From Botryllus schlosseri (taxonomy: Eukaryota): a DNA stretch of 64,000 bases. The position numbers and the translations under genes were made by a program. Under the pieces are notes generated by a model. That model saw only the letters and a list, made by a program, of their open reading frames with translations. It made no database searches and was not told where the DNA came from. The stretch spans positions 9,858,001 to 9,922,000 of the forward strand of contig CM119381.1 in the NCBI GenBank assembly GCA_051294905.1, written 5' to 3'. Shown here piece by piece: positions 1 through 64,000 of this stretch. Each line of letters begins with the position of its first letter. The first letter of the stretch is position 1.

Positions 1-210
1 ATCAGTTCTTTTGTCTGAATAAAATACATGTTGAAGTATAAAAGCAAGTGAAGTTAAGTAATGCCTTTAATTTCCGGAAATAAAACTGCACAGTATGGCA
101 TTTTTACGGTCCCCCATATTTTTATTGACGTTTACTAATCGCGCAAAGTGTTTACACCGTATCATATACAACTTCTCCGTATTGCTCTTCGACTAAACTA
201 CGGACCTTAT
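1..210 (+). repeat. Dispersed repeat, second copy at about 62570-62770
   Basis: Shared blocks TATAAAAGCAAGTG..GTAATGC..CGGAAATAAA and GCAAAGTG.TTACACCGTATC..CAACTT..CCGTATTGCTCTTCGACT. Confidence 0.7.
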
Positions 211-448
211 AATATGGGGGATGGCGACATACCATGCTATTTTCTAAAACGTGCTGTTCGAGAAAACAGAGGATAAGTATCGCATTTCCATAATGATACT
301 ATCATTTCATCCTATGATGTGGACGAATGCTTATGCTATCGAAAATTGGATTACTGCTAGTATGCATCAATATGAATAAAGCTCGTCACCTTTCGCATAA
401 CTCAATTTGCACCTTTTTACAATCCATGTGAACGAATTAGGATCGTTT

Positions 449-620
449 TCACAACTACTTACTTACTTGAGTACTTTTAAAGTCAGTAAATTCTACTTCT
501 ACTTCAAGTAGTTTTAGGTTGCTTATGGAAGAAGTACTTCTACTCGTACTTGAGTAGATTTATTCGTCGCTACTTCCACTTCTACTTGAGTAGCTTTTTT
601 GACTACTTTGACCACCTCTG
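449..620. repeat. Right half of the CTACTT MITE family
   Basis: CTACTT arrays ending TTGACCACCTCTG at 620; start approximate. Confidence 0.65.
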
Positions 621-2237
621 GTACCACCGATTACTGTTATTACCAACGATACAGATCATGCGCGGTCAACCAGTGGCTTGCAGACTCAATGTGACACACG
701 AGAAGGTTTTGTGTTCCCTGCAAGGTAATTCTCGAATTTATTTATAACATCAGGTAAAATTGCAAAGCCAACCAAAATTTGATTAGCCTGACCGATGATG
801 ACAAAAACATCCGTTCTGACGCATTGGTGTAACCAGTGACCAGCCACATTGATCGCAGATCTTCTTATATGACCATAAAGTAGAATATTTCGTAGCAGAT
901 TTATTTGACTTGAAATTTTTCTCAGCACTTCGCGTGATTTATTGTCACTAGATTTCTTGCATTCAGTATTGGAGCCCCCCTTGAAAATTATAAATGCGCG
1001 TTATTTACGGAATTGAGCCAAACTATTTTCCCAATTATAGGAGATAACGTGTCGTCCAACATGCGTCTTCGCTTGTGCGCTCGCAGCGAGATCGTCGGCG
1101 ATAAAACATTTGCACAAAATGATAGAGGCATGTTCACCGAAACAGTCGATATTGCTATGTCTAGACGCCGAATAATCCTGTCCTTGCCAGATGAGCACAA
1201 TGGTGTACAGATGCGACCCCCAATATATGTAAGTAACATATTTATTGATATAATTCATTCTTAACCTTTGATAAAATTTCGCGCTTCGCGCGACCAGGTC
1301 GTGACTGCACAGTGCACACTGCTCATTTGCTTGACTTAATTGTTATCAATTTTAAAGCGTAGTAATATAGATCTTGTTTGCAATGATACCTAATTTGGTT
1401 CGCTCCTATCGGACGAATAACAAAAAGGTTATCAACATTCCAGTTGCCTGCACAATGGTTCGTAAATCTCATGTGTCCCTTTGGCCGAAAAGGTGGACCA
1501 CCCCTGATATACATAAAATTGGACGTTATTTGCCAAATTACAATCCAGTTGCATAGATGAAGAAAATCGCAATATGCATCTTCGTGATGCAGTCACAAAT
1601 TGATGCAATTTTTGGAATTACACCATGATCCTGTGACGGAGCAACTAATAATCGCGGATTTCGTAGTTTGAAAATTTTGAGTTTACCCAAGAATGCAAAA
1701 AAAAAAATTTGCGCAACATTTTCATGGGGTTGACAGGAAAATTTGAAAAAAAAATTACGTTTTTGAGTAAACTCAAAATTTTCAAACTCGAAATCCGCGA
1801 TTATTGGTTGAAATGAATTCAAATTTGGTGTGCGTCGTTTTTAAGGCAACCTAACGATTTAATCACGTAGCCAGCAAGATTGAGGAAAAAAAGTTTCTTT
1901 TTTAACAGCCCTTGAACACTTATGTCGTTCTCAGTTATTCCATCAATATTAACATGACCTGATGCGAATACTTTGTTTGTTAAAAAAAACAGTTGGTCAA
2001 GCCTAAAAATTGTACTTTTGCACAATGGAAATATATTTTCTCCTATGTACCAATTGGTCATTCTATCAAGATGAAATAGGAGTATGAAGCTATCAAGTTT
2101 GTCCCTGGAAAGCTTAAATAAAATACTGATATGCGTCTCATCTCTTTTCACTTGTAAATGGATTTTCCGTAAAGCCAAAAAAGTGCGTATACCTAGTATC
2201 CATATCAAACGAGATACTTAAATCTGGAATCTTTGAC

Positions 2238-2490
2238 AGATCAATCAGTTATTTATTAATATTTTCATCATTTCAAAACATCACAAGACTGCGACATCTT
2301 GAAAAGATACGAAGGTGTCGAAACAACTTGGAGTAGCCCTTAAGATCATACACCAACCTTAGCCTAGGGCCTAGGCGAAGTAAAGAAGAGACATGCACAC
2401 TGAATGAAAAGTAATGCAGAAAATATAAGACGCAAGCGACAAAATGAGGTGGCATGTGGTGGAGGGCGAGGTCGAGGTCAAGAACCAATT
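2238..2490 (-). mobile_element. LINE 3' UTR fragment, same subfamily as 9290-10891
   Basis: Reverse complement matches about 9420-9525 plus 10758-10891. A decayed copy lies near 50140-50230. Confidence 0.8.
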
Positions 2491-2836
2491 TTGTTTAAGA
2501 TAAGTTATTAATATTGTATTCCAACTGATCATTTTGAATTTAAAATAGGTGGTTGACACAATTGACATAAAACTGATTCAATTAATGCAACGTTATCTTA
2601 GTATTTAGGTAAATACTGATATACATGATTGAAGTTTATTTATGTACAGGATATCCGTGAAAGTCTCCAATTATGATAAATCTAATACCCCGAAATATAA
2701 GTATGTTGATGTATTTTGATTTAAAACAGTCTTCGGCGTGTCAAAATAACAAGTAGATTGAATTTCTGAACCTTATAGTACGATTGAGCTGATTTTTTAT
2801 CCAGCCAATACAGCGAAAATATGAGATTTATTGTAA

Positions 2837-3053
2837 AAAGGGCCACGGTTTCAAAAAGATCAACATCGAAAAGAATTGTGAAATCGGGCACTCTAGGCCG
2901 AGATGGATGTTAGAATAAAAGGATCGCTACCGATGCGTGTCGTTCGACATCCTCCTATCTGTTCATGACATAGCATTGTGTCTTATCGCATTGTACATTG
3001 TGTGTGACTTGTTCAGATGAAAAATATAACCCAAGGATGTTATGTTATGTTAC
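2837..3053 (+). repeat. LINE/SINE 3'-end family B
   Basis: About 215-bp unit ending in a (TGTTA)n tail; copies at about 8790-9010 (+), 11962-12166 (+), 39437-39600 (-). Confidence 0.8.
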
Positions 3054-4742
3054 GTCCGGTTGAATCGGCAATCAACAACAACCAATGGGAATAGCATAAG
3101 GCCATGAAAATAAGACAACTAGATATTTATGATATGTGGTCTTCTATCATTCCCGCAGTAAGCTATAAGCATTGTGCCATATGTTAATTATTAAACGGAT
3201 TCACCAAAACGAGACAATGAAATGGCGAATTGTGAAATGAACGTCATATATCAACTGCAGAGTTTCGTCAGCAGCTACTAGAACACTTGCAAGTTGTATA
3301 GCAGCTCATCAGTGATCGAGGTGTTGCAGGTGCAGCAGCTGTGTTATTCGTGCCAAAGAATACTTACGGAGAGAGTTACAATAGCTTTCGAATATATTAT
3401 CGTATTTCCGTGTTATGACATTATGATGTGGACGAAATCTCATCATATTAGAGTTGAGCAACGCATAATGAATTCGACTATTACCATATCCGGGCTCACC
3501 CTTGTAATTTAGATTTCCCTACATCCGATCTTCACATAAGCCAGCATGTGCTAATTTTTAACTCAACTGCCAATTCTTTGCGGTGTCAGTTTAGCCGCCT
3601 TGACTGCCGAGCGAATTCGGACGGAAACGACTGTACATTTTCCCCGCCACTCGATCGTTATAGCTCGCCAATGGATAATTGGGAACTAGCTGGTATTATT
3701 AGGGCGATTATTTTTTACCTAAAATTGGATATTTTGACATTTATAACGTAAAGAAATGAATCTTGACTAAATTGTGACCTCGAGTGTTTGAATTACGCAT
3801 CGTTGCACAAAATGTTAGAATTATGGTTAGAACTGTCCGTCATTGAACAAGTATGCTAATTGGCAAGAATGAAAGCGGCAGTTGTTGACTGGCGAGGATA
3901 TTGTTTGTGGTGTTCGTGGTGTTTTGTTGGTAATTTACACCATGGCGTGATGGCGAATAGCAGAGTATAGTGTAGATTTGACACGATCGATTATTCGAAG
4001 GGAACCCTTTCCAAATTGCAGTGTGCATCTTCGCGACTAAGCAAAATGGTTAACGAGTAATAATACAGGTGCCACATCGAAGGTATATACAGTATTCACG
4101 ATTCAAAATAGAGGGGCTCTTTCTGTCATATTGGGATACCGGCATAACTCAAAACTACGTTCTACTTGACAAGATCCAAAGTGTAAAAAGTCGGCATAAC
4201 AACTTGAGTAAGTAGTACAGGTAAGCAACACCTACTTGGGTACTCACACAAAGCAAAAGCAGTTCTTTACTGTAAGGATTTTTTGGCTTTATTTTCGTCT
4301 ACATCATCCAGATGCTTTGCCGATGTACAGGTGCGCGGTGACCGTTTTATAGATTTCTACCAATGAATATTACATTATTCGTATATGCGTTTGCTGTATT
4401 TATCTTTATTTTCACACTCCAAAGTTTGTAACTATTATTTATAGTATAGCAATCTACTCCAACGTGCGCGGTGTACGAGCTAACCAACGTAATACTCGTT
4501 TTTATATCGAATATATAGCGCCGCATCAGTGTTATCATGAAGATAATTCATTTATTGATGATCTGAAATTCTAATAAGTTCCATTACGTTATCCATAAAC
4601 GATACACACTGAAGCAATTGGTGTAAAAAGCAGGATATTTCATCTAATGTCAACAATGCAGGGATAATGCTCATAACTTACGAGTAATCTAAATATTCAT
4701 CGCGGAGCTTTCAATTAATGTAACAGTGACGTCACAATTACA

Positions 4743-6002
4743 ATGCCCGGTCAGTTCTTGTTATCAGCATTTGCGCATTCCATCCGGCGTAGTGCAACAA
4801 TAAGGCTGCCTCACTATCTTCGAAGACGGTTTAAACATACCGGTGGACTTTCATTCGAACTATCAAACGAGCAGAAAGAAATACAGGACGCCGTGAAAAA
4901 GTTAGTAGCCGAAGAGGTTATTCCAAAAGCGCCAGAGCTTGACAGAACCGGCGAGTACCCATGGGAAATCTTGCGTCAATTCCATGATCTTGGATTCTTG
5001 AACCTTCAAATTCCCAACGAATACGGCGGAGCAGGTCAGGGACTTCTCGTAAATAGCATAGTAACGGAACAGGTTGGATACGGGTGTACCGGCGTTCACA
5101 ACGCAGCAGATGCGAATGGACTAGGTCAAACTCCTCTTTTAGTGGCCGGAAATCATGACCAGAAAAAGAAATATCTTGGAAGAATGACGGAACAGCTGTT
5201 AATGTGCGCGTACGCTGTGACAGAACCTGGTACAGGGTCTGATGTTGCAGCGATCGCAACGAAAGCTGATAAAAAGGGCGGCAGCTTCGTAATGAATGGA
5301 CAGAAGATGTGGATTACAAACGGCGGAGTGGCGAACTGGTACTTCGTCCTCGCTAAAACGAACTCAGAAAAATCAGTATCTCCGTATAAATCTTTGTCCG
5401 GCTTCATCGTCGACGCAGACGCGCCAGGAGTGACTCCAGGCAAAAAAGAAGATAATATGGGACAGCGGTGCTCAAACACAGCTGGGATATCATTCGAGGA
5501 CGTTGTAATTCCCAAAGACAATTTACTGGGAAAGGAGGGGGATGGATTTAATATAGCAATGTCGGTATTCGATAAAGTGAGACCTGTTGTCGCCGCAGCG
5601 GCCACTGGCTTGGCACAAAGAGCACTTGATGAAGCCACAAAATATGCAATGGAACGGCGAACGATGGGGAAATTGATCGGGGAACATCAAGCCGTCGCCT
5701 TCATGCTGGCTGAAATGGCAATTCAGGTCGAGTTAGCACGTATGTCGACGTATAAGTCGGCATGGATGATTGATCGCAATCTTAAAAGCACACTACATTC
5801 ATCCATAGCAAAAGCCTTTTCATCGGATGCCGTGAATAAATGTACTACTGACGCTGTTCAGATTTTCGGAGGTGCTGGATATAACAAGGACTACCCCGTA
5901 GAGAAACTTATGCGGGATGCAAAAATATTCCAGATTTACGACGGAACATCGCAAATTCAGCGGCTTATTATTTCCCGCGAACATTTGTCGAGGTATGCGT
6001 AA
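4743..6002 (+). CDS. ACADM: Medium-chain acyl-CoA dehydrogenase-like protein, mitochondrial; intronless; catalytic Glu replaced by Asp
   Basis: 419-aa uninterrupted ORF with Arg-rich presequence and MCAD motifs [69 protein letters not shown] 6271 and AATAAA 6284 follow. Confidence 0.93.
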
Positions 6003-6654
6003 CAGAAATTTGCGAAATATGTGGGCGTATTTTTTAGCTATATATTGTCTTTATATAGATCTACCTATAGTTCCCGCCATTTTAGAAGCCAATTCTCTCT
6101 ATCCTATGCATATTTCAGAGTTATTTTTCTGAGGCTCTGAGTAGCTCTTAGGCTAATTATATATTTCTTCGATTAGGTCATGTGTGTTATCATATACATT
6201 CTCCAGATTGTGCGCGTTATTTGCGAAATTCCACTGCATTTTGTCTCGTTTTCTATAGCACAGACTTATTATTAAATGCCTCCAATAAAAACTGGTACAT
6301 CAATTGATGGGAGGTTTTCTATAGTTATCCACGCACAGTGTTCCATTATTCGCTAAGGCGACAACACTGAAAAAATCGTAAATTTACGAATTTACGAACA
6401 GTTAATGTGACAATATTTGTAATAGTGGACAACCAAGGTCGACTCCAGTTACTGAGTTCCTATACCTAAGTATTGGAAGTTTATCTATAGGCTGCTCCTC
6501 ATCACCTATGATCCGCGTAAGCGCGGTGTCTTAAAAGACCTAGAGGGGGAGATACGGAATCATAATAAAGAAATGGCCTGGTGCAAATGACCAATGTAGT
6601 AGAAAAACCATGCATACCAAAACAATAACAAATAATCTTACGCAAGATGGTAAC

Positions 6655-7689
6655 TAGGGATAGCCCGAACCCCTAAAAGGTTCAGGTTCGGGTGAACGCG
6701 AACCTTTTTGAAAGGTTCAATGTGAAGTGTGAACGCAAACGTGAACCTATGACGTCACGTGACGTCATATTGCCAATTCCACCCCTACACTACAGTGAAG
6801 TGATATAATAATGTGCTGTGCACGATACCAAACGACGACTCAGGCCACAGTACGCCACAATGATGCCGAAGTACATGCTGACTTTTTAAACGTCATCAAT
6901 TGTATCAACTGGAGCAATCAAATGCTATATCAATCCTATAAAATCAATATCTTCCGTCGCTTTGCCAACAATTTTGACGAGGCGTTGCAAGGGAATATAA
7001 GCTTACGCCTTAATGGTCTAGGCCAGACCGGACATTGTATTCGGCGTCTGACTATTACTGCTACATTGATATTGAGCAGACGAGTGTAAAAAGGCTTTCT
7101 ATGCTTGCAACCGATATTACCCCATAAACAAAGGTAGCCAACGCCCCAATTGCACGAATTTGGTTTTCATGATACAACAAACATATCAAATCAAGATAGA
7201 TCCCGTTAGCCTTCTAGATTTTTTACATGAGACAAAAATGTATTCATCGCATATCAATTTCATTGATTGGTTAAACAGGCATCATTCTGACTATACCTAC
7301 AAGAAGTGCATTTCGTTATTGAAGTTGTGTGATTGCGGGTGAAGCTCACAGCATAGAGTCACTAAATATTCACAAACGGAAAGATGAATATTTTGAGCAA
7401 ACATGTGTAAGTATAAAAATTTTGAGATTGGCTAGGCGCATGCTCGTTTAGTGTCATTTAGTTATTTTATGGTGCCAGCGCCATGCATAGAGTGCATGGT
7501 CCGAAGTTGAAATGCAAAGAATTTCAACAAAATATGTAGTATAATGACGCGGAAAATTGTAATATATGAAAAAGGTTCACAGTGCAGAACCTACCAAGGC
7601 TCGTTTGTGAACGTGAACCTTTTTCATATATTACAAATTTCCGCGTCAATAAACTACATCTTTCTTACCTCAAGTTCACACCAGCCCTA
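6655..7689. mobile_element. Non-autonomous hAT (Ac-like TAGGGAT termini) MITE
   Basis: Left TAGGGATAGCCCGAACC, right GTTCACACCAGCCCTA; subterminal GTGAACC/GGTTCA repeats; second copy at 63473. TSD not cleanly resolved. Confidence 0.7.
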
Positions 7690-7700
7690 GTAACTATAAC

Positions 7701-8148
7701 TAGAGCCCGACCGATATTGGATTTTTAGGCCGATACCAATAAAACCGATATCTAACACCTTCACCGATAACACCGATATATTCAGCCGATATTTAAATAA
7801 GGTGGAATCTACCTCAAAAGGAGCATTTTCAAACTTCAGAGCATTTATTTCAATAGATTTACAGCCATTGCCGTATACCTGAATGTGAAACAAACAAGAA
7901 AAGCTGCATCTGCACAGTGTGCATCTGCAGTGCACACCTTGAAAGAGTAAGATATACGAAATATAGCAATATATTCTTAGTCTAGCGGTCAAGAATTATA
8001 GTTTTCTGACTTGATACTATCATGTTGTGGCGTCACGAAAATTGCCGATATTTTTTCACCTCCAAGGGCCGATACCGATAATTCTTTTAATGACTAGGCC
8101 TAATATTGACTCGATATTATCAGTGAACCGATAATCGGTCAGGCTCTA
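7701..8148. mobile_element. hAT MITE with TAGAGCCCGACCGAT termini
   Basis: Left TAGAGCCCGACCGAT, right ATCGGTCAGGCTCTA; TSD ACTATAAC/ACTATGAC (7/8); many CCGATA subterminal repeats. Confidence 0.85.
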
Positions 8149-8789
8149 ACTATGACCGCACCTCAAATGCAACAATGTCAGGTGACCTAAGCTCGAAAGG
8201 GGCAAAAAGGATTTCTTAAATAAACATAAAATTGATATATTTTGGGGCAGATTTATTCAACTCGTCGTAATATGTTTTCTTCGCACTTTATGCGATTTAT
8301 AGTGTCACTGAGATCTCTTGATATTATTATGGGGACCCGCGTCCAAAAGTATTTTTTAAATATTACAAATAATTAAAAATATACATTCCCAGAAATGAGT
8401 TTAATTGCATTCGCAATTGTTGCTGGTTGCTGCTGTTGTATATTTACAAAATCGGTGCTTATCGCCTGTTGGTCTTTTGCAACACGATAAAACGATGCGT
8501 AGCCTACAAGGAAATGAACCAGCTGGGTCAGTAAATCTTATACGAATGTGAGATATATGGAAACGAGCTTTCGGGAATGAACATGTTCAATTGTCAATGT
8601 AAAATTATAGGCCCTAAATTTCCGAAATCATGAATTCCATCAGTTCCACTGGCAAATCTGATCACGTGGGTTTACAGGAGATGAAATAATAATAGTCATC
8701 ATAATCTAGGCAAAATTAACCCTCACAATATTATTGACAGTGTAATCCCACGAAAGAAAGCACTCAAAAGGAATGGAAAGAACTAGTAG

Positions 8790-9010
8790 AAAGGGCCGCG
8801 GCTTAGAAAAGATCAACATCGAAAAGAACTGTGACATCGGGCACTCTAGGCCGAGGTGGATGTTAGAGTTAAAGTAAAGAATCGCTATTGATGCGTGTCG
8901 TTCGACATCCTCCTATCTGTTCATGACATCGCATTGTGTCTTATCGCATTGTACATTAATTGTGTGTGACTTGTTCAGATGAAAAATATAACCCAACGAT
9001 ATTATCTTAT
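8790..9010 (+). repeat. LINE/SINE 3'-end family B copy
   Basis: Highly similar to 2837-3053. Confidence 0.8.
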
Positions 9011-9289
9011 ATATCCGCAAATAAAACACTCTTTCCTCAATGAAATCGACGATCATACGACGAGTGAAAATCTTTCACGCGGGTTAAATAAAGGAGAATA
9101 TGTTTCTCGGCATACTTGGTGAAGAGCAAATTTTTAACAGAGATGCGATTATAGGTGATTCTTGATGAGTTTCCGACCGTGATTCCGACTATAAGCACAC
9201 ATCACGATTTCGAGATATTTGCATATTCACAGTTATGCTGTTATCTACTTCGGGCGAAAATTGCGCTGTAATTTAATTAATTTGTAATT

Positions 9290-10891
9290 TATTGTGGAAC
9301 AGCATCTCGACGGCTATCCGACAGTCGTTGAGCATGTCCGCATTCAAGTCGAAATACAAGCAATTTCTTCTAAATCAATACTAGCCAGTCTTCAGGATTA
9401 CCGAACCACGACCTAACATCGACCTCGCCCTCCGCCACATGCCACCTCATTTTGTCGCTTGCGTCTTATAGTCTCTGCATTACTTTTCATTCAGTGTGCA
9501 TGCCTCTTATTTACTTCGCCTAGGCCAGAGGTCTCAAACTCAAATGTGCTCGCGGGCCAGTTTTCCAGTTTTGACGACGCCGCGGGCCGCAGCATTATAG
9601 GGGTATTCTATGTATTTCCAAGTAGTTCTTATTTGGCGGGAATTAATTGTCCTATTGAAAGTGAGCCGATCCAAAAGATTGACAGTAAACACACATCGTC
9701 AAAATGTGATTTCCTCTTGTATCAATTTAGGCCTGGCACGAAAAGAACCATCAATTTATTTAGGCCTGGCACGAAAAGAACCATCAATTTATACCTATTT
9801 GAATAGAATTGTTGTTGTACTTGATATATAATAATTATAAGATATAGACACCATATGGGCGGACAAATGTATGATGCCATCATAAAAGCTATCGGGTTAT
9901 AATTTTGCAGCTACTATGAGTATTTTGAATTTAACAGATTGATAATAGAGACTGATCTGATATCAAAACATTTTTAGGTTGAGCATTGTAATTCCAATCC
10001 AGGATTCGGGTATATTTCTGAAAAGTAGGCTATTAATCTCATGGCCAAATATCTTCAAATATAGGAGAAGAAAAAACCTAAATATATTAATGAATGTGTC
10101 CTGATGATTGAAACGCCGAGCGGCCCATTGTTGTTACATCGTTGGAGCGTACCACTACGGTATACTCTGTACCTTTAAGTGGCCTTAATAATATGGTTGA
10201 GCGACCAAAGAAATAACATGGTTTAGCGACCAAAGATGTAACTAACAGATTGCCAATGGTTGCCATAACTACTTACTTAGTTAACGAAAAACCAAGCTGC
10301 GACCTTCTGATCTATTACTATTTCCCTGATACGCGATTAGTTTGTTGCGTCCATGGTTCTAACAAATTCACGGCATTTTGAGCCACTCCGAGTCCACTCG
10401 AGTCATTTTCATTTTGCCATCGAGTTAGCCCGAGTCTGAGTAATTCTAAAAAAGGTAGCGTCCAAGTCCAACTCACAAATTTCAGTCACGAATCGTCTAA
10501 GGGTCAGGTTTTGTCATCATGAATTGGAAATGTGGCGAAATAGTGAATCATCCACTGCATGGTCGCGTTTGCAATTGATGTGATTGTGAAAGTTTGATGA
10601 ATAGTTTCAGGCTTTCGGGGCAATTTATGAGGGAATTTTCACTTTATAACCTGGAAAGATATATGTGACACTCATATATTGTAAAATTCATAAAAATCTA
10701 AAATGTCGTCGCGGGCCGCACTAAATGCTCTGGCGGGCCGCGTGTTTGAGACCTCTGGCCTAGGCTATGGCGGGTGTCTGATCTCAAAGGCTACTCCAAA
10801 GTTGTTTCGACACCTTCCTATCTTTTCATTGTATCGCAGTCTTGAGATGTTTTTGAAACGATGAAAATATTGATAAACCTGATTGATTGAT
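9290..10891 (+). mobile_element. Related LINE 3' end split by the hAT MITE at 9526-10757
   Basis: 9290-9525 and 10758-10891 rejoin into a sequence colinear with 60870-61200; (GATT)n tail. Ends approximate. Confidence 0.8.
9526..10757. mobile_element. Buster/Charlie-type hAT MITE inserted in a LINE 3' UTR
   Basis: Perfect TIR CAGAGGTCTCAAAC / GTTTGAGACCTCTG; exact TSD GCCTAGGC (9518-9525, 10758-10765); GCGGGCCGC subterminal motifs. Confidence 0.92.
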
Positions 10892-11149
10892 CTAACGGTG
10901 CTACAATTCATGAAGCATTTTGTGCATGACTGATAAAATTAGGAAGGCAATTATTATTCCGTTTTGCCGGTATTTTCGCAAAACAAGTGTTGTATTAAGC
11001 AGTTGGGTCTACTTCCAGATTTAGATGGTGCTTCGTCAGTGGTGAATACACGCAGATTATTTTCCTCTCATTGGGTGGGCTGATAGTTATGAAGGTCGTG
11101 CCAGTTGTCAAGTGTAAAGTTTTCATCAGATAATGACATATCGTACTTT

Positions 11150-11377
11150 TTTATTGGGTGTCCGTTTCACCCCACCTAGTGTCCGATTTACCCCATTTTG
11201 GAACATATTTTGAAATAGTAAAATAATTACAAATACTTCGATGCAGCGGCGTTACGCGCGATAGATACTTGCAGCAGTCATGAACATCGCGTGTCACAAG
11301 ATAAATCCACCTAACTCGAACAAATCAGCAACAAAAAACACAATCTTGTTCAAAGGTGTCCGCATTCGACCACCCTA
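11150..11377. mobile_element. One end of a probable pogo-like MITE
   Basis: GTCCGNTTNACCCC subterminal repeats and GGTGTCCGCATTCGACCACCC followed by TA; the other end was not found. Confidence 0.4.
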
Positions 11378-11961
11378 CTATATGTATAATTGTATATTGT
11401 AGTAAGTGGCTCTTAACCTTTTTCAAACTGGCAAACCCTCATGCAAATTTTAGTTGATTCACAAAAACAAAAATCCATCATATTACACATCTAGTACATT
11501 AGTCTACTATAGAATACTGGCGCACACCGACAACCCGACAACAGTTGTTATAACGACGCCATCAAATCATGATTTTAAGATAATAACAAGATATAATCAA
11601 TTTTCACTTCTGCTGTATGATTTTGGTGTGAGTCTTGAGACTTCCGCTTAGAATTGAATATATCGTGGTTTCTATTAGGCGATTACGGTACGCTTTATTC
11701 CTCCAAACTCTCCACCTTATCTTACACCATATCTTGACGCCAAAAACAGGACACGTATAGATATGCGGTTTAAAACAAAAGCAATGTTTTATCGGTAAAT
11801 AGGACGACTTGAAAACTGCTTGGATTTGGTACACAATTGTTCGTTAGTTAGCGTGGTGATGCCGATAAGCAGTAAAGCGTCTGGTGCTAGGGCGGATGCG
11901 ATCCATGCGCGATCCACCATCCGATGAAAGAACAGACTAACAAGGAATGCAAAGAGTAAGA

Positions 11962-12166
11962 AAGAGCCGCGGAATAGAGATTAAAATCGCAAAAGAGCTG
12001 TGACGTCGGACACTAGGTCAGGTCGACGCAACTGGTCGTTTGTTCGTACCAATATATACATTGGTTCGTTCGTATCTGTTCATTACATCGCAATGATCGC
12101 ATTGTGTATTATCGCATTGTATATTATGAGTGTCTTGATCAGATGAAAATATAATCTGACGATTAT
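11962..12166 (+). repeat. Diverged family B copy
   Basis: Shares TATCTGTTCATTACATCGCA...ATCGCATTGTATATT...CAGATGAAAATATAA with the other copies; ends approximate. Confidence 0.65.
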
Positions 12167-12245
12167 TGATACACTTGTATGGTATCATCTTTTAGGAAAA
12201 TTGACAGTGTCGACAAAGGGTTTTTTCGATCTATCTTTAACCCTG

Positions 12246-12264
12246 CTCTCTCTCTCTCTCTCTC
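12246..12264. repeat. (CT)n microsatellite
   Basis: About 9 CT units read directly. Confidence 0.9.
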
Positions 12265-13457
12265 CTGTATTTTGCAAAACTGTTTGAACAGAAATGCGAA
12301 ATGCAAAGCTCCCATTCGTCTTGTTGATAGGTGGGAGCACCAGCGTATACAGCTTTAATTGTACGGCGAATTCCCCTCTACGTATACTGACTGTATCGAA
12401 GTGGTTGTTCGTAACTTACGAAATTGAAGATTTGAGATATAATGTGGATTTACAAGCCAGGGTAGGATTTTAGTTAACATGCAATATGGGGGACGGGCCG
12501 ACGGGAGATGTATATACCGGTCTGGGATATGGTTGAATGATGTCCAAGATGAATGGTCATAGCTTTTTAGAATCTTCGTAAATGACTACTGGGATGGAAA
12601 TCCATGCATTATAATTTCGTAAGAGTATGGAGCATATGATAAAGAATAAAGATGTTCATATTGTTCATGCATAATGCAAGATGAATTGAACAACTATCAT
12701 CTCTCCATGACTCCATTCAACGCCAATCAATGATGTCAGTGTCAGGTTGATGTTATCTGTCGCATGTCCATATAGACTTGTAATGTAATAGTCACTATAT
12801 AGCCTATTGTCGCTGAAGAAATTCCTTTGTCAATGTTGTAGGCAGCGCAGTAGCTGGCTCTGGCCTCTGGCTGTACTACTGCTGACTGCATATACAATCA
12901 GACGAGTCAGTAGTGCAAGTCCGCTTTCAAAGCGTACTACTGTGGGTATTTTTTCATATTTCAATCTCCATATAGAGTTTGTTGTCCCCAATTTAACTTA
13001 TGAAATGAACTTTGCGCTTGACTGGCTAATTGTAGGATTACCAAATGCTGAAATTAAAGTTGTGAGTGAAGCAGTAGCAACATAAGTTTGAGAGAAGCAA
13101 ATGCAATATTTTTTGACCAATGAAAAGGCCACTTGGTCTTTCAGTTTCAGAGAGTTTTCAACTCAGTAAAAACAACACGGCTTGTGTGCACTTGATGGTG
13201 TTGCGTAGGCTACTTTCCGGCCAAATCACTTTCGGAAGCTGAGGTGTCAATTGCACACATCTTAGCCTATTTCTTTTAAACCTCTGTTAGTACAGTCTTG
13301 AAGCTAGCAACACTACTTTTATAGGCTATATAGTGTCATAACTAACTAGGCTACTTTACTTCCAATTATAAAAAAATTAACTGCTTCACTCATTTCTATT
13401 TAAACATTTCAGAAATTTTCCTGTGGTATTTAGTAACTCTAAGATAGGAAATTCGTA

Positions 13458-14585
13458 ATGCCACAAACTTCTCTTCGGGAAGAAAGGTTGTTCTTCTCAG
13501 TCATCAACAACAAACCGCTGCAAATCTTATTGTTTCTGCTCACCCTCTCTTCTGTCGCAATGTTCTATATGTTCGTTGGATCGAACGAAAGCTTCCTCAC
13601 CGAAACTGACGCGCTAAGAGAGAAGGATCGTGTTGTGAAGGAGAAAAGAGCAGACACCGCTTACGTTGACCAGGCAATGAAACACGCCGACGAATTTAAC
13701 AACGACTATCACATTCTCTTCATGTTCACAAAAGTCTCGCAGAATCCAAGTTTGCATAAAAAATTGAAGACCGTACTTGACTCTATGTTTGAAAACGCAA
13801 AGTTTGAACCGCAGGAAATTCTACATCTACATTTCGTTACCGATGACGCAGGTAAAGCTCTGATCGAAGATGAGTTACTTCATCACGAGCAGCACCCAGA
13901 CGTTCATCTACAAAGTCACATTCACGTCGCAGACGATTTAGCCACCAAAGTCCACCCAATCGTGGAATCTATGCAGAAACATTTCGGCAACCACAATTAC
14001 TTTCAAGACGCCATATTTTTCCTTTCCATCGCCATGCATCGTATCATGCCTCGAAATATTCATAGGATGGTGCAGTTGGACTTGGATCTTAGAATCGATG
14101 GGAATATCCGCGATCTGTGGGATGAATTCAATTATTTCAAACACACCACCCTGTTCGGCCTGGCGCGAGAGAACCAACCCGTATACCGGCACTTGTTCTG
14201 GAAACATCGCAAAGAGAATCCGGGCACCAAAGTCGGATCGCCGCCACCAGATGGATTAACTGGATTTAATTCTGGAGTCGTGCTGCTAGACTTAGATAGA
14301 ATTCGCGGATCGGAATTTTACAATGACTTTTTGGACAGTGGCAAAATTGAGTCGCTCGTAAATAAATATCACTTCAAAGGTCACCTCGGGGATCAAGATT
14401 TCTTCACGCTGATGAGTATGGACTATCCAAATCTCTTCTATAATCTCGACTGTGTGTGGAACCGTCAGCTATGTCAATGGTGGAAGGGACGAGGCTATGA
14501 AGATATATTTGACAGATATTTTACTTGCAATGGAGATGTCAAGATATGGCATGGGAATTGCAATACACCGTTTCCTGAAGAATAG
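13458..14585 (+). CDS. XXYLT1: Xyloside xylosyltransferase 1 (GT8, type II membrane); intronless CDS
   Basis: 375-aa ORF with N-terminal TM segment (ILLFLLTLSSVAMFYMFVG), DxD in QLDLDL, GFNSGV, HLGDQDFF, WNRQLC, KIWHGNC. Confidence 0.92.
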   Translation: MPQTSLREERLFFSVINNKPLQILLFLLTLSSVAMFYMFVGSNESFLTETDALREKDRVVKEKRADTAYVDQAMKHADEFNNDYHILFMFTKVSQNPSLHKKLKTVLDSMFENAKFEPQEILHLHFVTDDAGKALIEDELLHHEQHPDVHLQSHIHVADDLATKVHPIVESMQKHFGNHNYFQDAIFFLSIAMHRIMPRNIHRMVQLDLDLRIDGNIRDLWDEFNYFKHTTLFGLARENQPVYRHLFWKHRKENPGTKVGSPPPDGLTGFNSGVVLLDLDRIRGSEFYNDFLDSGKIESLVNKYHFKGHLGDQDFFTLMSMDYPNLFYNLDCVWNRQLCQWWKGRGYEDIFDRYFTCNGDVKIWHGNCNTPFPEE

Positions 14586-16152
14586 ACGTCCCTCACATTG
14601 TATACCCTCGTCAACCAGAGGTAGTCGGTAACAGGGTGCTGCTAAGTGCTACATGACAGTTTTTTTCAGCAAAATTACTATTTGAAATCCACTGAGCACT
14701 CTCTCAAACCTTAGTTATTTACTTCACTTAATGTAGATTTGACGTGTCCTGGAAATCGTCGCTTCTGCTTGTAATTGAGAACGATTTTATGACTTTACAA
14801 CTGTTTTCACTTGATTACCAATGCCCACTAACTTTGTCCGGCTCTGTTGTCAACCAATTCTGTACTTTAGAGTTTTGTGAACCTTGAAGGTGTTGTTGCA
14901 ATAGTAGGCTATAAAGCAAAATTTTCAAGTCTTACCTTCAACTTCATTGCAGATCAAAACATTGTTTGAATCTATAAATTGGTCGAATATTGGTGTGTAG
15001 TTTGTGCAATTATCCCACTGCTGCATTGTTTGATTTTGATTGTTCATGATCATATGAGTCTGCTCGCTCACATTTTACCTCACTTGAGACAGACTTTTAG
15101 AGGTCCAAATGTATTCTGCTTCCTGATATCTGCTGCCTTTTTTACCTGTAGCCTACTGTTGCCACCCTATTGCTATATCCAATGTTGTATTGTTTTATAT
15201 GTAGTCGACCAACTTTTTTTTTTATGTTATCATTCTGTAGATTTGATGGAATATTTCTTTCGTAGCAAATTAGGTTTCTGATGTTGGACAAATTGCTAAT
15301 ATAACAGACTATAAATGAGTCTGCTATGTTTGTTGGGAGATGATTTAGATGCGAATTCTGTTATATATTCACCAAATCTATATTCACCAAATCTATTTCT
15401 GATTGTGTTTACACGTTCTTTGCGACATAGTTATAAGACTATCTCCTCATAAAATTTTATCTTTTTGAAATATTGCAAATGGTTTACTTGTAGTGTTTCC
15501 AATGATTACCGGAGAAATTGGCCTTGAATTTGACACTTGTAGAGTCTTGTTATTTGTACATTTGGTACTCGTAAATCTGCATTGAAGTTTTTGTTGTAGT
15601 ATGGTAATCAAGCATATCTTGCTGAAATTGATGAAAGTGAATAAGTGAAGTTAAAGTCTAGGTGCTTTTTTGACAGCCTTGAACATCACTGTTTCTTAAT
15701 CACTGCCTGTTCAACACTACAATTGGCTTCCATTTTCACTGGGAGCCTACCATTTTATGATAACAGTTTTACCAAGACCAATTTTTTGGGGGTCAAATTT
15801 ACAAAGTGCCAAACTCATCGTGCCACATTCACTGTAGGTTTATAGCGTAGACTTATTTAAATGTCCTTCAAAGTATTTACAAGTGTTACAGGAATAAACG
15901 ATAATGGGTATTATCAAAATGTGCTAATATAGAAAATGAAATGCCTTGTCAACTTGTTGCACAATTCTACTAGTCCTATTATACCAGTAGGCCTACACAT
16001 TTTCTGCAATTTTATTATCACTTCTCAATCAACGCCACCACATTCATATTGTAACAATACCATCAGATTTCAATCCCAATATCTCTATTCTATCACTGAA
16101 AATGAAGCTAACCGTTTCTACTATTTTTCAAATATATTAGAAATATGATAAG

Positions 16153-19100
16153 ATGGATAGCAATGATAATGATGAAGAAGTCTACATCGAACGCTTGCGC
16201 GCATTGTTCAATGAACTTGATCCTTCAAGCAAGGGTGGGCTCAATAAGAAGGAGCTGAAGATATTGAGCAAAAAGTAATTTCATATTACCATGTGGCAAG
16301 TTGCTGCTAAAATATATGACTGTTGTTTTGTAGACTTCGTTTATTTCATTTCAATTTTTGTGCATGGTCGCTGTTATTTTGTCAATGAGAGAGTGATTAT
16401 TTATTTGATGTTCAAGATCACATTTCGAGAAGTAGCCTATCATCTAATGAAAATGTAAACAGCTTGCCGAATGCATTTTGGGCCCTAGACTAGTCCCCTA
16501 CTACTGGTAATTGTAGTCTTGATTTAAATGTTGTATATTTGCGTAGTAACACTGAAGCAATGCTTTTTATGTCAATGCTCTTGATAGACTGTATCACTTC
16601 ATCTGCTTTTCCATTATTGAAGCAAGCCCGAGCGTGAACGCTGTTAATGAATGACCAGGCCGGTCACAACTTTTAGAGAAATCATGACGTCTCATTTCAG
16701 ACTTTCATTGGGCGACAGGCAATCGGATCTTTTGATCGAGCTGTCGTTTCCTGCGGACGAAAAGTCTTTGGACTACAGCGAGAACAGGGATTCCGACGGC
16801 TTCGTAAATTTTAGCAAGTTTCAAGAAAGCTTTGTGGCTGTGCTGTCTGCTACTGCTGCCCAGCCGTCGTGTCTGTCAGATACAGACGACGGAGGGAATG
16901 ACGTTGTGACAGATTCGTATGTGGAGCCGGGTATGTTTCTTTTGGTATCAGGCAATTTGAGACAAGCTACTGCCAGCGATATGAAATGTAACCTATGTTT
17001 GTTGTGATGTTGAGATACGTCAGTAGTGACATTACATTCTTCAAGTAGATGGGCTATGCTATTCTAGTTGTACTAATGTCTTGAATAGGGATAAATGGTG
17101 ATGAACTGTTGAGATGGTGCAGTTTTACAGAAATTACAGCGTAGGGTATCTCTCTAACGGTAGGACATTGGTGTGAACTCAAGCTGGGTCAGACATTGGA
17201 CCATTAAAAAAAGGGATCTTGGGCTATGTACACTGCGCTTATATGGAGAGGGTGTAATGGTGGTGCTGACTTTATAACGGCTCATTTGGATCTTGAAAAC
17301 TGCCTTTCTGAGTTCTAATGGCGCATTGAGCTTTATGCTCGAATATACTGAAAATTCACAGTTATCTACAGTGGATGTATTAACAAAAGATGCAGAACAT
17401 CAGCTATCAACATCTTCTGACATTACAAAATACTGTAAGGTGAAATTCAAAGCCGTTTTTGTAGAATTGTGATTCTGCAATTGTGGATCACATGCATAAT
17501 AGTCGGGAAATAAGATCGATTACTGTAATTGATGCCACCAATTCAGTTACAGTCATCTATGCAATCATATAAGTATTCTCATCTTGCAATGTTCACAGAC
17601 ATCAAACCCAGAGTAGTACACAAGGGTAAGGCATACGGCCGTCGATCGCAGCCGGACTTATTCGATGTTGAAATGATGACTGACCATAACCGCACAAATA
17701 TGACGGAGAAAAGGTACTATGTTGAAGAGTTGTATTATTTGATCGTGTTCCATTTCTGCCTCTCATTTTTGTCCCTCAGTGACCATGCAGATGCAAGTGA
17801 CGACGAGACAAATGCGTCATTTGGACAAGACTTTGATGAGTTACCAATCAGAGGTCAAGGTGACGGTCTGTATTTCGAAGCACATGGGCTTCTTAGGAAT
17901 CCACTACTGGATCGGTTGAGGCCAAAGTCTGCGTCTACATCTTTAAACGAAAGCCAGGTATGCGATCTCTATTGCAGAAGTGGTCGATGATGAAGTATTT
18001 GAATATATCACGTTTATAAACGAAATCGATAAAACCTGGTTGCATTATCATAACTGAATTTGCTTTTAAATCACGTCCCTCTGGAAGTTTTCGTAGACAG
18101 TGATCAATTGTATAGCATATTCATATTTAAATGAACCTGAATATTTTCGGCTGACACTCGTCAGGGGTAGTCGGCAAAAGCTAGTAGAGAATTGGAAAGA
18201 ACATTGAATATCAACAATCGTATCACAAAATATGACACCACCACTCACCAGCGTGGAATTTCGAATAAGAGAGCGTTTAATGTAGTGTTTTTAGATGGTA
18301 TACAAACTATTTTTGTTGACACATCCTTGTCTGGTGTATTTTGATAAAATTCAACACCAAGGCCCACAAATGAAAGTGTGAAAGGCCCCTCTCAACGACA
18401 CGAAATTTGTCGTCACAATAATTTCTCGCACAAACGGGATTTTATCCAACAGATGTTTGCCAATGGCAGAATTTATGGCCTTTGATTGCTCAGCATCAAG
18501 TTTCAGGGGATGAGTAAAGAGTGAATAAATCTAGTGACACTTATTTTCGTACACTACATTACTTTGTTGAAGTGCATGGAGCACGTCTTTACATGTTTCA
18601 GGGAGCAGTAGCGTTGTTGTAAAAATCATGTTAGTGTTCACTGTGTCGTAACACCTACTGACAACAGAAATGAATTGCTTTTCAAAGCGAGTGGAGGTAG
18701 GACAAATCCAAGGTAGATGACATCTTTGGTCAGTAAGTGTTACGACATGTCTTAGAAATTGCTACTTCTACTGTCCCCCCACCTGAGTAGACTCAGTGAA
18801 CTGCTTGTTTTACTACCGCTGAGTGCAGGTAAACACCTAATTTAGGACGGTGGTACTTGCCGTACTTTGACTTCTGAAGGTGATGTGCCCTAAAGTTTGC
18901 TATTCACACTTCTCTCAAGATCAACGTCTCGTCCACTTCAATAGTAATGCAGCAGCATCATCTTTTCACCGAGCTGGATAAAGACGATATCGGTTTCATC
19001 CATTACAACGACCTCGTGGAGATGTGGGTCTCTGAAGGAGTGCCTGACCCTAAGCATGTATTACAGGTAGGAGAATGGATGATTAAAATACTGTCAAATG

Positions 19101-22100
19101 TGTGTGCTTTTGAAATTGTACGTCCGCGTCCGGTTATTTGATATTGTCTTCTAGGCACTGATATAAAAGTCGATATATCCTTTCGGGTGGATATTTGTGT
19201 GGAATTTGCAAAGGTATTTTGTAGTGGTGTGAAATCCGTATGATCCCACACAGATCATATTTTCAGTTCCATACAACTGTGCTAGATGAACCTTCTAGCG
19301 CTTTACTGCTTGCTAACTAGACTCTGGAATGAACCAAAGTCTTGGTATCTGATGGTAGTGAGCTGGATACCCGCAATTGCCAATTTATTTGCTGATTCTG
19401 TATTGTCTTGTGGCAAACAGACTGCTGGTACTGATTTATGTCCTTTTGTACGCAAATTATCCTCCAGGTTGGATTTGAAACCCGCTTTGAGCAAATTTCC
19501 ACTGATTTTAGCTGGACAATATGGATACTTTGCATCCCGTCATCCTTGCAAAATCAGCCTGGTCATTGTAAAATCCAAGCTTGAGCAATGAGCATGCCCT
19601 GAATTTCCTTGATTTGCTGCCATCACCATTGGTGTACTTTTTCAAGTAACTTGTAACGGGCTCTACTTCTATCACTTGCTGCTCATTTCACCGACATTCT
19701 GCTATCGTAACATGCTATTGGGCTTGCATTGACTCATTTCTGAGGAGGTATCGCTGACATGAATGATTGTTTATGATACAGAACTTGAAGGCTCATTTTG
19801 GGATTGGTTTTTGGTTAATTTTACAGTTATTGGACGTACCTGTGGATCGAGATGTGCAAATTAACGCTTACGACTTGACGAGGTCACTGCAAAAAGAGTT
19901 GGATTCTCTCAGGAGCTCTACCGTTGACACAGTGACGCAGGCTGTTCTCGCTACGTACAAGCATCATATAACTCACATGAAGTAAGCGGAACCTTTGATT
20001 TAATATTATGGAAGGCTAATCAGATACACACTAAACAGAGAAAAAGCTTCACCTCGTTAGCAGAAGGAAATCCGGTGTGAACCAGGCTTAAGGATTGAAA
20101 GATCAACGTATATGTTATCTACCTCATGCAGTCCCCATATTTTTCTAAGCGATTTTGGATAGTTATCAGGGGTACTTCACTGGCACGATGGGGTTGTATT
20201 CATGGATTTACTTATGAACTCGGGCCCTACCATTTACAGCGTGCGGAAGCATAGTCTGAGATTTTATATAAGCCAATATCAGGCTAATGACTGAACGTAG
20301 ACCGCACTCAATCCAGCCAAGTTTTTGTGGCCGCTGATTCGTCTCTGAATATTTTGTCATCGAGAAATTTAACGCATGCCGTGCATATAAACGCTTACTA
20401 TACATCGAGTTGTCATCTCACTTTCATTATAAATCCAGCTTGAGATCGATGGAATTTAGTGGGGATTCGGGAAATCCTGTAATAACTCCTGTGTATGACA
20501 GATTTCTATGTTGTGATGAAGGTTTGAAGTTCTTGTAGCCCTACCCCTATCTACTAATAGTTAAATTTTTCAAGTGTTCCGAAGACTCTGTGATTTCTAG
20601 TCAATCACAAAGCTAAAAACACCAAGAAAGATATTCATATGGCGCCTATTTCTAAGAATTGTGATAGCAAACACCTTGAAATTCGCAACACATCTGAATT
20701 AGGTTTACGTCCATAACTATTGAAGGTTATCCTTATCTCCACTCCAATGTACGCCTCTCTGACAAACCTCAACTTTTAATGAAGTCGCCATTCTCATTTC
20801 TGTCTCTGTGTCACGCTCTGATGACAGTGCCTACGTCAAGTGCCACCGAATCTGTTTCGAGTGTGCTTGGCCGCTCTTTACAATGCAACATAAAAATTAA
20901 AGCCCAACCGAGTTGGTTTACGGATCGTCCGGTGGCGTCCTACGTTGAACACTATGCCGACACCTGTTCTCTCTTTGCAAATGGCAGCGAGCAGATCGAG
21001 CAGCACCAGGCGTTGCTTGGGAAAATGAGAGATGATCTGGAGCAGACTGAGCTGAGAAATTCAAGGCTGATCGACGAGGCTGATGACAGGTAGGTTGTCT
21101 TTTAGTTTGTGTATTTGATCAGGATGCTACCATTTTATTCCTGTTCGGGATGACAGCGTTTAGATGTACTCATTTGTGTCATCTAAAACTAGATTCATGT
21201 ATGACCAGTCAGGTACACAGCTCACCAGCCGTATCATCATTCATCACTTGGAGTTGTGCAAAGTTTGGTTATGTTTCGATTACTGCCATTGATTTATTGA
21301 AGGCCGGTATAAATCTGATTTCGTGTAGCTATCATTTACACTAGCACTATTTTATCTGGATATCAATACAGCCTCGAATGAGTTTGTTCTATGAAGCGTG
21401 GTATGCTAGATACTTTAAATAGCTGTAATTTGATAATAATTATAGTTCTAATCGTGAACTTTCATCAATTTACTAGCCTATGCTCTGTCTGCTAGTGGGG
21501 TTTTATTTACTGTGTTATTTGTGATTCACCCCGATAGTCTATTTAGGTCCTCTAAAAATGCAAAATATGATGGGACCATGGAAATCAGACTCCTGAATTC
21601 TAATCATAATTTCTCTCCCTTTCAATCAAAGAATAGAACCAGTCAATATGACAGATATCTGGTTCAAAGAGTAGGCATACGTCTGCTAATGAAATTTGCG
21701 TGTTTCAGAACCCCTTTCGTCTATTTGGGCTCTTTTCCGGCAAAAGCCCTGTTGAAACAGATTTCGTGATCCCATGTGCAAGTTGTATAAAAATTAGTAA
21801 TTGCTCAACCCTTACCGAGCCTTCAGCTTGTCACAGTAGTTGAGTAGCATAGAATTTATTTTATGATTTCCGATTCAGGTATTTACGCATCGATAAAAGC
21901 AAGGAGAAACTATTGTTCGACACGGAACAGGTCTGGAACCGGAAGTTTCGCGAAGCAAGAGAGAAGTTTGACAAGGAGAAGGAAGTTCTTCACGATCAGG
22001 CCATGTTGGAGAGAGACGCTCTCCAGCAAGAGATCGGTAAGTTGATATTCAGAGAAATCTTCGAGCCCCTAATCTTGGTCCACGCTCCTCGGATGTCCCT

Positions 22101-25100
22101 ACCTGTGCCGACTCTTGACACAGTTGCAATATTTTTATCAATTTCGAATTTTTGTGTATTTGATTTTATCCGAACAAACAATGCAAATCCACCAACCACG
22201 CTTGTGTCAGCTGAAGGAATTTTTGTAGAAGCTGAACCGGTGATTATGATTTGACCAAATTTTATGTTATATTTGTTTTTATGATGGCATAATCAGTTGT
22301 ATACGATGTGATTGCGCCCTAATTTTCAAAATTCCTCATTTGCTAGCAATTGTCTCTAAAGATTGTCAGCTTGTGAAGTAAAGCATGAAATTGTAAGAGA
22401 AAGAGCTATTTTTTTCATCTAATCCAGTGGTTCCCAACGTGGGCGATATCGCCCCCCCAGGGGCGATTTGGCGGTCTAGGGGGGCGAAAATGACGAAGGG
22501 GGCGACAGGGGGTCAAAAATGGACAAAGGGGGCGGCGGGGGGCGAAAATAGCAAAGGAGGCGATAGGGGGGGCGATGACGCGTCAAAACGGCTGACCTTT
22601 TTTTTTTTTTTTTTTCAGTCAACCCACGAAAATTTAGTTACAATAGTGTGTCAAATTAGACATCGAGCCGAAGTTTTGACCTTTATTTATTTTTTTTTAG
22701 TCAACCCGCCGGTGATTACTAGGGCCATTTTTATATGACCTTAAAAAATCAATTATATGACTTTATTTATTGGAAAATATGACTTTATATGACTTTATGT
22801 GAAAATCGTGTACTTTTACATGTAACCAACTCATGCAACTGACGAGTAAAACATACACAACATAACAGTTGAGCTGAGCTGAGGAGCGGGTCGTTCTTGC
22901 TTCAATCCATTTCTTATGCTGAGTATTGCAAGATGCTGTTCACCAAAAAAAAAACGTTTCTCATGCTTCACAATGCAACTGCGTACTTGACAGGACACTT
23001 TCTCTGTAGGGGAGATTTTGAAGTCCTAAAATTCATTTACAATGGCTTTGACTTTCGCTGCAGTAGATTCTCTCACATTTGGCATGCTGAACCAGATATT
23101 CTCTCTGTTTCTAAGTATCTTATGAATAAACTTGAAGTGAACTGTAGATATTCAACTGTCATATTCTTCAGTTTGCTACTAGTTGTAATGTATTTGTACA
23201 TAAGTAGACCAAGACTGGGCTTTTTAGCTTGCCTGCCCACTGACTGAACTTCAAATGACGTCCCACTTCAGTGCACAGAAGTAAAATAAATTTTGAAGCA
23301 ACATGATGCAATATCTGACCACACAATGCAATGTGTGACCTCATAGGTCTGTGACTGTAATGTTATGTAGGCTAACCTTATAGTTTGCCTTACTTACTTA
23401 GTGCTTAATCGCTTCACCGCTTAAATTGGCACTTATTATTTAAAGTACATACAACAATATGACTTTATAACTAAAATATGACTTAACCAAGAGAATATGA
23501 CTTTATATGACTTTATAACTTTCTAAATATACCCCATAGGGTTGCGGATTTTACGTTAAAATTGATTGCACGACTTACTGATGCATAGAAAAAAATATGA
23601 CTTAAATGACTTTAAATGGCCCTAGTGATTACAGTTTGTATGCCCAATTTTCGGCACACAAAATTTGGGGGGGCGATGACCAGTGTTGACCTTGAAAAGG
23701 GGGCGATGGGTCGAAAAAGGTTGGGAACCACTGATCTAATCGAAATACTAAACATACGGACAGCATGATTAATATTGAATAGAATATTCTCATATCGCTG
23801 CGGAATCAGTAACTTAAGTCCATTGAACACATTTTGAAAAAATCAATTTTTGTAATGTATTCATTTTCTTTCAAACATTTCATGGCCCTGGTTATGTTTG
23901 CCACATTTTTCTGAACTAAACCAAGGCCAAGATACATCCCAAAAAATGAAGACTTGTCTTGATTGATGCAAAATGTTTTGAATGAACACAAGCTATTCTG
24001 ATGCCACAGCGACAATATATGCTTATATCCTCACTATTATCAACAATATCAATTATTATATTTTACTCTAAATATATTATCTAAATGTGTTTTGGAACAA
24101 TATCAATCGAAACAAAAAGAGGTCAGACTTAACAATTCTACTTGTCCGTCTCTTTTGGATTGAAAATGCCTTCTGGCCAGACTAGCAATCTTCAGCTGAA
24201 TTAAATCCATGGAAAGTGAGCGATTTATTAAATCGCGGATATTTTTCTACGCAGAACGGCTCGTCATCCGGGAAGGAAGCCTGCGGAGTACGATCGAAGC
24301 TCTACAGCTCGACAATGACGCGCTCGGACGGGAAACCAAGGATCTGGTGAAAAAACTTCAGGAATCTGAAAGCAACTCGGCGCGGCTGCAATGTGATTTG
24401 GAGGACCTCATCCGAGAGAAGGTGTGGTAATGCAAAATTATTAATGACACCACAAATAGCTGTGATCTTCGGGACATATTTTCATTTACTTGATACAGGG
24501 TGTATTTGACGTTGCTCTTATGACAATTTCACTCATGAAAAGCGATGCAGACTCGTCGGAAAACTAGTTTCTCTTTTTCAAAATCAAATCAGTTGTCCTG
24601 ATGCGTATTTGAACCTTTCCCACAGGCTAACATGTCGACGGATTCCTTGAACGTGTCGCAGGAGGAACGATTCTCTGTGATCATCAAAGATTACGAAGCC
24701 CAGTGCACGGTTAGTAATTGCAAAGCTTTCCAATCCAGATTTTGTGTAGTTTACATGTCCTAGCATGGTAGCTATCGAGACCGTCATATCAAATTACCCG
24801 CTGTCAAGATAATTGTTTTCAGTTGTTACTTGGTATGATAACGATTCAATGTCACCCTTCCAGGCTCTGACAGACAGAAACGACGAATTGGTGGCGGAAA
24901 TCGAAAAACTGCGGTCGGAGTTCCTCCATTCGTTCAATAATAAATCCCGAGACGACAAACCCAATTCGAGGAAGCGGGCGCGGCGACGCAATTCGCGGGA
25001 GTACATCAAAAAGTCGGAACAGCAATCTACGGATGGCAGTGACACGGAAAGTGAGGCTCGATTGGGGAGTGTGGACGGGGTGCTAGCAATAGCAACCGTC

Positions 25101-28100
25101 ACAGCAGCCGTTCCCAAGCTTTTAGACTGCAACTTGAATAAACGTAGAGATGTAGCAGATATCGCACAAATAAACTTTTTAAAGACTTGTTAACTGCAAA
25201 ATCTGTGGCAAATTTAATTATATTACACAATTCATCTGGTTTGGCATCTGTGATCCTGGTACTTCAAATAAATGATGTAGCGGACTACACTAAAACCCAT
25301 TGCTGCGCAGTGCGCATGTTTGGTTAACGCTGCCTCACAATAATGGAGTTGACGATTTAAAGAAAGAAGATTTCATGTTGCTTTTTGAGGGATAGTCGAT
25401 CCTGTGTGGAATTGTATTCCCAAATTTGATACATGTCCATAATGAGCCCATTATTGTGCTTATTGAGCCTTTCAATAGCGTGTGCGCCCAATGAAATGTT
25501 TCTATTCAACCTCGCTTTACAATACTTTGGTGGATTCGTGCAACCCGTTTTTTTCCATGTTCACTTCAAACATGCTATGTGCCGCACACTTTATAACTAT
25601 GGTTTCATGTCCGATATTTTTTTCTGTAGATGACGAATGCGTCGTGGAGTTGTCCAAGAGAGTGTCAGAACTGGAGAAGGTCATTCGCAATTTGGAAGAG
25701 GAGAAACGTGCGCTTACCACGCGGTTCAATGAAGAAAAGGTAAATGAGGAAGTCCGCAAAGCCTTCGGCTATGCGTTCGGTGGAAACGGGATTGATTTCG
25801 AATCAATCTTAGCCCACCTGACTGATGAATCTTTCCAACCATGGTTTTGTAGGGTGGGCCGGATAGAAACAGCTAGGTTCTGACTGAGCAGCTTGTCTGC
25901 CTGGCGCTTACGGAATCGGAACTGCTGGCGCTGCACAGAATTGAATAAGTACTTTGGCCAGGTAGTGGTCAAAACACCGATTTTAGGCTTGTCCAGCACA
26001 ATCATGGTTTATCTGGTGCCCCACCGCTGATGTACGGTATCTCTATGAATATACTTCGGAATTCGCGACTCAGTTTCGGAATAGCGTCGAGTTACATTCA
26101 TTCGTAAATTTATAACAACGCCACCTCCATTTCCAAATGGCTTTGTGGCTCGCTTCAAAATGCTCCTGTGGCCCACTGGTTGAAACCCCCTGTCTTAGCA
26201 CAAGTAAATTAGACGCATGCACCTAATGCACACTGAATGATGAGTAACGGGAGACGACATAAAAGGATAAACGGTGAGCAAAATGTAAGAATGTGTAATA
26301 TTAATGATAACATTCGGAAATGTTGATTCAGTAATGAAAGGGCGTACCTGGTTAGGTTAGCATGAGCCGTCGCGATAGTAGCATTAGAATGACTTTCACT
26401 TACATATTATGATTCTACTTCAATCTGTATCCACACAGGCAACATCACGAGCACAGTTGGAGTCCGAATTCCAAATCAAATTGGACAAGGAACGAAAAAG
26501 GATGACGGCCTTCGAGGAGATGTCAAAATCGGACAAGAAGAAGGCAATCAATCAAGCGCTTCTAGACAGCAACAAGGAACACGACGAGGTCAGTTTGAAG
26601 TCGGCAAGCCGCCTTCATGATTTTACCTACAATAGTATCCAGGGTTGTAATGACTCGAGTCATGACTCGACTCGAGTCAGACTCGAGTCACGAGTTTTTG
26701 ATGACTCCACTTGACTCTAGTCAATTTCTCAAAATACGGAAATGACTCGACTCGAGTCATTGCGCATGACTCGAAGCAAGTCATATGACTCGAGACTCAG
26801 CCGGCCAAGACCGACATTTCATTGTAATTTCGAAGAATAGTAAAGTAACCACCCTATTGGGATTACGTCTATTGGTACTGGTACTTGAAAATGCGACCAG
26901 AAACTGTTAAAAGTTAGGAAAATTAGTATAATATAAATGCGAACCATTCGATATCACCAAACAGAGTTATAAGAGTGGGTTTAACCAGACTTTGACTGGA
27001 AACTGAGCAGTCAACACAATGACTTGGACTCGGACTCGAGTCATAATACCATGACTCGGACTCGAGTCATAATACCATGACTCGGACTCGAACCTCTGCC
27101 CGATGACTTGGACTCGGACTTGACTCGGTGGTGATTTGGAAATGACTCGACTTGACTCGAGTCGAAATCATAAAAGTGGGAGTGACTTGTGACTCGGAGC
27201 TTTGTGACTTGGTTACAACCCTGATAGTATCATAGTGAACAAACTTGTCATTGTTATTTCCCATGTAGAAGTAATATCATAAAGTTCTATTCAATCACAA
27301 GTGGCAGTGGCGATGTGCAGGACGCGTCAAAACTGCTTCAAATGCATGCAGAAAGTGAAACTTCTTGACTGTACTCGAGTACTTTCAGAACTAGACTTTG
27401 TCGAGGGATCGCATACTTGTAACAGTTGATAGGAGGTTGCTACTGCTGAAGTTTGCAAGATGTATCTTCACCGCTAAACAGAAGATTTTGACCTGAAAAA
27501 TTAAAATTTTGACATTTCTTACCTTAAAAAACTTAATTTTGACAAAATTTTGCCCTTGTGTATGTAAATTAGGTGTTTTCACACATAATGGTAGAATTGT
27601 ACTGCTTATCTTCATTTCTGGTTGGAACTGTCTGAAGGAAGTAGTTTGGCCTGAAAAAACTTTTTTGACTTTGAGAACTGTCAAATTTTTACATGAAAAA
27701 ACTTTATTTTAACGAAATCCGGACCTATGAAGAATTCCAGTAGGTACATCGCGCATTATGGTAGAAATAATTAGAATTTGTTGGAGTACAAAGAAAGATA
27801 CTTTCCTACATTCTCGGATAGAAAGTGTCCGTCCTTACTAAATAGCTTACCAGGAACGGAGAAAGAATGTTCAACAGCAGCAGTTGTTGGCTGGCAACAC
27901 TGAAGTTGTGCGTTTTACACCGCCGTGACACGCCGTGTTGCTTCATTCTGACAATGTTGTCCACATCACAATTTTTCATCATGCGCTTCTTGATACAAGT
28001 ACCAATGCCCACGCAGTCATGCTTCAGTTAGGATATTGCGGTACGTTAAGCAGGGCATCATGGCAACCTATTTGTTCCCTTTGACCGTTTATGATTGACA

Positions 28101-31100
28101 ATGATCAGACAATGGGCCGTCTACAATGGTAGGCCTATAAAGTAGGCTACAAGCTGTAACATGTAAAAGGATTAGTTCATCCATAGCCTTTATATCAGGG
28201 GTCACCAACACGCGGCCCGCGGCCCGATTTGAGATTTCAGAAGAATGCTTAGTAAAGCATTTTAAATGCTGAAATTGATTTCATATTAAACATATTGTTG
28301 TTCTTGCTCAATGAAACCTATTCTCCAGTGCCCAATATCACTATACCTCAATAGCTGATACAGCTTAGGCGATGGTAATATCATTCTACGAAGGAATATT
28401 ATGCGGCCGCCGACACTTAATTCGATTAGAATGTGTTGGCGCTGTCAATATGCAAATTGAATTTACGAATTGACTCCCTAATTAATGAGAGGTTCGAATT
28501 ATTCGTAAAATTTTCTTTGAGCTACGCGCCTTTCAATGCTAGTTGGTTTTCGATTATTTTAATATAGTATTGTTTTTTGTAATCTGTGCTCCACAGTGCA
28601 TATGCGATCAGCAAAGAAAGATGATGCGACCCATAAGAAATACCAATTTGTAATTGTGTTCTCCTCATCACGAAGGAAATTTGTTTTTGGCAGGCCTACG
28701 TTTGGGCGAATCCAATATATTTCCACTATACCGACAATCCTGATACGAGGTCATGAAATAACAGCAGGCAACAAAGGGGATTAATAACAATTGGCCCTCC
28801 CAAAGATGCATCACAGTATTAATAACTTCCCTAAATTTTCGAAGACACCCCTGCATCAACTCTGTACCGGTGAATCAGATCACATAGCCTGAAAAAGGAT
28901 AAATATTTGATATAGTAATATGTTAAACTAGACCAGGGGTTCTCAAAGGGTGGGCCACAGGAGCATTTGAGGTGGGCCACAAAGCCATTTGGAAAATTTT
29001 AAAATTTTTGAAAGTTTAGTTATATTTGTTGTGTTAATCGCTAAAAATATATTCATACGATCTAATTATACGTAGGCTACGTAAAGCTTTTTATCCGACT
29101 CTGATCAGACGTGTTGGCATGTATGGAGTAAGCATGTACATTGTACAAGTCCAAAGCGGGGTTAACAGCAACTAAAATAATTTCGAGTATATAATAACTG
29201 GAAGGCAATTCTGAAGTAACCAAGCATTCTGGCAGGGCTGGGGCATATGTCGTAATTTGTCGTATGCCGTTGAAAGGGGTATGCAATAAACTCGGAATGA
29301 AATGTATATAATTGATCTATAGATTTACTGTAGGCTACTTAGGCAAGTCGTATTATTGTAAGATGAAATAGCCATAATTTCAAATTATTAGCAACTTTTG
29401 GTGAAGGTATACTGCACCATCACAACGAATCGTAACGGATTGAGGAGTTAGCGGAGAGCATTAATATATGGAGTCGGTTTAAAATGTCTGCCCCAATATC
29501 ATTGTACATAATCCAAGAGTCACATGAATTGATTGTATCATTGGATTGAATATTCTGACATATTAACTTCAATTGGTTTGGCACAAGACGTGTTATTGCA
29601 TGCATATTGAAAATCTTTCGCCACTTCTCTGTAGTACCCCATTCACCAATGAATTGTTTGAAGCTGACCCAGACTGATTAAATTACTCCCCACAATAGTG
29701 GAACTAAAATCCCAATCACACGGTGGATGCGTGGATTTGATGTTGGTGTTTCGCGATACGAATGGAGCAGCGGACGATCATAATATACACAGGAGTTTCA
29801 GCCTATGATCTACCAAGGCCGTAACTGTTGCACCCAAACCCCCGATTGCGGGACCTCGAAGGCGTCCAAGATTATTTCGTTGGTCGTTTATTGGAGGATA
29901 TTTATTCAACTGAAAATTTTCGTCGCGCTTCGCGCGATTGAATGGTACAATTGTTCTAAATTTTAATATCATCAGTAAATTAAGAGAGAAATGCGCATAT
30001 TTTAGAGAAATAGGCATATCGGCGCAGTCGATTACCACGCCTTGAATAGGGTGACTCCAAGATGAGAGGTGGGCCACACCACATTTTCAAACCGGAAAAT
30101 GGGCCACGGCCAAGAAAGGGATGAGAACCCCTGGACTAGACTAATATTAATGACGAAATTCACTTATGAATATGAAAAAATATACGCGCTTCGCGCGACT
30201 TAAGAGCGAATACCCGTGGCTTTTCATGACATGACTAATAACGATTTAGGTGCGCCTTATAAGCCTAAATGACTAGGAGCCCGGATTCCACTGGCAATGG
30301 ACATGGACAGTTTAACGTGGGTATTTCGCCTTCAGTTAGTTCATTCAACTATGCACTGGAATGCGGCCGTAGGCTACAGAAGTGATTGAAATGCGGCTGT
30401 GAATAGCAATAAAGTTGGCCACCCCTGCTTTAGTTGCTGAAGAGTGTTTCCAGGGATCGTACGCAGCTCATAGTTCAAAATAGAATGAATTTGACGATCA
30501 TGATATTTTTGTTGTATTTATATTTCTTCAATAAAATATTATTTCTTGTATGGTAACTATGCTTGTCACCCATGGTTGAGAGCACAGCGTTGCACTGACG
30601 TAGAGTTATCAAAAACATGGTTGTTGAACTGCGTTGCCTAAATTTATCTCGATATTGAAGATATGCGGCCCGCGGCCTCTACGAATTTTGAAAAGTGGCC
30701 CGCGACCCGTTTTGAGTTGGCGACCCCTGCTTTATATCGACAGTGCGACCATCTACAACACAAATGAAATGCAGGATGCAAAACAATTTAAACTTTTTTG
30801 ACATGTAAAAAGAAATCCCTCTAATAATGAACACTGCAATAGGCGCAATCTTCGAAGTACATTCAGTTACCATGATCCAGGGGCTCTGTCGCCCAGTTAT
30901 CATGACAATTATACTCAGGGATACCCCATAACTACTTCACTTTGTGAAATGCAAAATTTAAATAGTAAGTATATTTACCTGGCAAAACTGATCAGTAAAA
31001 GTGAGAGTAGTCATGAACATAACCACTTGGGGAAATAGTGCAAGTGGCAAAACCTACGTGGGTACTCGAAAAAAGCAGTACTCCATGCTGACTACCTCTG

Positions 31101-34100
31101 GATATGTTTCAGCTGGAGAAGAGAATCCGCGATTTGCAAGCGGCGCTACAGAGCGAGCAAGCCAACACGCAGCAGTCGATCTCCAATCTGTGTCGGGAGT
31201 TTGAAAAAGACAAGGCCGAAATCCAGTCCAAGAACGACGAGCTGGTGGGTGTCAATTAGGCTAGGGCAGACTGGAAGTGGCGCTATGGTCTAAAAATGAT
31301 TTGTATTCAAATTAAAGTCGAATGCGTGGAAACATACAGGCAGTCGCCATTTTTCTCAGAAAGACACTGGACACCAACGTCAGTTAAAATATTTTCACGA
31401 AAGGTACGTTACATGAAGTGGAATACGGTGGCTTTCTGAGGAAAATGGCTGCTGCCAAAATGATTTTGCGCGATCAAATTGAACTTGATACTACATCCGT
31501 CAGACTTGGACAATTAGATAATTCTGGTTGACTAATTTGCCTAATTGAAGCAAAATGCTCAGTTATAGTTCTATTCTAATTTGTCAAATATTTCTATGCT
31601 CTAGTTTTCATTCCAATCCTATTTCTGTTGTTCTTTTGAAGATGCTACAGAAAAATTGCATCTGAGATTTCATTCTATGCTGGTATCGTCGTATTATGTG
31701 ATACAATTGTTGATATACAATGCTCATTCCTATTCTCTACTAGTTGCTGACGAGTGTCAGCCGAAAATATTCGGGTTCATCTCAATATGAATACGCTATT
31801 CAATTGCACAGTGAAGTTCTGTACCTCCAAGAAGCTCTTCAAAAACTGCGCAGTGTAAAATGAGACAAGCTTAGTGTACAGACATTTGCAATTCTTGTGC
31901 TTATGAGAACGATCTCAGATTAGATATGAACTGAACTATATTTTTCTTATATTTATTTCTTGATAGTGATTCATTCAATTTTCAAGTAATTCTAATGGCA
32001 ATCTGATTTGGAAAAACACTCTAGCTATAATTCTGATCTAATCCGGAAAAGCTGAAAATATCCCTGCACAATGAATATCAAAGTCAGCGAGGCGCCCGTT
32101 CCAAAAAATAATCGTCACTGCTCAAACATTTCATCTTGTCAAGGTTGAACAAGTCCGTGAGGAAGCCAGCAACCTGCGAGACCGATTGGATAAAGAGACC
32201 GAGGCCCACGAGATGACGGCGCAACAGTTGAAAAACGACCGTAAACAACACGAGGCCGCCATGCGCACGCACGCGGACGCCATGGCCGAACTGCAGAAAA
32301 GCGCGGTCCAGTCGGACGCCGGCGACAAGCACGAAATCAAGAGGCTGACCCGTCAGTTGCAGGAGTACGAGCAGAAAATCGATCGACTGGAGAGCGACAA
32401 AATCAAGGCTCTCGCGGAACATCGGGTGGCGCTGGATCTCGCGGAGGCGGAGATGCGTCAGACGATCGAGGAGACGGTATCGCAAAGGCAGAAGGAGGTC
32501 TGTCGGAGGTTTATCTAGGTTTTTCCTCACCATCGGGGGTTCCCATGGTCATGACACCGAATTTGGGTTGAAAAATTTCCTGGGACTCCACTCTCGATTT
32601 GGCTATGTGCGCAGTAATAGTAATTATGCAATAATGAACTTGTCAGCTTCCGTCTATCAAGAACAGAGCAATGTATTTAGGTCTTTTGGAACGATTTCTA
32701 TCTATATCCAATCGAAATTGTCGTGTGTGTTTGCGTCGAGTGTGCATGTATCTATTCTGTTAACATATATCACTAAGGGTCCACTTGCAGTTTTCCTAGA
32801 TGAAGAAATTCACTTTCTATGCACGCAACATTTTAATCTTCATAGTGGTGGTCAGACATCAACCTTGCGTTATAGTAGGTGGCACTTTACGACCGTGCTA
32901 CAAGTCGATAGCCTAAATACGAAATCATAATAAAAGAATATCATGATGCAAACAACAATTGTAGTCGTGGAACACCATGAATACTGCAAACAACAACAGT
33001 TACAAACAACAACAGTTGATCACGTCAGTACTGTAATGACTTGACCTGAGTCGCAGTTTTTTGGTGACTCAACCTGGCTCGAGTTATTTTCCAAAATTAA
33101 GAAAATTAAATCTGTTTTAATCTCTTCATTTTGGACAATGACTCGACTGGAATTGGGCATGACTCAGCCAAGTCATATGATGCGAGATATCTGTCTTTTA
33201 TTTGTTTGAATGAGCCCGTTAAGAGTAGAGGGGGTCAAAGTAGATGGTACACAAGTAGACGTAAGAGTGACGACGTAAATTCACACTCATCGAAACATTG
33301 TCATTGCCTGTTAACGCATTCACACAGATTTCACTCAGATGGCTGTGAGTGAATATTATACTGTTACAGGAAAACCTCTCCGTGCAGTCCGAACTGAATC
33401 GCATGCACGACTCAGTGGCAGAGGAGAGACAGAGAATGCAGCAACGTATCGATTGTTTGAGAGAAGCTTTCAACGCGGAGGCGGAGGAATTGAAAACACT
33501 CGTAGAAAGGGAAAAGGCGGAATTTAGTAAAGCTCTTGCGTGAGTGATGCCGAGTTGCATGTTTACAGTTTTTCTGTTCGATAAGTGACCAAAGATGTAT
33601 TTTTTCTTTAAACGGAAATACATTGTAATGTGAATATGCCCGATGAGTTGCAGAAGCTTTGAAAAATCGAAACTTCAAAGTAAGCAAACAACACTTTTGA
33701 TGGGTTGCAAGTTCGCAATGCTCTCAGTTAGACGCCTGTTCGGATGGAAATGAAAACCCAGGCATTTAGAACTGTGGTTTTAAACCATCACTAACCTTCA
33801 GAACACTTATGCGAGCCTTCACGGGACCCTAAATTTTCCCTCGGTCATATAAAAAAATAGACGACAATACACAACTAACTATACATGTAATACATTTCTA
33901 CAGATTAGTGGTGCACAACACTAACCGTGCACAAAATTAAAACATAATGGATATTTATTGAAAATCAATGTGACCCTTCTAAATTGCTTGATTTAGAAAG
34001 AGAGATTCGATCTATTTGCTACAAGTAATAGGATTATTTCTTTTTCCAAGTAATATCTTGTGATGAGATTGACTTGGGCTGTATACGGCGATAGTAACAG

Positions 34101-37100
34101 GACAGTTTGTTACAAACGTCTTTCTGTCAAGTATTGATCAAGCCTCGGCATGGTCACAAAACGCAATGAAATAGTCATGCTCGAGAATTACAGAATTAAT
34201 TGTGATGCTATGTGACTGGGAATATTTTCCTTGCGGCCATGAAAAATATGCCTACTTCAGATATTTGAACTCTTTAGGTCACCATTACTGGTATGACGTC
34301 ATGGTCATAATCGCTCAAATTACACGTCTCGAAACGTAATGCTTGACTCGGAGTTGACTCACCCTGTAACTTGATTTTGCCAAAACCTGCTCTCCGTTCA
34401 GCATATGCGCAATCCGAACATCAGGTGACAAGCCGTGTTATATGGAGGGAGTGGCGTCGTCATTATTTGTAATCTGGTTGAAAGTTGGCAGACAAATCTT
34501 GTATGCCAATGGTTTCATGAAATATTCACTTATCGGAAAATTAGTATCAGATTCTGTGGTGGTGTCCTACGATTAAGGCTGCGCAAAACTGATCACTCAT
34601 TATGGCCTCATAAATGGAAAGAAAGCTGTGCAAATACCAAACATGTACGTTTTATGCGGCTGCAAAGAATATAATGCCAGTTCTGCATAACCGTAAAGAC
34701 GATTTTGTATTTTTGTCCATACCTATTTCATTGCACTTTGTGACAATGTTTCAGGAATCATGGCGTCAAAGATATGTCATCTCCACTAACGTGCGAAGCT
34801 GTATGCTACACGTTGCGTATGCTGCGATAAAAATCACTTGAAGTTCTGTAGTTCGACTCGCAATCAGCGTGTGTGTCCCCTTTCAGAGAAGAGAGGGAGG
34901 CTCTGAAAAGGCGTCTGGAGGACGAAAACAAGATGGCGGCGGAGAGGAAACGGCAAGAATGTAGCGAAGAGGAAACGTCGCGTAGAGAACAGCAGAGCAG
35001 AAGATACGAAGAGATCATCGACAATCTACGGGTAATGAATACGTGGAAGCGGTATCAGTAGCTGTTCAAGTATAGTAGTGATTTCCAAGGTTGACAAAAA
35101 GTAGTACGGGTTAAATTTGATAACGAGGTTTAAATAATAATTGTGCGTTTTTCGTTGTCTGTATTTCCGGTAATACACAGTGTGATCACAAACAGCCTGG
35201 TTAAGTCGACTTAACAAGACGACCTGTCTCGTAGACGCAGGGCGTATTGCGTGTATTGAACCAATCGCATATTAGAATTCAGAACAACCCATCTGTGTTT
35301 CACAAAAATACAAGAGTATTAACCAAGTAACACTTCTTACCTGCTCTTCCCACAGCAAGCTCAGATTATCGTGGCAAAAGTCGCGTGTGATATTATCTTC
35401 ATTCAACCAATACATGTTGGAAATACATTCTATCAAAATGAGCATCGTTGGGATACCCTCTACTATAGATGCTCTGCCGGTGCTTGATCAGATTGGTTAC
35501 TTCATAATTGTTTAGAGGTGGGATTCCCAACCTTTTTTACACTGTAGCGCTTGTTGAAGCCTAGGAAGAAAGTAAGAAACATTTTAATTGAAAAAACTGG
35601 TCTGTACAGTTATAATTATTGAGAAATGATTATTTTTTAAATCTGTACATGGCTATTTGCTACCTGAAAACGACTTGTGATCATGGCGTCCATGTTGGGA
35701 ACCCCAGATTTACAGCATCAGTTGCAATGACGCGATGTCATGTAAAAATTCGGATGTACAATACTTTTCTGTCAACATGTCATAGCCTGTCCTGATTTTA
35801 AGTCTTGTTAATTGTTCAGTCGACCAAGATCAGTCTGGAAACAGATTTAAGAAATGCCCTCGATGACAAGCACGATCTGGAAAAGCAATTGCTCCACGCT
35901 CAATCCACGAAGCAACAATTTTCGAGCCCTGTTTCTGCGGAACATCCCGACGTTAATTCTGTCTTGCAGTCGCAGGTACCGTACAAAATTTTCAGCAAAT
36001 CTCTTTTTTTTAGCTATTTTTATTCCTCGCGCTGTCACAGGTGTCGGAGTGGAGAAGAAAACATTTTGACGTTTGTCGGGAACTTTCGGATGCCAAAAAG
36101 CAACGCGAGGCACGGTCCGCGGAAATCGCACACCTCGCAAAAGAAAAGCAAGAATTAGCTGATAAGGTAATTGACCGTCACATCGTTTGAGAATAAATCA
36201 ATTGCTCAAATATAACGTCGCCTTGGTCTCTGTAAAATGCTCGCCTGTAAGCTTATTCAATAAAATACTATTTAAGAGTGGTGATTAGATGGAGATAAAT
36301 TTTCACTATCTGATTCTGATCACCATTTCTGCGGACAGCCGACGGGAATCTAATCTGCTATCTCTTGTATGCTCATTGTTGCCATGGACATTGGTCAAAA
36401 ACCAAGGACAGCAAAAAATTTCAAGTAGCTTAACCGTGAAATTTGTCAACTGGTGACTAAAAACGGGTCAACAGCTTCATCCATTCCCAATACTGAAAAT
36501 AAAGGCATATGTCAAAAATAAGGACAAAAACAATGTAGTTTTATAAGACATTGCCCATCAAAATGAGGATCAATCTTAGAAATAAGGACGGTATGGAAAC
36601 ACTGGGTATACAGGACTGCTGCCGTTGTCACTGACCCACTGCGGTAACATCGTCTATTACATGAACATAGTGCGTCTGCAAACGATTTGTGTCAAATTGT
36701 GGATTGACTACCTTTTTTTGCAGATTGTGCAGCTAGAGAGCGAAAAATCAAGTTTCCAAGTACAGAACGCCCGTCTCCTGTCCAGGAACGTGCAGCTCGG
36801 CGTCCACGAAGACGAACGGATGTCCGAGGAGCATCGCAAGGTTGTATCGTCAGATAGTTATACGTTTTATAAATGCCGATATTGCCATTTATCTAATTGC
36901 ACCGCTGTGGAGGCTCGCAGTTGCTCAGTGTTCAGTGCGTTTGTCACCATTCAGCGGAAATGATGAAAGTACTTGTTAATACTCGTGGTGAATGTAGTCG
37001 TCTTTGGTACTTGAGTAAAGTTGAAGTAACGTAGTAAAAGTCCAAATACTAGTAACAATCTCTAAGAAGTTAGCTATGCCTGTAGTCCAAATTCATAAAT

Positions 37101-38204
37101 GCTGAGTAGTGCAAGCAGGCCACAGCTGCTAGAGTAGTCTGGAGAAGTAGAGTACTCCATTGCTAAGCACCTGTGGTCCTTAACCTTCTAGTAGCGGCCC
37201 ACACTTGAGATCATAAGTGTACCACAATTTTCATTAGATTCGGTATGTCGGGGTACTTGCTGTAGAGTACGTACTTCTTTAATGATTTTATCAAAAGGTA
37301 CTAGCCGTGGCACTAATCCATTGCTTCTGCTCAATTTAATTCTGTGTCGCTACGGTCTCTGTGCAGAGAGTATCCGAAATGATTGAACGGCTCGAAGAAA
37401 AAGAGACGTTGTGCGAGCAGTTGCGAGCGAAACTGAAAAAGTATCAAGCGATTGAGGAGGCTGCCAACACTGTGAAAAAGTTCTCCCTGACCGATCTGAA
37501 GACCAAGTACGAGACTACGAGGTTGCAGCTTATTCAGCAGATGAACAAAACAAAAGACATGGTGAGGATCTTTTAGCTACTCGACCCGCGTAGCCGATGG
37601 ACAATTAGACACTGTCAGGCAGTGGTGTAGACATGCGGTAGTATCTACCCCCTTTTAAAAACAGTTATCCTTCTTTTCGAGAGAGTTATCTGATTATGCA
37701 TTCTCATGTTGTTCATACTGTTTCTTCATGCTGCTGTTGTACACTGTCTTAAGGACCTAAAATTAATTAACTATTTGTGAATAGAGGAATTACTGAATAT
37801 TTAATTCTTTTAAACTGTCCTTCTCACATGAATATTTCTGTCTGCGGGCTGAGTCGGGTGTTTGGTCGGTAATCGTCTCCATTTCGATGCGATCCTGTGG
37901 TATTTTGCAGTGATTCGACTGCAAAACTAGTGAGTGTATGGAAAGCTACCTAAATCCTACGCTGTCTCTTGTCTTCTGTACAAATTCTGTTGAAATATGT
38001 CATGTCCTTTATTTCCAGTATTCAAAACTGAATCGAAGCGAAGGCCTTATAAAAGACTTGTATTGTGAAAACGCTCAGCTCATGCGTTCTTTACAAGTGG
38101 CGGAAGACAAATTCAAGGCGTCCGATCGGAAGATAGCTGTCGAAGTGGAAAAGAATCATTCGCTCACATTGCTACTTCGTAAAATATGTCCGCAAGTTGC
38201 TTGA
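16153..38204 (+). CDS. NINL: Ninein / ninein-like centrosomal EF-hand coiled-coil protein, 22 coding exons, about 1161 aa
   Basis: GT-AG exons spliced by hand into one frame (3486 nt): 16153-16274, 16701-16930, 17599-17713, 17780-17957, 18920-19066, 19827-19981, 20988-21089, 21879-22036, 24255-24421, 24626-24709, 24864-25050, 25630-25739, 26439-26588, 31113-31244, 32144-32497, 33370-33539, 34887-35031, 35820-35975, 36041-36166, 36724-36840, 37367-37561, 38019-38204. Ninein-family motifs: RLRALFNELD, PRVVHKGKAYGRRSQPD, QEERFSVIIKDYEAQC, DRNDEL, IKDLYCENAQLMRSLQ. NIN versus NINL orthology is unresolved. Confidence 0.87.
22425..23733. mobile_element. Buster-type hAT MITE in an NINL intron, hosting a nested element
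   Basis: TIR CAGTGGTTCCCAAC / GTTGGGAACCACTG; exact TSD ATCTAATC; GGGGGCG repeats. Confidence 0.92.
22720..23624. mobile_element. Nested hAT MITE (TAGGGCCATTT termini)
   Basis: TIR TAGGGCCATTT / AAATGGCCCTA; exact TSD GTGATTAC; ATATGACTTT repeats at both ends. Confidence 0.9.
26640..27223. mobile_element. hAT-like MITE with GACTCGAGTC subterminal arrays
   Basis: TIR CAGGGTTGTAA / TTACAACCCTG; exact TSD ATAGTATC. Confidence 0.9.
28196..30729. mobile_element. Buster-type hAT MITE hosting a nested MITE
   Basis: TIR CAGGGGTCACCAAC / GTTGGCGACCCCTG; exact TSD CTTTATAT; GCGGCCCGCGG subterminal motifs. Confidence 0.88.
28934..30133. mobile_element. Nested Buster-type hAT MITE, 1200 bp
   Basis: TIR CAGGGGTTCTCA / TGAGAACCCCTG; TSD AACTAGAC/GACTAGAC (7/8); TGGGCCAC repeats at both ends. 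Confidence 0.88.
31660..31840. repeat. Dispersed intronic repeat family
   Basis: GAGTGTCAGCCGAAAATATTC and GAAGTTCTGTACCTCCAAGAAG blocks recur at about 18040-18260, 42075-42125, 56510-56660. Confidence 0.65.
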
Positions 38205-39436
38205 ATAGTATTATGAGATCTATATGTATTTACAGGATATACCTGTATTCTTTCTTAAAACATAGTTTAGCTGATATATTTATCATATTACTAGCACTTT
38301 TTGAAAATTTTTTGCCATGATCGAATGGGAGCTTCATGAACGCACGCAGCATTCTGGGCTCGTGATCTAGAACATATGATATAAGGTATCGTCTAACGAG
38401 GTCAGTTCATGCCTTCTTGTGATGTTTTATTGATGTATCGCTGTGCTGTCTACTACTACATTCTGAAGATGTAAACGTTTCCGCAGATTCAGCATTGGGC
38501 TACCTGCAAAATATGCACACTGTAAACCTGTCGACTTGTGATATATTCTCTTCCCTTATAAACTGTTCTCTATTGATGATATTCAGTATGTATTTGCTTT
38601 GGTGGTACAAAGCGAGGGTTTGGTGCCTCTTCAACGTTTCTTGTCATGTCAAGCGCTAGAAGTTCCAACCGCACTGAACCGAGATCTAAAGCACCGTTGA
38701 ACTATTGATAAACCTCATTTTTCAAAACTGCTCTGACACTGTTTAAGGTTATCATCCTAATTGGGATAATAATTAGACATATTGTCAGTCATTTTTTTAT
38801 CTCCTTTCTTTTACTCAAATGATTTTATATCTGTACAGAAGGCTGCTTATATAGAAACCCAAGTTGGGTGACGTAACCTGTCTTCAAGTAGTTCTTCACC
38901 AGAAAAGTATCATTTATTTGCTATCGTCTTGGTGTTTTCGCACATCTCATCTGGTATTTAGGTGTGAGAAGTTGGTATTTTGTGATCATTTTTTCACTGT
39001 AGATTTTTTTACGAATGCTGTGTATTTGCGATTGGGTGTCTTCAAATGCGTTGCTCTGATATCATGCTGCTCAATGGATTTGTCTGATTCAGTTGAAGAT
39101 GCGTTGAACCATGAACTTATGTTTTGCTCATGAACGATTAGAGTGATCAAATTTTGAAATAAATTGACTATGCTTTTGGTATGTGAAAATCTGATAATTT
39201 CTAGTTCCCATGTCATGTTATTTGATTATGCGTTAAGAAATTGAAAGAGTATGAAAGGTAGTATTTGTAGATTGGTGAGCACTTTGTCTTGTTCGCAGTA
39301 TTCTGCAACCTTATTTATGCCCCTTCGGCCAGGCTGCAGTACTCATACTAATTTCTACAGAGGCTGAACGAAAAGCTATATTTTGAATGTCAGATATGTA
39401 GGCAATTAGGTATGTTTTGGTGACGAAATAATCGTT

Positions 39437-39600
39437 ACATTATAATATTTTCATCTGAACTAGACTCACACAATGTACAATGCGGTGTGATGAACAGATA
39501 GGATGCTGAACGACCATTTGCAGTCTCTTAAACCGGCATCCATCTCGGCCTAGTGCCAGATATAGCAGTTCTTTCTTCGATGCTTCTCTATATCCAGCTG
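39437..39600 (-). repeat. Family B copy, reverse orientation
   Basis: TTTTCATCTGAAC...GAACAGATAGGATG...CATCCATCTCGGCCTAGTGCC is the reverse complement of the family core. Confidence 0.7.
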
Positions 39601-40237
39601 CTCTTTCCATTCCTTGTAAGTGGGCCTTTCATGGGGTCGTTTTCTGGGCTTTTGTCACGCTAACAGCGATGTAAACGGTTGTGATGCTACTGATACTGTT
39701 GATAGTCCAATTTCAGCAGCAAAGCACTGCTTACAGGCGTGCTATATTTTTGCTGCAGTTAAGCGTTCATCCCGATCTCCTGTATATTTGGATTGAAAGA
39801 GTATTCACTCAGTGTTTTATTTATATTTTTATCCATTTAATACACCATAAGATAGTAGCAATCTACAGCGTAAATTGCAATGATAAGATTGCGAGATGGA
39901 TATCGCTACTTCAACCACAGACTTTGAAATTCAACCGACATGATTTGTGGACTGGGATCAGGGTTTGAGAAGTAAAATAGCTTGATAAAACGTAAACATA
40001 TATTTTCAAATGCACTGTAGCGTTTTTACGTACCGTACCGTACCTACAGATCTGTTTGAAATATTCGCTATCGTAACCAGTCAAGCATGTTATGACATTC
40101 TGTTTTATCGAAAATTGCGTTGTCATAAATTCTGCCTGAGTCTGGAGTCCAGGTCCACAAGCCCAAGCGGAGCGCGGCATTTTTCGTTTGTTTGGGTAAT
40201 ATCGCAGTTTTAATCGCGTATCTGAACTGTTTTGAAC

Positions 40238-46670
<6,433 letters not shown>

Positions 46671-47262
46671 TGCAATGCTCAGTTACCTTGGACAGTGGAC
46701 AATAAATTTTTGGGGAATATATGAAAAATACTGTTGATAATTCCCATGGAATGAGATGGTGGTAGGGCGTTGGCTTCATGATCGTCCGAGCAACTTGCTT
46801 GATATACCGACATCCCTGCTAGGCGGTAAGCATAATGGGTTGTGTGGAGGAGAATGGTGATGCTGACAAGAAAACCGAGCTGTGGAGTCTGCTCACTAAC
46901 TTCAAACACGCAGAGTTCTGATATTTTTGTATAACAGCTTTGTGTCCTAGTCGCATGGTTTCCAGAACAATTGGCTGCATTGAAGTTGTTCTCATCGTGA
47001 AAGTTTTTATTACTATGCTGAATGTAACAACACTCCTGGGCATGAATGGTTCCCAAACACTATTCAAAATGGCTGTTCAGAGTCCAGTGCTAACTTGCAG
47101 ATAGGAAGGTATGGGTCGAGATCATAAAAGCAGCTATTACGAACTAATCGATCTCATAATTCCGAGTCCTGGATAGTCTCTAATCTAGTAAGCATTCATT
47201 ATCCACAGCATCGATTGTTGCTTGCAAATAATTTGTATTGAAAAGAGCAATAGAGAGAAGTT

Positions 47263-47577
47263 CTATTTTCCATAATCGTCCGGGATAGTTAGTCCAACTG
47301 AGTTAGCGGCTTGCTCTGGTGTCTTCTCGCCAGAGCCTTTGAATTTAACAAGCAGTTCATCGAGTTCCCTCGTGCTCCGTAAAAGGCACCAGTAAGTGGC
47401 GGCGTCGTGTTTCGCCTCCTCAGTCGCTCTGCAGTATCTCGATGACGTGACTTGGTTCTCTCGATACTTATCCAGAACAAATTTACATCTTTCCGATTTA
47501 ATGCCACTGCTCGACGCCCGGCATACCTCTCGCAATAAACTATGACAAACGTGTCTAGCCGGTAACCGGAGGGTCAT
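47263..47577 (-). CDS. FMC1: Formation of mitochondrial complex V assembly factor 1; single coding exon
   Basis: 104-aa ORF; SLLREV, VTSSRYCRA, AATYWCLLRSTR, GEKTPEQAANSVGLTIP match the FMC1/C7orf55 pattern as I recall it. Confidence 0.85.
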   Translation of the reverse strand: MTLRLPARHVCHSLLREVCRASSSGIKSERCKFVLDKYRENQVTSSRYCRATEEAKHDAATYWCLLRSTRELDELLVKFKGSGEKTPEQAANSVGLTIPDDYGK

Positions 47578-48337
47578 CGCCGGAATTTATTACGGAATCT
47601 ATACAAAACACCAAAGACACGGGTAAGTCACGGAAGACAGACCTACCTACTCCCGCATTGAGAATGCATTTCTTGAAAATACTACAACAGCATAGCAATT
47701 CTACGGATTGTGGTCGATTTCCATGTAGACGAAGCAGTTGAAAGAACAATATGGTCTCTCACAATTTTTAGGTTGGGTTATAAACAGGGCTGGACAGAAT
47801 GATTCGAGTTGAATATTACTTTCGGACCGTGGAAGCCTTGAAACCAGGATTGGCCATGTAGTAGAGCTACGCAGGTTAGTGGAAATGAAATTTCTATCAA
47901 CCGGTGAGTAAGCGACCCACACCACAGCATTGTCACAGAGTGAAATGAAATAGGTATGTTCGAAAAAATAACAAATTATCTTCGATGTGATGTAGAAATG
48001 ACACTATTTTCTTTGAGGACGTATAAAAGTGACATATTTGAACTTTCCATGTCATTCATATTCTTATGATGACAGAATGAGTGACAGTCAAATAGTCGAC
48101 CCAAGCTTATCACTCAATTCACTCAGGTATTTAATTTGGCCCAGCCACAGTTATAAAGTTATTATTGCCATAAACGCAATACCAAAATTTGCAGTACAAC
48201 GAAAAACGGTATGAATCGGTAGCGCTGCCATCAAAACCTGGATCAGAAGTACTTGAAAACGCCGTCAAAATGATTGTTCAACAGAAACGCAATTGGTTCA
48301 CCAGAAAACTGTGCTTGTACACGGGTCAGCAAATATC

Positions 48338-49594
48338 TTAAAAATATTTCCCCAGCCTTTGTGGGTTTTGCGATGGATAGTATGTTTGCGACCTGCGTTC
48401 AGAGTTGAACTGCGCCTGTGAAGTCCCCGGCATTGGCGGAGGCATCAGAGGCATTGGAGGCGGACCCGGTCCCATCAGGGGTGGTGGCATCACCCTTTGC
48501 GGTCCAAATGTTCCAGGGGGCGGTGGTTCATCAGGATGGGGCCTTTTCTTGCCTCTCGGACCTCCTTTGAGGATATCTTCCGGCATCGGCAGAGCTCCAG
48601 GAAGACCAGGGACAGGGGGTAAGGATATTTCTTTTTCTTCAGATTTTGAAGTGAGTGCCCTAGACGAGCCTTGTGATCTGCCCCATCTTATGGCCAGCTT
48701 TTTTCCCTTGATTACTAATTTTCCGAGACTCTTTTCAGCTGCTAAAGTAGCTTCGGACCGTTTTGTAAACTGGACAAACGCACAGCTTTGCTTGGAAGCA
48801 ATATGAATCGATCTAATTTCACCAAATTGATAAAAGTGATCACGAAGGTCCTGCTCATTGATTTCTTCCGTGACACCACCAATGTACAAGGTCGTTATTG
48901 TTTTGTCTTCGGGTGCAACAAGGGTAATGTCCGGGCAATTTGCGGCTCTCTTCATGAGCTTGTCCGCAACTGGGTCATTAACACCGTAATATCGATCCTT
49001 GATGTTTTGATCCGATAATGGATCGTCTGGATCTGTTGGTGTTTCATGACGATAGGGACATTCTTCTCCACGTTTACATTCGCCTTTGACCCAGAAGGAA
49101 CATATATGGGGCATGTTTCGTTTATAATAGGGAGTATTTCGTGCTAGACGAGAAAGTAAGTCATTAGCAGCCTGAGCTTTGGCTATTTCACCAACTGGCG
49201 TGGTTCCATCCGTATTCGCAATGGCCCTTTCCATATTCTGTGTGTAGTATTCTTTGTTTACATCCGACTTGGGCAGATCCTCAATCATACCCAGGGCTTG
49301 GTCACGGACCTGGACAGGCAAACCGTATTCCAAGTCGAGAAGGCAGGTTTGACAAGTGTTTTTCAATTTGGAGCAAGTCTGACATATTTCAGTTTTCTTG
49401 AATCGCATCCGCGCTCCGGGACACCATCGGAAAGTCGTAAACGGTCTGTCACAAATCTTACATTCCTGTCCGAACTTTTCTTTCATCATACGAATGTATG
49501 GATTGTCCCCGAGACATGTCTGGCACAGAATGGGGAAATCAGCTTCCTCCCAGTTTTGTCTGTTATACCTGTTTGCTCCTAGAGACGTTGCCAT
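48338..49594 (-). CDS. RBM22: Pre-mRNA splicing factor RBM22; intronless
   Basis: 418-aa ORF beginning [29 protein letters not shown]; CCCH finger [22 protein letters not shown] (LYIGG, CAFVQF), Pro-rich tail ending [11 protein letters not shown]. Confidence 0.97.
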
Positions 49595-50568
49595 TATGTC
49601 AGCAGATACCTTATCTATATAGTACTAAACAATGAGTCCGATTTCGGCTTAAGACGAGACTTTCTATAATATCGCTGTTATAACAATCGTAGCGGACGTA
49701 GAGTAAAGCACGGTTGGGTCAGAGATATAAAGGCTGTGAAATTGTAACAGCAATAGCGCCTCTGGCGTTGCATCATCGAGCCACAAGCCATTTCGTTATG
49801 TAGTGGCAATACGAAGCGAAGCCACTTAGCGAAGCAAAAACTAGTCATGTGGTCAAATGTAGTCAAACATGGGCTCCATAATAAGATACAACAAAAAGTC
49901 ACCTTTTGATGCAAGAGAGTATGGTTATGGTTATCGGTCAGAAGACGAAATCATAGATATGTTGATTCTTTTTTTTTAATTTAAATGATTACAAGATTGC
50001 TTACTCTGCCACCAAGATATTTTTCGAAATTACTGCACAATCTAAGTCATCGAAATCGCCTGCCGATACATTCAGCTCATTTTTTTCGCTTCCTTTTATG
50101 TTATCCTTTCTTAAATCCAGTGTGAAGGCCTCTTATTTATATGCTGTAGGCTAAGGTTGGTGTCTCCTGTCTAATTAAAGGACTATTCAAAGTCGTTTCG
50201 GCACCCTCCTATCTTTTCATTATGTCGCAATATTGCGGTGTACTGATTTGATAATTGTCATCATGAAATGATGACAATGTTAGTATACATACCTAATGAG
50301 AAAATACATAAATAATCACGTAAAATTGATTAGTAACTAATAAATGAAGGTGAAAAACACGCATCCGTGCGAGCGATTGGGTTCACACGAAAATCATTGA
50401 AGGGAAACCAACCCACTGTTGTCAACATCACTCATCAGAGTTTGAAGATGACGTGTGCTGCCGACTGCGGAATCGGAGCGGTGCAAAGAAAATAAACAAA
50501 ACCTGCTCCACGTCTGCACCCCCCCCCCCTCCGTCTTTTTGGGTTGCTAACACGGTTGATATTTGGTA
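49595..50568. promoter_or_regulatory. Probable bidirectional promoter region between RBM22 and ERLEC1
   Basis: 974 bp between divergent start codons; inferred from geometry only. Confidence 0.6.
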
Positions 50569-53500
50569 ATGGCTTTACGGCACGTTATCACAGTTCTATG
50601 CATCGTTTACCTAGTCCCACTTGTGCTAACCGTGCTTGATGACACTGTCAAATATTCCTTGAGCTGGCCAGGAAAAGAATTCGATCTTAAGGTACGCTTT
50701 ACTACTGCATTTTATTTTGTGTGATGAATCTTGTAAATCTTACTGAAAAACACCTTATTTCAGGACTTTGCGGGTGAACAATATAATGAGCCTGAAACGC
50801 TAAAAATTAAGACTCAGAACAATGAAGAATATGAATGCATGATTCCAACATATCTCAAAGAAAAGGTAACAACAATTGCCTGCCCTGTTACTTGTGAATT
50901 ATGATCAGTCAGTTATGTAAAGAATGGAATAGTATATATAGCCTATAGGCTATCTTTATTTTCCTTTCTGGAAATGTTTACATATAGAAAGTCTTGCGGC
51001 TGGGGCTGGGAATGCATCATGCCAATAATGTAGAATGTGCAACAATTACTAAGAAACCTCATTTTTTAGGTAGGCTACTTGAGCTGTGTGTAGGCAATTG
51101 CTTAGGAAAATGCAACTATGTTTATGTTCTAATAATTCGGTAAATAATTTTGGAAAGAGCGATTTTTTAAATTGATCATTTGCAGGGTTGTAATGTCTCA
51201 ACATGAAAATATAACTTTCCGAGTCGTAGATTTAATTGACATTTGATTCCACTCAATTCAACTGCTAGCCTATTACTTCAGTCATTAATCGCGACTCGGC
51301 CAGGTCATATAATGATTTCTGATATTCTGTATGATTTGGTTCGAGATTCATGTCATATATTTTGATCGACTTTTGCCTGGCTTTTGTACCGTATGTTTTC
51401 AGTCGGCCTGTATGACTTCTGAAGGCAATTGTTAATGTTGTCGCTGGTGCTTAGGTAGGCCTATTACTGGCTGGTTGAGTTGCAATTGATTGTACTTGCA
51501 TTGCTATCGGCTTTTCATCAATAAGCCAAAGTGTAAAATAAATTAGGGCTCATATTGGCTGATATATTATACAGTGATTGTTGCCAGAATTGATTCATAA
51601 AGGATGACTCAAAGATGACTTGTAATAGAAAACTTTGACTCGAGTCGAAGGTCAAAATTTGAGAATGACTTGTAAACTTGAAAGGTCGTGACTTGTTAAT
51701 CTCCCTTGCTATTTGTTGCAACCACATTCACGGAGCATCCTTTATTTCATCAAATTGCAATCAATTTAATTACCGCATGTTGAGTAAGGCGATGCCATGC
51801 TATTTGCGGTTAAAAATGACACCGTCGTCGACGTTGGTTTTAACAAAATCAAACACACAGGTACACTTATTTTGTAGAGTGATGAAGAAGAATACAATGA
51901 AGCAACACCTCCGTCTAAACTTCTCTCGCCGTTGCTCAAAAAGAACACATGCACCTACAGATTGGGGCTATACTGGCAGTATGAAATCTGTCACGGAAAG
52001 CATATAAGACAATTTCATGAAGATAAAATCGCTGGCGGGGTGAGTTTATTGGCAATCGTGAAACTGTAACATCAGTTAACTGAGATCCACTCATTCAATA
52101 ACGATAGTCAAGTTTGGTTTTGGCATGTACTCGGCAACTTTAGTACATAGGAGGCTTAACTAGCGCACTCCGCACAATTCTATTTGCAAGCATCATTTCA
52201 ATGTGCGTGTGCGGGTCTTAGTGTGGCCATTATTGAAGAAAAATACATCATTTTTTAAAAATGAATAATAAGAGTACAGATACAACAATGCTTGCAGCTG
52301 CAGACGAGAGTAGTTTTTTGTGTTATGCTATATAGGCCTGTAGCGCCTTACATTCAGAGACTGTAGTCAAATTAGTCAGGGTTGATGCTGAAGTTAAAGT
52401 AGAAGTGACATCAAGTATTAGCAGAGATCGTGATTTCCAAGACGTTTTAAAAGTACTTCAGGTCGATGTCAAAAATCATGATCCGAGAAGTAGTCCGTCA
52501 GTTGTTCTGTAAGTAGATTTGGTCAAGGTGTCACATAATATGTTTAACAGTTAGTCAGAAGCCATCACTTACGTCACACAAAGTCCATACCATATTGGCA
52601 ACTTATTGCACTACAGCTAGGCGCAATTTTGGAAAATGAGTTCTACAAACTTGAACACCCGGGACACCAGGGTTGTAATGACTCGAGTCATGACCCGACT
52701 CGAGTCGCGATTTTTTGGTGACTCGACTTGACTCGACTCGAGTCAATTTCCGTATTGACTCGACTTGTACTCGAGTCATTGCGCATGACTCGGACCAAGT
52801 CATATGACTCGAGACTGGGTCCACCAAGACAGGCATTTCGTTGTAATTTTGAAGAATAGTGAAGTTGTCACAGTAGTACCGTATTATTTCGTTTATCAGT
52901 CCTGGTGCTTGAAAATGCTACCAGAAACTGTTAAAAATGAGGAAATTAATATATTATGAATGCGAAGCATTCGATGTCATCGAGCAACGTTGTAAAAAAA
53001 TGGGTTTCATATGACATTAACTTGGAACTGCACAGTCAACACAATGACTTGGACTCGGACTCGAGTCAAAACACTATGACTCGGACTCGACACTCTACTC
53101 CATGACTTGGATTCAGACTTGACTCAGTGGTGAATTGAAAATGACTCGACTTGACTCGAGTCAAAACTGTTAAAGTCAGATTGACTTGTGACTCGGAACC
53201 TTGTGACTTGGTTACAGCCCTGCAGAACACGTAAAAACTAGATACTTCTAGTTTAGGTGGAATTAGTCTTACAAAATCTGTCTTCATAATATTATACACA
53301 TTGTACAGAACTTTTCCCAATTACTACAGAGTACCTTTTTTAGGGCACCAAACTGCAAGAATACTTTCTTGGTTACTTCAAAGACGCTGTCGACGAGAAT
53401 GGAGTGCTCGAGGGTTTGAAACCCGACCCGAAGACATCGGACGAAATCCCCACAAGGAAATTTGACGGAGTTACGACCCCGTACTATGAACTGGAAATGA

Positions 53501-56500
53501 CGAGTGGAACTCCGTGTGATTTAATGGTATGGCTGTGAAGTATTTTCCCGCACAGATACTTGATCAATTTGTGATATCATGTTAGGGTGGTACTAAGAGG
53601 AAGACCCGTGTGTTGTATATATGTGATCCTAGCTCGGCAAATGGGATGATATCAGTTGTCGAGACAAGTTCTTGTGAATATGAAGTCGTGGTGGCCACAC
53701 CATTGCTGTGTGCGAATCCATTTTACAGGTCTGTATCATCTTGAATTATATTTTCAATACTACGGGTTGGAATTGAGCCGAAATTGGTGTGCACTGTGCA
53801 GTGTTTCTTTAGATAACCTTACAATTTTATCAAGTAGCCAGTAAAAGTTTTAAAAAAATAGGTATTTTTGAACAGCCCAACCGTACGGCTACGGATGGTC
53901 AGTAACAGAGTACTTCTACTTTTTCAGAGCACTCTATGTTTTACCGATACCTTCACTTTACTTCAACTACTTATATTCTACATTTTGGGTTTGAAAAGTA
54001 GATACTAGTTTTGTGGTAAGCTTTCATGGATGAAATTGTCATAAGAACCGTGTATAATGACCTCTGTATCATGGTAACTAAATATACTTTTGAAGATGGT
54101 ACCTGTTTGTTGTTTCATTGTTCGTTGCATTAGTCGCGAAGATGTATACAGCAATTTCAAAAGCAACCACCTCCGATTAACTGAAAATTATGCGACCCCT
54201 CCTCCAAATCCCCTTTTTGTAACTACACAGGCCTACTTGAGTAATTTGTAGACCTTATCATTTTTGACTTACGATTGAAGTAATTTCGACGTATCTTGGA
54301 AATTACTACTTCTACCTGTAATTGAATGGAAGATTCCAGTTCTACTTCTACTTAAGTATCAAAGCTAACTTACTTTCACCACCTCTGTGTATCGTCACAT
54401 GTTTTATTCCTAGGGTCAAAAGCGACGATGTGAATGAAATCTTCTGCAGTCCGCTCGGTGACACACCCGCGAAGCCACATGCTCTCGTGATGGAAGAAAA
54501 GAAAGACCGGGTAATTTAACTCAAGACTCGCGCCTTGTGCTGGTTTGAAGAATTTATAATTAATTGATTTTCAAATTGCAATGTTCAAAGTGCAATAATC
54601 CTAATTTTTAGGCCCACTCGTGTATAGAGGTTAGATTGTTATGAACCGCAGATAATCATTTCACGTAACTGAGTGGATGGAAACCGGGGTAATGTTCGTC
54701 AAAATGAAAAAATGTATCGATATGTACAGGCAAATTAGGAAATGGTCGATTTGAAACACCGCACAGAATGACGTCACCATGTATCTCCAAAACTGTAGCT
54801 CTAGTAGACAGGATGTCTTAACTTAATTAAATCATCAAGTTTAGTTTTATATGTATAAGGCGCATTGTATCCAATTCTGGGAAGAGACTTTAAATGCAGA
54901 ATGTATGTCTTACACACGGGTAATGAATATAAATGAAATGTGTCCATTCCGTATACTTATTTAATACTAGTAAATCCACTATAACCACTTCACCTACATT
55001 TGACTGCGATTTCATTGAACGCTACCACGTTCAGGTGCAGCCTTCCAGAGAACGCCGAGAAGTTGTGGTGGATAGGGCAGACGAGATCAGCTCAGACGCC
55101 GTCAAGGACGACTATCGCAGACTCGAAAACACTCAGATTTCTTCACAAACAGACAAAATGGTGCTGCGTCAATTTTTGAAAGGTGAATTTTGTCTGACAG
55201 GTGTAAGTTTGACCGGTGCTTTTACAGCGCATACAGTGTTCTAATCGGAATTATGTCGTGCAGAACTCTGGGTGGTGGAGCTATGAATTTTGCTACGGGA
55301 AGTACGTCAAGCAATATCACATCGTAAGTTATAAACTTAGCAGTTGTGCTGTACACGTCAATTTGAGTACGGGCATTAGGTAACCCTACAACTAAAAATT
55401 ATTCTATCAACGTGAATGAATTTCGTTACTGTAAGCTTCATTTTCACATGAGGCTGTATCATGGATATGATTATGAAAGACGAAATTATATTTGATGATC
55501 AGGAGCTGGCATTATTTTATGTTATATGCACCAAAAAATGTATTTTCACTTTTGGTGGTCATGCATAAGAGGTACGCTACCAGAGTTGTAACCAAGTCAC
55601 AAGGTTCCGAGTAACAAGTCAATCTCATTTGAATTTATAGTTTTGACTGGAGTCCGAGTGATTGTGTTCTCTGTTCAGTTTCGAGGTCAATCTGGTGCAA
55701 CCCAATTTATTCAACTCTGCTGTGGTGATATAGAATGACTCGCATTCATAATATCGTGATTCCCCTCGATCCCAACATATTCTGGCCATATTTTCCAAGT
55801 ATCAAGACTGATAGGCGAAATAACAATGTGGTGACTTACCTATTCTTCGGAAGTTACAATGAAATATCTGTCTTGGCTGTCCTAGTGTCGAGTCATATGA
55901 CTTGTTCCAGCCGTGCACTATGACTCGAGTACAAGGCGAGTCAGTACACACAATGATTAGGACTCGATTACTCGACTCGAAGCATATTACTCGACTTGCA
56001 ATTGAATTAATTAAGTACTCGATTTTGCCCAGCGTTATTTTGAAGTGATAAAAATTGCTGATATCAATATATATTAGGATAAAGTGAGTGGCCGTACTGT
56101 GATCATGGTGGGGATATGGGACGAAGATGCGCATCTGAAATGGGCAAAGACAAGAACAGCGAGACACGTGAAGGGAGTTCTTAACGATAATGAAGGTGAA
56201 GTAGAGAATCAGGTACCGTCGACTTTTCCTGTGTTTTTGACGTTGTTGGTGTTTAATTAAGAGTTGATCAGTAATGAAGTACTACTTTTTCGCGGCACGA
56301 ATGTCGGTTTTGCGGGCTTGCACAACTTCCAATTCGACTGTTTTTGATGGCAGACTACTTGCTTTGTAGAATTTTAGATTTTGTCAAATAGAGAGTAGTA
56401 TTTGCATAGGTCTTCATCATGCTTACGAGTGAAATTGTCATAGCAACAGGGAGATGTAGCCCCGTGTCACGGTAACAATAATATAGGTGCGGTTTTCGAA

Positions 56501-57215
56501 ATTATAATCTGAAGAGTTTCTTGGAGGTACAGAACTTCACTATGCAACTGAACCTGACTATTTTCGGCCGAAAATCTTCAGCAATGTTTTTTCCAGTCCT
56601 CTTTACAGTGTCAGCCGAAAATATTCGGATTCATTCCAATATGAATATACTTTTCCATTATAATGATATAATCTGTGCTGATTTTCGTCAATCAATCATC
56701 GAATCTATCCATGTACTGCGTTTCTCTTGATCTAATCGAATACTGTCAAAAGTATTTTGCTTCAAAAACTGTTGAAGTATAAACCCACTTGAGTATTTCA
56801 CAGTAGAAATACTTCATTTCCGCCTACCTCTTGAGTTTGAGTGGTGCAGAGTGCCTTTTCCCCACCCTCTGGTGACCGCACTGGCACTTGGGTACAGAAT
56901 TCACGTCGCCCTCATATCATTCAGGTCAACATGGTGGAACATTTTTATCATAAAGGCGATTTCTGCGAAGCTGCGAATAAGCCACGCGAAGTCGTAGTGC
57001 GTCTCAAGTGTAAACAGAGCGGCAGCAAGCATTCTGTTGCTATTTATCTCAGGGAGCCGTCAACATGCAGCTATATTTTAGGGGTAGGTAGATCTTGTAA
57101 TGCATACTTGCGATACGGTAACTATTTTCGTGTTATGATGCAGGTGGAGTCTCCAATCATATGCGACTTATTGGAGACGGCGGATCAAAACGGCCTATTC
57201 CACGGGGATGTATAA
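50569..57215 (+). CDS. ERLEC1: Endoplasmic reticulum lectin 1 (XTP3-B), two MRH domains, 11 coding exons
   Basis: GT-AG exons 50569-50691, 50764-50865, 51878-52039, 53344-53526, 53586-53728, 54414-54510, 55035-55202, 55264-55323, 56078-56212, 56925-57083, 57144-57215. Signal peptide, SWPGKEF, CTYRLGLYWQYEICHGKHIRQFH, GWWSYEFCYGKYVKQYH, YLREPSTCSYILGVESPIIC. Confidence 0.93.
52668..53222. mobile_element. Second full copy of the GACTCGAGTC MITE, ERLEC1 intron 3
   Basis: Colinear with 26640-27223; TSD CGGGACAC/CAGAACAC (6/8). Confidence 0.85.
53891..54387. mobile_element. CAGAGGTGGTCA-terminated MITE family with CTACTT/AAGTAG repeats
   Basis: Right end TTTCACCACCTCTG, degenerate left end GGTCAGTAACAGAGTACTTCTAC. 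Other pieces at about 449-620, 14616 (left end only), 36967-37175, 56750-56880, 61885-62056. Confidence 0.65.
55581..55997. mobile_element. Degraded inverted copy of the GACTCGAGTC MITE
   Basis: Begins CAGAGTTGTAACCAAGTCACAAGGTTCCGAGT, the reverse complement of the right end of 52668-53222; far end approximate. Smaller fragments near 10380, 33040, 34340, 51600. Confidence 0.7.
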
Positions 57216-58565
57216 TGTTATGCGCCCTTCTGCTCTCGAAATACCATAGGTGTTGTTAGTGGTCGAGTTCAGAAAAATGCAGCTGGCCTGGTCAGACGGT
57301 CTGCTGTGCACTCGATGCGGTTTGCAGAAAATGGCGATATGACCTCTCTGGATGAAAAACGTTTTATAACGATATGAAATGCATGTTTCGCTTGTTGAAA
57401 TGAAATCGTCATCGTCTAATGACTTCTTTTATATCTAGTACACCGTATTTAACCGTTTGCGGTTGACATAGCTTTGAATAAAATTACTATTTATTAGGAA
57501 GACTAGTTACGTTGCCCTCTAACATTCAAGTTAGTCGCAGAACTAAGCAATTCTGGGATCGTATCATGACGCCTGGACTACATGGCCTTCTATATCGATT
57601 TGTCGAATACATCTCAAGTTCATCGATATATTCGTGCGCAGCTGGATATGAGTGGTTGTGGGCATTGTGTCGTAGCACAGAAGTCGACCAGTGCCGAAGT
57701 TCAATGGTAGGGAAAGATGGGGTACTATGGGACATTATGAATATTTTCGCTGTTTTCTTGAATTAAGCACCGGAAGAGTATACATCGCTTCGATGAGTTA
57801 GTCTTGTCATATTAACCACATTCCTCGTGTCTTTTTTTCAAACGTATAACCATGTCGTAGTTGCGTATATACTTCCGAAAAGCATGTAGTAGGAACGCTT
57901 TGAAGTGACTGGAACCCTGGAAATCCTCGTCGGTTCGACAGGTGTAGCAAGGATATATAGATCATTGGTACGAAATGGGTGTTCTGATGATGATGACCGC
58001 CGACCGCAAAAATGCTACATAACGATGCAGTCCTGGTTAAAGATAGCTTTAGTCCATGCAGCGTGTACTCAAAGTATACGCTGGTCCATGGGTGGGCAAA
58101 CTGCGGCCCGCAACACCATTCTGTGCGGTCCGCGAGAGTCTAAGAAACTTATTACAAATATTGATAAATACGTACTAAATATCGAATTATGATGCAGGAA
58201 CTAATGAAACTTTTTCTTAGTATATTTCACCATGATAGTTCTAAGGCAGTAGTTCTCAAACTGGGGGGCGCGCCCCCTTTGCGGGCGTAAAAGCATCTGA
58301 AGTGGGCGCGTAGCTGAGCTCAACTGAAAAAAAAATTTTGCGCTGCATGCGCGCGAATCACACCCGATTCCTAATTATTGCTCTGTATTTAGTCTGAATT
58401 TCATATCTGAAAATCTCTCATCCACAGTCGTATCCTTCCATGCCATCGAGATTGACATAATTCGGATCACGAGAGTGATTTCAGATTGGCCACTCCAGTT
58501 TTAACTATTTTAGAGATGTGCTTATAAGTCTTAGGTAGATTCGTTCTATGCGTAGAATTAGGGTA

Positions 58566-60684
58566 GGGGAGACCGGGGTTAGTTGTTACGATTTTGCCCA
58601 TTTTCGGCCTCACGGCTTTTCTACTCGTCCTGCGCAAATGATTTTGTTACACTGTCTACACTGATCATCCACTTACTTTTACAAAGTAGAATGGAACTTC
58701 AAGCTCTTATACGTTTGGAAATATTTGCATTTTAAACAGGTGAGTCTTCTGTCATAACTTGCCCCGAGATAGGGGCAAGTTGTGACTGGAGAGGAGGCAG
58801 GTTGTTACATTGAAATTGTCAGCTGAAAACTCTATATCCATAATAAAAGCATTGTTGTAACCATGTGTATTGAAAACGAAATGAAAGAAAAATCAAACGA
58901 AACAGCAAAATATGAAAAGAAGTCATTCAGTCCTTGCAAAAATCACACACGTAGGGTGTAGAGCGATCACTGCATGCTTCATGCGCCCCTTTTGACATCC
59001 ATTGCATTTGACCCATACTTCGTCAGACCTAGAGTTGTCATATGTGTCATGGCACAGTAGGCAATGATTGTTACTAGCATCTGTGTTTGTTTCGTCAGTG
59101 AAAGCTAGGTTTCTTTTTGTTGCTTTTTTTGTTATTTTCTTTTTGTCAATCTTAGAATTTTTTGCTTCCTTCGCCAAGTGCTCCTCTTGGAGGCGATGTC
59201 GTTCAGGAGTGCTTGTTAAGATGGAGGAGCGGCGCCTCTTTCTCCCACCAATTTTTTTCTGCCTGAGTGCGGCTTTGTTGAAAGTCCAAATCATCTCTGG
59301 TGTTGTCTTGATACCAGTGGGAAAACTAGGCACTGCATCCTCCATTGATCTTGGTGTACCAACTGCATTACTTGACGTTGCAGGCTCTTCAGAGTTTTCT
59401 GGTGCGCATGCCTTGCTGTTTGAAGTAGAAGTCTCTTCCGATTCTTCTGGTGCACTTACAGCGCTGCTTGAATCAGCAGAATTCTCATCAGTATTTGCTA
59501 TTTTTGGCATATTTTCCTCTTCTGGCATGGGTCTGTCGGTCGTGTAGCTTGGAAGAAATTCCTCATCTGCAAATACATTATCATTGAATGGGAATATCCC
59601 AGCCACTTGGAACCCTTTTTGAATGTTGGCTGGGGTTGTTGCCAATGGAAGCGCCTGCTTCACAATTTCAGGGATATCAAGCATTGTCATTGGACGACCC
59701 CGATTGGTCTTCAATAATGCCCCACAAGCAGCATTGTAGTACTTTTTGAAGGGTCCGTAAACACTCCTGTCCAGAGGCTGCAACTTATGGGAGCAATGAG
59801 GAGGAAACGACAGCAACACAACTCCACTATCTCTGCAGTAATCAATCACATGTATGGACGTATGCGAGTCATGATTATCAAGTAAAAGTAACACAGGATT
59901 TTCTTTTGTACATCGAACAACTTTGATAAAATCAATCACTCTTCTTGCAGCTTCTTCCATAACCATCATAGGTGTAGTGCCTCTTTTGGTCTTTTTTTTT
60001 GTAATGCCTCACCATAATCGCAGAGAATATATAGTTTAACAACAGAATTGATCTACAAGATAGGAGCAGGTTATTGAATACATTTTCATACGTAATTGCA
60101 GAAGAATCCAAGCTGTCTTCAACTTTTTCATCACTTACTCAGTGTGGTGTAGGTCTAGTGTGGCTTTTAATGTCACTGCACAAAGATTTTGGTTGAAATA
60201 ATGCTAACCCTATCAGGATGGATGAAATTTCATTAATAATAATGCTAATCACACATCATAAATATTCAAGCAAAGATTGAGGCTAGTTGTTACAACCGTA
60301 AAAATGTGCCCCCGCCGAATACGGCCTGTTTAAGCTTACTTGCCGCCTTACTTACCGTAACCAACAAACAGCACAAAGTCAACTGTGAAACTAAACTTCA
60401 GGTCGTCCCCTTTCTATCAATGTAAATTAAACATATATCGGTCGCACGCAACCACTGATGCACCAGCGACGCTTGATTAGTAAAAGTTTTACTTTATAGC
60501 CCTCAATATACCTTTTCCTGCATAAAACTTTTTGCAAGCACATTTCGCAAGCCAGGCTTCGTTGGAAGGTACTCTCCAACCAGCCGAGCAAACTGTGTAA
60601 AAATGGTGCGCCATCTCCCGGCAAAAAAACAAACCATTGATGCTGTAACAATGTTCCCCCGTAACAACTAACCCCGGTCTCCCC
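58566..60684 (-). mobile_element. pogo/Tigger-type Tc1-mariner DNA transposon, internally deleted, 2119 bp
   Basis: Perfect 25-bp TIRs GGGGAGACCGGGGTTAGTTGTTACG (58566-58590) and its reverse complement (60660-60684); TA on both flanks; DDE_1-type ORF inside. Confidence 0.93.
58923..60015 (-). pseudogene. pogo DDE transposase pseudogene with C-terminal PHD finger
   Basis: N-terminus MVRHYKKKTKRGTTP (ATG 60015) is out of frame by one base in an A9 run. An in-frame deletion joins EEAARRVI to DFIKVVRCTKENPVLLLLDNHDSH...FPPHCSHKLQPLDRSVYGPFK. A one-base frameshift falls inside the PHD finger. Confidence 0.85.
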
Positions 60685-60718
60685 TATTTATATTTTATTT
60701 TCAAATAGTAGATAGTAG

Positions 60719-61230
60719 ACTGCGGTCGTTGCCCCGAATATTTCAATGACTTCTTCACCTCTGAATCAAAAGCGCACAAGTACAACACACGCGGGTCCAC
60801 GTCGTCCAAATATCATATGATCGACCGAAAAGATCATCGCTCTATCAAATATGCCCGACCTGATGTGTGGAACAGTATCCCGCCGGCCATCCGATAGTCG
60901 ACGAGCATGTCCACATTCAAGTCGAAATACAAGCAATTACTACTAAATAAATACAGTCCATCCTCAAGATTACCGGACCACGACTGACCTATCGATCTCG
61001 CTTCCCATGACATGCCGCCCTATTTCTTGTCGCTTTCTTTTTCTATACTATCTTCTTTACTTTCATTCAGTGTGCATGCCTCCTCTTTACATCGCCTAGG
61101 CCAAGGTGGGTGTGAGATTCCATAGACTACTCCTTGTCGCTTCGACATCTTCCTGTCTTTTCATTGTATCGCATTTTTTGTGGTGTATTGAACTGATAAA
61201 ATTGCCAATAAACCAATGATGATGATGATG
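60719..61230 (+). mobile_element. 5'-truncated CR1/L2-type LINE: ORF2 C-terminus, 3' UTR and (GAT)n tail
   Basis: Translates CGRCPEYFNDFF...KYNTRG...VWNSIPPAIR*STSMSTFKSKYKQLLLNKY, a typical LINE ORF2 ending; possible 5-bp TSD AGTAG (60714-60718, 61231-61235). Clade assignment tentative. Confidence 0.8.
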
Positions 61231-61884
61231 AGTAGGTAGAAGCGTGTTTGAATCTAACATGGTTATGATATTGTCACCATTTTAGTGTTCTGGAACTGAA
61301 CCAAACGTGGAATTAGTAAATCTATGAACAGATCGCTGCTCACAGATTTAAATTTCAATCCTGTTCTAAGAATCGGCACAACCGACTTTCATCTCTATAG
61401 TTTTGACAAATTAGTCATTGAGGTCGACTAGCCTATGATATCTCGCCACTGTTTCTGTCGCGTGTACGATATCATCAAAGCATTGTTTGGTTTGTTTTAA
61501 ATAAGCTTATATATTATCTCTATGTGCTCACTATAATCAAATACCAATATTGCATTTTGGTTTATAATCCCAATTTTATATAGTGGCCCGCGAATGGATT
61601 CAGATGTTGAATGCGGCCCGCGAGCTCAAAAGTTTGCCCACCCCTGCTTTAGTCTGTTTGTGCAATGTGCGCAGTGTCCTACCGTAGGGCGAGCTCCAAG
61701 GGGGCCTAAAATTATTTTGTAGATTACCATAAATTTTAAAGTGTTTTTTAGATTATAGAACTTTTTAATATTTTCTTCGTGCGATTTATTGTCGTTAGCT
61801 GTCTTGATATTCCCCTCCCGAAGAAAAAAAATGCATAATTTATAGAGATGAGCATTTCGACGTTGGTCATTCCCGTGTCACAAC

Positions 61885-62056
61885 CAGAGGTGGTCAGTAA
61901 CGAAGTACTTCTACTTTTTCGAAGCTCTCAAGTAGTTTTCCTCTACTTCTGGTACTCAAGTATATTTGATTTTCGCTAGCCTACTTCTACTTCGTAATAT
62001 TTTGTGATTACTTACTTACATTTCGCTATTTTCAATTTGTCAAGTAGAAGTAGTTT
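61885..62056. repeat. Left half of the CTACTT MITE family
   Basis: Starts CAGAGGTGGTCAGTAACGAAGTACTTCTAC; end approximate. Confidence 0.65.
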
Positions 62057-63472
62057 AATCCTCCGATTAGGAAGATAGCCTGAGGAATTTCGGGGATGTT
62101 TTCACGAAGTATCTATATTTAATTTTCAAAAACGTTGGGTAAAGCCCAGAATTTTCGTCGCGCTTCGCGCTCAGTGGATACGGAGTAGCCAGTATTATTT
62201 CACGAAAGTAGGCCTATATAATTTATATAATATAGGTATCGGGTGGCGTGGTTCCGTTCACACCGCATTATCGCCGTTTGCCCATATGGAATATTTCATC
62301 ACAGTATGGCTAATCATAACGTTTGAAACTGGTGTTTCGCAATCTAGCATTTATACTCATCATATCGTATTCTAGCAGTCCATAGTGTGTCCTAATCTGG
62401 AAAAGTGGACTCTGACTCTTTTTTTAGCTGTAGGGCTGTTTTAGCATGCCACCTTTCAAACTTTCCTGGACTAGAGACACGAAATACGTTTTCCGCTTTT
62501 AGAGGTAGTAATTATATTTCAAATTCAATTCCCAGTATCATATAGATTGAGTTCTAATTAATATCAGCTCTTTTGTATGGATAACATGCATGTTGAATTA
62601 TAAAAGCAAGTGTAGTAATGCTTTTGAGTTTCGGAAATAAAGCTACGCAATATAGCATTGTTATGATCCACCATATTTTTTATTAACCTTTACCAATCGC
62701 GCAAAGTGATTACACCGTATCTCATTCAACTTCCCCGTATTGCTCTTCGACTGAAATACGGGCCATTACCGGGGCCGTAACAGCACTTCGTCAGCCCCCC
62801 AAAAAACTTTGGTCTTGGGCCCCCCATAGGGTTATGGACCGAACTTCTGGGGGGCTTCTTGGCTGAATCGGTCAGTATGATCGGGAATTGCATATATATT
62901 GTTATCAATTTTTATCTTCTCTCTGCTCACGTAGGCCTAATCAGATTTGTCGGTAGAGCTGAGTGATGTGTGTTTGAAAAGGTGGGACCACTCAATAATA
63001 ATTAAACATCATCGGGCGTATACTCGTTGGCAGGAACGAAACAGCACCCACCTCGTCAGGCCCCAAAAACGTGGGTCTTGGGCAGGGCTTTGGAGCCGGA
63101 GCGCCGGAGACGTGCATTTTCGTCGGGGCTCTACTTAAAATTCAGCCGGAGCCGGAGCTGGAGCCCGTTATTTGAGGAGTAGCTCCGGCTCCGACGAATT
63201 TCATAAGATGCTATGATATAGCCTATGCAACAACCACATCTGCTGATTGATCATAATTGAACAGCAGGCCAGAATTTTAGTGCTGTGCACAGCAATGACA
63301 AAGAGCAAAATGCGTTCTAGTGCAACAATGAGGTTATCGACAATTGACAAGTATTCATTATGGCGTCACTAGCCGGCACCTATGTCTTCGTTGCTACATC
63401 GGATGTTACTGACGGCTGACCGACTCTAGATTACATAGATAAACTATAACCTATGGGTAGATTAGTAATCTA

Positions 63473-63792
63473 TAGGGATGGTGTGAACCACCAAAAGGTT
63501 CAGGTTCGTGTGAACGCGAACCTTTTTGAAAGGTTCTGTGTGAACACGAACGTGAACCTCATGACGTCACGTGACGTCATATTGCTAATTCCAACCTTAC
63601 ATTTCAGTGATGTGATAGCCTATTTAAATGTACACGATACCTAGCGACGACTCGGGCCACACAATGCTGAAGTACATATTGACGTTTTAAACGTCGCCAA
63701 ATGTATCAACTGGGGTAATCAAATGATATAATAATCCCATAAAGTCGCTGTCTTCCGCTGCTTCCCAATAATTTCGAGGGGGACTTGCAAGG
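63473..63792. mobile_element. Left part of the TAGGGAT MITE family, interrupted by a LINE 3' end
   Basis: Colinear with 6655-7000 until the (CAT)n tail at about 63793. Confidence 0.8.
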
Positions 63793-64000
63793 TATCATCA
63801 TCATCATCATTGGTTTATTAGCAATTTTATCAGTTCAATACACCACAAAAATGCGATACAATGAAAAGACAGGAAGATGTCGAAGCGACAAGGAGTAGTC
63901 TATGGAATCTGACACCCACCTTGGCCTAGGCGATGTAAAGAGGAGGCATGCACACTGAATGAAAGTAAAGAAGATAGTATAGAAAAAGAATGCGACAAGA
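63793..64000 (-). mobile_element. LINE 3' end, near-identical to 61024-61230, runs off the window
   Basis: About 4 differences over about 207 bp by eye; (CAT)n tail. Confidence 0.88.

Follow-up and report, generated by a model that had tools for sequence, protein, structure and literature searches.

In textbook accounts of MCAD, the catalytic base is Glu376. An ACADM-family gene within the window, by which is meant the whole 64-kb stretch of DNA that was analysed, encodes Asp in place of this residue, which raises the question of whether the substitution is real, whether the gene that carries it is still maintained by selection, and what kind of acyl-CoA dehydrogenase (ACAD) it would produce.

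Gene organization and predicted product

The features of the gene and its immediate surroundings are as follows.

4721-4726, forward strand: TAACAG, a possible splice or trans-splice acceptor, directly before TGACGTCA and 5' of ACADM
4727..4734, forward strand: TGACGTCA, a CRE-type palindrome of putative function, 9 nt upstream of the ACADM ATG
4743..6002, forward strand: MCAD/ACADM-family acyl-CoA dehydrogenase CDS, a single exon of 419 codons plus TAA, identified from the ORF list, Pfam and the tree
4743..4844, forward strand: putative mitochondrial presequence, residues 1-34, recognized by its composition (7 Arg/Lys and zero Asp/Glu)
6284..6289, forward strand: AATAAA, a candidate polyadenylation signal 282 nt past the ACADM stop codon

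The ORF contains neither an intron nor an N, and positions 5900-6002 form its 3' end. The predicted chain of approximately 420 aa features the Acyl-CoA_dh_N, Acyl-CoA_dh_M and Acyl-CoA_dh_1 domains (Pfam E-values 4e-28, 2e-25 and 1e-47, respectively). The best matches provided by phmmer against the PDB are all MCADs, namely the pig entries 1UDY/3MDD and human entries with E-values of about 1e-160 (4.5e-162 for pig MCAD). The product exhibits 60-62% identity to pig/human MCAD and 66-69% identity to the MCAD of Styela clava. AlphaFold2 (AF2) modelling of the protein gave a mean pLDDT of 93, with values above 96 across the mature part, and the predicted model superposes on human and pig MCAD with a TM-score of 0.99 and an rmsd of 0.8 A (Foldseek).

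Residues 1-34 have a pLDDT below 50 and are disordered in the AF2 model apart from a short helix at 6-15, and the alignment with mature pig MCAD begins at residue 34-35. A basic, acid-free and disordered N-terminus is as expected of a mitochondrial presequence, and the product is putatively targeted to this organelle. The numbering of the ACADM precursor is offset by 24 from that of mature MCAD. In the tunicate alignment, the FAD/CoA-contact columns W190/T192, T160/S166, D277/R280, R305, Q373/G377 and Y399/G401/T402 are all kept; in mature numbering these are Trp166/Thr168, Thr136/Ser142, Asp253/Arg256, Arg281, Gln349/Gly353 and Tyr375/Gly377/Thr378. The FAD-, CoA- and thioester-contact roles of these columns are presumed to be those of established MCAD structures. 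Upstream of the coding region, TAACAG is found 11-17 nt before the ATG in both the window ACADM and the S. clava MCAD gene (L002, 9988-9993), and is possibly a (trans-)splice acceptor shared by the two genes.

Active-site positions 376 and 255

Two codons of the gene correspond to active-site positions of MCAD.

5940..5942, forward strand: GAC, encoding Asp400, which aligns with the catalytic base Glu376 of MCAD, within aaaatattccagatttacgacggaacatcgcaaattcagcgg
5577..5579, forward strand: GTG, encoding Val279 in the column of MCAD Thr255, 'FDKVRP' opposite 'FDKTRP' in pig MCAD

The original prediction placed Asp at the Glu376 position and Val, without a compensating Glu, at the 255-equivalent, and both placements are borne out. 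For the first, the ORF codon at 5940-5942 is GAC, and in phmmer searches against the PDB D400 faces the Glu of pig MCAD 'KIYQIYEGTAQIQR' and that of MCAD 'IYQIYEGTAQIQR'; for the second, the codon at 5577-5579 and its 'FDKVRP' context give Val. An alignment with orthologues had been proposed as a check, and in every one of 144 MCAD orthologues from animals, aligned by MAFFT, the 376 column holds Glu and the 255 column Thr (144/144 each). Glu also occupies the 376 column in 80 of 80 metagenomic MCAD-like relatives, the best match of which is 61% identical to the window protein. In the AF2 model, Asp400 sits in the loop formed by residues 398-402, between helices H385-397 and H403-418, and Tyr375, Gly377 and Arg256 are retained in the window product.

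The two nearest CDSs have ACT/ACC at codon 255 where the window gene has GTG, a difference of at least two nucleotides, so that one miscalled base cannot account for the pattern at the active site. Of the 110 columns in which every other MCAD has the same residue, the window gene departs at six (F30L, T255V, G322N, N325S, A329S and E376D), compared with three for Clavelina, the next highest, and a median of zero. Asp thus forms part of a broad pattern rather than an isolated base call. In all, the window protein has 29 residues, 28 of them besides Asp, that none of the 144 MCADs carries at the same position. Judged by these alignments, Glu376Asp is genuine natural variation of an unusual kind, and no other animal MCAD in the sample shows its combination with Thr255Val.

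Comparison with other acyl-CoA dehydrogenases

An exhaustive phmmer search shows where else Asp is found at this position. Among the best 150 representatives of 50%-identity clusters, the 376 column holds Glu in 117 and Asp followed by Gly in nine (P0289, P0330, P0358, P0362, P0383, P0384, P0388, P0391 and P0396). These nine are generic bacterial ACADs that share with the window protein the Asp at the same column and an MCAD/SCAD-like single domain set. They are only 37-47% identical to the window protein and are uncharacterised, and none of the nine reaches an NCBIfam equivalog cut-off.

A catalytic Asp is also featured in ACAD10, ACAD11 and bacterial LvaC, which are 4-phosphoacyl-CoA eliminating ACADs (PMC12440821). 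In these proteins the Asp is accompanied by a kinase domain, by an HCMR motif and by an Arg near the flavin, which deal with the 4-phosphate (PMC12440821). Asp400 of the window protein resembles theirs in being a catalytic-loop Asp within an ACAD domain. The N-terminal APH-type kinase domain of ACAD10/11 is not shared, however, as the 419 aa of the window protein comprise ACAD domains only (Pfam), and neither HCMR nor HC.R is present in its sequence. ACAD10/11/LvaC also form a distant ACAD clade, whereas the window gene is phylogenetically an MCAD. ACAD10/11-like chemistry was considered for the window protein and rejected because the kinase domain, the HCMR motif and the Arg near the flavin are all absent.

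All ACADs apart from LCAD and IVD use Glu376 as their base; in these two the base is located on helix G, with LCAD Glu291 aligning with MCAD Thr255 (PMC11153573). The window protein resembles LCAD and IVD in having no Glu at the 376 column, but differs in that they carry Glu at the MCAD-255 column where it carries Val279. Since this column, the site of the LCAD/IVD base, holds Val, Asp400 is the only candidate base. The roles stated in the original prediction (Glu376 as the base, the LCAD/IVD Glu at the 255 column and Asp in ACAD10/11) agree with the published accounts (PMC11153573, PMC12440821). Of its proposal of an MCAD scaffold with altered chemistry, the scaffold is supported by Pfam, the PDB, the tree and AF2, but a change of chemistry is not supported; the ACAD10/11 hallmarks are missing, and the enrichment of changes in the substrate cavity is equivocal.

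The window protein shares with MCAD itself (pig 3MDD/1UDY and human 8SGP) the three-domain ACAD architecture, the fold and the FAD/CoA contacts, and begins with a putative presequence. It differs in having Asp for Glu376, Val for Thr255 and His-Asn-Ala-Ala-Asp at 95-99. The closest counterpart of the substitution is the engineered human MCAD Glu376Asp of Peterson, Galitz and Srivastava (Biochemistry, 1998), which is reportedly active but markedly slower than the wild type. Both proteins have the same base substitution on an MCAD scaffold; the engineered protein is a point mutant of the wild type, whereas the window gene is natural and has approximately 60 further lineage-specific changes, including Thr255Val. 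By analogy with the mutant, these further changes may compensate for the Asp base. Because the engineered enzyme is said to be so much slower, Asp in a sole MCAD would be a handicap unless compensated.

Substrate cavity

A further group of unusual residues is encoded as follows.

5097..5111, forward strand: His119-Asn120-Ala121-Ala122-Asp123, corresponding to MCAD 95-99, where the consensus is Q-T-A-I-E

The run is striking, and four of its five residues are never seen in the 144 MCADs. The cavity-lining residues of human LCAD were mapped to MCAD numbering by the structure-guided alignment of PMC11153573, in which MCAD positions 95-97 align with the cavity-lining LCAD residues Gly131-Pro132-Gly133. 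LCAD Pro132, which aligns with MCAD position 96, is held responsible for the enlarged LCAD cavity (PMC11153573). Never-seen residues are located at 5 of the 25 cavity-homologous positions (95, 96, 258, 262 and 340), an excess over expectation (hypergeometric P 0.03), whereas the alternative measure, 'differs where >=93% agree', identifies 3 of the 25 (P 0.49). Val258 is found in human MCAD too, so that P258V is nothing unusual, and the Glu-type MCAD of Clavelina also varies at positions 95 and 99. Cavity-focused remodelling is only suggested by these substitutions; as a firm result it was rejected, given that the P value depends on the measure used.

Phylogeny and intron history

The maximum-likelihood tree places the window protein as sister of the S. 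clava MCAD with support of 99/93, followed by the Logan transcript P0007 (run SRR32906200) and then Clavelina. The nearest sequence is S. clava XP_039249038.1 / XP_077968173.1, and single-sequence and tunicate-profile searches of the protein collection returned neither the exact protein nor an orthologue above 69% identity, and no orthologue bearing Asp. Introns are likewise lacking from the MCAD gene of S. clava (1269 bp for 422 aa), whereas the Clavelina gene contains introns (3783 bp for 435 aa), so the loss of introns predates the split of the window and S. clava genes. The intronless state therefore says nothing on a recent retrocopy.

Downstream of the gene, no remnant of an A-rich tail is present 3' of the AATAAA at 6284..6289. 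A recent processed retrocopy was rejected as an origin of the gene in view of the intronless S. clava gene, the lack of a poly(A) remnant, the lack of a convincing target-site duplication and the saturated dS. The ORF is flanked by an imperfect 15-nt direct repeat (13/15) at 4524-4538 / 6179-6193, which in all likelihood arose by chance rather than as a target-site duplication.

Copy number and synteny

No second ACADM copy is located within the 64-kb window, and a single ACADM was recovered for S. clava from the protein collection. In S. clava, the locus reads in the order Metallophos gene, ACADM, Gly_transf_sug gene, and a comparison extending 10 kb to either side of the two ACADM loci identified no shared flanks, only matches between the CDSs. 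The next gene of the window used for comparison, together with what follows it, is as follows.

13458-14585, forward strand: XXYLT1 (GT8), a single exon, followed by multi-exon NINL-like coding blocks (16100-38200)

The XXYLT1 product exhibits 66% identity to that of S. clava, 79% and 74% to those of two Logan transcriptomes and 62% to that of SRR32906200. On a genomic contig of another ascidian (L005), XXYLT1 and the NINL exons follow one another in the order found in the window. This contig contains no ACADM in the 7.5 kb upstream of XXYLT1, at a locus that is about 2.2 times more compact than that of the window, and the intergenic DNA of the two is too diverged to set an insertion boundary. 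The two nearest transcriptomes (SRR32906214 and SRR32906208) yielded XXYLT1, whereas neither an Asp-type nor a canonical ACADM of 230 aa or more was recovered from them. The topology of the ACADM tree, with the window and S. clava genes together and SRR32906200 outside, agrees with the XXYLT1 distances. Whether the window gene is the only ACADM of its lineage or a duplicate is about evenly balanced.

Selective constraint and evolutionary rate

In comparisons with the S. clava and SRR32906200 CDSs, synonymous sites are saturated (pS 0.82-0.87) and non-synonymous differences amount to 0.19-0.21, with pS 0.84 and pN 0.19 for S. clava alone; as a result of this saturation, dN/dS can be given as bounds only. 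The 385 mature codons compared with these two CDSs contain no stops and no indels. In a neutral simulation run just to the amount of amino-acid divergence that is private to the window branch, with indels not counted, the ORF stays stop-free in 0.6-1.8% of runs. The private replacements are conservative, with a mean BLOSUM62 score of +0.60 on the window branch (n=62) and +0.58 on the S. clava branch (n=26), whereas random single-base replacements average -0.38, with no draw out of 5000 scoring as high as the window branch. Saturated pS against low pN, the open frame, the conservative replacements and the fold of the model together argue for purifying selection for most of the history of the gene. 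By these evolutionary criteria and the predicted structure, the window ACADM is considered intact and functional and would encode a foldable flavoprotein.

The gene has nevertheless changed faster than that of its sister. Tajima-type counts give 62-66 private changes for the window against 26-28 for S. clava (p ~1e-4), a ratio of approximately 2.3, and an excess of about two-fold is stable with six outgroups ranging from tunicate to fish. The branch dN is 0.147 for the window gene and 0.072 for S. clava, and the end branch of the window protein is about 2-3 times longer than that of its S. clava sister. Tunicate MCADs are fast in general, the end branch being 1.06 for Clavelina and 1.42 for the window protein. 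XXYLT1 does not exhibit a rate asymmetry with distant outgroups. With its nearest outgroup (the P0007 species) the counts are 45 and 25, the window lineage being the faster, and this ratio is not significantly different from that of ACADM (Fisher p 0.5). Because XXYLT1 shows this similar asymmetry, the acceleration of ACADM is not clearly gene-specific, and part of the rate excess may be lineage-wide and not a property of the gene.

Interpretation of the Asp-bearing gene

The sequence comparisons lean modestly towards a working mitochondrial acyl-CoA dehydrogenase that uses an Asp base and has an altered rate or substrate preference. The gene would be an intact, selectively maintained and probably mitochondrial member of the ACADM family of a stolidobranch ascidian, in which FAD-dependent alpha,beta-dehydrogenation of acyl-CoA is presumably retained and Asp400 would take the alpha-proton. 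Its carboxylate would be one methylene shorter, with Val in place of Thr255 and the residues at 95-99, 258, 262 and 340 changed around the cavity, and these active-site and cavity changes would probably lower the turnover of straight medium-chain substrates or shift the substrate preference.

Alternatively, the third base of codon 400 could be a base-call or assembly mistake or represent a rare allele, with GAA or GAG read as GAC. Asp and Glu are indeed one base apart, but the context is not a homopolymer, and neither the at least two substitutions behind Thr255Val nor the 28 other never-seen residues would be accounted for, which makes this explanation highly improbable. If the gene were instead relaxed or recently dispensable, Glu376Asp and Thr255Val would be mildly deleterious and the ORF would be open because the relaxation is recent. 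The long end branch, the six changed columns that are otherwise invariant and the missing ACADM of the two closest transcriptomes, from which XXYLT1 was recovered, would all fit such a history. It is distinctly unlikely, however, given replacements as conservative as those on the S. clava branch, a frame without a stop or frameshift, and a change from Glu to Asp that keeps the carboxylate and is accompanied by intact cofactor-contact columns.

The other explanation to be weighed, also considered possible in the original prediction, is a neofunctionalised duplicate, with a canonical Glu-type ACADM elsewhere in the genome and the window copy released from constraint and reshaped for another acyl-CoA or for a non-standard reaction such as the elimination of ACAD10/11. 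It is consistent with the lack of synteny between the window locus and that of S. clava ACADM, with the lack of ACADM upstream of XXYLT1 on the otherwise syntenic L005, and with a protein that has the most departures from invariant MCAD columns of any sequence compared, is altered at both 376 and 255 and carries never-seen residues at five cavity-homologous positions. These observations are offset by the lack of a second copy in the window, the single ACADM in the S. clava protein collection and a tree topology that fits simple orthology, while the cavity enrichment is gone by the alternative measure, the variation at 95 and 99 in the Glu-type MCAD of Clavelina and the Val258 of human MCAD make the changes there less particular, and the kinase domain and HCMR motif are lacking. 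On balance a neofunctionalised duplicate appears rather unlikely. Its most specific form, a lineage-specific and function-switched copy in which the Asp base, a hydrophobic 255 and a re-lined cavity floor (His95/Asn96/Ala98/Asp99) serve a substituted or otherwise non-standard acyl-CoA or an elimination, is doubtful on the sequence; if true, ACADs with an Asp base would have arisen twice independently in animals, here and in ACAD10/11.

The natural Asp variant and the accompanying change of Thr255 offer a ready test of carboxylate reach and of compensating second-site changes, questions that are not known to have been addressed except with engineered mutants. Should the genome also hold a canonical copy, the gene would illustrate cleanly how the active site of a beta-oxidation enzyme diverges once the gene has been duplicated; should it be the sole copy, it would bear on the level of MCAD activity that an ascidian requires. 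In both cases it is of modest interest to enzymologists and to the study of tunicate genome evolution, and not a new kind of system.

Repeats and other genes of the window

ACADM is located within a repeat-rich interval (2238-3048 and 8786-10893). A direct repeat is found at 2833-3048 / 8786-9010 (88%), and inverted repeats lie around the gene at 2368-2478 / 9416-9526 (95%) and 2238-2368 / 10759-10893 (85%). Copies related to these flanking repeats are present near 50.1, 61 and 63.8 kb, and the flanking repeats are much younger than the divergence of the gene from that of S. clava. A dispersed repeat at 6655-6992 / 63473-63792 (78% over 339 nt, approximately 90% in its core) contains the double CRE palindrome TGACGTCACGTGACGTCA. 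The single palindrome TGACGTCA occurs in seven copies in the window against 1.06 expected, one of these being the copy that precedes the ACADM ATG by 9 nt.

The remaining genes of the window are the following.

40996-44070, forward strand: proteasomal AAA-ATPase exons of an ordinary multi-exon gene, with a Prot_ATP_ID_OB_C match and the Walker-A 'GAPGTG' in a later ORF
48338-49594, reverse strand: RBM22, a core splicing factor, intronless, 418 aa, with STL11_N, CCCH zinc finger and RRM domains
58923-59969, reverse strand: a 348-aa ORF encoding the C-terminal part of a DDE_1 (pogo/Tigger-type) transposase with an acidic/Ser-rich tail

The 348-aa DDE_1 ORF is probably a truncated or domesticated transposase.
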